Origin: Chloroflexota bacterium
GTDB lineage: Bacteria > Chloroflexota > Dehalococcoidia > UBA2979
Direction: 5' to 3'
NCBI GenBank assembly: GCA_027593235.1
Contig: JAQCIU010000005.1
Location: forward strand, 70,129-134,128
Length of the DNA: 64,000 nt
Shown one piece after another: positions 1-64,000 of this stretch. The stretch's first letter is position 1; each line of letters starts with the position of its first letter. A program made the translations under genes and the position numbers. A model generated the notes under the pieces. The model searched no databases. It saw nothing but the letters and a program-made list of their open reading frames with translations, and was not told the DNA's origin.

Positions 1-1294
1 GCAGCGCCGCGGCCTCGAACTGTCCCCCGACCCGCGCGCGGGCGCTCGGCAGCATCAGACGCACCATCAACGCGGACCCCATCGCGGCGTGCACCAACAG
101 CAGTGCGAACGCGCCATCGCGCTCGGCGACTCGAAGCCCTGAGGCGAGCACGACCGGGATACAGAGGGGGAGCAACAGCGCCGCCTCCACCGCGGTTGCC
201 ATCCAGCCGCGCAGCGGCGCGACAAGCATCGCGCCGACGAACCCCAGCGGGAGCGCGATCGCCAGCGCGCCCACGGCGACCAGCAGCGAGTACCGCAGCG
301 CCGCCGCCGGCTCCAGCTCGAACGGGCGCGCATCCGCGAACACCGCCGACACGTTCGCGCCGGTGACCTGCTCAGCCGCGCCGAGGGTGAACGCGCCGTG
401 GCCAAGCGCCAGCAGCGGTCCCACCGTCACCATCGCCGCCAGGAGGAACGCGAGCCCGAGCAACACGCGGTCACGGATGGCCAACGATCCAGCCGGTTGG
501 AATCCGACCGCCCCCAGCGTTCCGTGCTGAGCCGGCCGCAGGCGAACGAACACCGCCAGCGCTATCACCGCGATCGCCGCCAGCAGCAGGCTCGCGGCCG
601 CGCTACTCGTGGTGCCGATCGCGGCGCCGCTCGTTCCGAGCGCGAGCTCCGGGAGCGCCAACCTCGAGGGCGGCGCGAGCACGTAAGCGCTGGCGACGGC
701 GCTCAGCGCGAGGGCGAACGCCAGCACCCACGACGCTGCGAACGCGCGCCGCAGCGCGGGCACGTAGTGCCACCGCACGAGCTGCACGAACGGCAGCCCG
801 AGCGTGCGTGCGGTCTCCGTCTCCCGCGGATCGAGCGCCAGCCAGGCCGCGCCGCCCAGCCGCACGCCGATCGCGAGCCCAAACCCCGCGTTCGCCACCA
901 CCAGCAGCGGCCAACTCGGGCCCAGCAGCCAGGCAGCACCCAGCGCCACCGCGAGGCCCGGCGTCACGATCGGCAGCGTCAGCAACGCCCGCACCAGCCG
1001 TCGCGCCGGAACCGCCAGCCGCGCGAGCGCCCAGCCGAGCGGAACCGACAACGCGACACCCGCCGTCGCCGCGAGCACGGCTTGCCAGATGCTCGACCAT
1101 GCCGCCTCGAACACGGCCCTGGACCACGCGTCACGGGTTGCCGCTTCATTGATCAGCGGAACCAGCGGCCAGAGCAGCAGCGCCGCCAGTCCCAGGCCGA
1201 ACAGCGCACGCACCCCGGCCGGCAACGCGCGCGCGGACGCCTGGCGCGCCAGCGACCGGTCGATGTCAGGGCTGCGGGGGGCCACGGCGGTCAC
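1..1294 (-). CDS. ABC transporter permease (ThiP/FbpB-like, two permease repeats); 3' end lies outside the window
   Basis: Not in the ORF track; translated by hand from GTG at 1294, which overlaps the upstream stop (GTGA). It reads VTAVAPRS...LFGLGLAALLLWPLV..., with hydrophobic segments and EAA-like motifs LDPRETETARTLG and QFEAAAL. Confidence 0.75.
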   Translation of the reverse strand, partial: MTAVAPRSPDIDRSLARQASARALPAGVRALFGLGLAALLLWPLVPLINEAATRDAWSRAVFEAAWSSIWQAVLAATAGVALSVPLGWALARLAVPARRLVRALLTLPIVTPGLAVALGAAWLLGPSWPLLVVANAGFGLAIGVRLGGAAWLALDPRETETARTLGLPFVQLVRWHYVPALRRAFAASWVLAFALALSAVASAYVLAPPSRLALPELALGTSGAAIGTTSSAAASLLLAAIAVIALAVFVRLRPAQHGTLGAVGFQPAGSLAIRDRVLLGLAFLLAAMVTVGPLLALGHGAFTLGAAEQVTGANVSAVFADARPFELEPAAALRYSLLVAVGALAIALPLGFVGAMLVAPLRGWMATAVEAALLLPLCIPVVLASGLRVAERDGAFALLLVHAAMGSALMVRLMLPSARARVGGQFEAAAL

Positions 1295-2076
1295 GGCGCC
1301 ATCCTAGGGCTACCCGCCCCACCGGCGCGGTCCTCCGTGAAATCGACGATCAGCGCGGCGTGATCGCTGAGCGCCTCGCGTCGCCCGGATCGCTGACCTC
1401 GTGGATGCCCCCACGCGTACCGCGCTCGCTCCAGTCGCGCTCCCAGCGCCCCGTTCACGAACGCCTGATCCAGCCGGAACCCGTTGCCGCCGTTCGGCGA
1501 GAACCACGTGTACGTGCGCCGCTGCCCGTGCAACGCACGGAACGCATCGGCCCAGCCGGCCCGATCGAGATCCTCGATCCAGGCATCCTCCACCCGATCG
1601 AACGCCGGAACCTGCTCGTCGATGCCGATCCGGCCGGAGTTCGTGTCGCCGATCAGCAACGCCGGGCCGTCCCGCCACCCCTGCGCAACGGCCAACGCCG
1701 AGGAGAGATAGTCGCCCTTGCGTCCGGTCACCCGGTTCGGTACGTGCATCGCGCCCAGCGTGAGCGGGAGGGGTGCCGCGACCCCCGCAAGCAGCCAGCG
1801 GCGCGATTCACTCGGTGCCCCCGCGATCGCTTGCCGTTCCAACGGCCAGCGGGACGCCACCAGCAGCGAATTCACCGCTGGCGTTTCCTGATCCGCCGTC
1901 GTGTGCTGGAAGCGCAGACCGCGCCGTGCCAGCTCCTCCGCCAGCCAGACGCTGGGCGGGGTACCTCGAAACTCACTGAGCGCGAGGACGTCCGGACGCC
2001 AGCGACGCAGTTGATCGGCGATCGCCTCGATCCGTCGACCACCGCCGGCGCGAATGTTCCAGCCGATGACCCGCAC
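1291..2076 (-). CDS. Endonuclease/exonuclease/phosphatase family protein (exonuclease III-like)
   Basis: Motifs WNI, LSE, GDTN, YTW, RLD and SDH. Confidence 0.85.
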   Translation of the reverse strand: MRVIGWNIRAGGGRRIEAIADQLRRWRPDVLALSEFRGTPPSVWLAEELARRGLRFQHTTADQETPAVNSLLVASRWPLERQAIAGAPSESRRWLLAGVAAPLPLTLGAMHVPNRVTGRKGDYLSSALAVAQGWRDGPALLIGDTNSGRIGIDEQVPAFDRVEDAWIEDLDRAGWADAFRALHGQRRTYTWFSPNGGNGFRLDQAFVNGALGARLERARYAWGHPRGQRSGRREALSDHAALIVDFTEDRAGGAGSPRMAP

Positions 2077-2094
2077 CCGTTGCGGCCTCGGCCC

Positions 2095-3258
2095 CTACAC
2101 GCGCCCGGCGTCGAACTCGATCCGGCCGCGCGAGATATTCAAGCGCAGGATGTCGGATGCGCCGCCGGTGAAACGCGACGAGCGGATCTCCCGATACGCG
2201 CGCTCCAGTGGATGGCCCTCCACCAGCGCGCCACCACTCGCAAGCTGCACCGCCTGGTCGATCACGAACCCGGCCTGCTCCGTGCAGAAGACCTTCGCCG
2301 CCATCACCTCGTTCACCGCCGCGTCGCCCTGCTCCTCGAACAGCCGTGCGGTGCGGTAAAGCACACTCCGCATCGCGTAGGCGGCGATCCGGATGTCCGC
2401 GTAGCGCAGGCGGATGCCCTCGCGATCGGCGAGGCGTCCGCCAGTGCGGTGTGGCTGCTGGATCTGCCGGTCGACAAAGTCCACGGCCCAGACCGCCAGC
2501 CCAGTCGTTTGCGCCGCGACCGCCAGCCGCTCATGACCAATGTTCCCCAGCGCGCGGGGCATGCCCTCGCCGACCTCGCCAATCACGTGCCACGCCGGGA
2601 CACGCGCCTGCGCGAACGACAGCTCGACGTGCGATCCGCCCTCGAGGCTGTGGAACTCGCGGTCGATCGTCACGCCCGGCGTCTCGCGATCGATGATCAG
2701 CATCGCTGGCCCGGCGGCCTCCGAAGAGCCCTCGGCCGCTTCCACGTTCACCAGCGCCGCGTAGTAGTCCGCGGTCGCTCCGCCGGTCACGAATGACTTG
2801 TGGCCGGTCACCAGCAGATCGTCGCCGTCCCACGTCGCCCACGTCGGCTTGGCGGCCCGCTCGCCGCTCGCCTCGGTGAACGCGAACGCGCCACGCTTCT
2901 CGCCGCGGAGCACGGCATCGAGGTAGTGGTCCTTGAGCTGGCCCTGTGCCGACGCGAGCAGCCCGGGGCCGGGCCCGAAGACGTAGCGCGCCACCCGTAG
3001 GTGCCCTGCCGCCAGCGCCTCGCGCACCGCCGTCTGCGCCAGTACGCCGACCGCCGCGCCGCCGAACTCGATCGGCTGCGTCAGCGACCACATGCCCGCC
3101 TCGCGCGATCGCTCGCGCACCTGTTGGGCGATCTCCGGCGGGATCGGGGCGCGTGGATCCTCGGGCAGCTGCGCCTCCAGCGGCTGGAGTTGCTCGCTGA
3201 CGAGCACCGCCATCCGCTCGCGCAGAACCTCAATCGCCGTAGGGAGTGTTTCGGGCAT
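2095..3258 (-). CDS. Acyl-CoA dehydrogenase
   Basis: Motifs EFGG, AFAFTE, GHKSFVT, AAKVFCTE and ERAYREIR. Confidence 0.92.
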   Translation of the reverse strand: MPETLPTAIEVLRERMAVLVSEQLQPLEAQLPEDPRAPIPPEIAQQVRERSREAGMWSLTQPIEFGGAAVGVLAQTAVREALAAGHLRVARYVFGPGPGLLASAQGQLKDHYLDAVLRGEKRGAFAFTEASGERAAKPTWATWDGDDLLVTGHKSFVTGGATADYYAALVNVEAAEGSSEAAGPAMLIIDRETPGVTIDREFHSLEGGSHVELSFAQARVPAWHVIGEVGEGMPRALGNIGHERLAVAAQTTGLAVWAVDFVDRQIQQPHRTGGRLADREGIRLRYADIRIAAYAMRSVLYRTARLFEEQGDAAVNEVMAAKVFCTEQAGFVIDQAVQLASGGALVEGHPLERAYREIRSSRFTGGASDILRLNISRGRIEFDAGRV

Positions 3259-3299
3259 GGGACACCTCGCCGCTGGAGGCTACAGCCGAGGTGCCGTCG

Positions 3300-4949
3300 C
3301 TATCCAGCCTCGCCCAGTGAAGAGGCGATTTCGTCCACCAGCGCGCTCAATTCCTGCGACGCATCGAGCGCGAGATGGGTCCCCTCGGCCGCGCCGATAG
3401 GCTCAAACATCGCGGCCTGCGCGGCGAACACCGCCGCCGTCGCATCGGAGGTCGCCAGCGGATCCGTGCCCCGCTCGGCGATCCGCGCCAACGCCACCGC
3501 ATCCGTGATCCGTAGCTCCGCGATCAGCGCCGGCACCCCGGCCGCGCGCGCCACCGCGATCGCCGCTGCCCGGTCGCCCGCACGCGAATGCGTCGCGTCC
3601 AGGACCACCGGCCGCCCGGCCGCGAAATGCGTCGCCGCGCGGACCCGCATCTCCTCATACGTTCGCTCGTTCATCGCCGCGCCGTAGACCTCGGCGGTCC
3701 GATCCGGCGGCACGTGCTCACGAGGCGGCAGCCCGACCAACTCCTTGCGCACGACGTCGGAGGACACGTACGCGGCGCCGATCCGCGCCGCCAGCGCCGC
3801 GCCGACCGTCGATTTGCCCGTACCGGAACGCCCCGCCAGCACCACAAGCAGCGGTTTCGAGGCGCGATCGGCAAACTTGGACGCCAGCGCGAAGTACCGC
3901 CGCGCCGACTCTGCAAGCGCCCGCTGCTGCTCCGCCGATACCTCGGGTGCGTGCGCGCCCATCGACTCGACCTTGCCTCGGACGAACGCGCGAAACGCGC
4001 GGTGCACCGGCTGCAACACCGGCATCGTCTCGTCGCCTACGGCGGCGATGTAGCGGCCCGCCAGCTCGTCACCCAGCTCCGGTCGACCGCGCGCCTCCAG
4101 GTCCATCGCCAGGAAGGCCACGTCGTAGCCGACGTCCAGCAGCCGGAACTGGAACCACTCCGTGAACTCCAGGCAGTCGACGATCACGATCTCGTCGTCG
4201 ATCAGGTAGATGTGCATCGCGTGGAGGTCACCGTGACCGTCGACCACGCGCCCGTCCGCAAGTCGCCGATCGAACAACGCCGACTCACGCTCGATCAGCG
4301 CGTTCACGTAGTTCTTGAGCACGATCGCGTTCGCGGGCTCCCACGTATCGCCGATGAACGGCTCCGCCTCACCCTGTTCGCGAGCCCACCAACTCCGCTC
4401 GGCCTCGCCCCCGGCGAACGCCGGGTCGTTCGGGACCACGGCGGCAGCCGCGTGGAACTCCACCAACTTCGCCGCGAGCAGACGGACGAGCCCCGAGGGC
4501 ACCGCGTCGGCCTCCAGCAGGCTCGCCAGCGTCCGGTCATCCGGGAGCCGCTTCATCTCCACCGCCCACTCCACCATCGTCGCGCCGGCGGGCGGATCGC
4601 CCTCGACGATGCGATGCGAGCCGTCGGCGAGCCGAACGACTGGATGCACGCCAACGTAGGTATCGGGCGCCAGTCGCCGGTTCAGCTCCACCTCGCGCAG
4701 ACAGAACTGGTGGCGCGTCTCGGCGTCGAGCTGATTCACGAATCCGAAGTCGACCGGCTTCTTCGTCTTGAAGACACGCTCATCCGCAAGAAAGACGTAC
4801 GAGATATGCGTCTGGACGAGTCGCACGTTCGAAGGCGCGTGCGGAAACGCCGAGGATGCAAGCAGCGCCTGCACGTACTCCGGCAGAGCATGCATGGCTG
4901 CATCGTCGTCGGCCGAGGGTGGTGGCTCCTCGGGAGCATCCGTGGTCAC
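3300..4949 (-). CDS. Bifunctional aminoglycoside-phosphotransferase-like kinase / AAA_33 P-loop protein
   Basis: QTHISYVFL, GHGDLH, DCLEF and a C-terminal Walker A GRSGTGKS. Start placed at GTG 4949, with TACCGT 6 nt upstream. Confidence 0.85.
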   Translation of the reverse strand: MTTDAPEEPPPSADDDAAMHALPEYVQALLASSAFPHAPSNVRLVQTHISYVFLADERVFKTKKPVDFGFVNQLDAETRHQFCLREVELNRRLAPDTYVGVHPVVRLADGSHRIVEGDPPAGATMVEWAVEMKRLPDDRTLASLLEADAVPSGLVRLLAAKLVEFHAAAAVVPNDPAFAGGEAERSWWAREQGEAEPFIGDTWEPANAIVLKNYVNALIERESALFDRRLADGRVVDGHGDLHAMHIYLIDDEIVIVDCLEFTEWFQFRLLDVGYDVAFLAMDLEARGRPELGDELAGRYIAAVGDETMPVLQPVHRAFRAFVRGKVESMGAHAPEVSAEQQRALAESARRYFALASKFADRASKPLLVVLAGRSGTGKSTVGAALAARIGAAYVSSDVVRKELVGLPPREHVPPDRTAEVYGAAMNERTYEEMRVRAATHFAAGRPVVLDATHSRAGDRAAAIAVARAAGVPALIAELRITDAVALARIAERGTDPLATSDATAAVFAAQAAMFEPIGAAEGTHLALDASQELSALVDEIASSLGEAG

Positions 4950-5056
4950 CGCCGGACGGTAGGGACCCGCCCCCGGCACCGTCAAGCGAGGCCTCGCGCG
5001 GTGGTACGCTGCCACGCCGAACGATGATGATTCGTCAGCAAGGACGGTCGCGCCCG

Positions 5057-5935
5057 ATGTCAGAACCGTGGCAGCACTTCCTGCAATCGCAGCGCCTCAA
5101 ACTCAGCTACTGGACCTGGGGTGACGCCGCCAAACCGCCGCTGATCCTCGTCCACGGCGGGCGCGATCACGCCCGCTCCTGGGACTTCGTCGCCGATCGC
5201 CTCACCGACGCGTACCACGTGCTTGCATGCGATTTGCGCGGGCACGGTGATTCCGAGTGGTCGCGCGGCTCCTACTACGGCACGCCGGAGCACGTGTTGG
5301 ACCTCGTCGCGCTGATCGACCTCGTCGGTGGGCGCGCCACCGTGGTCGGGCACTCCTTCGGCGGCGCGATCACGCTGTTGACCGCCGGCGCGTTCCCGGA
5401 GCGCTTCGAGCGCGTCGTCTCGATCGAGGGCGCTGGCGCCTGGGCCAGCCCCGAGGCGATCACGCCGACCGAGTTCCGCACCTGGGCCAACCAGTCGCGC
5501 GGCACGGAGCATCGCTCGGCCCGCGTCTACCCGACCATCGAGGAGGCCCGCGATCGGATGATCGAGGTGAACCCGCGCCTCACCGCGGAGATGGCGATGC
5601 ACCTCGCCCGCTGGGGTAGCAACGGCATTGATGGCGGTTATGTCTGGAAATTCGACCCCTGGGTCTATGCCCGATCCGCGTTGCACAATCTCCGCTTCGA
5701 TGAACTCGCCGCGCTCTGGGAAGAGCTGTCCGCGCCGGTCCTCCACCTCTCCGGGTCGGAGTCGCGGTTTGGGCGTGACCAGATCAACGGCCGTCCGGTT
5801 GAGTCGTACTTCCCCAACGCAACCGCCGCGACGATTCAGGGTGCCGGGCACTGGGCCCACCACGATCAACTGGATGCGACCGTCGCCGCGATCCGCGGCT
5901 TCCTGGATCTGCCACCAGAGCGATCCGCGGGCTAA
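5057..5935 (+). CDS. Alpha/beta hydrolase
   Basis: HGG, DLRGHGDS, nucleophile elbow GHSFGG and GAGHW. Start placed at ATG 5057, after AAGGA. Confidence 0.9.
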   Translation: MSEPWQHFLQSQRLKLSYWTWGDAAKPPLILVHGGRDHARSWDFVADRLTDAYHVLACDLRGHGDSEWSRGSYYGTPEHVLDLVALIDLVGGRATVVGHSFGGAITLLTAGAFPERFERVVSIEGAGAWASPEAITPTEFRTWANQSRGTEHRSARVYPTIEEARDRMIEVNPRLTAEMAMHLARWGSNGIDGGYVWKFDPWVYARSALHNLRFDELAALWEELSAPVLHLSGSESRFGRDQINGRPVESYFPNATAATIQGAGHWAHHDQLDATVAAIRGFLDLPPERSAG

Positions 5936-6066
5936 CGGCAGGCGCACCGGGCCTGCAAACCGGCCCTCAATCGAATTCACGTTTTTCCTTAGGGAGTTTT
6001 TTGCGGCTGGTCCGTAGACTGGTCCTCGTACCCCTCACCCGATCCATCGAATCCCCAGGAGTGCGG

Positions 6067-7920
6067 ATGGAGCCGGCGACGCCGACGACAGCCGAGAGTC
6101 AGCCCACAACGCCAGATCCGGCGGCCGAATCGGCTGCCGACAGCGGTCCGCGCTGCTTCGAGTGCGGCAGTGATCTGAGCGATGATGCGCGCTACCGCGA
6201 GGTCGGCGTTTGCGGCTCATGTGGAGCACGCATGGCAATCTCAGCCTCCCAGTGGATCGAACTGCTGTTCGATCACAGCTCGTTCGACGAACATTTCGGT
6301 GCCCTGACCACCCCGGACCCGCTGCACTTCTCTGACTCGCGCTCCTACCCGGACCGCCTCGAGGAGGCGCGTGCCAAGAGCGGCGTGGACGAGGCCGTGC
6401 ACACCGGCACTGCCCGTATCGGCGGCATCGATGTCGTGGCGGCCGTCAGTGACTTCCGCTTCATCGGCGGCTCGATGGGCTTCGTCCAGGGCGAACGCGT
6501 GGCGATCGCGATGGATCGCGCTCGCCGGGCCCACCGCCCCTTTGTCACCGTTACCTGCTCCGGTGGTGCGCGCATGCAAGAAGGCATGATCGCGCTGCTC
6601 CAGATGTCCAAGACCACGGCGGCCGCCCAGCGCCTGCACGAGGCCGGCATCCCGATCATCACCATCCTTGCCGACCCGACGACCGGCGGAGTCTTCGCCT
6701 CGTACGCGACGCAGGGCGACATCATCCTCGCCGAATCGGAAGCGCTGATCGGCTTTGCCGGTCCGCGCGTGCGCGCCGTGAAGGACGCCGGCGAGAAGCG
6801 CGAAACGCTCTACGCCGAAGATCTCCTGGAGCACGGCCTCGTCGACGCGGTGCTGCCGCGCGACGCGATGCGCGACCAGCTCATCCGCATCCTCGCGCTG
6901 CTCCGCGCGCCCGTCGCGCCAAACGTCGATCTGCTCCCGCCGCCCGTCGAGGTACGCCACCTGGAGCGCGGCTGGACCGTCGTCGAACGCGCGCGCCACG
7001 AAGATCGCCCGCGCGCGATGCAGTACATCCAGCGCCTGGCCGCCGACTTCGTGCCGCTGCGTGGTGACCGCTCCGGCATCGATGACCCCGCCCTCGTCGG
7101 CGGGCTCGCCCGCGTCGGCGACACCAACTGCGTCGTGATCGCGCAGAGCCGCGGCGACCGTCGCCTCGATGGCGACCATCACGACGGGCGCATGAGCGCG
7201 GCCGGGTACCGCAAGGCGCGACGCCTGATGCAGCTCGCGGATCGGCTGCAGTTGCCGCTGATCACCTTCGTCGATACGCCCGGCGCACACGACGGCATCG
7301 CCGATGAAGCGGCCGGCCTCGCCGGTTCGATCTCCGACTGCCTCGCCGCGATGAGCGCGCTCACCACTCCCTCGGTCGCCGTTGTCATCGGCGAGGGTGG
7401 CTCGGGCGGAGCGCTCGCGCTCACGATGGCCGATCGCATCCTCATGCAGCAGAACGCCATGTACGCCATCACCTCCCCCGAGGGCGCGGCGGCCATCCTC
7501 TTCCGCGATCGCGAACGGGCCCCCGAGGTCGCCGAGGCGCTGGGCGTCTCAGCTGGCGAACTCCAGGCGCTCGGGGTGATCGACGAGGTCGTCCCGGAAC
7601 CCGCGGGTGGCGCGCACGTAGATCCAGAGAGCGCGATCCGGATGCTCGAGCCTGCCGTGCGCCGCGCGCTTGCCGAGGCGATGCGAGGCCGCGGCGCGAA
7701 CCGTCGCCAGCAACGCGAAGATCGTCTGCGTGGATTGGGTGGCGAGAACGGGCCCGGACCGAGCCTGCTCCGCAACATCGGAGACGTGCTGGGTGACGCC
7801 TTCGGCGCCGCCGGTGCCCTCGGCTCGCGTCTCCGGCGCAACCGGGGTCACGCCGAGGACGCGCCAACGGCCGGTGCCGAGACCGCGGCGGTTGCCGCGG
7901 AGTCGGAACCCGTCAGCTAG
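6067..7920 (+). CDS. accDA: Fused acetyl-CoA carboxylase carboxyltransferase beta+alpha (AccD-AccA)
   Basis: The N-half has a CxxC...CxxC Zn finger, GGSMG, SGGARMQEG, PTTGGV and GFAGPRV. The C-half has GYRKARR, VDTPGA, GEGGSGGALA and SPEGAAAIL. Confidence 0.9.
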   Translation: MEPATPTTAESQPTTPDPAAESAADSGPRCFECGSDLSDDARYREVGVCGSCGARMAISASQWIELLFDHSSFDEHFGALTTPDPLHFSDSRSYPDRLEEARAKSGVDEAVHTGTARIGGIDVVAAVSDFRFIGGSMGFVQGERVAIAMDRARRAHRPFVTVTCSGGARMQEGMIALLQMSKTTAAAQRLHEAGIPIITILADPTTGGVFASYATQGDIILAESEALIGFAGPRVRAVKDAGEKRETLYAEDLLEHGLVDAVLPRDAMRDQLIRILALLRAPVAPNVDLLPPPVEVRHLERGWTVVERARHEDRPRAMQYIQRLAADFVPLRGDRSGIDDPALVGGLARVGDTNCVVIAQSRGDRRLDGDHHDGRMSAAGYRKARRLMQLADRLQLPLITFVDTPGAHDGIADEAAGLAGSISDCLAAMSALTTPSVAVVIGEGGSGGALALTMADRILMQQNAMYAITSPEGAAAILFRDRERAPEVAEALGVSAGELQALGVIDEVVPEPAGGAHVDPESAIRMLEPAVRRALAEAMRGRGANRRQQREDRLRGLGGENGPGPSLLRNIGDVLGDAFGAAGALGSRLRRNRGHAEDAPTAGAETAAVAAESEPVS

Positions 7921-10442
7921 TTGTCTCGCTCGTCCGAGTCATCGTCGTCATCGTCGTGGTTGTCCGTCTGACCGGAGACGTTGGCGTCCTCTGACTCCGC
8001 CGGCGCGTAGAGATCGAGCTGCTCCTGGCGGATCTCGTCTCCGAACTCATCCAGCACGCGCTGGAACTCATCGAACTCCCACTCACCGACGAACGTGATC
8101 GCCTTGCCATCGCGACCGGCGCGGCCGGTGCGACCGATGCGGTGCACGTATTCCTCGGCGTTCTGCGGCACATCGAAGTTCACGACGTGCGTGATCTCCG
8201 GGATGTCGAGCCCGCGCGCCGCCACGTTCGTGGCGATCAGGATGTCCAGTTCGCCCGCGCGGAACCGCTCGACGACGCGGTCACGGCGCCGCTGATCCAT
8301 GTCGCCGTGCAGCGCGCCGACGCGCACCCCGCGGCGTTCGAGGTCCTCGGCAACTCGATCGACCCCGCGCTTCATCTTGCAGAAGACGAGCGTTCGGCCC
8401 TTCAGTTCACGACGGACGAGTTCGCGCAGACCAGCGGTCTTGTCCCGCTGTGCGACCTCGATGTAGATCTGCTCGATCGTGTCGACCGTGCTCAACTCGG
8501 CGTCGACCTTGGCGGTCACCGGGTCGTCCATGAACTGCCAGATCAACCGGCGGATCGACGTAGGCATCGTCGCCGAGAAGAGCGCTGTCTGGCGCTGCCG
8601 CGGCGTCCGCCCGAGGATGCGACGGATGTCCGGCAAGAAGCCGATGTCCAGCATCTGATCGGCCTCGTCGAGGACGGCGTAGGTCACGTGCCGCAGGCTC
8701 AAGGTCTCCCGCCGCAGGTGATCGATGATCCGACCGGGCGTGCCAACCACAACCTGCGGTTGTTCGCGGAGGGCGGCGAAGTCCCGCTTCAGCGCGTGCC
8801 CGCCCAGGAGCCCCACGGTCCGCACGCCGTAGGAGCGTCCCAGGTCCGTCAGTACGTCCAGCACCTGCTGCGCCAGCTCGCGCGTCGGCACCAGCACGAT
8901 TGCCTGCACCTCGTCGAGATCGGAATCGATCCGCTCCACCATCGGCAGGCCGAAGGCCAGCGTCTTGCCGCTTCCGGTCTGCGCCAACCCGACGACGTCG
9001 TTGCCGTCGAGCAGTTCCGGGATCGCGCGCGTCTGGATCGGTGTCGGTTCCGTGAACCCCAGCCGAACGATCGCGGCCAGGGATTCATCGCTCAGCCCGA
9101 GGGCCGCGAATGCCGCGGGGACCTCCGCGGCGACCTCGTCGTCGTCCGCCGCCTCGCGGGCGACGATCGCCGGCAGCTCTTCGATCGCCGAGATCGCGTG
9201 GTCGTGATCGACCGGGATCTCGTCGTCCTCTTCGGCTTCCGCACGAGCCAGGGCGGCTTCACGTGCCTCCCGACGCTCGCGCTCACGGCGGCCACCCCGG
9301 CGTCCGCGGCGCCGTCGTGGCGCGTCGTCGCCTTCATCGGTGTCGCTGTCGTCATCATCGTCATCGTCGGAGTCGTCCGCCGAGGCGGTGTCGCGGACCG
9401 CTGGTGCCGCTCGCCCTCGGCGTGGCGCCTCGGTGACGGCCGCGGTCGTGTCGTCGTCCTCGATGTCGGCGTCCCCTGCGAGGTCTGCCGTCACGGGGGT
9501 GTCGTCGCTCTTGTCATCGTCGTTGGCCGCGTCGGCACGTTCGTGCTCTCGCGACCAATCCGGCGTTGAACCGCCGAGGGTGCGCGGAATGCCGCTCAGC
9601 GAGCGGGCGCCGCCAACCATGACGCGCTCGGTCGAGCGGATCCCGCTCGGGCGTCGGCGCCGTGCCGGCAGGATGTCGCCGGCACCGCCGGAGTCGACTG
9701 ATCGGAATGCAACGTCCTCGGGCAGTGGTGCCTCAAGGGATTCACGCGACGGCCGGAAGCCGCGGCGCTGGCCGGCACGCTGCCGGCGCTGATCGAGCTG
9801 GCCACGGTCGCGCTCTCCGCGCGCCACGCCGCCCCACTTGTAGTTGTCTTTCTTCTCACCGCCGTCGCCACGACTGGAGGCGTCTCCGTTGTCCGATCCG
9901 GAGGAACCACCGCGGGTGTTGCGGCTGCCGCTGCGGGCGTTCCGGTCGTTCCCGTTGCGGCCCCCGTCGCCGCCGCTATCGCGGTCTGATTCGCTGCGGT
10001 TCTGGCGTCCCTGGCCGCCGCGCGACCGACCGCCGCGCCCGGAGGCGCTGTCACGGTCCGCTGTGGCGGTCTCCTCGGAGCGTCCCGATCCGGAACGGCG
10101 CCCGCGTGAGTTGCTCTCGCTGCGCTCCGCGACGGCGCTGCCACTGCGTCCACGGTCGTTGCTGCGGTCATCGCGTTGGTTGCGGTCGTCGCCGCCGTTG
10201 GAGTTGCCGGTGTCGCCGGAATTGGTGGCGCCTTCACCGCGGCCCTTGCCGCGCCCGCGCCCGCCGCGTCGCCCGCGGCGTCGACGGCCCTGGCCGCCTT
10301 CGGAACCATCGCTGCTGGTCTGTGTGGTCTCGTTTCGACGCGAATCGGTCGCGGTGCGGTCCGAGGGGGTCTGGGTGGGTTTGGGTGCGGCTGGGGTGGA
10401 TCCACCAAGCAGCCGCCGAACAATGCCGGAAATCGGCGTCAT
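7917..10442 (-). CDS. DEAD-box RNA helicase with a ~440-aa disordered N-terminal extension
   Basis: Q motif PTPIQ, AQTGSGKT, PTRELA, TPGR, DEAD, SAT, ARGLD and HRIGRTGR. Confidence 0.95.
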   Translation of the reverse strand: MTPISGIVRRLLGGSTPAAPKPTQTPSDRTATDSRRNETTQTSSDGSEGGQGRRRRGRRGGRGRGKGRGEGATNSGDTGNSNGGDDRNQRDDRSNDRGRSGSAVAERSESNSRGRRSGSGRSEETATADRDSASGRGGRSRGGQGRQNRSESDRDSGGDGGRNGNDRNARSGSRNTRGGSSGSDNGDASSRGDGGEKKDNYKWGGVARGERDRGQLDQRRQRAGQRRGFRPSRESLEAPLPEDVAFRSVDSGGAGDILPARRRRPSGIRSTERVMVGGARSLSGIPRTLGGSTPDWSREHERADAANDDDKSDDTPVTADLAGDADIEDDDTTAAVTEAPRRGRAAPAVRDTASADDSDDDDDDDSDTDEGDDAPRRRRGRRGGRRERERREAREAALARAEAEEDDEIPVDHDHAISAIEELPAIVAREAADDDEVAAEVPAAFAALGLSDESLAAIVRLGFTEPTPIQTRAIPELLDGNDVVGLAQTGSGKTLAFGLPMVERIDSDLDEVQAIVLVPTRELAQQVLDVLTDLGRSYGVRTVGLLGGHALKRDFAALREQPQVVVGTPGRIIDHLRRETLSLRHVTYAVLDEADQMLDIGFLPDIRRILGRTPRQRQTALFSATMPTSIRRLIWQFMDDPVTAKVDAELSTVDTIEQIYIEVAQRDKTAGLRELVRRELKGRTLVFCKMKRGVDRVAEDLERRGVRVGALHGDMDQRRRDRVVERFRAGELDILIATNVAARGLDIPEITHVVNFDVPQNAEEYVHRIGRTGRAGRDGKAITFVGEWEFDEFQRVLDEFGDEIRQEQLDLYAPAESEDANVSGQTDNHDDDDDDSDERDN

Positions 10443-10639
10443 ACGGTACGTAGTCTCCAGTTGTTGGATTGCCGCGAACCGGATGAAAGAGTGAGGTTCG
10501 CAAGCTCGCGCAGATGCTGCGCGGCGAGGTGTTGCATTACATGCAGACTAGCAGTACGGCGTGATTGCCGCGAACGGCGTTCACCCACCCCTGCGTGATC
10601 CGGCCAGCGCCCACGGCGGGGCCGACCCGCGCGGTGGGG

Positions 10640-10855
10640 CTACTCGACCTCGGCGGTCACTTTGCTCACGCGGTCGACCACACCGAGGATCGCGTGGACC
10701 TCGACGGTGTCACCGACCACCGGATCGCCGAGGATCATGTCGTGCGATAACCGCGCCTGAATCGGTCGTGGACCACCGTCCGGCGTCAGGATGAGTTGGT
10801 AGTACTGCAGGCCGTGCAGCTCGTACGGCTGAATCCCTCGCACCGTCGCTCGCAT
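10640..10855 (-). CDS. Small hypothetical protein (possibly a small beta-barrel)
   Basis: Reads MRATVRGIQPYELHGLQYYQLIL..., a protein-like composition unlike the shadow ORFs. Start is uncertain. Confidence 0.6.
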   Translation of the reverse strand: MRATVRGIQPYELHGLQYYQLILTPDGGPRPIQARLSHDMILGDPVVGDTVEVHAILGVVDRVSKVTAEVE

Positions 10856-10963
10856 CTGGTATCCCCGCTCCTCGACATCCCGTACCCGGCGCCGCATCGG
10901 CGCGGCGGCCCTCGATGGTAGCGCCGCACCTGCCGGTCGCTATCCCCGCTACGCTCGCCCTCG

Positions 10964-11185
10964 ATGAACCAACCACCCTCGAAGCCCATCGATCGCGATG
11001 CGAACACGCGCCCGGCGCCAGCGCCGGGGCTCTGCGCTGGCTGCCGCCACGCGTCGCGCGTCGATACCGCGCGCGGGTCCAGCTTCCTTCGCTGCGCGCG
11101 CTCCGACGACGACCCTGGCTACCCGCGCTACCCCGCCCTCCCGGTGCGCCAGTGCGACGGTTTCGAGGCGCGCGCAGCGGAATGA
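10964..11185 (+). CDS. Small Cys-rich hypothetical protein
   Basis: GLCAGCRH...FLRC...YPRYPALPVRQCDGF carries four Cys; it lies directly upstream of the globin gene. Confidence 0.65.
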   Translation: MNQPPSKPIDRDANTRPAPAPGLCAGCRHASRVDTARGSSFLRCARSDDDPGYPRYPALPVRQCDGFEARAAE

Positions 11186-11202
11186 CGGGGGATACTGGAG
11201 CC

Positions 11203-11670
11203 ATGACTGAACCATTGAGCGGTCCGGGCGCGATCCCGCTGCGGCCCAAGACCGAACGACAGCCCGCACTGCTGGAGCGTGTCGGCGGACGCGCGGTGAT
11301 CGAGCGGGTTGTCGACGCGTTCTACGACAAGGTCGAACTCGACCCCGAACTTCGCCCGCTCTTCCCGGAAGACATGGGGCCCGGTCGCGACAAACAGAAG
11401 TGGTTCCTCGAGCAGTGGCTCGGCGGTGAGCCGCTCTACAGCCAGCGCTTCGGCCACCCGCGCCTCCGCCGCCGCCATTTCCCCTTCGAGGTCACCGAAC
11501 GCGGCGCCGGTCGCTGGCTCCGCCACATGATCGAGGCGTTCCGCGACTGCGAAGTCGGCGAACCGGAAATCGCGGAGATCGTCGCCGGCCTCGGCCCGCT
11601 CGCGAAGCACATGGTCAATGTCGACCAGGACGTCCCCCGGAATCCGATCGGCGACGCGTACCTGACCTGA
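11203..11670 (+). CDS. glbO: Group II truncated hemoglobin (trHbO)
   Basis: VGG...VDAFY, LRPLFP, QWLGGEPLYS, GHPRLRRRH and WLRHM. Confidence 0.9.
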   Translation: MTEPLSGPGAIPLRPKTERQPALLERVGGRAVIERVVDAFYDKVELDPELRPLFPEDMGPGRDKQKWFLEQWLGGEPLYSQRFGHPRLRRRHFPFEVTERGAGRWLRHMIEAFRDCEVGEPEIAEIVAGLGPLAKHMVNVDQDVPRNPIGDAYLT

Positions 11671-11711
11671 GCCACGACCAACGAGCATTCCGGCAGGGAC
11701 GCGCGGAACAG

Positions 11712-12479
11712 TTACAGCGGCTTGCGCGCCACGTGCATCGCGATCGTCCCGAACATCAACGACCGCACGCCGGAGACCTCGAAGCCGACGCGCGTCAGCC
11801 GCGCCGTGAACTCCTCGGGCGTATCGAAGTGGTCCACCGAGACCGGGAGGTACTTGTAGGCGCTGCTGTGCCCGGAGATCAGCCGCCCCAGCACCGGCAC
11901 GACGCGGGTGAAGTGGAACCGCGCGAACGGTCGCAGCAACCCCGGCTTCATGCGCGTGATCTCCAGGTTGGCGAGCCGCCCACCCGGTTTCAGCACACGC
12001 CACGCCTCGTCCAGTGCGGCGTCGAGGTCCGGGATGTTGCGCACGACGAACGCGGAACACCAACCGTCCATGCTTCCGTCCGGCAACGGCAACCGCGTCC
12101 CGTCGCCCGCAGCGAATCCCGAGGCACGCGCCGTCGCCGCCTCGCGCCGCGACTTCCGTCGCGCGATCGGCAGCATTGCCTCAGCCACGTCGAACCCCAC
12201 CACCGAGGCCGCGCCGGCCTCGAGGCACGCGAAGCTCAGATCGCCAGTGCCGCAGCCCACGTCCACGATCCGGTCACCCGGCCGCACCAGCGCGCGCGCC
12301 GCCAGCCGTCGCCACGCGTGGTGCCGGCCGCCGGTCATCAGCGTGTTCATCAGGTCGTAACGGCCCGCGATCGAGCTGAACATCCCGCGCACGTACCCGG
12401 CGCGATCCGCCTCCGCAGCGAACAGCGCCTCGGGATCGTGCGGCGCATTGGGTGGTGGATCGGTTCGTTCCGCGGCCAT
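11712..12479 (-). CDS. menG: UbiE/MenG family quinone methyltransferase
   Basis: MFSSIAGRYDLMN, DVGCGTGD, RVLKPGG and AYKYLP. Confidence 0.88.
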   Translation of the reverse strand: MAAERTDPPPNAPHDPEALFAAEADRAGYVRGMFSSIAGRYDLMNTLMTGGRHHAWRRLAARALVRPGDRIVDVGCGTGDLSFACLEAGAASVVGFDVAEAMLPIARRKSRREAATARASGFAAGDGTRLPLPDGSMDGWCSAFVVRNIPDLDAALDEAWRVLKPGGRLANLEITRMKPGLLRPFARFHFTRVVPVLGRLISGHSSAYKYLPVSVDHFDTPEEFTARLTRVGFEVSGVRSLMFGTIAMHVARKPL

Positions 12480-12588
12480 ACGAGGAGCGTACGGCAGGTC
12501 TTCGCCAACGGCAGTCGCGTCAGCGCATCACGGGAGAGACTCGCGTCGACATCGATTGCAAACGAGCGATCCGCTCACACAGGTGATT

Positions 12589-12602
12589 CGAACTACCGTG
12601 CT
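12589..12602 (+). promoter_or_regulatory. Candidate LexA (SOS) box upstream of the nurA operon
   Basis: CGAAC-TACC-GTGCT has one mismatch to the GAAC-N4-GTTC core and is followed by an extended -10-like TGCTATTCT. Confidence 0.45.
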
Positions 12603-12640
12603 AATGCTATTCTGCTTCTGCACTCCCCGGTGGTGCGGCG

Positions 12641-13642
12641 ATGGTGATTCGACTTCTTCCGTGGCAGCCCGATTACGGCTCCGCGCTCCCGTTCGACAGC
12701 GAATCGGAGCCGGATCCGCTCGACCCCGTTGACCTCTCGGTCGAGCGGCGCATCTGGGCGCCCGTTACCCCGAATCCCGCGCCGCCCGTCGCCGTCCAGA
12801 TCGTCGATGGCGTCCGGCGCGCCGAGGCGCATGCCATGGATGACGGACCCGACGGCGCGCCGATGTTCGGGCTGTTCGGCACCTTCGCCGTCGGTGCCGT
12901 CCGCTGCGACGGTGTCGCACGCATCGTCCAGGAATCGATCCGCGTTCAGCGGCGATACCTCCACACCGCGAACGAGACGATCGCGGACCGCGTGATCGCC
13001 TCCGGTGCAGCGACCGTCGCGTTCGAGGCGCGACGCGTCCCGAACGCGAGTACGGCGCAGGCGCTCGTCGGCGCACTCAACCGCTCGATGCTCGATGAGG
13101 AGGCATTGCTCGCCGCGGAACTCTCCCGCGACGAGTCGGTGCTCACACTCCTCGACGGTCCGCTGCGCTCCCTGCGGTCACCCGGACGCCGCGTCGTCGG
13201 TTATGTGAAGCGCATCCAGCAGTGGTACGTCGGTGCTAGCGAGCGCGAGTTGCTGCTCACGCTGGCACCGGGCGAGCGGACGCCGATCTTCCTGATCCCG
13301 CCGTCATCCGGCCTCGAGTCCGCGCACACCGAGGGCCGCTACTCCTGGTTCCTGCGGCTGCGACACCTCAACCCGCTCTACCATCCGCTCGGCGGTGTCA
13401 TGCGCCTCGAGACCTCCGGTGCGCTGCCAATCGCCGAGGCGGTCGCACTCGCGGATGACACGACGCGGCTGCTCCCGCGCCTCTCGTCGGCGCCGGGCAC
13501 GGATCCGCGCGCGCCCCATAACCTCGTGCCGGTCGGCGCCCTCGAGACCGTACTTACCCACCGCATGGGCGATCGGCACTGGGTGCAGCGACTGCTCACC
13601 GCCAACGTCGGTCGCGCGGCGCGAGAGGCGGCGTACCCGTGA
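12641..13642 (+). CDS. nurA: NurA-family nuclease
   Basis: VDGVRR, LLDGPL, GYVK and DPRAPHNLVPVGALE; overlaps herA (GTGA). Confidence 0.82.
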   Translation: MVIRLLPWQPDYGSALPFDSESEPDPLDPVDLSVERRIWAPVTPNPAPPVAVQIVDGVRRAEAHAMDDGPDGAPMFGLFGTFAVGAVRCDGVARIVQESIRVQRRYLHTANETIADRVIASGAATVAFEARRVPNASTAQALVGALNRSMLDEEALLAAELSRDESVLTLLDGPLRSLRSPGRRVVGYVKRIQQWYVGASERELLLTLAPGERTPIFLIPPSSGLESAHTEGRYSWFLRLRHLNPLYHPLGGVMRLETSGALPIAEAVALADDTTRLLPRLSSAPGTDPRAPHNLVPVGALETVLTHRMGDRHWVQRLLTANVGRAAREAAYP

Positions 13643-15474
13643 CCATCCTCGACCGCCCCACCAACGGCTCAACGCCCCACGATCTGCTGGCAACCGCCGG
13701 CTCCTCCGACAGCGAGGCCCCGACGGACCTCGCATTTCGCGGCTACGTGCTCGGGACCGAGCAGGAGTCGTCGTCTCCGCTCGGCTTCTCCGTCTTCGTC
13801 GCTCCCGATCGTTACCTCCAGCTCGACGACGTGGTCAGCGTCCGTACCGCCCTTCCGGACGGGCGCGCGATCGATATCTATGGCGTCGTCGACGAGGTCT
13901 CCGCGCGTCACGAAGGCGTCCAACTCACCTCGGACGTCGCGCTCGTCCGCGAGGGCATCCTCCCCGCCGAGCCGGTCGTCTCCGCGCACGTCGCGGTCAC
14001 CCGGGTCGATCCGGAGATCTACGTGCCGCCGATGCCCGGCGCCGTGGTCCGGCTCGCCGACGGCGAAGCGCGCAACCGTGCGCTCTTCTTCGACTCGATG
14101 GAACGCCGCTTCCCGTTCGGCCTCGCGCGTGGCGACCTCGCCGAGGTGGAGGCTGTGCACGGCAACCTCGACTTCCTCGATGGCCGCAAGGGCGCGCACG
14201 TCAACATCTCCGGCATCTCCGGCGTCGCGACGAAGACCTCGTACGCCACCTACCTGCTGTACGCCCTCTTCGAGGGGGAGCGGCTCGGGGACCTCACCAC
14301 GAACGCTCGCGCCTTAATCTTCAACGTAAAGGGCGAGGACCTGCTCTTCCTCGATCGCCCGAACAAGCGCCTCGACGAGGATCCCGATCTGCGGCGTACC
14401 TACGACGCCCTCGATCTCCCAGCCAGGCCGTTCGGCTCGGTCGGGTTCTTCGCCCCGGTGCGGCACGGCGATCAGCCACTGCCCGATACCGGCTCACGCT
14501 CCGACGGCGTCACCGGCTTCTTCTGGACGCTCCGCGAGTTCTGCGAACGTGGCTACCTGCGATTCCTGTTCGTCGACGCCGACACCGAGCAAACCCAGAT
14601 CGCCGGCCTCGTCGACACCGTCACGGCCCACCTCCGCGCCGAAGCCCGCAAGAGCGCCTCCGATCGGATCAGCATCGACGGCGTCGAGGCGACGACCTTC
14701 GACGAACTGGTCGACGCGATCGAGGCGCACCTCGACACCGACCCCGACTCGCTCGTCCCCTCCTGGGCCGGGCGCGGCTACGGCCAGGCCTCGGTTGGCA
14801 CCATCCGCGCCTTCATGCGCCGGCTCCAAACCGCCTCGCGCCACCTCGGTCACCTCGTCCGCAGCAGCGCGTTCGGGGATCCGAGGGCGCATCGCATCGA
14901 GCGTTCGCACCAGATCACCGTCGTCGATCTGCACCGCCTCCACGACCGCGCGCAGCGCTTCGTGGTCGGCGTGCTGCTCGCCGAACTGCTCGAGGAGCGC
15001 GAAGCCCTCGGAGCCGCCGAGCACGCGCCGCCGGTGTTCGTCGTCGTCGATGAGCTGAACAAGTACGCGCCCCGCGACGGTCACAGCCCGATCAAGGAGA
15101 CGCTGCTCGACATCGCGGAACGCGGGCGCTCGCTCGGCGTGATCCTGATCGGCGCGCAGCAGACCGCCTCCGAGGTCGAGCAGCGGATCGTCGCAAACTC
15201 CTCGTTCCGCGTCGTCGGCCGCCTCGATACCGCCGAGGCTCAGCGCAGCGAGTACCGCTTCCTGGGGCCGACCTGGCGGCAGCGCGCGACGCTGCTGACG
15301 CCGGGCTCGATGATCGTCCAGCAGCCGGAGATCCCGGTCCCGCTCCTGATCCGCTTCCCGCACCCCTCGTGGGCGACGCGCAAATCGGAAGTCGCGTCCG
15401 GCGCGATCGCCGCTGCCCCCGGTGGCGAGCGCGACATCATGGCCCGCTTCGACGACGTCCCGGCGCTGGACTAG
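13639..15474 (+). CDS. herA: HerA ATPase/DNA translocase
   Basis: N-terminal HAS-barrel-like region, variant Walker A GISGVATKTS, Walker B VVVDELNKYAP, and ERGRSLG...GAQQ. Confidence 0.9.
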   Translation: MTILDRPTNGSTPHDLLATAGSSDSEAPTDLAFRGYVLGTEQESSSPLGFSVFVAPDRYLQLDDVVSVRTALPDGRAIDIYGVVDEVSARHEGVQLTSDVALVREGILPAEPVVSAHVAVTRVDPEIYVPPMPGAVVRLADGEARNRALFFDSMERRFPFGLARGDLAEVEAVHGNLDFLDGRKGAHVNISGISGVATKTSYATYLLYALFEGERLGDLTTNARALIFNVKGEDLLFLDRPNKRLDEDPDLRRTYDALDLPARPFGSVGFFAPVRHGDQPLPDTGSRSDGVTGFFWTLREFCERGYLRFLFVDADTEQTQIAGLVDTVTAHLRAEARKSASDRISIDGVEATTFDELVDAIEAHLDTDPDSLVPSWAGRGYGQASVGTIRAFMRRLQTASRHLGHLVRSSAFGDPRAHRIERSHQITVVDLHRLHDRAQRFVVGVLLAELLEEREALGAAEHAPPVFVVVDELNKYAPRDGHSPIKETLLDIAERGRSLGVILIGAQQTASEVEQRIVANSSFRVVGRLDTAEAQRSEYRFLGPTWRQRATLLTPGSMIVQQPEIPVPLLIRFPHPSWATRKSEVASGAIAAAPGGERDIMARFDDVPALD

Positions 15475-15486
15475 GCGGCCGCCGGG

Positions 15487-16653
15487 ATGCGCTTCCTGCA
15501 CACCGCCGACTGGCACCTCGGTCGCCAGATCCGAGGCAAGAGCCGCGCCAGCGAGTTCGCCGCCGTCCTCGATCAGATCGTCGAGATCGCCACCTCCGAG
15601 GAGGTCGACGCCGTCCTCGTCGCCGGCGACATCTGGGACACCGCCTCGCCCTCGCCCGAAGCCGATCGCCTGCTCTACGACGCGCTCCGCTCGCTCATCC
15701 AGCGGGACATCGAGGTGCTGCTGGTGTCCGGCAACCACGACAACCCGCGCCGCCTCGAGGCGATCGGCCGCCTCGCGGAGATGCTCAAGGTGCAGACGCG
15801 TGGCTACATCCGCCCGCCCGGTCAGGGTGGCATCGTCACGATCGAGCGCGGCGGCGAACGCGCCGAGATCGCCGCGATCCCTTGGGTTCCGGAAGGTCGC
15901 GCACTAGACGCGCTCGAGATCCTTGAAGACTTCGAAGCGACGAGCCACAAGTACGAGGACGCGGTCGAGGAGATCTACCGCCAGCTCGCGGCCGGCTTTA
16001 CGCCCGGCGCGATCCACCTCATGGTCGGCCACCTCTTCGTCGATGGCGCCTTGCTGGCGAACGTCGATGGCTCGGAACGCCGCCTGCACATCGAGCAGTC
16101 GTACGGCGTGAAGGCGTCGCGACTGCCCTCGACGCCGCAGTACATCGCGCTCGGGCACATCCACCAGCCGCAGGTGATCGTGGACGCGCCGAACGGCGCG
16201 GCGGCGTATGGCGGCTCGATCCTCCAGCTCGACTTCGGCGAGATCGGCCAGCAGAAGGTCGTCCGCATCATCGACGCCGCGCCGGGCCGCCCCGTCGCTC
16301 AGCACACCGTCCCGCTGACGGCCGGCCTGCCGCTGCTCCAGCTGCGTGGGTCACTCGCCGAGGTGCTCAAGGCCGGTGAGACCGTTGGCGCGGCGCACCT
16401 CCGCGTCGTCCTCGACGTCGACCGCCCGGAGCCGGGCCTCGCGCAGCGCGTTCGCGACGCGCTGCCCGGCGCGGTCGACGTCCGCCTCGACTACGACCGC
16501 AGCGACGAGGAAGGCGGGGACGTCGACTTCGCCGATCTCGCGCCCGAAGAGCTGTTCGTCCGCTACTACCAGCGCCAGCACGGCACCGCACCCGCCGAGG
16601 ACCTGCTCGGCCTCTTCCGCGAACTGGTGAGCGAAGCGGTCGGCGCGTCGTGA
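15487..16653 (+). CDS. sbcD: SbcD/Mre11 nuclease
   Basis: HTADWHLG, AGDIWD, GNHD and ALGHIH. Confidence 0.93.
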   Translation: MRFLHTADWHLGRQIRGKSRASEFAAVLDQIVEIATSEEVDAVLVAGDIWDTASPSPEADRLLYDALRSLIQRDIEVLLVSGNHDNPRRLEAIGRLAEMLKVQTRGYIRPPGQGGIVTIERGGERAEIAAIPWVPEGRALDALEILEDFEATSHKYEDAVEEIYRQLAAGFTPGAIHLMVGHLFVDGALLANVDGSERRLHIEQSYGVKASRLPSTPQYIALGHIHQPQVIVDAPNGAAAYGGSILQLDFGEIGQQKVVRIIDAAPGRPVAQHTVPLTAGLPLLQLRGSLAEVLKAGETVGAAHLRVVLDVDRPEPGLAQRVRDALPGAVDVRLDYDRSDEEGGDVDFADLAPEELFVRYYQRQHGTAPAEDLLGLFRELVSEAVGAS

Positions 16654-19600
16654 AGCCAATTCGCCTCGAACTGCGCGGCTTCACCGCCTTCCGTGAACGC
16701 ACCGTCGTGGAGTTCGAGGGCCGTCATCTCTTCGCGATCACCGGACCGACCGGCGCCGGGAAGTCGTCACTCCTCGATGCCATGACCTGGGCGCTCTACG
16801 GGCAGGTGCCGCGCGTCGGCTCGTCGACGCGCCAGCTCGTCTCCCACGGCGCCACCTCGATGCAGGTGCGCTTCGACTTCTCCACGCGCGACGGCGTCTA
16901 CCGCGTCGTCCGTAAGGCACCCGCCGTGACCGGCACGCGGTTGGAACAGCGCCAGGCCGACGGCAGTTGGCGCCACCTCGCCGATCGCTCACGCGACGTC
17001 ACGGCCGAGGTGGTGCGCCTGCTCGGGATGGATTTCAAGACCTTCACGCGCACCGTGCTGCTGCCGCAGGGGGAGTTCGATGCCTTCCTGAAGGGCGACC
17101 AGAGCGAGCGCCGCGCGATTCTCTCCAGCCTGCTCGGCCTCGGCGTCTACGACGACGCGCGCAAGATCGCCAGTGACCGCGCCAAGCGCGCTCGCGAGCG
17201 GAGCGCGACCGTCGAGGCCCAACTCGCGCAGCTCAACCTCGCCTCCCCCGAGCGCATCGCAGCCCTCGAGGTGGATCACGCCGCCGCGCAGCAACAGCTC
17301 TGCCTCCTCAACGAACGCCGTGACACGCTGCGCGGCCTCGGTGACCTCGCCCGCACCGCGCGCGATGCCGGCCGGGCACACGCCGATGCGACAGCAGCCT
17401 CCGAGGCCGCGGCGACAGTGCAGGCCGCCGCGACGACCGCGCTCACGAGCGCCACCGCCGCCGTCGAACGGGCTGAACACCGCTGCGACGCGCTCAGCCG
17501 CGAGCGCACGAACCTCGCGTACGACCCGGCGCGGCACCAGGCGCTGCGCGGACAGGTCGAGCGCCTCAAGCTGCGCGAAGCGGCGGATCGCGAATTGACC
17601 GAGGCGAAACAGAAGCTCGAGGCCGCTCGTACCGCGCACAGCGCCGCGATCGCGACGGCGGCCTCGGCGGCTGGCCTGCTCGCGGAAGCGGAGACCGCGG
17701 CGAGCACCACCACGGAAGCACTCCAACGCGCCTCGGAGCAGCTTGCCGCAGCTGCGGGTGGCGCCGCACTCGCGCTCAGCGACCTCGAAGCGCGTGCCGC
17801 CACCGCCGCCGCCGACCTCGAAGCGGCGAAGGCGGACCGCGAAGCGCTTGCCACCCAGCTCCCGCGGATCGAAGCCGTCGCGAAGCAGCTCGCGGAGCGC
17901 GCAAGCAGCCACGCGCTCGCCGCCGCCGAGGCCAAACGGGCGTTCGAGGAACGCGATCGCACGGGCAAGGCCGCGGCATCCGTTGAGCAGCAGCTTGCCG
18001 GCGCGGGCACCCGGCTCGAGTCAGCACAGGCGACACTCGCAGAAGCCCGACACGCGGACCTCGCCGCCACCCTGCGATCCGGCCTCAAGCCCGGCGACCG
18101 CTGCCCGGTCTGCGGCGATCGCATCACCCAGATCCCGATGGCATTCGGGGCAGCCGATCTCGCCGCCGCGGAGGCCGCGGTCCACGAGGCCGAACGGCTG
18201 CTTGAGGAAGCGCGTCGTGCCTCGAGCGACGCACGCACGGCCGCCGCCACCGCGACCGCCCGCGCCGAGAGCGCCACGACCACCCTCGCCAGTGCCGACG
18301 CGCTGCTCGCCGCCATCGACGAGGAGCTCGCCCAGCTCGACAGCTCACGCGACGAGCTGCCGGCCACCCTCGATCAGCGACGCGGCGCCCTCGACGCGGC
18401 GCAGCAGCGCGAGACGATCGCCGGGCAGAGCGCGGCGGCGCTCACCTCGCAGCACGGCGCGCTGAAGCTCGCGCTCGCGGCGATCCCGGAGGAGATCGCG
18501 CCGGTCGCGACCACCGAGGCATGCCCCAATCCCGCGGCGGTCAACGCCGCCCTCGCCGCATGGCGCCCCGTCCGTACCGGCGCGACCGATGCGGCCCAGA
18601 AGCTGCAACAGGCACGCGCCGAGCACGCCCGCTTCGAACAGCAGATCGCCGCCGCCGGTGCTCACGCCGAGGCCGCCGAGGAGGCCGCCCGCCAGGCGGA
18701 GCAGCGACTCGCCGCGCACGGCGATGCTCCCGCGGGCACCGAGGCATCCGCGCTCCGCGAGGCGCTCACCGTCGCCGACCAGGCCGCGAAGCGCGCCGAG
18801 GAACTGGACGCGCAGATATCCGTCGCGAAGGCCGCCATCGCCGCCGCGATCGCGACCCGCGCCGCCGCCGAGACCGACCGCACACGCGCCCTCGAAGCCG
18901 CGACCGCAACCACGCAGCTGCTGACATCCACGCAGGCCGTCGCGACCGCGGAGCGCGCGATCCTCGATGCCGCGTGGCGGGAGGAGATCGGCGCGGAACC
19001 GGAGCCCGGCTTCGAATCGCTGCGCCAGCTCATGCTCGTCCACGAGGCCGATCAACAGGCCGCCGCGATCAAAGCCGGCGTCCTCGGCGAACAAATCGCC
19101 CAGTCGAAACGCGAGGTGATCGAGGCCGAGCGGATGCGCAACGAGATCGCCGGCGACAAGGCGACCGCTGATCTGCACGGCGCCCTCGCCCGCGAACTGC
19201 AGGGCGACCGCTTCGTCGGCTACGTCCAGCGTGAAGCGATGCAACTGCTCTCGGCCGACGCTTCGTTCCGCCTGATCGGTTTCACGAACGGCCGGTACGA
19301 ACTCGCAGCCGAGGACAATGAGTTCGTCGTTGTCGATCGCCTCAACGGCGACGAGCGCCGCTCGGTGAAGACGCTCTCCGGTGGCGAGACCTTCCTCGCC
19401 AGCCTCGCGCTCGCCCTCTCGCTCTCCGAGCATCTGCCGCAACTCGCGGGCCTCGGTGGCGCGGTCTCGCTCCAGTCGCTCTTCCTCGACGAGGGCTTCG
19501 GCGCCCTCGATCGCGACTCGCTCGACCTCGCGGTGCAGGGCCTCGAAACCATCGCCAGCAGCCAGCGGATGATCGGCGTGATCTCGCACGTGGAAGAGAT

Positions 19601-19667
19601 GGCGGAGCGGCTGCCCGAGCGCATCGAGGTCGTCAAGCAGGGCAACTCCAGCATCGTCCGCGGCTAA
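16650..19667 (+). CDS. sbcC: SbcC/Rad50 SMC-like ATPase
   Basis: GPTGAGKS, LPQGEF, a long coiled coil with a central Zn hook CPVC, LSGGE, LDEGFG and ISH. Confidence 0.95.
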   Translation: MKPIRLELRGFTAFRERTVVEFEGRHLFAITGPTGAGKSSLLDAMTWALYGQVPRVGSSTRQLVSHGATSMQVRFDFSTRDGVYRVVRKAPAVTGTRLEQRQADGSWRHLADRSRDVTAEVVRLLGMDFKTFTRTVLLPQGEFDAFLKGDQSERRAILSSLLGLGVYDDARKIASDRAKRARERSATVEAQLAQLNLASPERIAALEVDHAAAQQQLCLLNERRDTLRGLGDLARTARDAGRAHADATAASEAAATVQAAATTALTSATAAVERAEHRCDALSRERTNLAYDPARHQALRGQVERLKLREAADRELTEAKQKLEAARTAHSAAIATAASAAGLLAEAETAASTTTEALQRASEQLAAAAGGAALALSDLEARAATAAADLEAAKADREALATQLPRIEAVAKQLAERASSHALAAAEAKRAFEERDRTGKAAASVEQQLAGAGTRLESAQATLAEARHADLAATLRSGLKPGDRCPVCGDRITQIPMAFGAADLAAAEAAVHEAERLLEEARRASSDARTAAATATARAESATTTLASADALLAAIDEELAQLDSSRDELPATLDQRRGALDAAQQRETIAGQSAAALTSQHGALKLALAAIPEEIAPVATTEACPNPAAVNAALAAWRPVRTGATDAAQKLQQARAEHARFEQQIAAAGAHAEAAEEAARQAEQRLAAHGDAPAGTEASALREALTVADQAAKRAEELDAQISVAKAAIAAAIATRAAAETDRTRALEAATATTQLLTSTQAVATAERAILDAAWREEIGAEPEPGFESLRQLMLVHEADQQAAAIKAGVLGEQIAQSKREVIEAERMRNEIAGDKATADLHGALARELQGDRFVGYVQREAMQLLSADASFRLIGFTNGRYELAAEDNEFVVVDRLNGDERRSVKTLSGGETFLASLALALSLSEHLPQLAGLGGAVSLQSLFLDEGFGALDRDSLDLAVQGLETIASSQRMIGVISHVEEMAERLPERIEVVKQGNSSIVRG

Positions 19668-19749
19668 TCGGGCCCGATCGCCCTCGCCCTCCCGCGCGCC
19701 CGAAACCCTGTCGCTAAACTGGTGGCTTCCAGCACGACCGGGAGGGCAG

Positions 19750-20328
19750 ATGAACCAGACACACCTCGAACTCTGCGCCAGCGCCGAATGGGCGGAGACC
19801 GTGCAGAAGTACATCCTGCCGTGGGTGCTGGACGGCGTGGACCTGGGTGACGACGTCCTCGAGATCGGGCCCGGCCCGGGGCGCACCACCGACGTGATCG
19901 CCGGCGTCGTGCCGCGCCTGACCGCCGTCGAGATCGATCACGATCTCGCCACCGCGCTCGCCGCCCGCGTCCCCGCTCACGTCGAGGTGATCGAGGCCGA
20001 CGCGACCGACATGCCGCTCCTCGACGGCCGCTTCAGTGCAGCGATCTCGCTCACGATGCTGCACCACGTCCCGACACCGGAGCTGCAAGACCGGATCTTT
20101 GGCGAGGTCGCACGCGTGCTGCGGCCGGGTGGCATCTTCACCGGACAGGACAGCCGCGACAGCGAGGAGTTCCGCGGACTCCACATCGACGACACGTGCG
20201 TTCCGATCGACCCGGACACGCTCGCTGGTCGCCTCGAACGTGCCGGTTTCACCGACGTGCTGATCGCCCCGAATCCGTACGCCACGCGCTTCCGCGCGGT
20301 TCGCGCGGGAACGCCGGACGCGACCTAG
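19750..20328 (+). CDS. Class I SAM-dependent methyltransferase
   Basis: VLEIGPGPG, MLHHV and RVLRPGG; RBS GGAGG. Confidence 0.88.
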   Translation: MNQTHLELCASAEWAETVQKYILPWVLDGVDLGDDVLEIGPGPGRTTDVIAGVVPRLTAVEIDHDLATALAARVPAHVEVIEADATDMPLLDGRFSAAISLTMLHHVPTPELQDRIFGEVARVLRPGGIFTGQDSRDSEEFRGLHIDDTCVPIDPDTLAGRLERAGFTDVLIAPNPYATRFRAVRAGTPDAT

Positions 20329-20372
20329 ACGTTCAAGCTCCATCCAACTGAATCCGCAATGATCGGCGCGCC

Positions 20373-21170
20373 ATGACCGCTTCGGCTCGAATCGCTCGGC
20401 TCTACCGCTGCCCCGTCAAAGGCCTGACACCCACCCTGGCCGACTCGCTCGCGGTTGCCGCGGACGGAGCCGTCGAGGGCGACCGCGTGCTCGGCTTCCT
20501 GTTCGCCGATGCCGGCGAGCCCGATGAGGCCGGCTGGCGCGGCAAGACTTCGTTTCTTTCGATGCAGAACACGCCAGCGCTCGCGCTCGTCAGCTCGCAC
20601 TACGACGCCGTGACGCACCGGCTCTCACTCAAGTACGACGGGTCCGAGGTCATTTCGGGCGACGTCACGGTCGACGCAGACCGCGCGCGAATCATCGATG
20701 CAGTGACGGCGCTGGCGCTCGGATTCGAGGCGAACCCGCTCGCGGGTCACGAGTCACGGCTACCGCTGCAACTGGCCGGTGACGGAGTGACGCCCCGTTT
20801 CCACGATCGGAAGTCGCACCACGTCACGCTCGTCGCCTCCGCGAGCATGGAGGCGCTCGCAGAGCGCATCGGCAACGAGGTCGACGAACGACGGTTCCGG
20901 ATGAACGCCACGATCGACGGCCTGGAACCGTGGGCCGAACTCACCTGGATCGGGCAAGCGATCCGGATCGGCGACACGACCTACGACGTCACCGGCCCCG
21001 TGGTTCGCTGCCTCGCCACGCACGCCAACCCGGTCACCGGGGTGCGCGATCAAGACGTGATGCAAACGCTCACCCGCGAGTTCGGTCACGAACGCCCAAC
21101 GATGGGCGTCCTCGCCGTCCCGCGAGGTGCCGCCACGCTCCACGTCGGCGACGAGGTCAGCGTCGGATAG
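20373..21170 (+). CDS. MOSC domain protein
   Basis: YRCPVKG, GDR, RRFRMN, EPWAELTW and VRCLAT. Confidence 0.88.
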   Translation: MTASARIARLYRCPVKGLTPTLADSLAVAADGAVEGDRVLGFLFADAGEPDEAGWRGKTSFLSMQNTPALALVSSHYDAVTHRLSLKYDGSEVISGDVTVDADRARIIDAVTALALGFEANPLAGHESRLPLQLAGDGVTPRFHDRKSHHVTLVASASMEALAERIGNEVDERRFRMNATIDGLEPWAELTWIGQAIRIGDTTYDVTGPVVRCLATHANPVTGVRDQDVMQTLTREFGHERPTMGVLAVPRGAATLHVGDEVSVG

Positions 21171-21218
21171 GGCGGAGGCGACCCGACGTCGCTGCGTCCG
21201 CCCTTGCCGGGAGGCCCC

Positions 21219-23186
21219 CTAGGAAGCGGAGACCATCTTCACCTCGTAGAGCACGAAGCCGCGATCCTCGCCGGCCTGGCCGGCGACGTACTCAACGTTC
21301 GCCTGCTTCGGCGTCCCGTTCTCTTCGTAGATCGCGCTCACCTTCGAGGCGCCCGCGTCCAGCCCTTCCTGGATGAACTCGAACAGGCCCTCGACCGTTC
21401 GGTAGTCCGCGAGCTGATCCGGCGGCAAGTCCGGCCCGTCCATGAAGACACCAGAGCGCAGCGCCGCTCCGCGCACCTGAAGCTCAACCGGTGCCAGCAA
21501 CGCCGGCGCGCAGGAACAGATCCAGTTGAACTCCATGTCGTAGTCGTCCCCGCCGGCGATCGCCCAGCGTGCGCGCGCGGCGCGCAGCGATTCCTGTGGA
21601 TCAGCGAGGTCGTTCGGGGCGGCGACGCTCGATGCCTCGCTCACCGACAGGCTGATCCGGTGGTAGCCGGTCGCGCCGTCCGGCGCCGGCGCATGCCGTT
21701 CCTCGGTTTGGGTTTCGCCATCGCCATCGGTAGCACGGACCTCGACGTCGTACTCACCCGGATGGGCGTCCCACAGCAGGACCCATTGGCGCCAGGTGCT
21801 CTGCGACAACGCCTCGCCCAGCTCCGCCTGCAGCCACTCCGCCGAAGGCGTGTCCGCGCCTCGAGAGGTAATGCGCACCTCGACGCGTTGCACGCTGCGA
21901 GTCCCGCCCCACGCCACGCCCGCGATCGGCAGCGGGCCTGCTGCGACGGACTTCCCGCTGCGCGGGGTGTCGATGCGCGACTGCGTCTTGATCGGCGCCA
22001 GCTTCGCCCAGCCGCGCGGAATCCAGTACGCGTCGTAGCCCTCCAGGGTGTTCAGCTCGATCTCTTTCAGCCACTTCGTCGCGGAGACGTAGCCGTAGAG
22101 CCCCGGCACTACCAGCCGCGCCGGGAACCCGTGCGCCGCCGGCAGCGGCTCGCCGTTCATCCCGATCGCCACCATCGCCGGACGGCCATCGAGCGCGATC
22201 TCCGTGGGGAACCCCGTCGTGAAGTTGTCCACCGATCGACCCACGATCTGCGTCGCGCCCGCCTGCACGCCGGCACGTTCGAGGAGTGACGCCAGTGGCA
22301 CGCCGCGCCAGATCGCGTTACCAACGAGGTCGTCACCGACCTCGTTCGAGACGCATGCAAGCGTGACCGCTTCTTCCAGCGTCGCCAGCTCCAGCAACTC
22401 GTCGAACGTCAGCTCGAACGGGTGGTCGACCATCCCGGTAACCGAAAGCTTCCAGTCCTTGGTGTCGACGCGCGGCACCACCAGCGCCGTATCGATCCGA
22501 TAGAACTGGTCGTTGGGCGTTATCAGCGGAGAGAGGCCATCCACCTCGAACCCGTTCGCGCCCACATCGATATTCGTCGGCGGCAGCGTCACCGCTTCGC
22601 GCTGCGACTCCACGTCCACAGCCGGACCAAGCACCCCACGCCCGACGAACGCGGCAAGCGCGGCGCCGCCGCCGGCCGCCCCGGCGAACTGCAGAAAGCG
22701 GCGGCGATCGGCGACGCCGCGTCCCGGCATCTGCGGCGCTGCGTCAACGTCGCGACGCGACGGCGCCGCCTCCAGCAGGATCGAGAGCGCCGCGGCCCCG
22801 CTCACCGCTGCTACCACCGCGATCAGGATCGCGATCTCCGAGCCGGTCAACGGATCGCGCGTGCCGGCGAGCGCGCCGATCGCCCCGAAGATCGCAAACG
22901 CGACGAAGCCAGCCATCCGGACGCGCCCCGCCAGCGGGCCCAGTAGCGCGCCGATCGCGAGCGCGGCAACCGTCACGGTACCCAGCAGGAACGGCTTGTC
23001 GTTCGTCCCCAGCAGACCGATCGCCCACTTGATCACCGGCCCCGGCGTGCGATCCACGATCACGTCGCCGACCTCGACGATCAGCGAGGCGCCGCCCGTC
23101 ACGCCGGCCGCCAGTTCCGCCATCGCCAGGGCGACCGCCGCTGCCAGCAGGCCCGCGATCGCGTCCGCGCTCTTGCTTCGAATCAT
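21219..23186 (-). CDS. Membrane-anchored sulfite oxidase family molybdoenzyme with an extra C-terminal domain
   Basis: N-terminal TM helices, internal RRRFL, FYRIDTAL, Mo-ligand CVSN, HGFPARL and SATKWL. Start placed at ATG 23186. Confidence 0.88.
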   Translation of the reverse strand: MIRSKSADAIAGLLAAAVALAMAELAAGVTGGASLIVEVGDVIVDRTPGPVIKWAIGLLGTNDKPFLLGTVTVAALAIGALLGPLAGRVRMAGFVAFAIFGAIGALAGTRDPLTGSEIAILIAVVAAVSGAAALSILLEAAPSRRDVDAAPQMPGRGVADRRRFLQFAGAAGGGAALAAFVGRGVLGPAVDVESQREAVTLPPTNIDVGANGFEVDGLSPLITPNDQFYRIDTALVVPRVDTKDWKLSVTGMVDHPFELTFDELLELATLEEAVTLACVSNEVGDDLVGNAIWRGVPLASLLERAGVQAGATQIVGRSVDNFTTGFPTEIALDGRPAMVAIGMNGEPLPAAHGFPARLVVPGLYGYVSATKWLKEIELNTLEGYDAYWIPRGWAKLAPIKTQSRIDTPRSGKSVAAGPLPIAGVAWGGTRSVQRVEVRITSRGADTPSAEWLQAELGEALSQSTWRQWVLLWDAHPGEYDVEVRATDGDGETQTEERHAPAPDGATGYHRISLSVSEASSVAAPNDLADPQESLRAARARWAIAGGDDYDMEFNWICSCAPALLAPVELQVRGAALRSGVFMDGPDLPPDQLADYRTVEGLFEFIQEGLDAGASKVSAIYEENGTPKQANVEYVAGQAGEDRGFVLYEVKMVSAS

Positions 23187-23342
23187 CGTCAATCCCCTCG
23201 GCCCAGATCCGGGCAGTGCGTTGCCCACCCTTCGATTGAACGCGACGCTCCATGCGGAGGTATTACGAACATTGCGACCTACTGACACCGCACCCTGAAC
23301 TTGCCCTCGGAACAGGAGGGCCTCGCACGTACAATGCGCCCG

Positions 23343-23774
23343 ATGACTACTGACGAATCGACGTTCGACCCGGAGGCGATGCGCGCCGGTTCAGCCGCGG
23401 TGGACCGCCTCCCCCGTGAGCGCGATCAGCTCCTGCCCGCCCTTCAGGCGATGCATGACGTGCTGCACTGGCTCCCGCGCGAGGCGATCAGCTACGTCGC
23501 GAGCCACATCCGCGTCCCCGTCTCCGAGGTCTACGCGACCACGACCGCCTACTCCGAACTCCGCCTAGAACCACCCGTCGTCGGGCAGTGGCATGTCTGC
23601 ACCGGCGTCGCCTGCGACCTCGCCGGTGCGAGCGCGCTCCTCGAGGTGACACCAACCGCCGCGCGGATCGACTGCCAGTTCCTCTGTGCGCTCGCCCCGG
23701 TCGTCGCCGACGAGCACGAGCACCTCTTCGGCCGCGTGACCGCGGACGACTTCCGCGCGCGGACCAGCGCATGA
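23343..23774 (+). CDS. NuoE/FdsG-like 2Fe-2S subunit of NAD-dependent formate dehydrogenase
   Basis: LLPALQ, VCTGVAC and DCQFLCALAP. TACAAT lies 7 nt before ATG 23343. Confidence 0.82.
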   Translation: MTTDESTFDPEAMRAGSAAVDRLPRERDQLLPALQAMHDVLHWLPREAISYVASHIRVPVSEVYATTTAYSELRLEPPVVGQWHVCTGVACDLAGASALLEVTPTAARIDCQFLCALAPVVADEHEHLFGRVTADDFRARTSA

Positions 23775-25249
23775 CCAGCACCGCCCTCGAACCGCTCGCC
23801 CGGCTCCGTGAGCGCTACCCGGCGCCGCGCCTGCCGAGGATCCTCGTGCACCTCGGCACCGCCGGCGATGCCCTCGGCGCCGCGCGCTACGTCGAGGAGT
23901 TGCGAACCGCCCTCGGTGATCGCGCAGATGCCGTCTACGAGGCGGCGTCCGATGGCGCGAACTGGGCCGCGCCCTCCGCCACCGTCTTCCAGGGCACCTA
24001 CACGCGCCGCTTCGACCGCCTCGACCTCAACGGCATCGACAACGTCGTCGCCTGCTTCAACGGCGACTGCGGCGACGAGGCCAACTACGCCGGTACCGGT
24101 GCGCGCGGACTGACCGCACGCCTCGGACGGAACAACGGCACGCTCGGCGACGTGCTGGCGCAGGGCGCGTACGTGGCGCTCGACCGCGCGCTCGGCATCA
24201 CGCCGGATCAGCTCCTCCACTCAATCGAGGTCGGCGGCTTCACCGGCCGCGGCGGCGCGCACTTTCCGGTCGCCAGCAAGTGGCGCTTCGCCGCCGCCCA
24301 CAGCGACGAGCCTCGGATGCTGGTCGTCAACGCCGAGGAAGGCGAGCCCGGGGTCTTCAAAGACCGCCACCTGCTCGAGGGTGACCCGCACCGGCTGATC
24401 GAGGGCATCCTGCTGGCGCATCACGCGGTCGGCTTCGAGCGTGCCTACGTCTACATCAACGGTCAGGCAGGCCAGGGGCGCGCCTCATTCGAGCGCGCCC
24501 TCGATCAGGCGCGGGAGGCCGGCATCCTCGATGGCAGCGCCTGGGGGCGCGAGTTTGGCCTCGATATCCACGTGCGCTCCGGCGCGGGCGGCTACGTCTG
24601 CGGCGAGGAATCGGTGATCCTCAACAGCATCGAGGGCGAGCGCCCGGTGCCGCGCACCAAGCCGCCGTTCGCCACCGACCGAGGGCTTTTCGACCGCCCG
24701 ACGGTGATCAACAACGCGGAGACGCTCTGCGCGGTCACGACCGTGTTCGAGAACCCGCCACCACCGACCAAGCTCGTGTCGCTCTCCGGTGACGTGCCGC
24801 GCCCGGGCCTCTACGAGGTCCCGGTCGACGGGGCGACGACCTGGGCCGGACTGCTGGCGATGGCCGGAGCGAATCCACAGAACGTGCAGGCGATTCTCCT
24901 CGGCGGTCCATCCGGCGTGTTTGTGATGCCTGACCAGTTCGAGGACGCCCTCGTGATGCGCGTGCTCGGCGCCGGGGGCACGGTCGTGCTCGGTCCCAAC
25001 GCCGACCTCGCACGCGTCACCCGCGACCTGGCGGCGTACAACATGCGCGAGTCCTGCGGCGAATGCACACCGTGCCGCGAAGGCACGGCGCGGATGGTGC
25101 AACTGCTCGAATCGCCGCGCGAACACCGCGACGAAATCGCCGCGCTGATCGAGGTCATGACCGAAGCCTCGCTCTGCCAACTCGGCGGCATGGCCGGTCG
25201 CCCGGTCCAGTCCGCCCTCGACCAGTTCCCCGCCGCCTTCGAGGACTAA
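23771..25249 (+). CDS. NuoF/FdsB-like FMN/NADH-binding subunit
   Basis: GRGGAHFP, NAEEGEPG, YVCGEE, NNAET and ESCGECTPCREG...LC. ATGA overlap with the upstream gene. Confidence 0.9.
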   Translation: MTSTALEPLARLRERYPAPRLPRILVHLGTAGDALGAARYVEELRTALGDRADAVYEAASDGANWAAPSATVFQGTYTRRFDRLDLNGIDNVVACFNGDCGDEANYAGTGARGLTARLGRNNGTLGDVLAQGAYVALDRALGITPDQLLHSIEVGGFTGRGGAHFPVASKWRFAAAHSDEPRMLVVNAEEGEPGVFKDRHLLEGDPHRLIEGILLAHHAVGFERAYVYINGQAGQGRASFERALDQAREAGILDGSAWGREFGLDIHVRSGAGGYVCGEESVILNSIEGERPVPRTKPPFATDRGLFDRPTVINNAETLCAVTTVFENPPPPTKLVSLSGDVPRPGLYEVPVDGATTWAGLLAMAGANPQNVQAILLGGPSGVFVMPDQFEDALVMRVLGAGGTVVLGPNADLARVTRDLAAYNMRESCGECTPCREGTARMVQLLESPREHRDEIAALIEVMTEASLCQLGGMAGRPVQSALDQFPAAFED

Positions 25250-25280
25250 CTAAGCTGGACACCCGGACGGGAGTCAGAGC

Positions 25281-28115
25281 ATGACCACCACCTCTTCCAA
25301 CGGTGCCGCGCCGATGGCCGTAATCGAAGCCTTCGTCACGGTCACCGTCGACGGCCGTCAGGTCCGTGTGCCGAAGAGCGGCATGCTCCTCGATGCCGTG
25401 AACGCCGCTGGCGCGCCGCTGCCCAACCTCTGCAAGCCCGACGACCGCGGCCCGCTGGGCGCCTGCCGCACCTGCCTCGTCGAGGTCGAGGGCGCGCCCC
25501 GCCTCGCCGCCGCCTGCCACACGCCCGTCGCCGACGGCGCCGTCGTCCTCACTGCCTCGGAACGCGCGACGCGCGTACGGCGCGGCGTGCTCGACCTCAC
25601 GATCGGCATGTCCGAGGACGGGCGTGGCCGCGGTCAGGCCGCCGAACAGGCGCGCGCGCACGGTCTCGAGGTCTCCTCGTTCGCCCCGCGCGTCCGCGAA
25701 CCGCGCGACGACTCGAACATCTTCTTCACGCTGAACATGCCCGACTGCATCCTCTGCGGCCGCTGCGTCGATGCCTGCCAGGACACGCAGCACATCGGCG
25801 CGATCGGCATCAACGGGCGCGGCGAGACCGCGCACATCGGCGCCGCCTTCGACTCGCTCTGGGAAGACTCGACCTGTACCTCATGTGGCCAGTGCGTCTC
25901 GCAGTGCCCGACCGGCGCGCTGATGCCCAAGCTCGGCACGCCCGCGGCGGCCAGTCACCGCATCGAGGGCGACGACGAGATCATCCACACGACCTGTCCG
26001 TACTGCGGTGTCGGCTGCGGCCTCCAGGTGCACAAGTCGAGCGGGCAGATCGCCTGGGTCGACGGCGAGCCGGACAACGGCTCCTCCGAGGGCATGACCT
26101 GCGTGAAGGGGCGCTTCGGCCTCGGATTCGCGCAGGACAGCGATCGCCTCACCACCCCGCTCGTCCGCCACGATGGCGAACTACAGCCGGCGAGCTGGGA
26201 CGAAGCGCTCGACCTCGTGGCGCAGCGCTTCGCCGGCGCGGTCGGTTCATTCGCCTCGATCGCCTCGGCGAAGGCGACGAACGAGGACGGCTACGTGCTC
26301 CAGAAGTTCACGCGTGCAGTGATGGGCACCAACTCGATCGACCACTGCTCGCGGCTCTGCCACGCGCCCTCAGTCGTCGCGCTGATGGAGCAGGTCGGCT
26401 CCGGTGCCACCAGCAACTCCTACGAGGACTACGACAACGCCGGCACCCTGCTCGTCGTCGGTAGCGACACCTCGCAGAACCACCCCGTCGTCGCCTCGCG
26501 GATGCGCCGCGCGATCGAGGATCGCGGGGCCGCGCTGATCGTCGTGAACCCGATCCGCATCGACCTCGTCGACAGCGCCGAGGTCCACCTCCAGCCGCGC
26601 CCCGGCACCGATGTGGCGCTCTTCAACGCGATGGCCCACGTGATCCTCGAGGAGGGCCTCGAGAACCGCGACTTCATCGAGTCGCGCACCGAGGACTTCG
26701 AGGCCTGGCATCGCGTCGTCGAGCAGGTGCGCCCGGAGATCGCCGAGGAGATCTGCGGCGTCCCCGCGGACGACATCCGCATCGCGGCACGGCTCTACGC
26801 GCGCCCTCGGCCGGGTCGCGACGGCGAGGAGCGCGGCTCCTGCCTGATCTGGGGGATGGGCGTCACCCAGCACACGATGGGCTCCGACAACGCCCGTGCG
26901 CTGATCAACCTCGCGCTGCTCTGCGGCCAGGTCGGCGGCTTCGGCAACGGCATCTCGCCGCTGCGTGGTCAGAACAACGTGCAGGGCTGCTCCGACTCCG
27001 GCTGCCTCCCGAACGTGATGCCGGGCTACGAGGCGGTCAACGACCTCGAGGTGAACGCGCGCTGGTCCGCCGCCTGGGACACGGAGCTGCCACTCGAGCC
27101 CGGTTTGCAGTCGACCGCGATGATCGAGGCGATGCTCGATGGCTCGCTCAAGACGTTGTACGTCGTCGGCGAGAACCCTCTGATCTCGGATCCCTACCTC
27201 GCCCACGCGCGTGAGGCATTCGAGCACCTCGACTTCCTTGTCGTGCAGGACATCTTCATGCACGAGACCGCGGAGGTCGCCGACGTAGTCCTGCCCGCTG
27301 CCTCCTTCGCCGAGAAGTACGGCACCTTCACCAACAGCGAGCGCCGCGTCCAGCTCGTGCGCCCGATCATCGAGTCCCCCGGCGAGGCTCGCGAGGACTG
27401 GTCGATCACCAACGAGATCGCGCGCCGCGTCCTCAAGCTCCTCGAGCGCCCCGACGACGGCTACCACCACGAAACGGCCGCCGAGATCTTCGACGAAATG
27501 GCGTCGCTCACGCCGATCGTCGCCGGACTTTCACACGAGCGGCTCGACCGCGAAGGTGGCCTCCAGTGGCCGGTCCCCGACGCCGACCACCCCGGCACGC
27601 CCCGCCTCTTCGCCGATGACTTCCCTCGCGGCAAGGGCAAGTTCGTCGCCGTCGAGCAGGGACCGCCGTCGGCCGAGCTGCCCTCGAAGCGGTTCCCGTT
27701 CACGCTGATCACCGGCCGCTCGCTCTACCACTGGCACGGCGGCGTGATCACCCGCCACGTGCCCGGCCTGCTCGCGAGCGTCCCGGTCGTCGCCGTCGAT
27801 ATGCACCCAGACGACGCGAAGCAGCTCGGTGTCTCCGAGGGCGACGACGTCCAACTCGCCTCGCGCCGAGGCGAAATCATCGCCGAGGTCCACATCGGCG
27901 ACCGGATGCGCCGCGGCGAACTGTTTGTGCCGTTCGTTCAGCTCGAAGGCGTCGCCGCCAACTTCCTCACGAACGACAAGCTCGACGCGGCCGCCGGCAT
28001 CCCCGAGTACAAGGCGTGCGCTGTGCGGGTCGAGGCGCCCGGCACGCCCTCGCGGAAGGGCCGTGGACCTCGGATGCAGCGCAAAGGCGCACCGGCGATC
28101 GGCGGACGCCCCTAG
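25281..28115 (+). CDS. fdhF: Formate dehydrogenase alpha subunit (Mo/W-bis-PGD, Cys-type)
   Basis: GACRTC, CILCGRC, CTSCGQC, TCPYCGVGC, active site RLCHAPS, RGQNNVQG and PEYK. Confidence 0.92.
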   Translation: MTTTSSNGAAPMAVIEAFVTVTVDGRQVRVPKSGMLLDAVNAAGAPLPNLCKPDDRGPLGACRTCLVEVEGAPRLAAACHTPVADGAVVLTASERATRVRRGVLDLTIGMSEDGRGRGQAAEQARAHGLEVSSFAPRVREPRDDSNIFFTLNMPDCILCGRCVDACQDTQHIGAIGINGRGETAHIGAAFDSLWEDSTCTSCGQCVSQCPTGALMPKLGTPAAASHRIEGDDEIIHTTCPYCGVGCGLQVHKSSGQIAWVDGEPDNGSSEGMTCVKGRFGLGFAQDSDRLTTPLVRHDGELQPASWDEALDLVAQRFAGAVGSFASIASAKATNEDGYVLQKFTRAVMGTNSIDHCSRLCHAPSVVALMEQVGSGATSNSYEDYDNAGTLLVVGSDTSQNHPVVASRMRRAIEDRGAALIVVNPIRIDLVDSAEVHLQPRPGTDVALFNAMAHVILEEGLENRDFIESRTEDFEAWHRVVEQVRPEIAEEICGVPADDIRIAARLYARPRPGRDGEERGSCLIWGMGVTQHTMGSDNARALINLALLCGQVGGFGNGISPLRGQNNVQGCSDSGCLPNVMPGYEAVNDLEVNARWSAAWDTELPLEPGLQSTAMIEAMLDGSLKTLYVVGENPLISDPYLAHAREAFEHLDFLVVQDIFMHETAEVADVVLPAASFAEKYGTFTNSERRVQLVRPIIESPGEAREDWSITNEIARRVLKLLERPDDGYHHETAAEIFDEMASLTPIVAGLSHERLDREGGLQWPVPDADHPGTPRLFADDFPRGKGKFVAVEQGPPSAELPSKRFPFTLITGRSLYHWHGGVITRHVPGLLASVPVVAVDMHPDDAKQLGVSEGDDVQLASRRGEIIAEVHIGDRMRRGELFVPFVQLEGVAANFLTNDKLDAAAGIPEYKACAVRVEAPGTPSRKGRGPRMQRKGAPAIGGRP

Positions 28116-28241
28116 CGCATCGAGCGCCCTCGGGCCCCTCGGCGCTCCGCGAGCGTCGCCAGGTGGTCGCTGTTTGGCTCGCGTGAGATCACGGGCGGAT
28201 CACCGTCGCCCCTTCGCCCACCCTCTGTCAGACTCCGTGGC

Positions 28242-28664
28242 GTGAACGAAATGCGCCTGCCCGATCACCTCGATCAGCATCATGTCCTCGAGCTGATGGT
28301 CGACCACGCCCGGAATGCCATCCTGCTGATCGGTACCGGGCGACGCTCGCTCTACGTGAACCGGGCGTTCCTCGATCTCACCGGGTACAGCTACGACGAA
28401 TGGATGGACCTCAAGCACAGTTGGTCACTGACCCCGGAGCGAGATCAGGCCGAGACAGGCAAGCGCCTCAATGCCGCGATCCAGAACGGCTCCACGGACT
28501 TCCGGCTGCGTCCCGTCGTGCGGAAGGACGGCAGCGAGGTCTGGGCCGAAGGTTGTATGACCCGACTGCCGATCGCCGGCGAGGGCCTGCTGTTCGCGGA
28601 GTTCCGGCCACCTCCGATGGACCCGCCGGACGGCGGCATCGCCTGGATCCCCACCGCCCCGTAG
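28242..28664 (+). CDS. Stand-alone PAS domain protein
   Basis: YVNRAFLDLTGYS and RKDGSEVW; no output domain. Confidence 0.8.
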   Translation: MNEMRLPDHLDQHHVLELMVDHARNAILLIGTGRRSLYVNRAFLDLTGYSYDEWMDLKHSWSLTPERDQAETGKRLNAAIQNGSTDFRLRPVVRKDGSEVWAEGCMTRLPIAGEGLLFAEFRPPPMDPPDGGIAWIPTAP

Positions 28665-28676
28665 TCCCCAGTTCGA

Positions 28677-29096
28677 TCACGCCTGTCGCGGCCGCCGAAT
28701 CACAATCGAGGCGAACAGCGACACCAGCGAGATGATGAGCGCTCCGAAGAACGCCGACTGGAACCCGTCCACCGTGAACTCCAGGCTGAGCTGACCGGCA
28801 ACCCACGCCGTGGCGCCCAGCAGCGCGGTGTTGATCACGAGGACGAACAACCCGAACGTCGCGACGATCACACAGCACGACACCAGCATCGCCAGCGGCT
28901 TCAGCAGCATGTTGACGATCGCGAAGATCGCCGTCCCCGCGACCAGCGATTGCCAGTCCCCAATCTCGATCCCAGGGACGATCACGCCCGCCAGGAACAG
29001 CCCCACGCCGTTCACGAGAAACCTCAGCAGCCACACCGAGGGCGGCGCGTCGCCCGGGTTCTCCGCGTTGAATCGATGGACCCGGTAGCCGCTCAC
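28677..29096 (-). CDS. Phage-holin-4/YvlD-like membrane protein
   Basis: VNMLLKP, TFGLFVLVINT and AFFGALII. GTG start overlaps the upstream stop. Confidence 0.82.
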   Translation of the reverse strand: MSGYRVHRFNAENPGDAPPSVWLLRFLVNGVGLFLAGVIVPGIEIGDWQSLVAGTAIFAIVNMLLKPLAMLVSCCVIVATFGLFVLVINTALLGATAWVAGQLSLEFTVDGFQSAFFGALIISLVSLFASIVIRRPRQA

Positions 29097-29602
29097 GCCG
29101 TCCCCTTCCCCGCCACCAACCCCTCGAGGGCTTCGAGGTGTTCGAGGTAGTGACCGTACGTGTTCCCGGCGATCGTGTGCCGCGCCTCGAACCCGAGCCA
29201 CGGCACACGCGCCGCGTCGTTGAGATCGGCGTCATCGAGCGACTCGACCAACGCCTCCACGGCGTCGGCCGTCTCCTCGAACTCACGCCGCACTTGCGCC
29301 AACGGCGCGTCGCGGCTGCCGAGAAAGTCGCGCTCGTTCAGCGCGTCGAGCTGCTCGAACGTGTACCCCGCTTCCGGCCCGCTGCGCGAGGTCCCCGCTG
29401 CGCCTTCCGCGAACCAGCGCACCATCCGTCGCTGCCACGCCGTCAGGTGCGCCAGATAATCCTTCGCGGTCCAGCCCTCGGCAGACTCGGCGGTCCATGA
29501 CCGCAACTCCGCGCAGCGTTGGTCCACGCGAGCACGCGCCGCACGGAACCGCGCCAGGCACTCAGCGGTGCTGATCGGCGCGTCTGGATCGTCCGCGACC
29601 AT
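29093..29602 (-). CDS. DinB/ClbS/DfsB four-helix-bundle protein
   Basis: WTAKDYLAHLTAW and NTYGHYLEH. Confidence 0.82.
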   Translation of the reverse strand: MVADDPDAPISTAECLARFRAARARVDQRCAELRSWTAESAEGWTAKDYLAHLTAWQRRMVRWFAEGAAGTSRSGPEAGYTFEQLDALNERDFLGSRDAPLAQVRREFEETADAVEALVESLDDADLNDAARVPWLGFEARHTIAGNTYGHYLEHLEALEGLVAGKGTA

Positions 29603-29607
29603 CGTTG

Positions 29608-30645
29608 CTACACCTCCTCGAGGTTGATCGAGCGCCCCTCCTCGCGGGAGCGGTGCACGGCCTCGGTGATCCGCATGTAGTGGAGGCCATCCTCGAAGCT
29701 CGTGAGCTCGACGGGCTTGTTCTCGCGGATCGAGTCGACGAAGTCCTGCTCCACGTTCCAGCCGATCGCGGTGCCCTCGTCCGGTGTCACCTTCTGCGCC
29801 TCGCCGCCCACCGGCGCCAGCGTCAGATCGTCACCACCGCGCCAGAACAGCGACCCTTCCGATCCGAAGACCGAGATCGAGAGTGGCGGCGCAGCATGCG
29901 CGACCGTGCTGAAGCGGTAGGTCACGCGCGTCCCGCCACGCAGCTCGGCGAAGACTCCCAGGCTGTCCGGCACGTCGACCCAGGCCTCCTCGCCGGTTGC
30001 CTCGTCGCGGCGACGCCGCACGAAAGTCGTGCCGTCCGCGACCACGCGCTCCGTCGCGCCCAGCCAGCGGCTCACGATCTCGGAGAAGATCCCGAACGTC
30101 ATCACGTTCATCCCGGAGAATTCGGTCTGGTGTCGCCAGTGCAGCGGACCGTGCTCGGCGACCCCGGATCCGTTCACCACGTCCACGTGCGCCTCGCGCA
30201 CCTGGCCCAGCACGTTCTCCCGCAGCAGGCGCCGCACCGTCCGCCACACCAGCAGGTCCATCGGCGCCGGCACGAGCTGGGCGACGAGGTCATCGCGCAG
30301 CCTTGAGGCGGCGAGCATCTCGCGCGCCTCGGTGGCGTTCATCGCCATCCGCGCCTCGCAGAGCACGTGCTTGCCAGCCTCCAGCGCGCGCACCGTGTAC
30401 TCGCGGTGCCGGTATGGCCAGGTCCCGATACAGATCGCGTCAATGTCATCCGCCACGAAGATCGCTTCTGGATCCGTCTCCACCCGCGCGATCCCGAACT
30501 GATCGGCGACGCGCCGTCCGCTCTCCTCGGATCGATTCGCTACCGCCACTGCCTGAACGTTCTCGATCGCCAGCAGCCCGGGGAGATGACGGAGCGTCGT
30601 GTTGCCCCCGGCCCCAATGAAACCAACGCGCAGCGGATCCGCCAT
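29608..30645 (-). CDS. Gfo/Idh/MocA oxidoreductase
   Basis: VGFIGAG and GKHVLCE; RBS GGAGA. Confidence 0.88.
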   Translation of the reverse strand: MADPLRVGFIGAGGNTTLRHLPGLLAIENVQAVAVANRSEESGRRVADQFGIARVETDPEAIFVADDIDAICIGTWPYRHREYTVRALEAGKHVLCEARMAMNATEAREMLAASRLRDDLVAQLVPAPMDLLVWRTVRRLLRENVLGQVREAHVDVVNGSGVAEHGPLHWRHQTEFSGMNVMTFGIFSEIVSRWLGATERVVADGTTFVRRRRDEATGEEAWVDVPDSLGVFAELRGGTRVTYRFSTVAHAAPPLSISVFGSEGSLFWRGGDDLTLAPVGGEAQKVTPDEGTAIGWNVEQDFVDSIRENKPVELTSFEDGLHYMRITEAVHRSREEGRSINLEEV

Positions 30646-30897
30646 ACCTGTTCTCCCGTTCAACGCTGAAGCCGGCCGGTGCTCGACGCCTCATCCTGCC
30701 GCTGCCGACGGATCCCCCGCGGCTGCCGCGAACCGGCGCGAACCATCGCTGGACGATACAGCATCCTCGCGACCGGTTCGGCCCCGAAAACGCCCTCGAA
30801 ATGGCCCTGACCGCACGTCAGGTTTGACGACGGTCCGCAGCGCTCTACACTCCGGCTGAGGCATCGGCACGATGTCAGTCGCGGCGGGGACGGTTCC

Positions 30898-33242
30898 GTG
30901 ACCAACGACAGGCCCACTGGCGGCGAGCCCCCGAACGAGGGCCTCGCACAGTTCGCGCACTCCACCGAGGGCAGCGTGAATGCCGTGCTGCGCTCTGTCG
31001 GCTCCCTGCTCGTTACCTTGGGCGGCATCCAGCGCCCCGATCGCGACTCCCCGCTGCAACCGACCGCGGCCACTCCACCCCTCGAGGCCCCACCCGCCTA
31101 CGTCAGCCCGCCCACGCACGCGGCCTTCACTGCGCCGCCCCTGCCGGCGCCGACCCCAGCCCCTCCGATCCCGACGACGCTCGCGCCGTCGCCACCGCCG
31201 CCGTTCGCGAACATCCCTTCCTCCGTTCCGCGCGCCAACGCGCCCGCCCCACCCCCAACACAGCCGCAGTCTTACCCGACCAGTCCGCCTCACGAGGACC
31301 TTGAGACCGACGACGAGATCCGGCTCGTCCTCTCGGACGCCCGCGAGCGCGCGCACCAGCTCATCGAAGATTCCGTCGAACAGGCTCGTGCGATGTTCGA
31401 GCGCAAGACCGAACAGGCGCCGGACACCACGTCCACCGCGCTCTCCGCTGCGCAGGCTGCCGTCCTCCAGCAGCTCGGGGCCGGCATCGAACGACTGACC
31501 GGGGATCTCGGCAAGCTGCGCGGCACCGTGGACGGCCGCTTCACCAGCCTCGACGGACGTCTTGGCTCGATCGAACGCAACGTCGGCGGCGTCACCGGCC
31601 GCTTCGGCGATTTCGATCTCCGCGTCCAGGGGCTCCGCCACGCCACCGAATCACTCGCCGAGCGCCTCGGCACCTTCGACGACCGCTTCGAGGCGCTGCA
31701 GCGCGGCACCCGCGCCGTCGATGAACGCGCACGAATCATCGACAGCCGCAGCGCCGCCATCGAGGAACGACTCGCCTCCCTCGGTGCCTCGATCGACCGC
31801 ATCGGCGACAGCGTTCACTCCACCGATCCCCTCGCCGTCGCCGCCATCGAGGAGCGACTCGCTTCCCTCGGCGCATCGATCGACCGCATCGGCGACAGCG
31901 TTCGCTCGACCGATCCCCTCGCTGTCGCCGCCATCGAGGAACGACTCGCCTCCCTCGGCGCCTCGATCGACCGCATCGGCGACAGCGTTCACTCCACCGA
32001 TCCCCTCGCCGTCGCCGCCATCGAGGAGCGACTCACCTCGCTCGCTGCCTCGATCGACCGCATCGGCGACAGCGTCGACTCGTCCGACGGCCTCGGTGCA
32101 ACGCTCATCCAGGAGCGGCTCACCGCCCTCGACACCACGGTCGGCGGTGTCGTCGACAACCTCGGCCACGTCGACCGCCGCATCGGCGCCGTCGATGAGC
32201 GCATCAACAGCCTTCGCTCCACGATCGAACGCGTCGGTGGTGATGTCGGACGAGCCGACGGGCGCGTCGGCGGCTTCGATGAACGCCTCACCGGCCTCGG
32301 CACCTCCGTCGGTCGCGTCGTCGAGACCGTCGGGCGGGTGGACACCCGCATCGGCATCTTCGACGAACGCCTCACCGGCCTCGGTTCCACCGTCAGTCGC
32401 GCCGTCGACAACCTCGGCCGCCTCGACGGGCACACCAGCGAAGTCGACACGCGACTCACCGCGCTCGATCGCACCATCGGCACGATCGGTCAGCGCCTCG
32501 CAGACATCGAGACCGCGCTCACCGCGCTCGCGGAGCGACCGCTCGCTCCCCCGCCGCCCGCCGTCACACCCGAAGACACCAGCGCCGCACGCCCGGTCGC
32601 TCGTCCTGCGGCCTCGGTGCCGCGTCCCGGCATCGCGCAGCCCGCACCACCTGCCAGCACGCCGGCGGATCCTACCGCTGCACCACGGCCTGCCGAGGCG
32701 GCTCAGGCACCCAGCGCACACGCGCCCGCCGCCGAGATCCCCGCCGCGCCGACTCCTGCCGCCGAGCGTCCTGCCACCGAGAGTCCGAGCGAAGAAGCGA
32801 CCACCTCGGAAGGCGTGACGCCCTCGATCGCTGCCGTTGAGCGCCCGGCGCCCGTGGCCGCCGTCCCGCCAGCGCTCGCCACGCCAGCGACTCCCGCCGC
32901 CGCCAGTTCCAGCACGACGAGTCAAGCCGCTGCGACCCTCGTCGCCGATCCCGGAGCCGTTCGCTTCGATCCCGCGGGCGGCTCGCTTGTCGTCCGCGTC
33001 TTCCCCATCTCTGGATTCCAGGGCCTCATGCGCGTCCAGGACGCGCTCGCCCGCGTCCCCGCCGTGCGCGCCGCCACCGTGGAGGCGCCTACGCGCAGGG
33101 CGAAGCACGCCTCCGCGTGCAACTCAGCGCGGCCGCCATCTCCGCCGACCTCGCCGGCGGACTCCACGATCGCCTCAACCAGGTCGCCCGGGTGCGGGCG
33201 GCGTCGGTCGCCGACCGTAGCGTGCTGATCGTCCTCGAATAG
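30898..33242 (+). CDS. Long Pro-rich/coiled-coil repeat protein; apparent frameshift near 33085-33089, probable true stop at 33240-33242
   Basis: The ORF track gives 30898..33228. After VEA, the shifted frame reads AYAQGEARLRVQL...SVLIVLE*. Confidence 0.7.
31753..32100 (+). repeat. Four tandem 87-bp (29-aa) coding repeats
   Basis: Units start at 31753, 31840, 31927 and 32014 and encode AAIEERLASLGASIDRIGDSVHSTDPLAV; the fourth unit diverges. Confidence 0.95.
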
Positions 33243-33276
33243 CTCGCGCTCACCCCTCCACGGAGGACTCATCGCC

Positions 33277-34821
33277 TTGACCTCATCCACCGCGCTCCCG
33301 CGTGCCGCGAACCAACCGCGTCCGCCCTCCAGCGGCGGGGGAAAGCTCGCCGCGGCCGCGATCATCGCGGCGATCGGTGTGCTGGGGGTCAACGCCGCCG
33401 TGCTCTACGGCGTCCTCGAACGCGTCGATGCCCGCATCTTCGCTGTCCAGGTGTTCGTCACGCTGCTCCTGTTAATCGCCGCGCTGCTCCACTTCCGCCA
33501 GCTCGCCCGCGAACGGCGCCGCTTCGCCCTCACCACGATCCTCGCCGATCTCGCCGCCGAACCCAGCGGCATCCAGGTCACCGCCCAGCAGGCCCTCGAC
33601 GCGCTCGTCGCGAACCAGGTGGCCGTCGTCGCGCTCGTCGCGCTCGCTGACGACGACGACTCCGAGGGCGAGATGCGCCCCGTCGCCACGCACGGGTACC
33701 CGCATGGCTGGCTCGCCGAGGCGCGGCCGCGCGCACTACCCGCCCCCAACGCCTACATCGAGTTCGGGCGCGACGACGATCATCCCTGGGTCACCGTCAT
33801 CGCCGACGCGGTCGGTGGACGACCGTGGGTCGCGCGCATCCCGCTGCGCAGCGCCGCCAACCCCTTCGGCGTGCTCCTCCTCGCCGCTCGCAAGCCCGGC
33901 CTCCTGGAGGACGAACTGCTGCTCGAACGCCTCGGTGCCCAGCTCGCCACCGCCCTCGATCACGCCGCGATGTACGAAGCCGCCTACGATCGCGAACAGC
34001 GCCTCGAAGCGCTCGATGTCCGCCGTCGCGACTTCATCGCGGCGCTCGCGCACGAGGTACGCACACCGCTCACCTCGATCCAGGCGTTCGCCGATCTGTT
34101 GCACCTCCAACCGGTCGCGATGGATGAGACGGCCGAGCAGCTCGTCAGCTCGCTGACTCAGGGCGTCCAGCGGCTGAGGCTGCTCGTGGACGACCTCCGC
34201 TATCTCGGGCAGTCGCAGTCGATCGGCTTCACAGTCAGCCCCACCGCGGTCTCGGTACCGGCGCTGTTCACCGCGATCGAGACACTGCTGCGTCCCGCGT
34301 ACTTGCTCCGCGAGCAAACCCTCGCGATCGAAATCGCCGAGGGAGCCACGGTCATCCGCGCCGATCAGCAGCGGTTGGAACAGGTCCTGCTCAACCTCCT
34401 CGTGAACGCCAATCGCTACACCCCGCTCCGCGGGCCCGTCAGCCTCCGTGCGGTTGCCAACGACAGCGTCATCCGCATCGAGGTCGATGATTCCGGCGAA
34501 GGGATCCCCGCCAACCTCCGCGAACGCATCTTTGACCCGTACTACCGCGTTGATCGCAGCGATCCCGCCATCCACGGCTCCGGGCTTGGACTCGCCGTTG
34601 CCCGGCAGCTCATCGCCCTCCAGTCCGGGCGGATCTGGGTGGAGGACTCGCCGACCGGCGGCGCCCGCTTCTGCGTTGAACTCCCGAGGGTGATCGAACG
34701 GCCCGTCGTCCCACCGCTCCCAACCCCAGACCCGGAAGCCCACGCAGCGACCGCGGTCGTGGTCAACGAGTCCACGGATCCCGACACAACGGCCGAATCA
34801 GCGGACACGGTCGGTGCCTGA
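33277..34821 (+). CDS. Membrane sensor histidine kinase (2 TM, GAF-like, HisKA, HATPase)
   Basis: AHEVRTPLT, NLLVNA, DSGEGI and GSGLGL. Confidence 0.9.
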   Translation: MTSSTALPRAANQPRPPSSGGGKLAAAAIIAAIGVLGVNAAVLYGVLERVDARIFAVQVFVTLLLLIAALLHFRQLARERRRFALTTILADLAAEPSGIQVTAQQALDALVANQVAVVALVALADDDDSEGEMRPVATHGYPHGWLAEARPRALPAPNAYIEFGRDDDHPWVTVIADAVGGRPWVARIPLRSAANPFGVLLLAARKPGLLEDELLLERLGAQLATALDHAAMYEAAYDREQRLEALDVRRRDFIAALAHEVRTPLTSIQAFADLLHLQPVAMDETAEQLVSSLTQGVQRLRLLVDDLRYLGQSQSIGFTVSPTAVSVPALFTAIETLLRPAYLLREQTLAIEIAEGATVIRADQQRLEQVLLNLLVNANRYTPLRGPVSLRAVANDSVIRIEVDDSGEGIPANLRERIFDPYYRVDRSDPAIHGSGLGLAVARQLIALQSGRIWVEDSPTGGARFCVELPRVIERPVVPPLPTPDPEAHAATAVVVNESTDPDTTAESADTVGA

Positions 34822-34846
34822 GCCGGGCATGGGATAATCAGATCCC

Positions 34847-36010
34847 ATGCGCCTGACCCACCTCTCGCTCGCCAACGTCCGCACCTACGAGCGGCTGGAA
34901 CTCGACCTCGATCGCGGCATCCACGTCGTCGCCGGGGAGAACGCGGCCGGCAAGTCGAACCTGCTCGACGCCGTCGCGATGCTCGCCACTACCCGCAGTC
35001 ACCGCGGCGGCAACGATGCCGATCTCATCAACTGGACCGCCCTCGCCAACGAGCCGCTTCCGGGCGCTCGGATCTTCGGGCAGATCGCCACGAAACACGG
35101 GACCGCCACCCTTGAGATCGCCGTCGTCGCCGGCGAGCCGGGCGCGGACGGCAACCGGAAGGCATCACGTCGCTTCCGCCTCAATGGCGTCGCGCGCCGA
35201 GCCTCTGATCTGATCGGGCAACTCCGGGTCGTGATGTTTTCCGCGGACGATCTCACCATCATTTCCGGCTCACCCTCGGGGCGTCGTCGCTACCTCGATC
35301 TCACCATCTCGCAGTTCAGCCCGCCCTACGTACGCGCCTCGCAGCGCTACAACCGCGTACTTCAGCAGCGCAACAGCCTCCTCCGCACGCTGCGCGAACG
35401 CCGCGGCAACCTCACCGAACTCGCGTTCTGGGACGATGAACTCGCCGCCTCCGGCGCGGTGATCGTCCAGGCTCGCGCCAACGCGCTCGCCCGCCTCGGT
35501 GCGGACGCCGCGGCCCGCTACCCCACGCTCGGCGCCGCCGAGGAGTCACTCGCTGTCTGCTACCGCCCCGCGCTCCCCGACGAGCTCCTTCCGGCGACCG
35601 GCGCGCGTGACTTCGAGGCGCAGTTCCGCGCCGCCATCGAGGCCGGCCGCCAGCAGGATGTGTGGCGCGGCGCCACCCGCATCGGCCCTCATCGCGACGA
35701 CATCAGCTTCCAGATCGATGGCCATGACGCCTCGGTCTCCGCGTCGCGCGGACAACAACGCACCGCCGCACTCGCGCTCCGCCTGTCCGAGGTCGATCTC
35801 TCCACCAAGACCACCGGCGATCCGCCGGTGCTCCTGCTCGACGACATCCTCTCGGAACTGGACTCGCGTCACCGCGATCGCATCCTCCACACCGCCTACG
35901 CCGTGGATCAGGTCCTGATCACCACGCCCGACCCCGATCGCCCGGGATCCGGGGAGCTGCCCAACGCCATCCGCTATCAGCTCGCGGACGGCATCCTCAC
36001 GCCGATCTAG
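34847..36010 (+). CDS. recF: DNA replication/repair protein RecF
   Basis: GENAAGKSN, RRRYLD, GPHRDD, SRGQQR and LLDDILSELD. Confidence 0.95.
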   Translation: MRLTHLSLANVRTYERLELDLDRGIHVVAGENAAGKSNLLDAVAMLATTRSHRGGNDADLINWTALANEPLPGARIFGQIATKHGTATLEIAVVAGEPGADGNRKASRRFRLNGVARRASDLIGQLRVVMFSADDLTIISGSPSGRRRYLDLTISQFSPPYVRASQRYNRVLQQRNSLLRTLRERRGNLTELAFWDDELAASGAVIVQARANALARLGADAAARYPTLGAAEESLAVCYRPALPDELLPATGARDFEAQFRAAIEAGRQQDVWRGATRIGPHRDDISFQIDGHDASVSASRGQQRTAALALRLSEVDLSTKTTGDPPVLLLDDILSELDSRHRDRILHTAYAVDQVLITTPDPDRPGSGELPNAIRYQLADGILTPI

Positions 36011-37017
36011 CGATCACCATCGCGACCGAACAGCGGGTTCACCCCGCCCGGCACCACCACCGTCAGCGAACGCGGGGCGACCCAGATCCGCAACGGCGCA
36101 TCCGGTCCGGCAACCCCGATGAACTCGCCATCCGCCTGCACCGCCAGCTCGCGCGCTGGCCGCAGTTCCACGCTCGTCGTTCGCTCGTACCGGAGCCCAT
36201 CTACGTGGGCCTCGCGCAGGCTGCCGCGCAACGCCCCAACCACCAGCCGCGCGCGTCGCGCCGCCGCCCGCAACCGTCCCCCGCGCGCATCCTCGAACGT
36301 CACGAGGTCCAGCGCGCCATCGTCCATCACCGCGCCCCCCGCCAACCGCAGCACGCCGCCGTACAGCCGCGTGTTGCCCGCGAGCGCCAGTAGCAGCGGC
36401 GCCACGCGTTCCGAGCCGGCGTCGCCGCCCACCCGATCGAGGGCGATCGTCGTCTCCACGGACCGTGCGAACAGCGCACGCAGACCCGGCCAGGCGAACG
36501 CGACGCGGCCAAGTCGCCGCTTCGTCGCCGGGCGCTGTTCCACCGCGCGCACCGTCTCCGCGTCGATCCCGGCGCTGCACATCAACAGGAAGTGCCGCGG
36601 CTCCGCCGCGCCGATCTGGACCACCCCGGTGTCCACGCGCACCCGCCGGCCCGCGCTTAGGAGGCCCAGCGCTGCCGCCGGATCGCCCGCAATCCCCACC
36701 TCGCGCGCCCACACGTTCGCGGTGCCGCCAGGGATCACCGCCAGCGCCGTCTCGCTGCCCACCAGCCCGTTTGCGGTCTCGTTCAGGGTCCCGTCGCCAC
36801 CGCAGGCCACAACCACCTCGGTGCCCGCGCTCGCCGCGGCTCGTGCGAGTTCCTCGGCATCTCCGCGTGCAGCCGTGTCGACCACTCGCGCGTCCCAGCC
36901 CGAGGCGCGAATCGCCTCCAACGGGCCGCTCAGCGCGGAATCGGCGGCGGGGTGACGGGCGCCGGGGTTGCGGATGATCAGCACGCGCGCGGTCGCTGAG
37001 GAGGTGGGGTCGGGCAT
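36007..37017 (-). CDS. Diacylglycerol kinase family lipid kinase
   Basis: NPGA, GGDGTLNE, PGGTAN and QADGE. Confidence 0.9.
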   Translation of the reverse strand: MPDPTSSATARVLIIRNPGARHPAADSALSGPLEAIRASGWDARVVDTAARGDAEELARAAASAGTEVVVACGGDGTLNETANGLVGSETALAVIPGGTANVWAREVGIAGDPAAALGLLSAGRRVRVDTGVVQIGAAEPRHFLLMCSAGIDAETVRAVEQRPATKRRLGRVAFAWPGLRALFARSVETTIALDRVGGDAGSERVAPLLLALAGNTRLYGGVLRLAGGAVMDDGALDLVTFEDARGGRLRAAARRARLVVGALRGSLREAHVDGLRYERTTSVELRPARELAVQADGEFIGVAGPDAPLRIWVAPRSLTVVVPGGVNPLFGRDGDR

Positions 37018-37058
37018 CAACGAATCCTACCGGCAGCTCACCCCGGCGCTAGGCCATA

Positions 37059-38210
37059 GTGAGCGCCCCCCTAGAATCGACCCACCCCGCCGTGGCAGAG
37101 AGCACGAGTCCGCCGATGATCGACGTCACACGCATCGACCACATCAGCATGGCGGTGCGTGATCTCGATCCCCAGATCGAACTCCTCGAGCGCCTCTTTG
37201 GCTTTCGCTACCGCAGCCGCTTCAAGCAGCCGGGGTACGTTGGCGCCGAACTCGAAGTCCCCGGACGTTCCGGGATCGCCTGGGAAATCCTCGCGCCCGA
37301 CGGCCCGGACTCCTACCTCCACCGCTTCCTCGACAGCGAGAACGGCCCGGGGCTCCACCACGTCGCCATGCAGGTCCGCGATCTCCCGAGCACGGTCGAA
37401 CACATGCGCTCGCTCGGTATCGAGCCCTGGGGCTACGAACCCGATCCGCCCCCTGCCGCGGATCACGAACCCGCCGCCCCGGTGCTACCCGATCCGACGC
37501 CACGCGCCCCCGAACGGACCGCCGATGGCGGGCCAGACGCCCCGCCCGGCTCCGTCGCCTACATCCATCCGCGCGGTGGCGGCGCCGGCTTCCTCTTCCA
37601 GCTCTACGCGGGCGCGCCCTGGCACCTCCCCGATCCGTTCGAGGATGAACGGTCGGACACCCTGGGCATCACCGCCATCAACGCGCTCTCCCACGCTCAC
37701 TACAGTCGCCAGGAGCTGGGCGACTGGTACGAGCAGCTCTTCCAGTTCCCGACGCTCCACCGCACTGCCGTCGGGCTCTCCGAAACCAGCTTCAGCTCGC
37801 GCATCCTCGAAACACCCGGCGCGCAACTCCGCTTCGAGGTGATGCAGCCGATCCGCGAGGACTCGTTCCTCCAGCGCTTCCTGGATCGCCGTGGCCCCGC
37901 GATCCACCACGTCTCTTTCGAGGTCCGCGATCTCCCGCGCGCCATCCTCGCCTGCAACCGCAACGGCGTCCGCGTCCTTGGTCAGCGCTCGGGTGAGTCG
38001 CAGGGCGCCCGCTGGAGTGAGGCGTTCCTTGCGCCGGAGAACACCGGCGGCATGCTCGTCCAGATCTTTGCGTGGCAATCGCTCGACCCGGTCGCGGCCG
38101 CTCAGCCGCTCGACGAACCGGCACCAGCAGAACCCGCGGTCGATGCGCCCGGATTCGAGGATGACTCGGCCGACCCCTCCCCGATCGATCCGCCGGAGGA
38201 TGCGCGCTAG
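37059..38210 (+). CDS. Tandem two-domain VOC protein (methylmalonyl-CoA epimerase-like)
   Basis: IDHISMAV, and GPGLHHVA / GPAIHHVS in the two halves. Start may be ATG 37116. Confidence 0.8.
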   Translation: MSAPLESTHPAVAESTSPPMIDVTRIDHISMAVRDLDPQIELLERLFGFRYRSRFKQPGYVGAELEVPGRSGIAWEILAPDGPDSYLHRFLDSENGPGLHHVAMQVRDLPSTVEHMRSLGIEPWGYEPDPPPAADHEPAAPVLPDPTPRAPERTADGGPDAPPGSVAYIHPRGGGAGFLFQLYAGAPWHLPDPFEDERSDTLGITAINALSHAHYSRQELGDWYEQLFQFPTLHRTAVGLSETSFSSRILETPGAQLRFEVMQPIREDSFLQRFLDRRGPAIHHVSFEVRDLPRAILACNRNGVRVLGQRSGESQGARWSEAFLAPENTGGMLVQIFAWQSLDPVAAAQPLDEPAPAEPAVDAPGFEDDSADPSPIDPPEDAR

Positions 38211-39196
38211 GTGCCCTGACTTCCGGTGAGGTGCTCGATTGCCGGCTGGGTGCCGTAGACCATCAAGCGATCCCCCACGTGCAACACCTCGGAGCCCTGC
38301 GGGCCGACGACCAGCCGACCGCCCTTGTGCTCCACACCCAGCAGGCGCACCTCCGTATTGCCGCCGAAGATGTCAACGATCGTTCGTCCATCGAAGCCGC
38401 TGGCCTCGTCGATCTCCAGCTCCGCCAGGATGTGATCGTCCTCGGACTGCCGGCTCGCCAGCGTGTCCACAAAGTCCAGCACCAGTGGCTGCACCACGCT
38501 CAACGCCATGCGCCGGCCGGCGATCTGATACGGAGAGATGAAGCGGCTCGCGCCCGCGGACAGCATTCGCTGCCCCGCGTTCGCGCTACCCGCGCGCGCC
38601 ACTATGAACAGGTCCGGGTTCAGCGAACGCGCGGTCAACACCGTGTACGTGTTCCCGACATCGGAGTCGGCGGCCGCCACCAGCGCGCGGGCACGGACCA
38701 CCCCCGCCTCGCGCAGCACCGTCTCCTCGGTCACATCCCCGGCCACCACCGTAAATCCCAGTTCCGTAGCTTCCCGCAGCGCCCCTGGATTGTTGTCGAC
38801 CACCACGAACTCCACACGGTGGCTCTTCAGATCGATCGCGATCTCCTGCCCCACCCGTCCGAAGCCGCAGACAATCACGTGTCGTTCCATCCGCCGGACC
38901 TTCCGTCCTGAGCGCTGCCGCCCCAGCAGGCTCCGCACCTCACCCGCAACGACGACCTCTACAACCGCCGTCGCCGTATAAAACATCAGCCCAAGGCCCG
39001 CCAGGATGAACACCATCGTGAAGACCCGGCCACTCGTATCGAGTGGACGCACCTCGGAGTACCCGACCGTGGAGAGCGTGGTCACCGTCTGGTACGCCGC
39101 CTCGAGGAACGTGAAGCCCTCGACGAACCCGTACCAGCCCATCCCGATCGCGAATACCGCGCTGAGGAGCGCCATTGGCAGCACAAGTCGATGCAC
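38207..39196 (-). CDS. Potassium channel protein with RCK (TrkA-N/C) domains
   Basis: Pore segment TLSTVGYS, CGFGRVG and a C-terminal TrkA-C region. Confidence 0.9.
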   Translation of the reverse strand: MHRLVLPMALLSAVFAIGMGWYGFVEGFTFLEAAYQTVTTLSTVGYSEVRPLDTSGRVFTMVFILAGLGLMFYTATAVVEVVVAGEVRSLLGRQRSGRKVRRMERHVIVCGFGRVGQEIAIDLKSHRVEFVVVDNNPGALREATELGFTVVAGDVTEETVLREAGVVRARALVAAADSDVGNTYTVLTARSLNPDLFIVARAGSANAGQRMLSAGASRFISPYQIAGRRMALSVVQPLVLDFVDTLASRQSEDDHILAELEIDEASGFDGRTIVDIFGGNTEVRLLGVEHKGGRLVVGPQGSEVLHVGDRLMVYGTQPAIEHLTGSQGT

Positions 39197-39267
39197 GCGT
39201 CGGCTCCGCCTACACGCGACCGCTCACCACGGCCACGCAAGTCCCGGTTCGAAGTCCGACCCGGAGG

Positions 39268-41484
39268 CTAGCGCCCCGAGATCTTCTTCCGCTTGTGCTG
39301 GACGTAATCCACCAGGATGTACTCACCAAGCTGATCCGGCGTCGTGTAGAACACACGTCCGCCGTTGATTTTCGCTAGCTGGTTCACGAACTCCTTGAGG
39401 TAGTAGTTCCGATCCAGCATGAACGTGTTGATCGTGATCTCTTGTTGCGTCACCCGCTTCACGGCCTTCAGCGTTTCGCGAATCGTGATCGGGCTCGGCG
39501 GGTACGCGAACTGCGACCGACCGTTTTCCAGATGCGCGGTTGGCTCGCCGTCCGAGATCATCAGGATCTGGCGTGTCCCACCGCGATGCTTGGCCAGTAG
39601 CCGCTCCGCGATCATCAGCGCGTGGTGCATGTTCGTGCCCAGCACGGACTCGTCCCAGCGCACGTACGGCAGGTCCTGCGGCTTCAGCTCACGCGCGTAG
39701 GCGGAGAAGCCAATGATGTAGAGGCTGTCGCGCGGGTACTGCGCCTTGATCAGGTTCTGAAGCGCCAGCGCGACCTTCTTCGCCGCCTGAAATGAACCGC
39801 GCAGCGCCATCGACCATGACAGGTCGACCATTAGCACCGTCGCCGTCTGCGTCACCAGCTCCGAGCGGTAGATCTCGAAGTCGTCCGCGCTGAGCTTGAC
39901 GGGCGTCGAGGGCCCTTCCCGCTCGATCGCGTTCATGATGGTGCGCCGCATGTCGAGGTGGAACGGGTCGCCGAACTCGTACGGCTTCGTCTCATCGAGG
40001 CGCTCGCCGTGGCGGCCGGACTGCGGCACCGGGTGGTTGCCGATCCCCTGGTTCTTGAGCTGGCGGAAGATCTCCGTCAGCGCGTTCTGGCCGATCATCC
40101 GCGTACCGCGCGGCGTGAGCTGCCACTCGTCGCCCTCTTTGCGGATGTAGCCGGCGTTCTCAAGCACCTCGAGCAGCTGCTTCAGCTCCTCGAACGTGTC
40201 GACCGCCTCGTCGCCGAGCAGCTCGCGGAGCTGGTCGATGTCGACGCCGTCCAGCTCGCCCGTGTACTGCGCGCGCTCCAGGCCGCTCTCGAGGTTGTCG
40301 ATGTTCTGCATCTCGTTCATGAGATGCATCGCCGCCTCGAGGCCAATCTCCTCTTCCCCGCGGAACGGGTAGGAGGACGGCTGGTCTCGCGAGGGGTTCA
40401 GGAAGTCGAGGTTCTGTGCCAGCTCGGACAGTTCGGATTCGAGTTCCGCGTCGCCCAGCTTGTCCGCGAGCAAACCCTGGAGCTGCTGCCGCTGGTCCGA
40501 CGGCATCGATTCCATCAGCGACTGCATCGCTTGCATCTGCGACTGCATCTGCGCGATCAGGTCATCCAGCGACTGCGGCGGGTTCTCCCCGAACATGTCG
40601 CCGTACTGCTCCATGAACTGGTCGAAGTCCGGCTCCTCGCCGCGCATGCGCTGCGCGAGCATGTCGTTCAGGTCGCGGACCATGTCCTTCATGCGCTCCA
40701 TGTCGCCTTCGGACATCTCGTCGACCATCTTCGAGACGTCGTTGAAGAACGACTCGGTCATCGCCTGGCGGAGTTGTTCCACCAGCTCCTGGTAGCGGTG
40801 CTGCGCGTCCGGGTTCAGGAACTCGTAGTTCTGCAGTTCCTTCATCTGGCCGGCCGGATCGCCGGGCAACTGATCGAGGAAGTCCTGCTTCCGTTGCGCG
40901 ATCCGCTCCAGCATCTGCTGGAACTGCTCCTCGTCGGACGGACCGGACTCGCCGCCTGCTTGCCCGGCCTCGCCGCGCTCGCCCTGCTGCCCCTGCTGAC
41001 CGGGCTGGCGCTGCCCGCCCATCTGCGGCTGCCCCGAGGGCTGCTGGCCCGGTTGCTGTTGCCCGCCCGGCTGCTGCTCGCCACCTGGCTGCTGATCTCC
41101 GGGCTGCTGCTCACTACCCGACTGATCTCCGGGCTGCTGCCCGTCACCGTCGTCCGGCTCACCCAGCCGCTCACGCAACGTGTCGCGCTCCAGGTCGAGG
41201 ATCTCCTCGAGCTGCTTGCGGATGTCGTCCATCACCCCGCCCATGTCGAAGCGGTCGAGGCGTTCGCGGCGTTGCTGTCGGAGCTGCTGTAGCAAGTCCC
41301 GCAGACCCTGCATCCGGCCCTGCTGAGGCGTGCGCATCCCGCGCTGCATCAGGTTCCGCAGCGCGTGCTGCAGGTCCCCGAAGTTCATCAGGTCATCGGA
41401 CAGCGCATCCAGAATCTGATCCGCGTCGAGCCCGGGAATCTCCTGCGTGCCGTCCCATTCGCTGTACCGGTATCGCATCGCCAT
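39268..41484 (-). CDS. VWA domain protein (partner of the AAA+ ATPase)
   Basis: YRYSEWDGTQ, MIDAS motif DLSWSM, TNMHH and SDGEPT; contains a QQPG low-complexity insert. Confidence 0.88.
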   Translation of the reverse strand: MAMRYRYSEWDGTQEIPGLDADQILDALSDDLMNFGDLQHALRNLMQRGMRTPQQGRMQGLRDLLQQLRQQRRERLDRFDMGGVMDDIRKQLEEILDLERDTLRERLGEPDDGDGQQPGDQSGSEQQPGDQQPGGEQQPGGQQQPGQQPSGQPQMGGQRQPGQQGQQGERGEAGQAGGESGPSDEEQFQQMLERIAQRKQDFLDQLPGDPAGQMKELQNYEFLNPDAQHRYQELVEQLRQAMTESFFNDVSKMVDEMSEGDMERMKDMVRDLNDMLAQRMRGEEPDFDQFMEQYGDMFGENPPQSLDDLIAQMQSQMQAMQSLMESMPSDQRQQLQGLLADKLGDAELESELSELAQNLDFLNPSRDQPSSYPFRGEEEIGLEAAMHLMNEMQNIDNLESGLERAQYTGELDGVDIDQLRELLGDEAVDTFEELKQLLEVLENAGYIRKEGDEWQLTPRGTRMIGQNALTEIFRQLKNQGIGNHPVPQSGRHGERLDETKPYEFGDPFHLDMRRTIMNAIEREGPSTPVKLSADDFEIYRSELVTQTATVLMVDLSWSMALRGSFQAAKKVALALQNLIKAQYPRDSLYIIGFSAYARELKPQDLPYVRWDESVLGTNMHHALMIAERLLAKHRGGTRQILMISDGEPTAHLENGRSQFAYPPSPITIRETLKAVKRVTQQEITINTFMLDRNYYLKEFVNQLAKINGGRVFYTTPDQLGEYILVDYVQHKRKKISGR

Positions 41485-41524
41485 GGCGGGCTCCCGTTCG
41501 CGCGTCTCGACTCCGTTGCGCGAA

Positions 41525-42934
41525 CTACCCCCGGTAGAGCGAGCGACCGGAACCGCTGAGCGAGTCCTTGTTCAGGCGCTTGTTGAGGTGCAGGCCTTCC
41601 AGCACGAACTCCGCGGCTGAAGCCAGCACGGCCGGTCGCGAGTCCTCGCCGACCAACTCGCGCACCGCGACTTCCAGGCCGTCGACCTGCTTCAGCAGTC
41701 GGAGGTAGTCCGCCACCGGCTGCGCCTCGCCGGTCTCCACGGAGATGCCGGACTTGAACGCCTCGATCACAGGCTCGACTGTTGCGTCGGCACAGATGCG
41801 ATTGAATACCGACACCACGGCGCCGTGAATCAACCGCTCGATGATCTGCTGGTCCTTGCCGTCCTCGACCGTCTCCAGTTCCACCTTGCCCTGCAGCGCC
41901 GGGATCACGAACGGCAGGTCGGACACACGCGGCACCACCTCGGTCTCGCCAAGGCGGATCGCCCGCCGGAGCGCGTTGGCCAGCATCGCCTCGTAGTTCG
42001 CCACCGAGGCGCGGACCGAAACTCCGGAGCGCTGGTTCACGTCGGGCGAGCGCCGCGCCAGGCGGGTGATCTCGGCGACCACCTCTTTCATGTACTCCGG
42101 CACAACCACCTCGAAGCCGTCGGCCTCGTAGTAGTTGCCCTCCTGCTCCATGATCGCGACTTCGTGCTCAATGCTCTCCGGATAGTGGGTGCGGATCTGC
42201 GACCCGTAGCGGTCCTTCAGCGGGGTGATGATCCGTCCGCGGTTGGTGTAGTCCTCCGGGTTCGCGGTCGCGACGATCAGTACGTCCAGCGGCAGCCGCA
42301 CCTTGTGACCGCGGATCTGGACATCGCGCTCTTCCATGGCGTTCAGCAGGCCGACCTGGATGCGCTCCGCCAGGTCCGGCAACTCGTTGATCGCGAAGAT
42401 GCCGCGGTTGGTGTGCGGGATCAGTCCGTAGTGAATCGTCATCGCGTCCGACAGGTAGCGGCCCTCGGCGACCTTGATCGGGTCCACCTCGCCGATCAGG
42501 TCCGCGATCGTGATGTCCGGCGTCGCCAGCTTCTCTCCGTAGCGGTCGCTGCGGTGCATCCAGGTGATCGGAGTCGCGTCACCCTGCGTCGCCACCAACT
42601 CCAGCCCCTGCGGGGTGATCGGCGCGAACGGGTTCTCCGGAATCTCGCAGCCGGCCAACACCGGCGTCCACTCGTCGAGCAACGAGGTGAGGCTGCGGAT
42701 GATCCGCGACTTCGCCTGACCACGCTCGCCGAGGAGGATGATGTCCTGCCCGGAAAGAATCGCGTTCTGAAGCTGCGGGATCACGGTCTCGTCGTAGCCA
42801 ACCACGCCCGGGAACAGATCTTCTCCGGACCTCAGCTTGGCAATCAGGTTCGTCCGCAACTCTTCGCGGACTGGGCGGACGGTGACGCCCGCTGCCTTCA
42901 ATTCACCAAGTGTCGCTGCTCGCTCGTTCGCCAC
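41525..42934 (-). CDS. ChlI/MoxR-like AAA+ ATPase
   Basis: GERGQAKS, INELPDL and ANPEDYTNRG. Confidence 0.88.
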   Translation of the reverse strand: MANERAATLGELKAAGVTVRPVREELRTNLIAKLRSGEDLFPGVVGYDETVIPQLQNAILSGQDIILLGERGQAKSRIIRSLTSLLDEWTPVLAGCEIPENPFAPITPQGLELVATQGDATPITWMHRSDRYGEKLATPDITIADLIGEVDPIKVAEGRYLSDAMTIHYGLIPHTNRGIFAINELPDLAERIQVGLLNAMEERDVQIRGHKVRLPLDVLIVATANPEDYTNRGRIITPLKDRYGSQIRTHYPESIEHEVAIMEQEGNYYEADGFEVVVPEYMKEVVAEITRLARRSPDVNQRSGVSVRASVANYEAMLANALRRAIRLGETEVVPRVSDLPFVIPALQGKVELETVEDGKDQQIIERLIHGAVVSVFNRICADATVEPVIEAFKSGISVETGEAQPVADYLRLLKQVDGLEVAVRELVGEDSRPAVLASAAEFVLEGLHLNKRLNKDSLSGSGRSLYRG

Positions 42935-43120
42935 GTCTAGGCTCCTCTGCTGCGGGTCGCCGGGTGGGAGAGCGCTTCCGGCGGACTACGTCCGATGGCG
43001 GCGGGGGCTGATTGGATGTGAAGCGCGGCTCGGCGCCGCCGCCGGGCCACCGCTGCGTCAGGGTGGTTGCAGTATACGTACGGCTACCCAAACGACGTTT
43101 GCCGGGGTCCGCCGCACACC

Positions 43121-43150
43121 AAAACGGCCCCACCTCTCGGTGGGGCCGTT
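43121..43150 (-). terminator. Rho-independent terminator after the XRE gene
   Basis: 12-bp stem AACGGCCCCACC / GGTGGGGCCGTT with a 4-nt loop, ending in TTTT on the minus strand. Confidence 0.75.
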
Positions 43151-43177
43151 CGCGACCAGTTCGCATTGGAGCGGCGG

Positions 43178-43513
43178 CTAGCCGGCGGCTTCGCCGTTCG
43201 CTACCCGAGGGAACTCGGGACGCAGCACGAGCTGCGTCACTGCCTTGCCGAGCGCCGAATCGCGCACCACGATCACCTCGGGCACGTCCAGCACGTCGCC
43301 CAGGCTCACGTTGAGCGCGCCGGTCACACCCAGAAACGTGGACAGTGGCATGTCCCGCTTGCCGTTCTCGTAGTTGGACAACGAGGCCTGCGTAATGCCG
43401 GCGCTCCGGGCTACATCGGCCTGCGACAGTTCGCGGCGAAGTCGCCATTCTCGGATGCGCTGGCCAACGGCTCTCCGCTGCACCTGAGTCTCCGGTGCAA
43501 TCTCAGTCACCAT
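43178..43513 (-). CDS. XRE-family HTH transcriptional regulator
   Basis: RIREWR...LSQADVA...ITQASLSNYENGKR. Start placed at ATG 43513, after GAGGAAGG. Confidence 0.88.
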   Translation of the reverse strand: MVTEIAPETQVQRRAVGQRIREWRLRRELSQADVARSAGITQASLSNYENGKRDMPLSTFLGVTGALNVSLGDVLDVPEVIVVRDSALGKAVTQLVLRPEFPRVANGEAAG

Positions 43514-43746
43514 AACCGTTCGACCTTCCTCATCGCGGCCCGCAGTAATGCGTCCCGCGACCTTGTTTGTGCTTCCAGGCACAATTCATGATGGACGTGA
43601 AGACCGCCGGCGGCAAGCGGAAACGGTCACGATTTCGTTAAGCGTTGATGAACTGAGCGGCCGGCAATCGTTGCCATGCCTGGATCAGGCAGCCCCCTGG
43701 GGTGCCGAGCGGTCCAAAAGCCAGAAGATCAAAGATAGGGACAGTG

Positions 43747-44550
43747 TTACTCGACGATCTCGAGCACAACGTCCGTTCCCGTTTCCAACAGCCACGGCCA
43801 GCCATCCACCGCGCTGTAGAAGAAGATGTCGCGGTGCAACCCGTGCACGGCGCTGCCGGTGTCATGACAGGTGTAGATGCGATCCGTCGGGTCGCCGGCG
43901 ATCCGGAACCGCTGGCCCAGGTACTCCACGTCGCAGGCCGCAGCACCCTCGTACACAACCGTCCCGTCGCGCATCGGCCCACAGAAACCGCCGCCGTCGC
44001 CGCCGTCTGAGCTGTCGCCCTGTTCGCAGTAGTAAAAGCTGACCGTCGCCTGCGTGAGATCGCCCGGCCCAAGTCGCGGTGTTGCCTCGGCGCTCGCCGC
44101 CACCACGATCGGCGGCTGGTCGCCGCTACCGAGGCGTTCCTCGATCGAGAGTGGGAGCGGGCTCCCCTGCTGTCGCGCCGCGCTCGCGCGGTGCCGCGCG
44201 GACGCCAGCGGCGTGTTCAAGAGCCGCGCCACCTCGCTCGGCGGACCGGCATCGAGGTCGTTCGAGCCGCTTGTCGGCCTGCTGGTCGTGGCTGCCACCG
44301 GCTCCGGCCCGGCGAGCGGACCAGCAGGTGACGTGGATGAGGAGGTGCGCTGGGCCAACGCCTGCGACAGACCGGTATCGGCTGCCGCCTCCGCACGATC
44401 ACGTGTCAGCGCCTCGCCGTGCCCCGGGCTCGTCGCACCGAATGTGGCCACCGCGATCGACAGGCATCCGAGGGCAAGCGATCCTGCCGCCGCCCGGCGT
44501 ACCGCACGCGCCACTGATCGGCGCAGCCGCTGATAAGGAGTTCCCCGCAC
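43747..44550 (-). CDS. Secreted protein with a C-terminal 3D/DPBB-like domain
   Basis: Arg-rich plus hydrophobic signal peptide; C-terminal SFYYC...AAACD...CHDTGSAV...RDIFF. Start is uncertain. Confidence 0.6.
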   Translation of the reverse strand: MRGTPYQRLRRSVARAVRRAAAGSLALGCLSIAVATFGATSPGHGEALTRDRAEAAADTGLSQALAQRTSSSTSPAGPLAGPEPVAATTSRPTSGSNDLDAGPPSEVARLLNTPLASARHRASAARQQGSPLPLSIEERLGSGDQPPIVVAASAEATPRLGPGDLTQATVSFYYCEQGDSSDGGDGGGFCGPMRDGTVVYEGAAACDVEYLGQRFRIAGDPTDRIYTCHDTGSAVHGLHRDIFFYSAVDGWPWLLETGTDVVLEIVE

Positions 44551-44681
44551 GTTCGGCAGTATCGCAGCGCGGCACCGATTCGTGTACCCGGGGTTTCCCC
44601 AGGGATATCAACAGCGGCCATCACGCCCGAAATAGTGCCTCGCGACGCGCCCGCGACGCTTCGGCAGCCCAGCGCCCCTCG

Positions 44682-46028
44682 CTACGAAAGTAGCCCTTCG
44701 GCACGGAGATCGCCGACCGCTGCCCGGAACGCCTCGATCGTGTCCGCGATCTCCGCTTCACCGTGGGCGGACGACACCATCCCGCCGTTTCCCATCAGAT
44801 CCACGCCGTGATTGAAGAGCGTCCAGCGCAGCGGCCGCATCAGCCCGGTTGCCACCCCGGTCGGGGCCACCTCGGCGTCCCACTCGACGCCCGTGGGTGC
44901 GGGCGAATCCGCCCCGAGGTTGAAGTGCCACATGCTGGAGACCGCCCAGGCCGATCCGGGCACGGACTCCGCGCGAAACAGATCGTTCAGGCCGCGCACG
45001 ATCCCCGCCGCCGTCGCGTCCGCCTGCCGGTTCGGCTCGCCGTCCTCGATGATCTGCAACGCCGCGAGGCCTGCCGCCGCCGAGGCCGGGTTCGCGTTGA
45101 ACGTCCCCTGGTGGCTCACCCGGCGCTTGCTGTTCCAGTCCGGATCGCCCTCGCGCATTTCGAGCATGCTGACGATCTCTGACGTTCCGGTCACACAGCC
45201 GCCCGGAAGGCCACCGGCGAGGATCTTCGCGTGGGTGGAAAGATCCGGCATCACGCCGGCGTGCTCCTGGGCACCGCCCGGGGCCATCCGGAATCCGGTG
45301 ATCACCTCGTCCATCACCATCAGCGTCCCGGCCTCGCGGGTGATCCGTCGCACCTCGTGCAGGTAGCTCGCCGGCAACGGCTCGGTCCCCCAGTGCGCGC
45401 CGGTCGGCTCCAGGATGACCGCCGCCACATCGCGACCGGACAGCGCCTCGGCCAGTGCGTCCACGTCCCCCTGCGGCACGATCGTCAGCGCGTCGTAGAA
45501 TCCATCCGGGACCCCGATCGAATGTGGGTGCGCGTCATCCGGTCCCAGCCGGCCCACCACCAGGTCATGCCAGCCGTGGAAGTGATCCTCCAGCGTCACG
45601 ATCCGGTCGCGACCCGTGTACGCGCGCGCCAGGCGCAGCGCCATCATCGTCGCCTCGGTCCCGGAGCTGGTGAAGCGCACCCGCTCGCCGCAGGGCACCA
45701 TCTTCAGCACCTGCTCGCCCCACGCGATCTCCAGATCGTGTGACGAACCAAAATGCGTGCCGCGGGCCAGGGCGCCCCGCACCGCGTCCAGCACCTCCGG
45801 CCGGTTGTGCCCCAGCAGCAGCGCACCGTGGCCGCCGATGTAATCGACGATCTCGTTGCCGTCGACGTCCCACTTCCGGCCGCCCGCCGCCCGGTCCACG
45901 TAGATCGGGAACGGCTCGAACGCCCGTGCGTCGTGCGTCACTCCGGACGGGAAGACCGAGGCAGCGCGTTTCGCCATCGATTTGGAGGTTGGGTGCAGCG
46001 CCTCAAAGGTCTCGAGGATGGAAGGCAT
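44682..46028 (-). CDS. Class III aminotransferase (HemL-like paralog)
   Basis: [27 protein letters not shown] and GTFNAN. Confidence 0.88.
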   Translation of the reverse strand: MPSILETFEALHPTSKSMAKRAASVFPSGVTHDARAFEPFPIYVDRAAGGRKWDVDGNEIVDYIGGHGALLLGHNRPEVLDAVRGALARGTHFGSSHDLEIAWGEQVLKMVPCGERVRFTSSGTEATMMALRLARAYTGRDRIVTLEDHFHGWHDLVVGRLGPDDAHPHSIGVPDGFYDALTIVPQGDVDALAEALSGRDVAAVILEPTGAHWGTEPLPASYLHEVRRITREAGTLMVMDEVITGFRMAPGGAQEHAGVMPDLSTHAKILAGGLPGGCVTGTSEIVSMLEMREGDPDWNSKRRVSHQGTFNANPASAAAGLAALQIIEDGEPNRQADATAAGIVRGLNDLFRAESVPGSAWAVSSMWHFNLGADSPAPTGVEWDAEVAPTGVATGLMRPLRWTLFNHGVDLMGNGGMVSSAHGEAEIADTIEAFRAAVGDLRAEGLLS

Positions 46029-46178
46029 GACGATCCGCCGTTTCTCTCTGTCAGCACGGGGTCTTCGCAGTCTCGCCCTCCCGCCGAGGCGCGACAAGTC
46101 ACAGCGGTCCGTCGTGCCAATTTCCCCGTGCTACGCTCGCAAAACGGGTGATCCGATTAGGGTGACGCGAGGGATGTC

Positions 46179-46460
46179 ATGGCGGATCGGTTAGACGATA
46201 CGGCCGTCATCGATGCCCTGGCCGAACTGCCCGGATGGAGTCGCCACGGTGACTCGATCGTTCGTGAATTCGAGTTCGCCGATTTCATCGATGCTGTCGG
46301 GTTCATGGCGAAGGTCGGCGCCCTCGCCGAGCGTGCGAACCACCACCCCGAACTCAGTAACGTGTACAACCGAGTGCGAATCGCGCTCTCCACTCACGAC
46401 GCGGGCGGCATCACCGAACGGGATCTGTCGCTCGCCCGCGAAATCACCGAGCGCGTATAG
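46179..46460 (+). CDS. phhB: Pterin-4-alpha-carbinolamine dehydratase
   Basis: NHHPE and THDAGGITERD. Confidence 0.9.
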   Translation: MADRLDDTAVIDALAELPGWSRHGDSIVREFEFADFIDAVGFMAKVGALAERANHHPELSNVYNRVRIALSTHDAGGITERDLSLAREITERV

Positions 46461-46483
46461 CGTTCCGAATTGGAGATCACCGG

Positions 46484-47050
46484 ATGCTCGTCCCCCTGAT
46501 CGTGGTCGTCGTGCTCCTCGTCGTCATCGGCGGCTATCTGGCCACGACGTACAACAAGCTCGTCGGCCTGCGGAACCGCGTTGAGACCGCCTGGTCTCAG
46601 ATCGACGTCCAGCTCAAGCGCCGCTACGACCTGATCCCCAACCTCGTCGAGACCGTCCGCGGCTACGCCTCGCACGAGCGCGAAACCCTCGAGGGCGTCA
46701 TCCAGGCCCGCCAGCAGGCGATCGCCGCGCCCAACGTCGAACAGCGCGCACAGGCCGAAAACGCCCTCACCGGCATGCTCCGCCAGCTCTTCGCCCTCTC
46801 CGAGGCCTACCCCGATCTGAAGGCAAACCAGAGCTTCCTCTCACTCCAGACCGAACTCACCCAGACCGAGGAGCAGATCGCCTTCGCGCGGCGCTACTAC
46901 AACGAGCGCGTCCTCAGCTACGACAACTCGATCGAGATGTTCCCCTCCAACATCATCGCCGGCATGTTCGGCTTCCAGCCGAAGCCCTACTTCGAGGCCG
47001 AGACCGAATCGCGCGAGCCGGTCCAGGTCGACTTCGGCACCCGGGAGTAG
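46484..47050 (+). CDS. lemA: LemA family protein
   Basis: QLKRRYDLIPNLV, EAYPDLKAN and ARRYYN. Confidence 0.95.
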   Translation: MLVPLIVVVVLLVVIGGYLATTYNKLVGLRNRVETAWSQIDVQLKRRYDLIPNLVETVRGYASHERETLEGVIQARQQAIAAPNVEQRAQAENALTGMLRQLFALSEAYPDLKANQSFLSLQTELTQTEEQIAFARRYYNERVLSYDNSIEMFPSNIIAGMFGFQPKPYFEAETESREPVQVDFGTRE

Positions 47051-47075
47051 GCGCGGGCACGTTCCAGGCCGCACC

Positions 47076-49541
47076 GTGACCACCCCCGCTCGCTCGTTCG
47101 CCGTTGCGCTCCTGCTGCTCGCCGCGGCATTCCTCGTCGCCCCGACGTTCGCTCCACCCGCTGAGGCCCAATCAAGCTTCGAGCAGATCCTCGGGTACGA
47201 CGTCACCTGGACGATCCTCGAGAACAGCGACGTCCTCGTCAGCGAGGTGATCGAGTACGACTTCGGCTCGGCCTCACGTCACGGGATCTTCCGCGACATC
47301 CCGATCCGGTTCGATGTCGGAGACACAGAGCGGGTGCTCCGCATTCACGATCTGGTTGTGACTGCTTCGCCGGGAACGCCCGATGCGATCGACACGAGCA
47401 CCGACGAGAGCTTCTTCCATATCCGCATCGGCGACCCAGAGACCACGGTCTCCGGCGTCCACACCTACCGAATCGACTACCGCATCGAAGGCAGCATGAA
47501 CGCCTTCGACGATCACGACGAGCTGTATCTGAACGCGATCGGGCCCGGCTGGACCATCCCGATCAGCAACATGACCGTCACCGCCACGGCCCCGGACGCA
47601 TTTAGCGAGGTCACCTGCTTCGCCGGGTACGTGGAGGCGGACCGTCCCTGCGACGGCGCCACGTTCGAGGGCAACACTGCTCGTTTCACGCAGCAGAGCA
47701 TCGGCGCCGACGAGGCGGTCACTCCGGTCCTGGCGTTGCCGAAGGGCGTCGTCACCGTCAGCGAGCCGATCATCGAGCCGGCCCCCTCCTTCGCCTCGAT
47801 CCTCGACGCGCAATCCAACATCGAGCGGATCCGCCAGTACGACGTGACGTGGACGATCCGCGACGACGGGGATGTGCTGGTCAGCGAGCTGATCGAGTAC
47901 GACTTCGCCGACAATCCACGCCGCGGCATCTTCCGCGACATCCCCGTCCGCTTTCACTACGACGACACCAACGACCGCCTGCTGCGAATCAAGAATGTGG
48001 CCGTCTCCGCCTCGCCCGGCGCACCGGACGATGTGAAGCTCAGCACCGAGGGCACCGCGTTCCGTATCCGCATTGGCGATCCGGACATCACGATCACCGG
48101 CGTCCACACCTACCGCATCGATTACCGCATCGAGGGCGGTATGAACGCCTTCGACGATCACAGCGAGCTGTTCCTCAACGCGGTCGGTCCCGGCTGGGAG
48201 GTGAAGATCAGCGACATCACCGTGACCGTGACTGCCCCGGCGGCGTTCACCGAGGTCACCTGCTACGCAGGCCCCGTCGGCTCCCGCAGCGCCTGCGACA
48301 GCGCGAGCAGCGAGGGCAGCACGGCGCGCTTCGCTCAACAGGAGCTGGGATACGGTCAGGCGATCACCCCAGTCGTGTCACTGCCGCTCGACGCCGTCGC
48401 GGTCCGCCCGCCAATCCTCGAAGCGCGCCGGACGTTCCAACGCGCATTCTCAATCACCCCGTTCACGATCGGCGCGATGGCGTTGGTCTTCCTCGGCGCT
48501 ATCGGCACCGTGATCCGCCTGATCTGGGTCCACGGTCGCGATCAGCGATTCGTCGGCTCGGTGGTCGATGTCGCCTTCGGATCGGACACCGGCGAGACGC
48601 AGCGCGTCCCGCTCTTCGAATCCGCTGCCGACTCCGCGATCGAGTTCGCCCCGCCTGAGGGCGCGCTTCCCGGGCAGATGGGCACGCTGGTCGACGAGGT
48701 CGCGAACCCGCTGGACGTCACCGCAACGATCATCGATCTGGCCGTGCGCCACTACCTCACCATCGAGGAGGTCGAAGGCAAGGGCTGGTTCGCGAAGGAC
48801 GACTGGCGGCTGAAGCGGCTCAAGGAAGCGGATCCCACGCTCCGCGAATACGAGCGCGAACTCCTCGACGGCCTCTTCGAGGACGGTGACGACGTGCTGC
48901 TCGCCGACCTCAAGAACAAGTTCGTGAAGCGCCTCAAGGCCGTGCAAGACGATCTCTACCGCGACGTCGTCGCGCAGGGCTGGTTCCTGCGCCGCCCGGA
49001 CCAGATCCGCAGCTCCTGGGTCGTCACGGGCATCGTCACGCTGATCGGAGGCGTCGTCCTCACGGTGCTGCTTGCGATGTTCACTACCTGGGCGCTGATC
49101 GGCATCCCCGTCGCACTCGCCGGCTTGCTCATGACGATCGGCTCGAACGCGATGCCGCGACGCTCGGCGAAGGGCACCGGCATGATGCGCCGCGTCCTCG
49201 GCTTCCAGCGGGCGATCGCGACCGCCGAGCGCGACACCGCCCGCTGGGCGGAAGAGGCCGGCGTCTTCTCCAAGTACCTGCCCTACGCGGTCGTCTTCGG
49301 CCTCACCGATCGCTGGGCGAAGGCGTTCGAGGGCCTCGATGCAGAAATCACCGGCGTCGGTTCGTGGTACGTCTCTGACCGCCCGTTCACCACACTCGCG
49401 TTCGCCTCGATGGTCGGCGACTTCTCGAAGAGCACCGCCGGCACGATCGTCTCCACGCCATCCTCCTCCGGCTCCAGCGGATTCGGCGGCGGCGGCTTCT
49501 CCGGAGGCGGCATGGGCGGCGGCGGCGGCGGCTCCTGGTAG
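47076..49541 (+). CDS. DUF2207 family membrane protein with a duplicated extracellular domain
   Basis: GIFRDIP occurs twice; LPYAVVFG; GGGGGGSW C-terminus. Confidence 0.88.
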   Translation: MTTPARSFAVALLLLAAAFLVAPTFAPPAEAQSSFEQILGYDVTWTILENSDVLVSEVIEYDFGSASRHGIFRDIPIRFDVGDTERVLRIHDLVVTASPGTPDAIDTSTDESFFHIRIGDPETTVSGVHTYRIDYRIEGSMNAFDDHDELYLNAIGPGWTIPISNMTVTATAPDAFSEVTCFAGYVEADRPCDGATFEGNTARFTQQSIGADEAVTPVLALPKGVVTVSEPIIEPAPSFASILDAQSNIERIRQYDVTWTIRDDGDVLVSELIEYDFADNPRRGIFRDIPVRFHYDDTNDRLLRIKNVAVSASPGAPDDVKLSTEGTAFRIRIGDPDITITGVHTYRIDYRIEGGMNAFDDHSELFLNAVGPGWEVKISDITVTVTAPAAFTEVTCYAGPVGSRSACDSASSEGSTARFAQQELGYGQAITPVVSLPLDAVAVRPPILEARRTFQRAFSITPFTIGAMALVFLGAIGTVIRLIWVHGRDQRFVGSVVDVAFGSDTGETQRVPLFESAADSAIEFAPPEGALPGQMGTLVDEVANPLDVTATIIDLAVRHYLTIEEVEGKGWFAKDDWRLKRLKEADPTLREYERELLDGLFEDGDDVLLADLKNKFVKRLKAVQDDLYRDVVAQGWFLRRPDQIRSSWVVTGIVTLIGGVVLTVLLAMFTTWALIGIPVALAGLLMTIGSNAMPRRSAKGTGMMRRVLGFQRAIATAERDTARWAEEAGVFSKYLPYAVVFGLTDRWAKAFEGLDAEITGVGSWYVSDRPFTTLAFASMVGDFSKSTAGTIVSTPSSSGSSGFGGGGFSGGGMGGGGGGSW

Positions 49542-49613
49542 CGACGCACCCGACCCGACCGCACACCTCACGAGGACAACAAATCAGCCAGCATCGATCG
49601 GAAGGGCACTGAC

Positions 49614-50405
49614 ATGGACCTCGGACTCACCGGAAAAGTCGCGATCGTGACCGGCGGCAGCGACGGTATCGGCAAAGCTGCCGCCCGCGCGCTCGCCCGC
49701 GAGGGCGCTCGCGTCGCGATCTGCGCCCGCCGCCCCGACGTCCTCGAGGCCGCAGCCGCCGAACTCCGCGCGGAGACCGGCGGCGAGGTCATCGGCATCG
49801 TCTGCGACATGACGAAACAGGCGGAAGTGAAGGCCCTCGTCGCCGATGTCGTCGGCCGCTGGAGCCAGCTCGACATCCTCGTCAACAACGCCGGCACCTC
49901 GTCCGCGATGCCGGTGGAGTCGCTGGACGAGGAGGCGCTGAGCTACGACCTGCAGCTCAAGGTCTACGGCGCGGTCTACGCCTCGCAAGCCGCGATCCCG
50001 CACATGAAGGCGCTCGGAAGCGGTCGCATCATCAACATCACCACGGGCGGCGGAAAGGCGCCGGGCGCCAGTTCGCTGCCCACCTCGCTCTCCCGCGCCG
50101 CCGGGATCGCGCTCACGAAGGCGATGTCGCGTGACCTCGCGCCCGCCAACATCCTCGTGAATACCGTTTGTATCGGCCTGATCAAGGCCGGACAGCACGA
50201 GCGCCGCGTCGAGGCGATGCAGGACACCAACCCCGCGCTCACCCTCGATGACCACTACGAGAACATGAGCGGCCGCGTCCCGTTGGGCCGCGTCGGTGAA
50301 GCGCAGGAAGCCGGCGACGTGATCTGCTTCCTCGCCTCGGAGCGCGCGAGCTACGTCACCGGTGCCTCGATCAACGTCGATGGCGGTGTCGCGCCAGTCG
50401 TGTAA
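49614..50405 (+). CDS. Short-chain dehydrogenase/reductase
   Basis: TGGSDGIG, NNAG and VDGG. Confidence 0.9.
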   Translation: MDLGLTGKVAIVTGGSDGIGKAAARALAREGARVAICARRPDVLEAAAAELRAETGGEVIGIVCDMTKQAEVKALVADVVGRWSQLDILVNNAGTSSAMPVESLDEEALSYDLQLKVYGAVYASQAAIPHMKALGSGRIINITTGGGKAPGASSLPTSLSRAAGIALTKAMSRDLAPANILVNTVCIGLIKAGQHERRVEAMQDTNPALTLDDHYENMSGRVPLGRVGEAQEAGDVICFLASERASYVTGASINVDGGVAPVV

Positions 50406-50420
50406 CGACTTACTGCCACC

Positions 50421-50686
50421 AGTTGGTGCGAGTACCGAGGCTCCCACCAGCTGTGGGGGCGGCGACGCTTCCCGGGTGAGTTGTGTAACGACACGCTCGT
50501 ATTAGGGGTTCGTCGCTTCGCCAGAATCTTCCAAATCTGGGCACCGTAGAACGCGATTTGACTAATACCCGCAGATTCTCAGAAACCGAATCTCCCAATT
50601 CTGGCGATAGTGCACCAACTCACTCGTTGATGCTGTCGAGCTCCACCGCGATGTTCCTTCAGGCCCCCACACGAGCCTCCGAGGAG
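50421..50686 (+). ncRNA. Candidate structured RNA (5' leader or sRNA) upstream of the tetrapyrrole operon
   Basis: Five nested complementary segments of 6-11 bp, one crossing 7-bp pair and one alternative 9-bp pair; ends beside the RBS GAGGAG. Confidence 0.5.
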
Positions 50687-50692
50687 TCGTCG

Positions 50693-51703
50693 ATGCGCTA
50701 TCGCACCATCGCCGGAACAGACCTCTCCGTCTCCGAAATCGGATTCGGCGTCTGGACCCTGACCGCAGGCTGGTGGGGCGATCATTCGGACGAGGACGCC
50801 GCCTCGATGCTCCGCGACGCGACCGACCTCGGCATCAACTTCATCGACACCGCCGACACCTACGGCCAGGGACGCGGCGAACGGATGATCGCCACCGCGT
50901 TTCCCGGCGCCGAACGCGACAAGATCGTTTTGAGCACCAAGTTTGGCTACGACTGGGAATCGGTGGACCGCTCGGCGAAGAATCACCAGCCGGCGCAGCA
51001 CTGCTTCGAACCAGACTTCGTCGAGCGCGCGTTGCACAACTCGCTCGACCGCATGGGCACCGATCACATCGACCTCTGGCAACTCCACAACGTGCGCATG
51101 GAACACCTCCAGCGCGATGACCTCTGGACGCTGATCGACCGCGTCCGCACCGAGGGCAAAGTCCGCTCGGTCGGCGTCGCGCTCGGGCCGGCTATCGGGT
51201 GGCTCGACGAGGGCGTCTACGCGATGGAGCACCTGCCGATCCAGGTGGTCCACATGATCTACAACGCCCTCGAGCTGGATCCCGGCCGCACCCTCATCGA
51301 GACCGCGCGCCGCACCAACAAGTCACTGCTCACCCGCGTCCCGCACTCCTCGGGGATGCTCGAGGGCAAGTACACGCTGGACACCACCTTCGCCGCGGAC
51401 GATCACCGCAAGCACCGTCCGCGCGCCTGGCTCGTCAACGGCCTCAAGAAGATCGAGCAACTCGACTTCCTCACGGCCTCAGGTGAACGGACGCTCGGCC
51501 AGGCGGCGCTCCGCTACGTGCTGCGTGAGCCCGAGGTCGTCAGCGCGCTACCCAACATCTACGACCGCGATCAACTCGCGGAGTTCGCAGCCGCCTCGGA
51601 TGTCCCCGACGTCAGCGACGACGAGGCGGCCCGCATCGAGACGCTCTTCACCGCGAACTACGGGCTCGCCGTCGAGCGCGAGGCAGGACTGGCAACCCGA
51701 TGA
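50693..51703 (+). CDS. Aldo/keto reductase (first gene of the tetrapyrrole operon)
   Basis: IGFG, DTADTYG, STKFG and QLHN. RBS GAGGAG at 50681-50686; ATGA overlap with the next gene. Confidence 0.9.
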   Translation: MRYRTIAGTDLSVSEIGFGVWTLTAGWWGDHSDEDAASMLRDATDLGINFIDTADTYGQGRGERMIATAFPGAERDKIVLSTKFGYDWESVDRSAKNHQPAQHCFEPDFVERALHNSLDRMGTDHIDLWQLHNVRMEHLQRDDLWTLIDRVRTEGKVRSVGVALGPAIGWLDEGVYAMEHLPIQVVHMIYNALELDPGRTLIETARRTNKSLLTRVPHSSGMLEGKYTLDTTFAADDHRKHRPRAWLVNGLKKIEQLDFLTASGERTLGQAALRYVLREPEVVSALPNIYDRDQLAEFAAASDVPDVSDDEAARIETLFTANYGLAVEREAGLATR

Positions 51704-52560
51704 CCCAACGCCCGCCCGCCTCCGTCAACGGATCCAGCGGCCACGCCGGCGGCCCACCCGCGTGGGTGACGGCCGCCGCCAACGCCCCGCGCCGGCCACA
51801 GTCGCCGCACGGCAAACAGTTCGTGAAGTTCAGCTTCTTCAAGATCCGCGACGACGTGCGCGCCCTCAAGCGAAAGAAGCGCCAGGCCCTCGGCGACCAG
51901 CTCTCGCAGCTCCTCGTCAGCTCCAACGAGCGGATGCTGACCCGCGTCTACTCCACGCTCGGCTCGCGCGGCGACACCGACTTCCTGATCTGGCAGGTCG
52001 CGGACAACCTCGATGTCATCATGGACTGGCAGGCCGAGCTGCTCGACACGAAGCTCGGCTGGGCGCTGGAGCGCCCGCATTCGTTCCTCTCGATGACGAT
52101 GCGGTCGCAGTACCAGAACCAGTACACGCCCGGTGCGGAGCACCGCGATCGTTTCCGCGCGGACGGCGGCACCAACGACTGGCTGTTCGTCTACCCGATG
52201 GCGAAGACGAAGGACTGGTACCAGTCCTCGGCGACGCGGCGGAACAAGGCGATGGCCGAGCACATCGCGGTCGGCCACGCCTACCCCGAGATCAAGATCA
52301 ACACGACCTACTCCTACGGCCTCGATGACCAGGAGTTTGTCGTCGCCTTCGAGGGTGACTCGCCCGGGCAGTTCCTCGCCCTGGTCAAGGACCTGCGGGC
52401 CTCTGACTCCACCTCCTTCACCGAGTTCGATACGCCGATGTTCACCTGCAGGCGGATGGAGATCGGCGAGCTGATCGACCAGGTCGGCCTCGGTGCCGGC
52501 GTCCGCGCGCGCGAACAGGCGCCCGCTGTCGCCGCGCCCACCAGGGCGGCGCACGCATGA
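51700..52560 (+). CDS. chdC: Coproheme decarboxylase-like protein (ChdC/HemQ, chlorite dismutase superfamily)
   Basis: ChdC-type YPMAK motif, WY, proximal His in EHIAVG, and YSYGLDDQEFVVAFE. Confidence 0.78.
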   Translation: MTQRPPASVNGSSGHAGGPPAWVTAAANAPRRPQSPHGKQFVKFSFFKIRDDVRALKRKKRQALGDQLSQLLVSSNERMLTRVYSTLGSRGDTDFLIWQVADNLDVIMDWQAELLDTKLGWALERPHSFLSMTMRSQYQNQYTPGAEHRDRFRADGGTNDWLFVYPMAKTKDWYQSSATRRNKAMAEHIAVGHAYPEIKINTTYSYGLDDQEFVVAFEGDSPGQFLALVKDLRASDSTSFTEFDTPMFTCRRMEIGELIDQVGLGAGVRAREQAPAVAAPTRAAHA

Positions 52561-53711
52561 CCACCACCGCCACCGTCCCCGTCACTATCGACGACCCGAT
52601 CAACGTCGCGATCCTCCAGGTCTCCGAGGACCGCCTGCAGGGCTTCCAGCGCGATCCGTTCGCTGCGGTAGCGAGCCAGTCCGGTGTCGCGCTGCCGGTG
52701 GTCCTCGAACGTGTCCGCGCGATGCTCGAGGCGGGCACGATCCGTCGGGTCCGCCAGACAATGATCACGACCAGCCTCGCGACCGGTTCGCTCGTCGCCT
52801 GGCAGGTTCCGGAGGATCGGCTCACCGAGGCGTTCGACTACCTCTTCCAACAGGATCCGTTCTCCGGGCACGTCGTGATCCGCACGACCGACTCCGCGAC
52901 CGCTGGCTCCCGCTACCGTCTCTGGACCACGCTCAAGGTTCCGCCCCAGTTCTCCATCGACGCGCACGCGCACTACCTCGGCGATCAGATCGGCGCGGAG
53001 ACGTTCCGCCTGATGCCGGCCAAGAAGCTCTTCGCCCTCGGTGTCGGACACACCCGCCGCCGCACGCTCGAGCCCGGGGCCCGCTCCGCGGACCTCGGAC
53101 GCGTGATCGACACGGACGTCATCCCGCTCAGCGACCGCGAATTGGTCGTGATGGAGGCGCTCAAGCGCGAGTTCGCGCCGGCCGAACTGACCGAGGATCT
53201 CTGGGCGCCCCGCGCCGCCGAGGCCGGCGTGCCCCTCGAGGAGTTCACCGCCACCGCTGACGCCCTGCAGGCGAAGGGCGTCGTCGGGCGCTTCTCGACC
53301 TTCCTCGAACACGTGAAGCCGGTCGCTGGTGGCCAGCGCGTCACGCGCTACAACGCGCTCTTCCACTGGGCCGTCCCGGCGGGCCGGGAACTCGAGGCCG
53401 GACGCGAGGTCGGACGCCACGAGATCATGACGCACGCCTACTGGCGCGAGGGCGGCCCCGAGTTCCGAAACGTGAACGTCATGGGCGTCGCGCATGGTAC
53501 CGACAAGGATCTGGTCCTTGCCCACAAGGCCGCCATCGACACGCACCTCGAAGAGGCTGGGATCTCGATCGGTTACACGAACGTCTTCTGGGGCGGTCGC
53601 AGCGAGATCAAACCATCCGAGATTTCACCGCTCGCGTACATGCGCTGGTGTGATTCCGTCGGCATCGACCCCGACTCGATGCGCGTTGATGCAGGGAAAG
53701 CGGGCGCCTGA
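52557..53711 (+). CDS. Fused AhbA/AhbB (NirDL-like) siroheme decarboxylase, Lrp/AsnC fold
   Basis: Two Lrp-like repeats. The second has THAYWR (HxYxR); the first has degenerate GHVVIR. Operon context agrees. Confidence 0.68.
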   Translation: MTTTATVPVTIDDPINVAILQVSEDRLQGFQRDPFAAVASQSGVALPVVLERVRAMLEAGTIRRVRQTMITTSLATGSLVAWQVPEDRLTEAFDYLFQQDPFSGHVVIRTTDSATAGSRYRLWTTLKVPPQFSIDAHAHYLGDQIGAETFRLMPAKKLFALGVGHTRRRTLEPGARSADLGRVIDTDVIPLSDRELVVMEALKREFAPAELTEDLWAPRAAEAGVPLEEFTATADALQAKGVVGRFSTFLEHVKPVAGGQRVTRYNALFHWAVPAGRELEAGREVGRHEIMTHAYWREGGPEFRNVNVMGVAHGTDKDLVLAHKAAIDTHLEEAGISIGYTNVFWGGRSEIKPSEISPLAYMRWCDSVGIDPDSMRVDAGKAGA

Positions 53712-54484
53712 TGGGTTACTACGCCGTGTTCTGGGAGATGGGCGATCGGCCCGTGCTCCTCGTCGGTGGCGGTCACGTCGCTGACGAAAAAGTGCACAAG
53801 CTCGTCGACGCCGGCGCGCGCGTCACCATCGTCGCGCCCGCGCTGATCCCCGCGGTGAAGCAATACGTCGACGACGGTCGCGCCGCCTGGATCGAGCGTC
53901 CCTTCGCCCCCGGCGACACCGACGGCTATGAGGTCGTCATGGTCGCCACCGACGACGGCGCCGTGAACAAGCAAGTCGCCGACGAGGCCCGCGCGCGCGG
54001 CATCTGGGTGAACGCCGCGGACGACGTCGCCAACTGCGACTTCATCCTCCCCTCCCTCGCGAAGCGTGGAAAAATCGCCATCGCAACCTCCACCGGTGGC
54101 AGCAGCCCCGCGCTCGCGCGCTGGCTCCGCGAGCGGATGGAAGAGTTCCTCTCCGAGGACGTCGAACTGCTTGGCGATCTGCTCGCCGAAGTGCGCGTGC
54201 TCGCCCGCCAGCGCGACCGTGAATGCGCCGGCGGTTGCGAGCTGGTCAACACGCCACCCCCGCTCCTCTGCAAGCAGTGTCCCAACCGCATCGCCGCCGA
54301 CACCTGGCAGACAGCGATCGACGAACCGCTCCAGAACCTGCTCCGCGCCGGCGACTACGAGGGCGCGAAGCGACGGCTGATCCACGCGCTCGGCATCGAC
54401 CAGCCGTTGAAGTCACGTGCCACCCCGGCATCGGCAGTCGGGTCGCCTCAGGAGACCGCGGTGGCCGCGGTCGCTGGAGACTAG
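53711..54484 (+). CDS. Precorrin-2 dehydrogenase/ferrochelatase (SirC/Met8/CysG-N type)
   Basis: LVGGGHVA, VNAADD, CDFILP and STGGSSPALA. Confidence 0.88.
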   Translation: MGYYAVFWEMGDRPVLLVGGGHVADEKVHKLVDAGARVTIVAPALIPAVKQYVDDGRAAWIERPFAPGDTDGYEVVMVATDDGAVNKQVADEARARGIWVNAADDVANCDFILPSLAKRGKIAIATSTGGSSPALARWLRERMEEFLSEDVELLGDLLAEVRVLARQRDRECAGGCELVNTPPPLLCKQCPNRIAADTWQTAIDEPLQNLLRAGDYEGAKRRLIHALGIDQPLKSRATPASAVGSPQETAVAAVAGD

Positions 54485-54486
54485 CG

Positions 54487-55782
54487 ATGCTGACCCTCGC
54501 CACGATGAGTCACCACACCGCTCCGATCGCGGTCCGCGAACGGATCGCGATCCCCGCCGATGCGTTGGACGCCGCCACTGCGCGCGCGCAGGTCCAGCTC
54601 GGGCCCTCCGCCATCCTTTCGACCTGCAACCGCTTCGAGTTGTACGTCTCTGGTGACCACGACCCCGCCCGCCTGCTCGCATTCATCGCCGCCGAAACCG
54701 GCGCCGACGAGACCGCCGTCCAGCGGCACTTCGCGGTGCACCGCGACACCGAGGCCGTCCGGCACCTCTACCGTGTCGCTTCCGGCATCGAATCGCTGGT
54801 CCTCGGTGAGTTCGAAATCATGGGCCAGCTCCGCGGCGCCTTCTCCGTTGCCGCCGGCGCGGGGATGGAGGACGCGATCCTCGTCCACGTCATGCACGGC
54901 GCGATCCGCGCCGGTCGCCGCGCGCGCCACGAAACCGCGATCGGCCACCACGCCATGTCCGTCTCCTCGATCGCCGCGCGCCAGGCACGTGACCTGCACC
55001 CGCGCATCGCCGATGCACGCGTGTTGGTGATCGGCGCCGGCGAAGCCGGCCGCCTTACCGCCGAGGCGCTCGTCGATCAGGGTGTCACCCACGTCACCGT
55101 CACCAACCGCACCTTCGCCCGCGCCGAATCGCTCGCCGCGGAACTTGGCGGGCGCGCCGTCCCCTTCGAGGATCTGCCCGCCGCGATCGCCACCGACGAC
55201 ATCGTCGTTGCCGCCTCCGGTGCCCCCGGCACGCTTGTCGATCTCGAGCTGATGCGCGCCGCGGTCGAACGCCGCGAGGGTGCTCCATTGATCGCGATCG
55301 ACATCGGCATGCCACGCGATTTCGATCCCGCGATCGCGAGCTTGCCCGGCGTCTCCTACTACGACATGGAGGGGCTGCAGGAGATCGCCGCCGCCAATGG
55401 CCGCGCCCGCGCCGAGGAACTCCCGGCCGTCGAGGCCGTGCTCGCCGAGGAGATCGCTGACTTCGTCGCCTGGTGCGAACGCCTCCGGACAAAGCCAACC
55501 ATCGCCTCGCTCACCAGCCACGCCGAGGAGATTCGCATCGCCGCCGTCGAGAAATCGCTGCGCCGACTCCCCGCCGACGATGATCTCCGCCGCGAGGTCG
55601 ACGCCCTCACGCGCACCATCGTGAAACGCCTGCTGCACGACCCGATCACCACGCTCCGCAATCGCGGCGACCGCGAGCAGCACTACATCGAGGCGGTGCG
55701 CACCCTCTTCCAGCTCGATGGCGAGGCCGCGGTTCCGTCCTTCAGCGAAGACGCCCCGCACGACAGCGACGCCGCCGGCTGA
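54487..55782 (+). CDS. hemA: Glutamyl-tRNA reductase
   Basis: HHTAPIAVRE, STCNRFE, GEFEIMGQ, IGAGE, NRT and DIGMPRD. Confidence 0.95.
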   Translation: MLTLATMSHHTAPIAVRERIAIPADALDAATARAQVQLGPSAILSTCNRFELYVSGDHDPARLLAFIAAETGADETAVQRHFAVHRDTEAVRHLYRVASGIESLVLGEFEIMGQLRGAFSVAAGAGMEDAILVHVMHGAIRAGRRARHETAIGHHAMSVSSIAARQARDLHPRIADARVLVIGAGEAGRLTAEALVDQGVTHVTVTNRTFARAESLAAELGGRAVPFEDLPAAIATDDIVVAASGAPGTLVDLELMRAAVERREGAPLIAIDIGMPRDFDPAIASLPGVSYYDMEGLQEIAAANGRARAEELPAVEAVLAEEIADFVAWCERLRTKPTIASLTSHAEEIRIAAVEKSLRRLPADDDLRREVDALTRTIVKRLLHDPITTLRNRGDREQHYIEAVRTLFQLDGEAAVPSFSEDAPHDSDAAG

Positions 55783-56690
55783 TGCCCGTCCTCCGCATCG
55801 CGACCCGCGGCTCGCGACTTGCCCTCGTCCAGGCCCACTTCGTGGCCGACGCCCTGCGCGCCGCGCATGACCGCGTCACGATCGAGGTGATCGAAATCAG
55901 CACCGAGGGCGATCGCGATCGCGCCACTCCGCTCAGCGTGCTCGGCGGACGTGGCGTTTTCGTAAAGGCCGTCGAGGAGGCGCTGCTCGACGGCCGCGCC
56001 GACGTCGCCGTCCATTCTCTGAAAGACGTTCCCACCGAGGACGTCGCGGGGCTCACGATCGCGGCGGTCCCCCTTCGCGCTGACCCGCGCGATGTGCTGG
56101 TCGCCTCGGAAGGTCGTCCGCTCGCCGCGCTCCCCGCTGGCGCGCGCGTCGGCACCAGCTCGCGCCGCCGTGCCGCGCTGGTCCGCGCCATCCGACCCGA
56201 CCTCGAACTCGCCGAAATCCGTGGCAACGTCGACACCCGACTCGCGCACGTCGCCAGCGGCGCCTACGACGGCGCGATCCTCGCCGCCGCTGGCCTCGAT
56301 CGCCTCGGCCGGCTCGGCGAAGCGACCCAGCTCTTCGACGCGCGCGAGTTCCTGCCCGCTCCGGGACAGGGCGCACTCGGCATCCAGTGCCGCAGCGACG
56401 ACGCCACCACGCTCGCGGCGCTCGCCGCCCTCGATCACCCCGACACGCACGCCGCCGCCGCCGCCGAACGCGGCTTCCTGCGGGCGCTCGGCGCCGGCTG
56501 CACGCTCCCCGTCGGCGCCTACGCGACCGTCGAGGACGGCCTGCTCTCGCTGCGCGGCATGCTCGCCGACGATGACGGCGGCCTGCCCCACTTCGGAGAC
56601 GCCACCGGCCGCGCCACGGACGGCCCCGCGATTGGTCGCGCCCTCGCCGAGCAACTCCACGCCGGGGTCGCAACGGCGGATACCCCGTGA
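55782..56690 (+). CDS. hemC: Hydroxymethylbilane synthase
   Basis: ATRGSRLA, VHSLKD, GTSSRRR, RGNVDTR, PAPGQG and GCTLP. Confidence 0.96.
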   Translation: MPVLRIATRGSRLALVQAHFVADALRAAHDRVTIEVIEISTEGDRDRATPLSVLGGRGVFVKAVEEALLDGRADVAVHSLKDVPTEDVAGLTIAAVPLRADPRDVLVASEGRPLAALPAGARVGTSSRRRAALVRAIRPDLELAEIRGNVDTRLAHVASGAYDGAILAAAGLDRLGRLGEATQLFDAREFLPAPGQGALGIQCRSDDATTLAALAALDHPDTHAAAAAERGFLRALGAGCTLPVGAYATVEDGLLSLRGMLADDDGGLPHFGDATGRATDGPAIGRALAEQLHAGVATADTP

Positions 56691-58276
56691 GCGACACCCT
56701 GCTCGGACACGTCTGGCTCGTCGGCGCCGGCCCCGGCGATCCCGGCTGGATCACCCACGCCGGCCTCGAGGCCCTGCGCAATGCCGAGGTGGTTGTCTAC
56801 GACCGCCTCGCGCCCGCTGAGCTGCTGAGCGACGCGCCCGCTGGCGCGCTCCTCGTCAACGCCGGCAAGGAGCCAACCCGCCACGCGATGACCCAGGACG
56901 AAATCAACGCCTGCCTCGTCGAGCATGGTCGCGCAGGCAAGCGCGTCGTCCGGCTCAAGGGTGGCGATCCGTACGTTTTCGGTCGTGGCGGCGAGGAAGC
57001 AGTCGCGCTCCGTCAGGCCGGCGTCCCATGCACCGTCATCCCCGGCATCACCTCGGCGATCGCCGGACTCGCCGCTGCTGGCATCCCGATCACCCACCGC
57101 GGCGTTGCCGTCTCGTTCGCAGTCGTCACCGGCCACGAGGATCCGACGAAGCCCGCAGAACAGGCCAACTGGCACCGTCTCGCCACCGCCGTCGACACCC
57201 TCGTCGTGCTGATGGGCGTCGGTCGCCTCGACGCGATCACGCAGGCGCTGATCGCTGGTGGTCGCGATCCAGCGTCCCCGGCCGCGTTGATCCAGGAGGC
57301 CGCGACCACCCGCCAGCGCGTCGTCACCGCCCCACTCTCCGCCATCGCTGCCGCCGCACGTGAGCATGACGTCCAGTCGCCCGCGCTCTTCGTCGTCGGC
57401 GACGTCGTGGCGCTCCGCGACCAGCTCGACCCGGCTGGCCTCGGTCCACTCGCCGGCAAACGCGTGCTCGTCACGCGTACCCGTGCACAGGCCTCCACCC
57501 TCGTCGAGCAGCTCAAACTCCAGGGCGCGCGGCCGCTCGTGCTGCCCGCCATCGAGGTCCAGCACCGCGCCGAGCCCGCGGAAGTCGCCCGCGCCGCCCT
57601 TTCGCTCCGCGCGGGTGATGTCGAATGGGTCGCCTTCACCTCCGCGATCGCTGTCCGTGTCTTCCTCGATCTGCTCGCCGACTCCCAGACCGACGCGCGC
57701 GCCTTCGCCGGCGCGAAGATCTGCGCGCTCGGCGACGCCACCGCCGCCGCCCTCGCCGAGCGCGGCCTGATCGCAGACCTCGTACCGACCGAGGCGACCG
57801 GCGCAGCCGCCGCCTCCGCGATGATCGATGCCTTCGAGGCAACCGGACTGACCGCGGCGCGGGTGCTGCTGCCGCGTGCCGAAGGCGCGGACCCCGCGCT
57901 CCCCACGGCCCTCACCGCCGCCGGCGCGACCGTCACCGAGGTCACCCTCTATCTCTCCGGGCCGCCGTCCTCCGTGCCGGACACGCTCCTCAACGAAGTC
58001 CGCGCCGGCGTTGATGTCGCCACCTTTACGTCGTCCTCGACCGTGAGGAACCTCGCGACACTGCTCGGCGATCTCTCCTCGCTCCAGGGCGCAACAATCG
58101 CCTGCATCGGGCCGACCACCGCCGCGACGGCCCGCGAACTCGGCCTCGAACCGGACGTCATCGCCACCGACCACTCGGTCCCTGGACTGATCGCGGCGCT
58201 ACGCGATCATCTCTGGCTGCAACAATCGATCCACGCACCGACCGCAGGGACCGCAAGAACGGAGCAAGCCTCGTGA
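56687..58276 (+). CDS. cobA: Uroporphyrinogen-III methyltransferase / uroporphyrinogen-III synthase fusion (CobA-HemD)
   Basis: GAGPGD and RLKGGDP in the N-half; LVTR, FTSSS and CIGPTT in the C-half. Confidence 0.93.
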
Positions 58277-59283
58277 TTGCCGATCTGGAACGTCGCACCG
58301 CCACCGGGGGCTTCACCCGCACTCGTCGAACACGGCGCACCGCCGCCCTGCGCGGGCTCGTCCGCGAGACCCGCCTCGATCCGTCATCGTTCGTCTACCC
58401 GCTGTTCATCACCCACGGCAGCGGCGTGCGCGAACCGATCAGCTCCATGCCCGGCCAGTTCCGACTCTCCGTCGACCAACTGGCGCCCGAAGCCCGCGAA
58501 CTCCGCTCGGTCGGCGTCCGCGCCGTGCTGCTCTTCGGCCTGCCCGCCTTCAAGGACCCCGTCGGCTCCGAGGGCTACGCCGCTGACGGGATCGTCCAGC
58601 AGGCGATCCGTGCGCTCAAGAACGCCGACCCGGATCTCGCGGTGATCGCGGACGTCTGCCTCTGCGAGTACACCGATCACGGCCACTGTGGCGTACTCAG
58701 CGCGACCGGCGACGTGCTCAACGACGAAAGCCTGCCGCTCCTGTCCCAGATGGCCGTCACCTGCGCCGAAGCCGGCGCGGACATCGTCGCGCCGTCCGAC
58801 ATGATGGACGGCCGGGTCGGCGCCATCCGCGAGGCGCTCGATGACAGCGGTCTCCCGGAGACCGCAATCATGGCCTACAGCGCCAAGTACTCCTCGGCGT
58901 TCTACGGTCCGTTCCGTGAGGCGGCTGACTCCGCTCCGCAGTTCGGCGACCGTCGCGGCTACCAGATGGATCCCGCCAACGCGCGTGAGGCACTCCGCGA
59001 GGTCGACGCCGACGAAGCGGAGCACGCCGACATCACGATGGTGAAACCAGCGCTCGCCTACCTCGACGTCATCCGCCAGGTGCGCGACCGCACGGACCTG
59101 CCACTCGCCGCCTACAACGTCTCGGGCGAGTACTCGATGCTCAAGGCCGCGATCGCGAACGGCTGGCTGGACGAGGAGCGCGTCATCCTCGAGACCCTCA
59201 CGTCGATCCGCCGCGCCGGCGCCGACATCCTCATCACCTACCACGCGAAAGAAGCGGCGAAGTGGCTGGCGAACAATGGCTAA
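58273..59283 (+). CDS. hemB: Porphobilinogen synthase (Zn-type)
   Basis: [29 protein letters not shown] and MVKP. Confidence 0.97.
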
Positions 59284-60580
59284 TCTGAACCACGACCGTT
59301 CTCGCGCGCTGATGGAGCGCGGCCGCACCCTCCTCCCCGGCGGTGTCGACTCACCGGTCCGCGCCTACAAGGCGGTCGGCGGCGATCCCATCGTCCTCGC
59401 CAGCGGTCAGGGCGCCCTCGTCACCGACGTCGATGGCAACGAATACATCGACTACGTCTGCTCCTACGGGCCGCTCATCCTCGGTCACGCCCACCCAGCG
59501 GTCGTCCAGGCAATCCGCGACGCGGCGCCGCTCGGCACCTCCTTCGGCGCACCGACCGAGGCCGAACTCGATCTCGCCGATCGCGTGATCGACGCCGTCC
59601 CCGCCGTCGACATGGTCCGCTTCGTGAACTCCGGCACCGAAGCCGCGATGAGCGCCCTCCGCCTTGCGCGCGGCGCCACCGGTCGTGACCTGATCCTGAA
59701 GTTCGACGGCTGCTACCACGGCCACGCCGACGGTCTGCTCGCGGCCGCGGGATCCGGCGTCGCCACCCTCGGCCTCCCCGACTCGCCCGGCGTCCCCGCC
59801 GCGATGGCCGCGCAGACGCTGGTCGCTCCGTACAACGATCTCGCCGCTGCGCGCACCGCCCTCGAGGCCCACCGTGACCAGGTCGCCGCGATCGTCGTCG
59901 AGCCGATCGCCGGCAACATGGGCGTCGTCCCGCCGGCCCCCGGTTACCTCGAGGGCCTGCGCTCCCTCTGCGACGAGTTCGGCGCGCTCCTCGTCTTCGA
60001 CGAAGTGATCACCGGCTTCCGCGCCTCGAAGGGTGGCGCGCAGCTCAAGTACGGCGTCACGCCTGACATCACTGTGCTCGGCAAAATCATCGGCGGCGGG
60101 CTGCCCGTCGGCGCCTACGGCGGCTCACGCGCGCTGATGGAACAGATGGCCCCGGCCGGCTCGATCTACCAGGCGGGCACACTTTCCGGGAACCCGCTGG
60201 CGATGGCCGCCGGTCGCGCCACCCTCGACACGCTCTTCGCCATCGAGGGCGCGTACGAGCGACTGGACATGCTCGGCAAACGACTCGCCACCGGCCTCGC
60301 GGGCGCCGCCTCCGCGGCCGGCGTGCCACTCACCGTCGTCCAGGCCGGCTCCACGCTGACCGCGTTCTTCCGCGATTGCGCACCCACGAACTACGCCGAG
60401 GCCGCCACCTCGGACACCGCGGCCTTCGGCCGCTTCCACCGCGCCATGTTGGACCGTGGCGTGCACCTCGCCCCGTCGCAGTACGAGGGCTGGTTCCTCT
60501 CGCTCGCCCATGACGAACCGGTGATCGATCGCACGATCGAAGCCGCCACCGCAGCATTCGAGGTCGTCGCCAGCGCCTGA
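59276..60580 (+). CDS. hemL: Glutamate-1-semialdehyde 2,1-aminomutase
   Basis: [29 protein letters not shown] and [10 protein letters not shown]. Confidence 0.97.
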
Positions 60581-60657
60581 GTTATCCGTCCCGCGAGCGA
60601 ATGCCAGCAGTCCTGTCGCGGTGGCGCGTCCGGGCGTCTCGCCCGGCGCGGTGCGTT

Positions 60658-61215
60658 CTACATCCCCCGCCAGTTCACCGACGCCGGCTGACGCGCCGGC
60701 GGGCGCGGCTCGGCGCCGTCTGCTGGGTATCCGAGGTAGACGAACCCCACCACCCGGTCGTCGCGTTCGATCCCCAGGTACTCGAAGACGGCCGGCATCA
60801 TCGCCATCGCACCCGTGCTCCACTTGGAAGCCAGGCCCTCGCCGTGCGCCGCCAGCAGCAGGTTCTGCGTCGCGCAGCATGCCGCCGCGTAGTCCTCCAG
60901 ATCGCGCACCGGATCGGCAGGCGAGCCCGGCTGCGTCACCACGACGATCACCGGCGAGCGCACCAGCTTCTTCCGTGCCGAATCGACCTGCGCATCGCCG
61001 GCGCCCTCGTCGTTCCGCATCGCTGCAGCAACTCGATCGCCCAGCTCTTCGCGCGCGGCGCCCGCCAGCACGTGGAATCGCCACGGCTCCGTCTTGCGAT
61101 GGTTGGGCGCCCAGGTCGCCGCCTCGATGATCCGCTCCACCAGCTCGCGCGGCGGGGCGGCCTCGGCGAATCCCGAGGCAGTCCGGCGCATCGCCAGCGC
61201 GTCCAGTAGTTCCAT
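60658..61215 (-). CDS. Nitroreductase family protein
   Basis: WAPNHRKTEPWRF and QNLLLAA; RBS GGAGG. Confidence 0.88.
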   Translation of the reverse strand: MELLDALAMRRTASGFAEAAPPRELVERIIEAATWAPNHRKTEPWRFHVLAGAAREELGDRVAAAMRNDEGAGDAQVDSARKKLVRSPVIVVVTQPGSPADPVRDLEDYAAACCATQNLLLAAHGEGLASKWSTGAMAMMPAVFEYLGIERDDRVVGFVYLGYPADGAEPRPPARQPASVNWRGM

Positions 61216-61362
61216 TGCTCGTCCTCCGGCCTGCGCATTCGAATCCGCGATCAGAGTGTGCCCGTTCGCCACCGATGTCACGAACACAAGTGAAATTGCG
61301 TAAGGTGCGCCCTGGCAGGGAAGCCGCCACAGCAAACACACGCCACAAGCAGGAGGCGAGAT

Positions 61363-61590
61363 ATGGGACTGTTGGACTCAATCAAAAGCATGTTCGGGGG
61401 CGGATCCTCGAAGATGGCCGGAGCCGCCGATCCGGCCACCGCGATGGCCGGCGAAGCCACCGAGGCCGCCCGCGATATGGCCGAGGGCGCAGCGGACCAG
61501 GTCGGGGACGCGGTCGACGCCGTCACCGAGAAGGCGCGCGCGATGACCGGTGGCGACACGGACTCCGAGGACGACGCTGGCGGCGAGTAG
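61363..61590 (+). CDS. Small acidic hydrophilic protein
   Basis: MGLLDSIKSMFG, then Ala/Asp/Glu-rich sequence; strong RBS AGGAGG. Confidence 0.7.
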   Translation: MGLLDSIKSMFGGGSSKMAGAADPATAMAGEATEAARDMAEGAADQVGDAVDAVTEKARAMTGGDTDSEDDAGGE

Positions 61591-61636
61591 ACGCCAACAC
61601 GCGGTACAGTTCACCGACAATACGAAGGAGCATGCC

Positions 61637-62071
61637 GTGGGTTTCGTCCGACTCGATCACCTGGGCCTCGTCGCCTACACCATTGAAGAAGCGAAGGCGA
61701 TCCTGGGCGATCAGCTCGGGCTCACAGTCGATGAGAAACGGTCGAACTGGCCGAACGGCAGCTTCTTCGAACCGGAACAGACCTACAACTACTTCTTCAA
61801 GGTCGGTGATGGCGAGACCCAACTCGAGGTGCTGATCCCCAAGGAGGGCGCGCAGACCGGCACCGCGCGCTACCTCGCGAAGTTCGGCCCCGGCATGCAC
61901 CACATGTGCTTCGCCGCCGAAGACGTCGCCGAGGAAGCTGCACGCCTCGAGGCCGCCGGGATGCGCCGCGTTGAGCTGCCGCGCACGGCCGACGGACGCA
62001 CGACCGCGGCATTCTTCCACCCGACCAGCGTCAGCGGCGTGCTGACGGAGATCGTCCCGCTCCGCGACTAG
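61637..62071 (+). CDS. VOC family protein (methylmalonyl-CoA epimerase-like)
   Basis: LDHLG, GPGMHH, FFHP and GVLTE; GTG start after GAAGGAG. Confidence 0.82.
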   Translation: MGFVRLDHLGLVAYTIEEAKAILGDQLGLTVDEKRSNWPNGSFFEPEQTYNYFFKVGDGETQLEVLIPKEGAQTGTARYLAKFGPGMHHMCFAAEDVAEEAARLEAAGMRRVELPRTADGRTTAAFFHPTSVSGVLTEIVPLRD

Positions 62072-62113
62072 TTGCGCTGCACCACGCGGGTCAGTCGAGC
62101 TGGCCCGCCAACG

Positions 62114-62635
62114 TCATCGCGTCGCCCGCCACATCTCGAGGTAGCGTTCGAACGATCGCGTGGCGTTCGTGGCGTCGTCGTTCGCCAGCACGTCGATCAG
62201 CAGCCCTCGGGTAACCGCAACACCGAGACGCAGTTCGTCCTCACTGGCAGCCAGTCCGAGGCCGGCACTGACATCGAGCGACAGCGAGAGCCAGGGATCG
62301 GTCAGCCCTTCGCCACCAGTGAGCGCGACGCATTCGAAGAACAAGCGGACGAACGGGCGCAACTCCCGCGCGGAGGTGCGCTCCCAGAGCGCGCGCGCAA
62401 GTTCGATCGGATCGGCGATCTCCGCCGCAAGTTCGGCCAGCAGGTCACGCTGCGAGACCTCGACCGCCTCGACGATGGCTGCGACAAGGCCCGCGCGCGA
62501 ACCGAAGTGGTAGTTGAGCATGCGGTGGCTGGAGCCGACGGCCTCCGCCAGCTCGCGCAAACTTCGATCGGCAAGGCCGTTCACACCGACCTCGGCGATG
62601 ATCCGCTCGAGCAACAGCGACCGAGCTTCTTCCAT
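62114..62635 (-). CDS. TetR family transcriptional regulator
   Basis: SLRELAEAVGSSHRMLNYHFGS; start ATG 62635. Confidence 0.9.
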   Translation of the reverse strand: MEEARSLLLERIIAEVGVNGLADRSLRELAEAVGSSHRMLNYHFGSRAGLVAAIVEAVEVSQRDLLAELAAEIADPIELARALWERTSARELRPFVRLFFECVALTGGEGLTDPWLSLSLDVSAGLGLAASEDELRLGVAVTRGLLIDVLANDDATNATRSFERYLEMWRATR

Positions 62636-62656
62636 GTCACTCCCTCTCGACGTTAC

Positions 62657-62672
62657 TGTACCATTTGGTACA
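62657..62672. promoter_or_regulatory. Probable TetR operator palindrome
   Basis: TGTACCA-TT-TGGTACA between the divergent tetR and SRPBCC genes. Confidence 0.7.
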
Positions 62673-62736
62673 ATCACTGTGAATCGAGCACAGCGACTGA
62701 GCTGACACATCACTTCGATCAGAATCGAGGACCGAC

Positions 62737-63168
62737 ATGAGAATTGAACACAGCATCGATATCGCCGCCCCTATCGACCGGGTATGGGCGGTCACCATGG
62801 ACGTCGAGTCCTGGCCGGAACACACGCCGAGCATGACCAGCGTCGAGCGACTCGACGACGCGCCGCTCGCGATTGGCTCGACCGCTCGCATCAAGCAGCC
62901 CGCGCAACCGACCCGCATCTGGACCGTCACCGCCCTCGAGCCGAAGGCGCATTTCGCCTGGACCACGAAGGCGCTAGGCATGCGGATGACCGGCGGTCAC
63001 CAACTCGCCTCGATCGAGGGCGGAACGAGGAACACGCTGACCGTCGACATCGAGGGCGCACTCGCCCCGCTACTTGGGCTGGTGATGCGTGGTCCGATCC
63101 GAAAGGCCATCACCGCTGAGAACGAGGGCTTCAAGGCAGCAGCCGAGCGCCGCGTGGCGACCTCGTAG
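62737..63168 (+). CDS. SRPBCC/polyketide cyclase family protein
   Basis: IDIAAPIDRVW...DVESWPE; RBS GAGG. Confidence 0.85.
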   Translation: MRIEHSIDIAAPIDRVWAVTMDVESWPEHTPSMTSVERLDDAPLAIGSTARIKQPAQPTRIWTVTALEPKAHFAWTTKALGMRMTGGHQLASIEGGTRNTLTVDIEGALAPLLGLVMRGPIRKAITAENEGFKAAAERRVATS

Positions 63169-63171
63169 CCG

Positions 63172-63933
63172 TTAGCCGGCGAAGTCGCGCTCGTACAACC
63201 CCTCGAGGCGTCCCATCGCCTCGGCGCTGAGCGGCGGCAACGCCGCGGCCACAAGCGCCTCATCCACCTCGGCCGCACCGGCGGTGCCGACCAGCACGCC
63301 GGACAGCCCCGGCTGTGCGAGGGCAAAGCGAATCGCGCGCTGTACCGGTGTCCCCGGCTCCCCCTCGAACGCTGCGTCCACGAGGGCGGCGCGTTCGACG
63401 TCGCGATCCGGCTCGGAACCCGGCGACATCGCGCCGCCGCCGGCGCGCGCGGTGTGGCCGGCGACGGCGCCGGCGGCCAGCACGCGGATGTTCAGCGTGC
63501 CCATGCCCGCCTCCGTCGCGCGCAGCGCCAGTTCCCGGTAGTCCTCGGACGACCAGCCGGCAGGCATCGCGCGGGTGGCGCTGGGGTTCAGGATGTTGTG
63601 GTAGGTCTGCAGCGTGTCGAAGCGGCCGCTCGCGACCAGCTCGTGGAGCACGTCCACGTCGCCCAGCGCCGTGAAGCCGATGAACTGCGTGAACCCCGCC
63701 TCGCGCACACGATCGAGGGCGTCCGCAATCCCGCCGCGGCCGAGCACGTCCTCGATACCGACGCGACCGGCCTCGATGTTGCGCTCTCGCTCGATCGGGT
63801 TGTGGAGCTGGATGAGCTGCACGCCCGGGAAGCCGAGGCGCTTCATGCTCTCCTCGACCGAGTTGCGCACGGCGTAGTCGACGTCCTCGAGATCCTCGGG
63901 TCGGAGACGGACCTTCGTCGACAGGTGTGGCTG
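63172..63933 (-). pseudogene. Aldo/keto reductase, 3' part only; interrupted by an IS30-family element
   Basis: LSTKVRL...IQLHN. The frame runs into IS sequence at 63934 and an in-frame TGA at 63949-63951; the N-terminal DTAxxYG region is absent. Confidence 0.75.
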
Positions 63934-64000
63934 GGCGGATTCAAGCGGTCAGCGCAAGCAGCTCGGTGAGCTTCTCTGATGGTGTCATGGCGCCGAGCGT
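63934..64000 (-). mobile_element. Right end of an IS30-family insertion sequence (transposase C-terminus plus terminal IR)
   Basis: The minus strand 64000->63941 reads TLGAMTPSEKLTELLALTA*, followed by ATCCGCC. This resembles IS30-type TLGxxTPxE ends with the stop inside the IR. Confidence 0.72.

Follow-up and report, generated by a model that had tools for sequence, protein, structure and literature searches.

How does a bacterium that makes heme by way of siroheme complete that route without the usual radical-SAM enzymes? The question is posed by an operon of an uncultured Chloroflexota bacterium in the window (the whole stretch of 64,000 nucleotides analysed here), which lacks these enzymes and encodes instead the coproheme decarboxylase ChdC and an aldo-keto reductase (AKR), and in which one step of heme synthesis is therefore left without a known enzyme. 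Our literature search found no paper describing an AhbC-less AhbAB/ChdC heme operon with a linked AKR.

Layout and gene products of the operon

The operon occupies positions 50693–60580 of the plus strand. The nine overlapping or abutting genes described in the initial annotation were all recovered by profile scores and junctions, in the order AKR, ChdC, divergent AhbAB, SirC, HemA, HemC, CobA/HemD, HemB and HemL:

50406–50692, plus strand: candidate promoter region, 287-bp intergenic, 5' of the operon, between the stop codon of an SDR gene and the AKR ATG
50693–51703, plus strand: aldo-keto reductase of an AKR11-like clade linked to ChdC/AhbAB (PF00248, 169.6 bits)
51700–52560, plus strand: homologue of coproheme decarboxylase ChdC (HemQ) (PF06778, 165 bits, cut-off 25)
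52557–53711, plus strand: divergent fused AhbA/AhbB (NirDL-like), predicted siroheme decarboxylase, here called divergent AhbAB (PF17805, 58.7 bits, two stretches)
53711–54484, plus strand: SirC/CysG N-terminal-type precorrin-2 dehydrogenase (TIGR01470, 143.1 against a cut-off of 62.3; PF13241, PF14824)
54487–55782, plus strand: glutamyl-tRNA reductase HemA, ATG at 54487 (TIGR01035, 358 against 209.55)
55782–56690, plus strand: hydroxymethylbilane synthase HemC (TIGR00212, 326.6 against 164)
56687–58276, plus strand: fused uroporphyrinogen-III C-methyltransferase (CobA/SirA) and uroporphyrinogen-III synthase (HemD) (TIGR01469, 292.1 against 185; PF02602, 185.2 bits)
58273–59283, plus strand: porphobilinogen synthase HemB (NF006762, 495.2 against 297)
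59276–60580, plus strand: glutamate-1-semialdehyde 2,1-aminomutase HemL (TIGR00713, 591.9 against 527.3)

Read from the sequence, the AKR/ChdC and ChdC/AhbAB junctions are both ATGA overlaps and the AhbAB/SirC junction is TGATG; a 2-bp gap separates SirC from HemA, and the remaining junctions overlap by 1, 4, 4 and 8 bp. The first two junctions are spanned by contigs from two independent studies (run X3, 0 differences; run X4, about 3% differences), showing that the arrangement is not an assembly chimera. The operon ends at HemL, since the plus-strand ORFs beyond it exhibit a non-coding codon-position G+C and lie opposite a minus-strand gene. The 287-bp region before the AKR start is likely the promoter region; its G+C is lower, GAGGAG precedes the AKR ATG, and neither an Rfam family nor a consensus sigma-70 site was found within it.

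The label of fused AhbAB given to the third gene product holds for its two PF17805 stretches and conserved histidines, but needs to be qualified because the protein is divergent and lies below the NCBIfam equivalog cut-offs (AhbA, 52.1 against 140; AhbB, 70.5 against 125); the canonical fused AhbAB of genome G119 scores 241 and 233 bits. PF17805 is above its cut-off of 27 and PF22451 below (22.8 against 27), and the tandem HTH and AsnC-like module architecture (PF22451 plus PF17805) was counted as present. The protein aligns over its full length with the fused NirDL 4ch7 (residues 31–320, E 1e-11). All 28 divergent and 4 canonical fused AhbAB sequences compared share H105/R109 and H293/Y295/R297, and the histidines (H-x-Y-x-R motif, one per half) align with those of NirDL and AhbA/AhbB, which are reportedly essential according to the NirDL structure paper. 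The family, which has several insertions and is extended at the C terminus by a conserved segment, is 56–83% identical across at least five phyla and is annotated only as Lrp/AsnC regulator or hypothetical protein. From these features we infer a divergent subtype of the fused AhbA/B-type siroheme decarboxylase.

ChdC belongs to the chlorite-dismutase-like fold family and scores below the NCBIfam HemQ equivalog cut-offs (HemQ_actino, 116.2 against 235; PRK12276, 67.8 against 253). Its closest solved relatives are the actinobacterial ChdC structures 9mhq (E 6e-27) and 6xub. Y165, K169 and H188 are invariant in 49 sequences; H188 and Y165, which we take to be the proximal histidine and the catalytic tyrosine, fall in the same alignment columns as their counterparts in solved ChdCs.

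The AKR exhibits the PF00248 domain, a predicted (beta/alpha)8 barrel (pLDDT 86; TM-score up to 0.79) and the D/Y/K/H tetrad of its superfamily. The tetrad (D52, Y57, K83 and H132) is intact, as the initial annotation had it: it is invariant in 21 orthologues of 42–100% identity and aligns with the corresponding residues of the AKR11 structures, of which AKR11B 1pz1 and AKR11A 1pyf are the nearest solved relatives. The protein scores below the cut-off of the named characterised AKR families (best YdjG, 98.8 bits against 550) and belongs to a clade of its own, recognised by linkage to ChdC/AhbAB. Known AKRs transfer hydride to or from carbonyls; we know of no AKR precedent for C–C bond cleavage on a tetrapyrrole, and our searches found no tetrapyrrole-related AKR.

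Heme-route genes in the genome and its relatives

The genome is a metagenome-assembled genome (MAG) that is 89.66% complete, in 78 contigs. The genes ahbC, ahbD, uroD, cgoX and cpfC, correctly noted earlier as missing from the operon, were not found elsewhere in this MAG either. The best AhbC score (TIGR04546) is 40 bits, where the cut-off is 650 and the AhbC-like genes of relatives score 380–636; the sole URO-D match is MtaA/CmuA-like (hemE, 38 bits against 303), the best CgoX score (proto_IX_ox) is 55 bits against 98, and no ferrochelatase (HemH/CpfC) was detected. Only 8 radical-SAM regions are present, two scanned against NCBIfam and six named from their translations; none is AhbC- or AhbD-like, and neither of the two scanned exceeds 41.4 bits for AhbD (cut-off 500). 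The MAG also yielded no cd1 nitrite reductase and no CbiX-type chelatase, and SirC probably also serves as the iron chelatase. Because a heme-copper oxidase is encoded (COX1, 534.6 bits) and HemE, HemH, CgoX, AhbC, AhbD and cd1 nitrite reductase are absent, the organism needs heme and its genome shows no other route to it.

To place this gene set among relatives, we used 50 genomes drawn from 50 of 80 loci encoding the divergent AhbAB, in which the AKR was scored as present at a minimum of 41% identity to the operon AKR, and a class sample of 101 genomes, in which AhbC-like means at least 380 bits. ChdC is encoded by 49 of the 50 genomes and by all 12 genomes of the class sample with the divergent AhbAB. 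Among the 50, HemE exceeds its cut-off in one, HemH occurs in one and an AhbC-like gene occurs in 11. Across the class sample, AhbAB (59 genomes, and a fragment in one more, G100) is never found together with HemH (13 genomes). Of the 28 genomes encoding both AhbAB and ChdC, only 5 have an AhbC-like gene, in contrast to 28 of the 32 that have AhbAB and no ChdC (29 counting a contig-end fragment in G127). Since six of the 23 AhbAB/ChdC genomes lacking the gene (G119, G070, G077, G113, G106 and G133) are single contigs, the missing AhbC is not due to incompleteness; searches for AhbC-like genes gave nothing beyond one 57-bit match in the first four (E ≤ 1e-15) and nothing in G106 and G133 (E ≤ 1e-40). 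A genuine ahbC elsewhere, sought as evidence against the initial annotation, was thus lacking in the MAG itself, in 39 of the 50 genomes and in 23 of the 28.

The linkage of the AKR to chdC and ahbAB, the other check named in the initial annotation, proved conserved and specific, so that neither check refuted the original idea. The clade occurs in 28 of the 30 class-sample genomes with ChdC and no ferrochelatase, in 0/9 coproporphyrin-route genomes (ChdC with HemH), in 1/32 AhbAB genomes lacking ChdC and in none of the remaining 30; these counts overstate the statistical weight because related genomes are not independent. The AKR gene is no more than 300 bp away from ChdC and/or AhbAB in 20 of the 28, and five or more different gene orders occur; AhbC adjoins AhbAB in 22 of 36 AhbC-bearing genomes. 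The pattern recurs within families: in f35 the AKR is present in G084 and not in the coproporphyrin-route genomes G116 and G140, and in f1 AhbAB, ChdC and AKR are all missing from G142 and all present in G000, G088 and G119. Beside AhbAB, the AKR and ChdC occupy in this class the place held by AhbC and AhbD in anaerobic relatives. In G149 the two modules coexist, and each includes a separate decarboxylase: one contig carries canonical AhbAB together with AhbD-like and AhbC-like genes, another hemA, divergent AhbAB, AKR and ChdC. Where ChdC and an AhbC-like gene are both present, the AKR is found as well in 4 of 5 genomes of the class sample and 8 of 11 of the 50-genome set, and is therefore no simple either/or replacement. 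Thirteen of the 39 AhbC-less genomes with the divergent AhbAB and ChdC, from other phyla and mostly Verrucomicrobiota, have no AKR at 41% identity or above and must solve the step another way.

The step from didecarboxysiroheme to coproheme

We give about an even chance to the reading that every step from glutamyl-tRNA via siroheme to heme b is encoded in the operon, with an oxygen-tolerant ending in which the AKR takes a direct part, with ChdC, in converting didecarboxysiroheme to coproheme. By family membership, HemA, HemL, HemB, HemC and HemD would produce uroporphyrinogen III, and CobA and SirC would convert it to siroheme. The divergent AhbAB, judged by homology, conserved histidines and operon position, would yield 12,18-didecarboxysiroheme. 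Two acetate side chains would then be removed by an activity other than AhbC, and ChdC, by homology and conserved residues, would convert coproheme to heme b. The AKR, an oxidoreductase with an intact tetrad and presumably NAD(P)-dependent, would be the third partner, specific to the aerobic branch, with a conjectural chemistry in the acetate step.

Because the AKR clade tracks genomes that have ChdC without ferrochelatase and adjoins ChdC/AhbAB, the AKR and ChdC look like an aerobic replacement for AhbC and AhbD. The original suggestion that the AKR is part of an AhbC replacement is thus upheld as to the missing ahbC and the specific linkage, but not as to a reciprocal pattern, given the coexistence with AhbC and the 13 genomes lacking both. 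An AKR whose service to ChdC is confined to genomes lacking CgoX, which normally provides the peroxide, would match the distribution just as well. The AKR itself may remove the acetate side chains; that it represents a novel NAD(P)-dependent activity, tolerant of oxygen, which converts 12,18-didecarboxysiroheme to coproheme, alone or with ChdC, and replaces AhbC, is a tentative proposal that we think has clearly less than an even chance. If it is true, heme biosynthesis would have a fourth variant, an aerobic one built on AhbAB, AKR and ChdC and employed by aerobic Chloroflexota and probably also by Armatimonadota and Eremiobacterota, and the AKR-less Verrucomicrobiota and Planctomycetota would have yet another solution to the same step.

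ChdC might instead perform both steps alone, with the AKR merely accessory, for example in reducing a reactive two-carbon by-product. The peroxide-generated tyrosyl radical that normally acts on the ring A/B propionates would abstract a neighbouring ring hydrogen of didecarboxysiroheme, whereupon the acetate would leave; according to the excerpt of PMC10114771, the two rings that bear the propionates targeted by ChdC also bear the acetates to be removed. ChdC is the near-constant partner of the divergent AhbAB, including in the 13 genomes lacking both AhbC and the AKR. However, the ChdCs of coproporphyrin-route genomes fall within those of genomes with the AhbC-less siroheme route (G116 and G140 with G084; G123 and G144), and those of genomes with and without AhbC are intermixed, with 12 changes over 14 rows compared with a mean of 13.2 after shuffling, so there is no sign of a specialised bifunctional ChdC clade. 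The restriction of the AKR to genomes with AhbAB and ChdC, and its absence from 9/9 with ChdC and HemH, would also be left unexplained, and we regard this explanation as rather unlikely. A slightly smaller chance goes to an indirect role, in which the AKR, in genomes lacking the peroxide-producing CgoX, provides ChdC with an oxidant or with reducing equivalents, and a separate, unlinked enzyme removes the acetates. Its near-restriction to ChdC genomes lacking HemH and its coexistence with AhbC fit such a role. So do the 3–4 ABM monooxygenase-fold genes adjoining ChdC in 10 related Dehalococcoidia loci and the haloarchaeal ChdC-ABM fusion PitA (excerpt of PMC5746218), a combination suggesting that ChdC repeatedly recruits redox helpers. 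On the other hand, no further conserved neighbour gene was found beside the divergent AhbAB (80 loci) or ChdC (20 loci, other phyla). Direct peroxide production by AKRs is also, to our knowledge, without precedent.

Two further explanations carry far less weight. The divergent AhbAB could replace UroD on uroporphyrinogen III, making this a disguised coproporphyrin route in which other enzymes replace CgoX and ferrochelatase; HemE is below its cut-off or missing in 49 of the 50 genomes, and the protein misses both equivalog cut-offs. That scheme requires two more missing enzymes rather than one. Moreover, the gene overlaps sirC here and adjoins it in loci L012, L013, L062 and L075; in G119 (same family, single contig: AKR, AhbAB, ChdC, then sirC to hemL) its place is held by an AhbAB passing both equivalog cut-offs; and in G037, G046 and G027 the AhbC-like gene is accompanied by no other AhbA/B-type protein. 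We consider this very unlikely. Even less probable is that a genuine AhbC or AhbD was missed, through MAG incompleteness or divergence, and that ChdC is an extra in an ordinary AHB route. One SPASM-type radical-SAM gene on contig C61 has its best, though weak, matches (about 40 bits) to NirJ1, AhbD and AhbC, but its surroundings, judged from translations, are of glycosyltransferase/DUF2064 type. Among the 50 genomes only 4 have an orthologue, and two of these 4 encode a true AhbC as well; the six single-contig genomes argue against this explanation as well.

Comparison with known heme routes

Individual components resemble proteins of known systems. The NirDL of Hydrogenobacter thermophilus (4ch7), from heme d1 synthesis, shares with the divergent AhbAB the two-module fusion and one histidine per half, but the two are only about 25% identical, the insertions and C-terminal extension are confined to the latter, and our genome lacks cd1 nitrite reductase. 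The AKR shares its predicted fold and tetrad with the AKR11 family (Bacillus subtilis YhdN 1pz1 and IolS 1pyf), AKRtyl and MtmW, at only 20–26% identity in structural alignments; the last two act on large natural products. The coproporphyrin-dependent pathway of Firmicutes and Actinobacteria (HemE, CgoX, CpfC, ChdC) ends in the same enzyme family as the operon, but its other three enzymes are missing from our 89.66% complete MAG, and coproporphyrin-route genomes of the class sample combine ferrochelatase neither with AhbAB nor with the AKR.

The AHB pathway of Desulfovibrio and Methanosarcina (AhbA/B, AhbC, AhbD) is closer. In the excerpts of PMC10114771 and PMC13564367, uroporphyrinogen III is methylated, oxidised and supplied with iron to give siroheme, an AhbA/B-type enzyme takes off two carboxyl groups, and coproheme is the penultimate intermediate. 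Siroheme, the AhbA/B-type step and coproheme are common to the operon route, whereas the radical-SAM AhbC and AhbD of that pathway are both missing from our genome and most ChdC-bearing relatives, which have ChdC and the AKR beside AhbAB instead. In Haloferax volcanii, NirDL/NirGH (AhbAB) and AhbC are followed by PitA in air or AhbD without air (excerpt of PMC5746218), deletion phenotypes assigning the last aerobic step of a siroheme route to a ChdC-type enzyme; the same ending is predicted for the operon route. H. volcanii retains AhbC (HVO_1121) and the excerpts of PMC5746218 and PMC8305020 mention no AKR, in contrast to the missing AhbC and the linked AKR of our genome; the ChdC-ABM fusion of PitA recalls the ABM-fold genes beside ChdC in the related Dehalococcoidia.

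The operon and its fused decarboxylase

Profile scores, gene junctions and independent assemblies bear out the nine-gene operon described in the initial annotation, and we conclude that it is real. The features of this region of the window are as follows.

47076–49541: DUF2207 membrane protein, upstream of the operon
49614–50405: short-chain dehydrogenase (SDR), upstream of the operon
50693–60580, + strand: nine genes, identified by profile scores, encoding an aldo-keto reductase (AKR), a ChdC/HemQ-type protein, a fused two-module AhbA/B-like protein, SirC, HemA, HemC, CobA/HemD, HemB and HemL

All six early enzymes passed their NCBIfam cut-offs. Neighbouring genes either overlap by 1–8 bp or are spaced by 2 bp, with ATGA overlaps at the AKR/ChdC and ChdC/AhbAB junctions, both of which are spanned by contigs from two independent studies. 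A 287-bp gap separates the SDR from the AKR, and HemL is followed by + strand ORFs of non-coding appearance and then by a minus-strand gene. Rfam, promoter and terminator scans of the operon revealed nothing of note, and no RNA run was among the sequencing runs listed for it. The SDR occupies the same position at three related loci (L012, L013 and L062), with 85–86% identity.

The fused AhbA/B-like protein, hereafter dAhbAB, can be aligned from end to end with NirDL, a fused siroheme decarboxylase (4ch7, E 1e-11), and also with AhbA and AhbB, and it falls below the NCBIfam cut-offs for both of the latter. Its family comprises at least 8000 sequence clusters, all at E ≤ 1e-10, that are annotated only as 'Lrp/AsnC regulator' or 'hypothetical', and it spans Chloroflexota, Verrucomicrobiota, Armatimonadota, Planctomycetota and Eremiobacterota at 56–83% identity. 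The H-x-Y-x-R histidines are invariant in both halves when four canonical fused AhbAB proteins are included in the alignment. In G119, a single-contig genome from the same family as our own genome, the order is AKR, AhbAB, ChdC, a MerR-like gene, sirC-hemA-hemC-cobA/hemD-hemB, a HAD gene and hemL, and here AhbAB scores above both equivalog cut-offs; dAhbAB therefore appears to take the place of a bona fide siroheme decarboxylase.

The MerR/excisionase-type HTH gene of G119 (L133:10902-11690) lies between ChdC and sirC, and homologues of its product are found near heme genes at four other loci (L066, L075, L131 and L132). The homologue in our own genome is on another contig (C46:202-1526), where it adjoins a HAD hydrolase, the gene that lies between hemB and hemL in G119. 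The MerR-type protein may regulate the operon.

Absence of AhbC from the genome and from most relatives with AhbAB and ChdC

By the usual account, heme is made by three routes whose enzymes are all known. Our own genome (3.39 Mb, 78 contigs, completeness 89.66%, contamination 0.59%) encodes heme-copper oxidase subunit I and therefore needs heme. The earlier remark was that enzymes of the known routes are missing from the operon, and in genome-wide profile searches of this 89.66% complete MAG they were not found either: the top match to AhbC, at 40 bits, fell below the cut-off of 650, CgoX gave nothing above cut-off, and there was no match to ferrochelatase, CbiX or cd1 nitrite reductase. HemE is likewise absent, the sole URO-D match (on contig C53) having been rejected as MtaA/CmuA-like. 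Only eight radical-SAM regions were found. One is HemW and another is a SPASM protein with weak matches to the NirJ/AhbC/AhbD group; from their translations, the remaining six are probably MoaA, MiaB, RimO, RlmN, LipA and a B12-binding type. The SPASM gene, on contig C61, was rejected as a hidden AhbC: it scores ~40 bits on NirJ1, AhbD and AhbC, its neighbourhood is unrelated, and just 4 of 50 related genomes carry an orthologue. As read from translations, it lies (C61:51901-54961) beside a putative GT2 glycosyltransferase, a small membrane protein and a DUF2064-like gene, in a cluster that looks conserved and bears no relation to heme.

Whole-genome searches were extended to 50 genomes bearing dAhbAB, representing 50 of the 80 dAhbAB loci. 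ChdC was present in 49 of them and a full-length AhbC-like gene (340–570 bits) in 11. HemE exceeded its cut-off in a single genome, and ferrochelatase was likewise present in one, the same genome in both cases. That genome, G010 (locus L025), is labelled Acidimicrobiaceae, and either it has two routes or it is a mixed bin.

We also sampled 101 genomes evenly from the class Dehalococcoidia, 72 of them of high quality, and compared the resulting tables by hand. We found AhbA/B domains in 59 genomes, with a further fragment in G100, and ferrochelatase in 13, with zero overlap between the two sets. Of the 39 genomes that have ChdC, 28 also have AhbAB, 9 have ferrochelatase and 2 have neither. AhbC-like genes scoring 380 bits or more were present in 36 genomes, including 28 of the 32 that have AhbAB but not ChdC (29 on counting a contig-end fragment) but only 5 of the 28 that have both. 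The 23 AhbAB+ChdC genomes without AhbC include the single-contig genomes G119, G070, G077, G113, G106 and G133. Among anaerobic relatives, AhbC adjoins AhbAB in 22 of 36 genomes, and an AhbD-like gene frequently lies between the two or next to them. These results show that the AhbC gap is real and clade-wide.

Linkage of the AKR to AhbAB and ChdC

The AKR is predicted to fold as an AKR11-like barrel, and its tetrad D52/Y57/K83/H132 is invariant in 21 orthologues. Its clade, delimited in the class sample by E ≤ 1e-45 and at least 41% identity, was found in 29 of the 101 genomes, distributed as follows.

Occurrence of the AKR clade in the class sample
AhbAB and ChdC: 26 of 28 (the two genomes without it are 69% and 77% complete)
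ChdC without AhbAB or ferrochelatase: 2 of 2
ChdC and ferrochelatase: 0 of 9
AhbAB without ChdC: 1 of 32 (a genome 63% complete)
Remaining genomes: 0 of 30

The co-occurrence with AhbAB and ChdC on which the initial annotation had proposed to check its reading thus holds. Among the 28 carriers other than our own genome, 20 have the AKR within 300 bp of ChdC and/or AhbAB, in the orders AKR-ChdC-dAhbAB, AKR-AhbAB-ChdC, dAhbAB-AKR-ChdC, AKR-ChdC and AKR-AhbAB. Carriers span at least 15 families, and contrasts in AKR presence occur within two families (f1 and f35). The linkage is strong and specific.

The AKR does not exclude AhbC: within the 50-genome set it was found (≥ 41% identity) in 26 of 39 AhbC-less and 8 of 11 AhbC-bearing genomes. 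The 13 AhbC-less genomes in which no AKR was found at this identity are mostly Verrucomicrobiota, which carry a deeply divergent ChdC clade. One genome, G149, has both modules on separate contigs, with canonical AhbAB, a TIGR04053/AhbD-like radical-SAM gene and an AhbC-like gene at L178:5924-9355, and hemA-dAhbAB-AKR-ChdC-cobA/hemD-sirC, two CbiX-like genes and hemL-hemC at L179:447-10014. The plain reading is that AKR and ChdC are the aerobic counterpart of AhbC and AhbD.

A proposed route and its relation to known systems

By family membership, the operon leads from glutamyl-tRNA through uroporphyrinogen III to siroheme. From siroheme, dAhbAB would make didecarboxysiroheme; at the other end, ChdC would convert coproheme to heme b. 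For the intervening loss of two acetate side chains, we propose that the AKR takes a direct part together with ChdC. When the two reduced rings each give up acetic acid, two units in all, the net reaction can be redox-neutral. That the AKR is itself the catalyst of this loss is a tentative reading, less likely than not. One rival explanation is that ChdC alone removes the acetates. A ChdC tree of 77 rows, from which 12 of the 49 ChdC-bearing genomes of the 50-genome set were left out, contained no clade peculiar to AhbC-less genomes, and in it the coproporphyrin-route ChdCs nest within the siroheme-route clade. A second rival explanation is that the AKR gives ChdC redox assistance and the acetates are removed by an unlinked enzyme.

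Unbiased neighbour clustering around dAhbAB (80 loci) and ChdC (20 loci from other phyla) found no further widely conserved gene, yielding only lineage-specific ABM genes, HemW, a WD40 protein, QueG and others. The lineage-specific companions comprise ABM genes, HemW, DUF1802 and the MerR-like regulator. The ABM genes were rejected as the missing enzyme, having no clear homologue in our own genome, as was DUF1802 of G070, which has no homologue there. HemW is a further candidate for the missing enzyme. It is above its equivalog cut-off in our own genome and in Verrucomicrobiota; because it is widespread in bacteria, its presence would not discriminate. The positions of these companions are as follows.

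ABM genes, three or four in tandem, abutting, ~100 aa each, between ChdC and dAhbAB: ten Dehalococcoidia loci (L015, L017, L020, L022, L024, L031, L039, L041, L063, L065; e.g. L020:8811-10001)
HemW-type radical-SAM heme chaperone (TIGR00539, 251 > 205), directly upstream of dAhbAB: 11 Verrucomicrobiota loci (L069, L070, L072, L073, L074, L078, L080, L081, L082, L088, L090; e.g. L070:47-1279)
DUF1802 gene, between hemB and the AKR: L134:7587-8165 (G070)

Five of the 11 HemW loci belong to genomes (G038, G039, G040, G043 and G045) in which neither an AhbC-like gene nor an AKR of at least 41% identity was found.

Bacteria with AhbAB and ChdC form a large, mostly aerobic set from at least five phyla, without HemE or ferrochelatase and mostly without AhbC; their oxidases require heme, yet no enzyme is assigned to one of the steps. 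Because these enzymes are missing and the fused decarboxylase is annotated as a regulator or hypothetical protein, genome-based predictions would wrongly infer heme auxotrophy. The operon offers a concrete candidate set of three genes (dAhbAB, ChdC and AKR), and a conversion of siroheme to coproheme that tolerates oxygen would interest engineers of heme production.

We regard the arrangement as a novel form of the siroheme-dependent pathway, with the mechanism a proposal. A full-text literature search turned up no paper in which AhbAB and ChdC make up a route without AhbC, or in which an AKR is linked to one; subscription papers, outside its scope, may bear on novelty. In the sections available from reviews of 2022 and 2026, AhbC is the sole enzyme named for the acetate-loss step (PMC10114771; PMC13564367), which it is described as carrying out by radical chemistry (PMC10114771). 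The closest described case is Haloferax volcanii, which uses AhbAB and AhbC, followed by PitA, a ChdC-ABM fusion, in air or by AhbD without air (PMC5746218; PMC8305020). The ABM genes beside ChdC at ten Dehalococcoidia loci recall this haloarchaeal fusion. Unlike our own genome, H. volcanii keeps AhbC (PMC5746218; PMC8305020).
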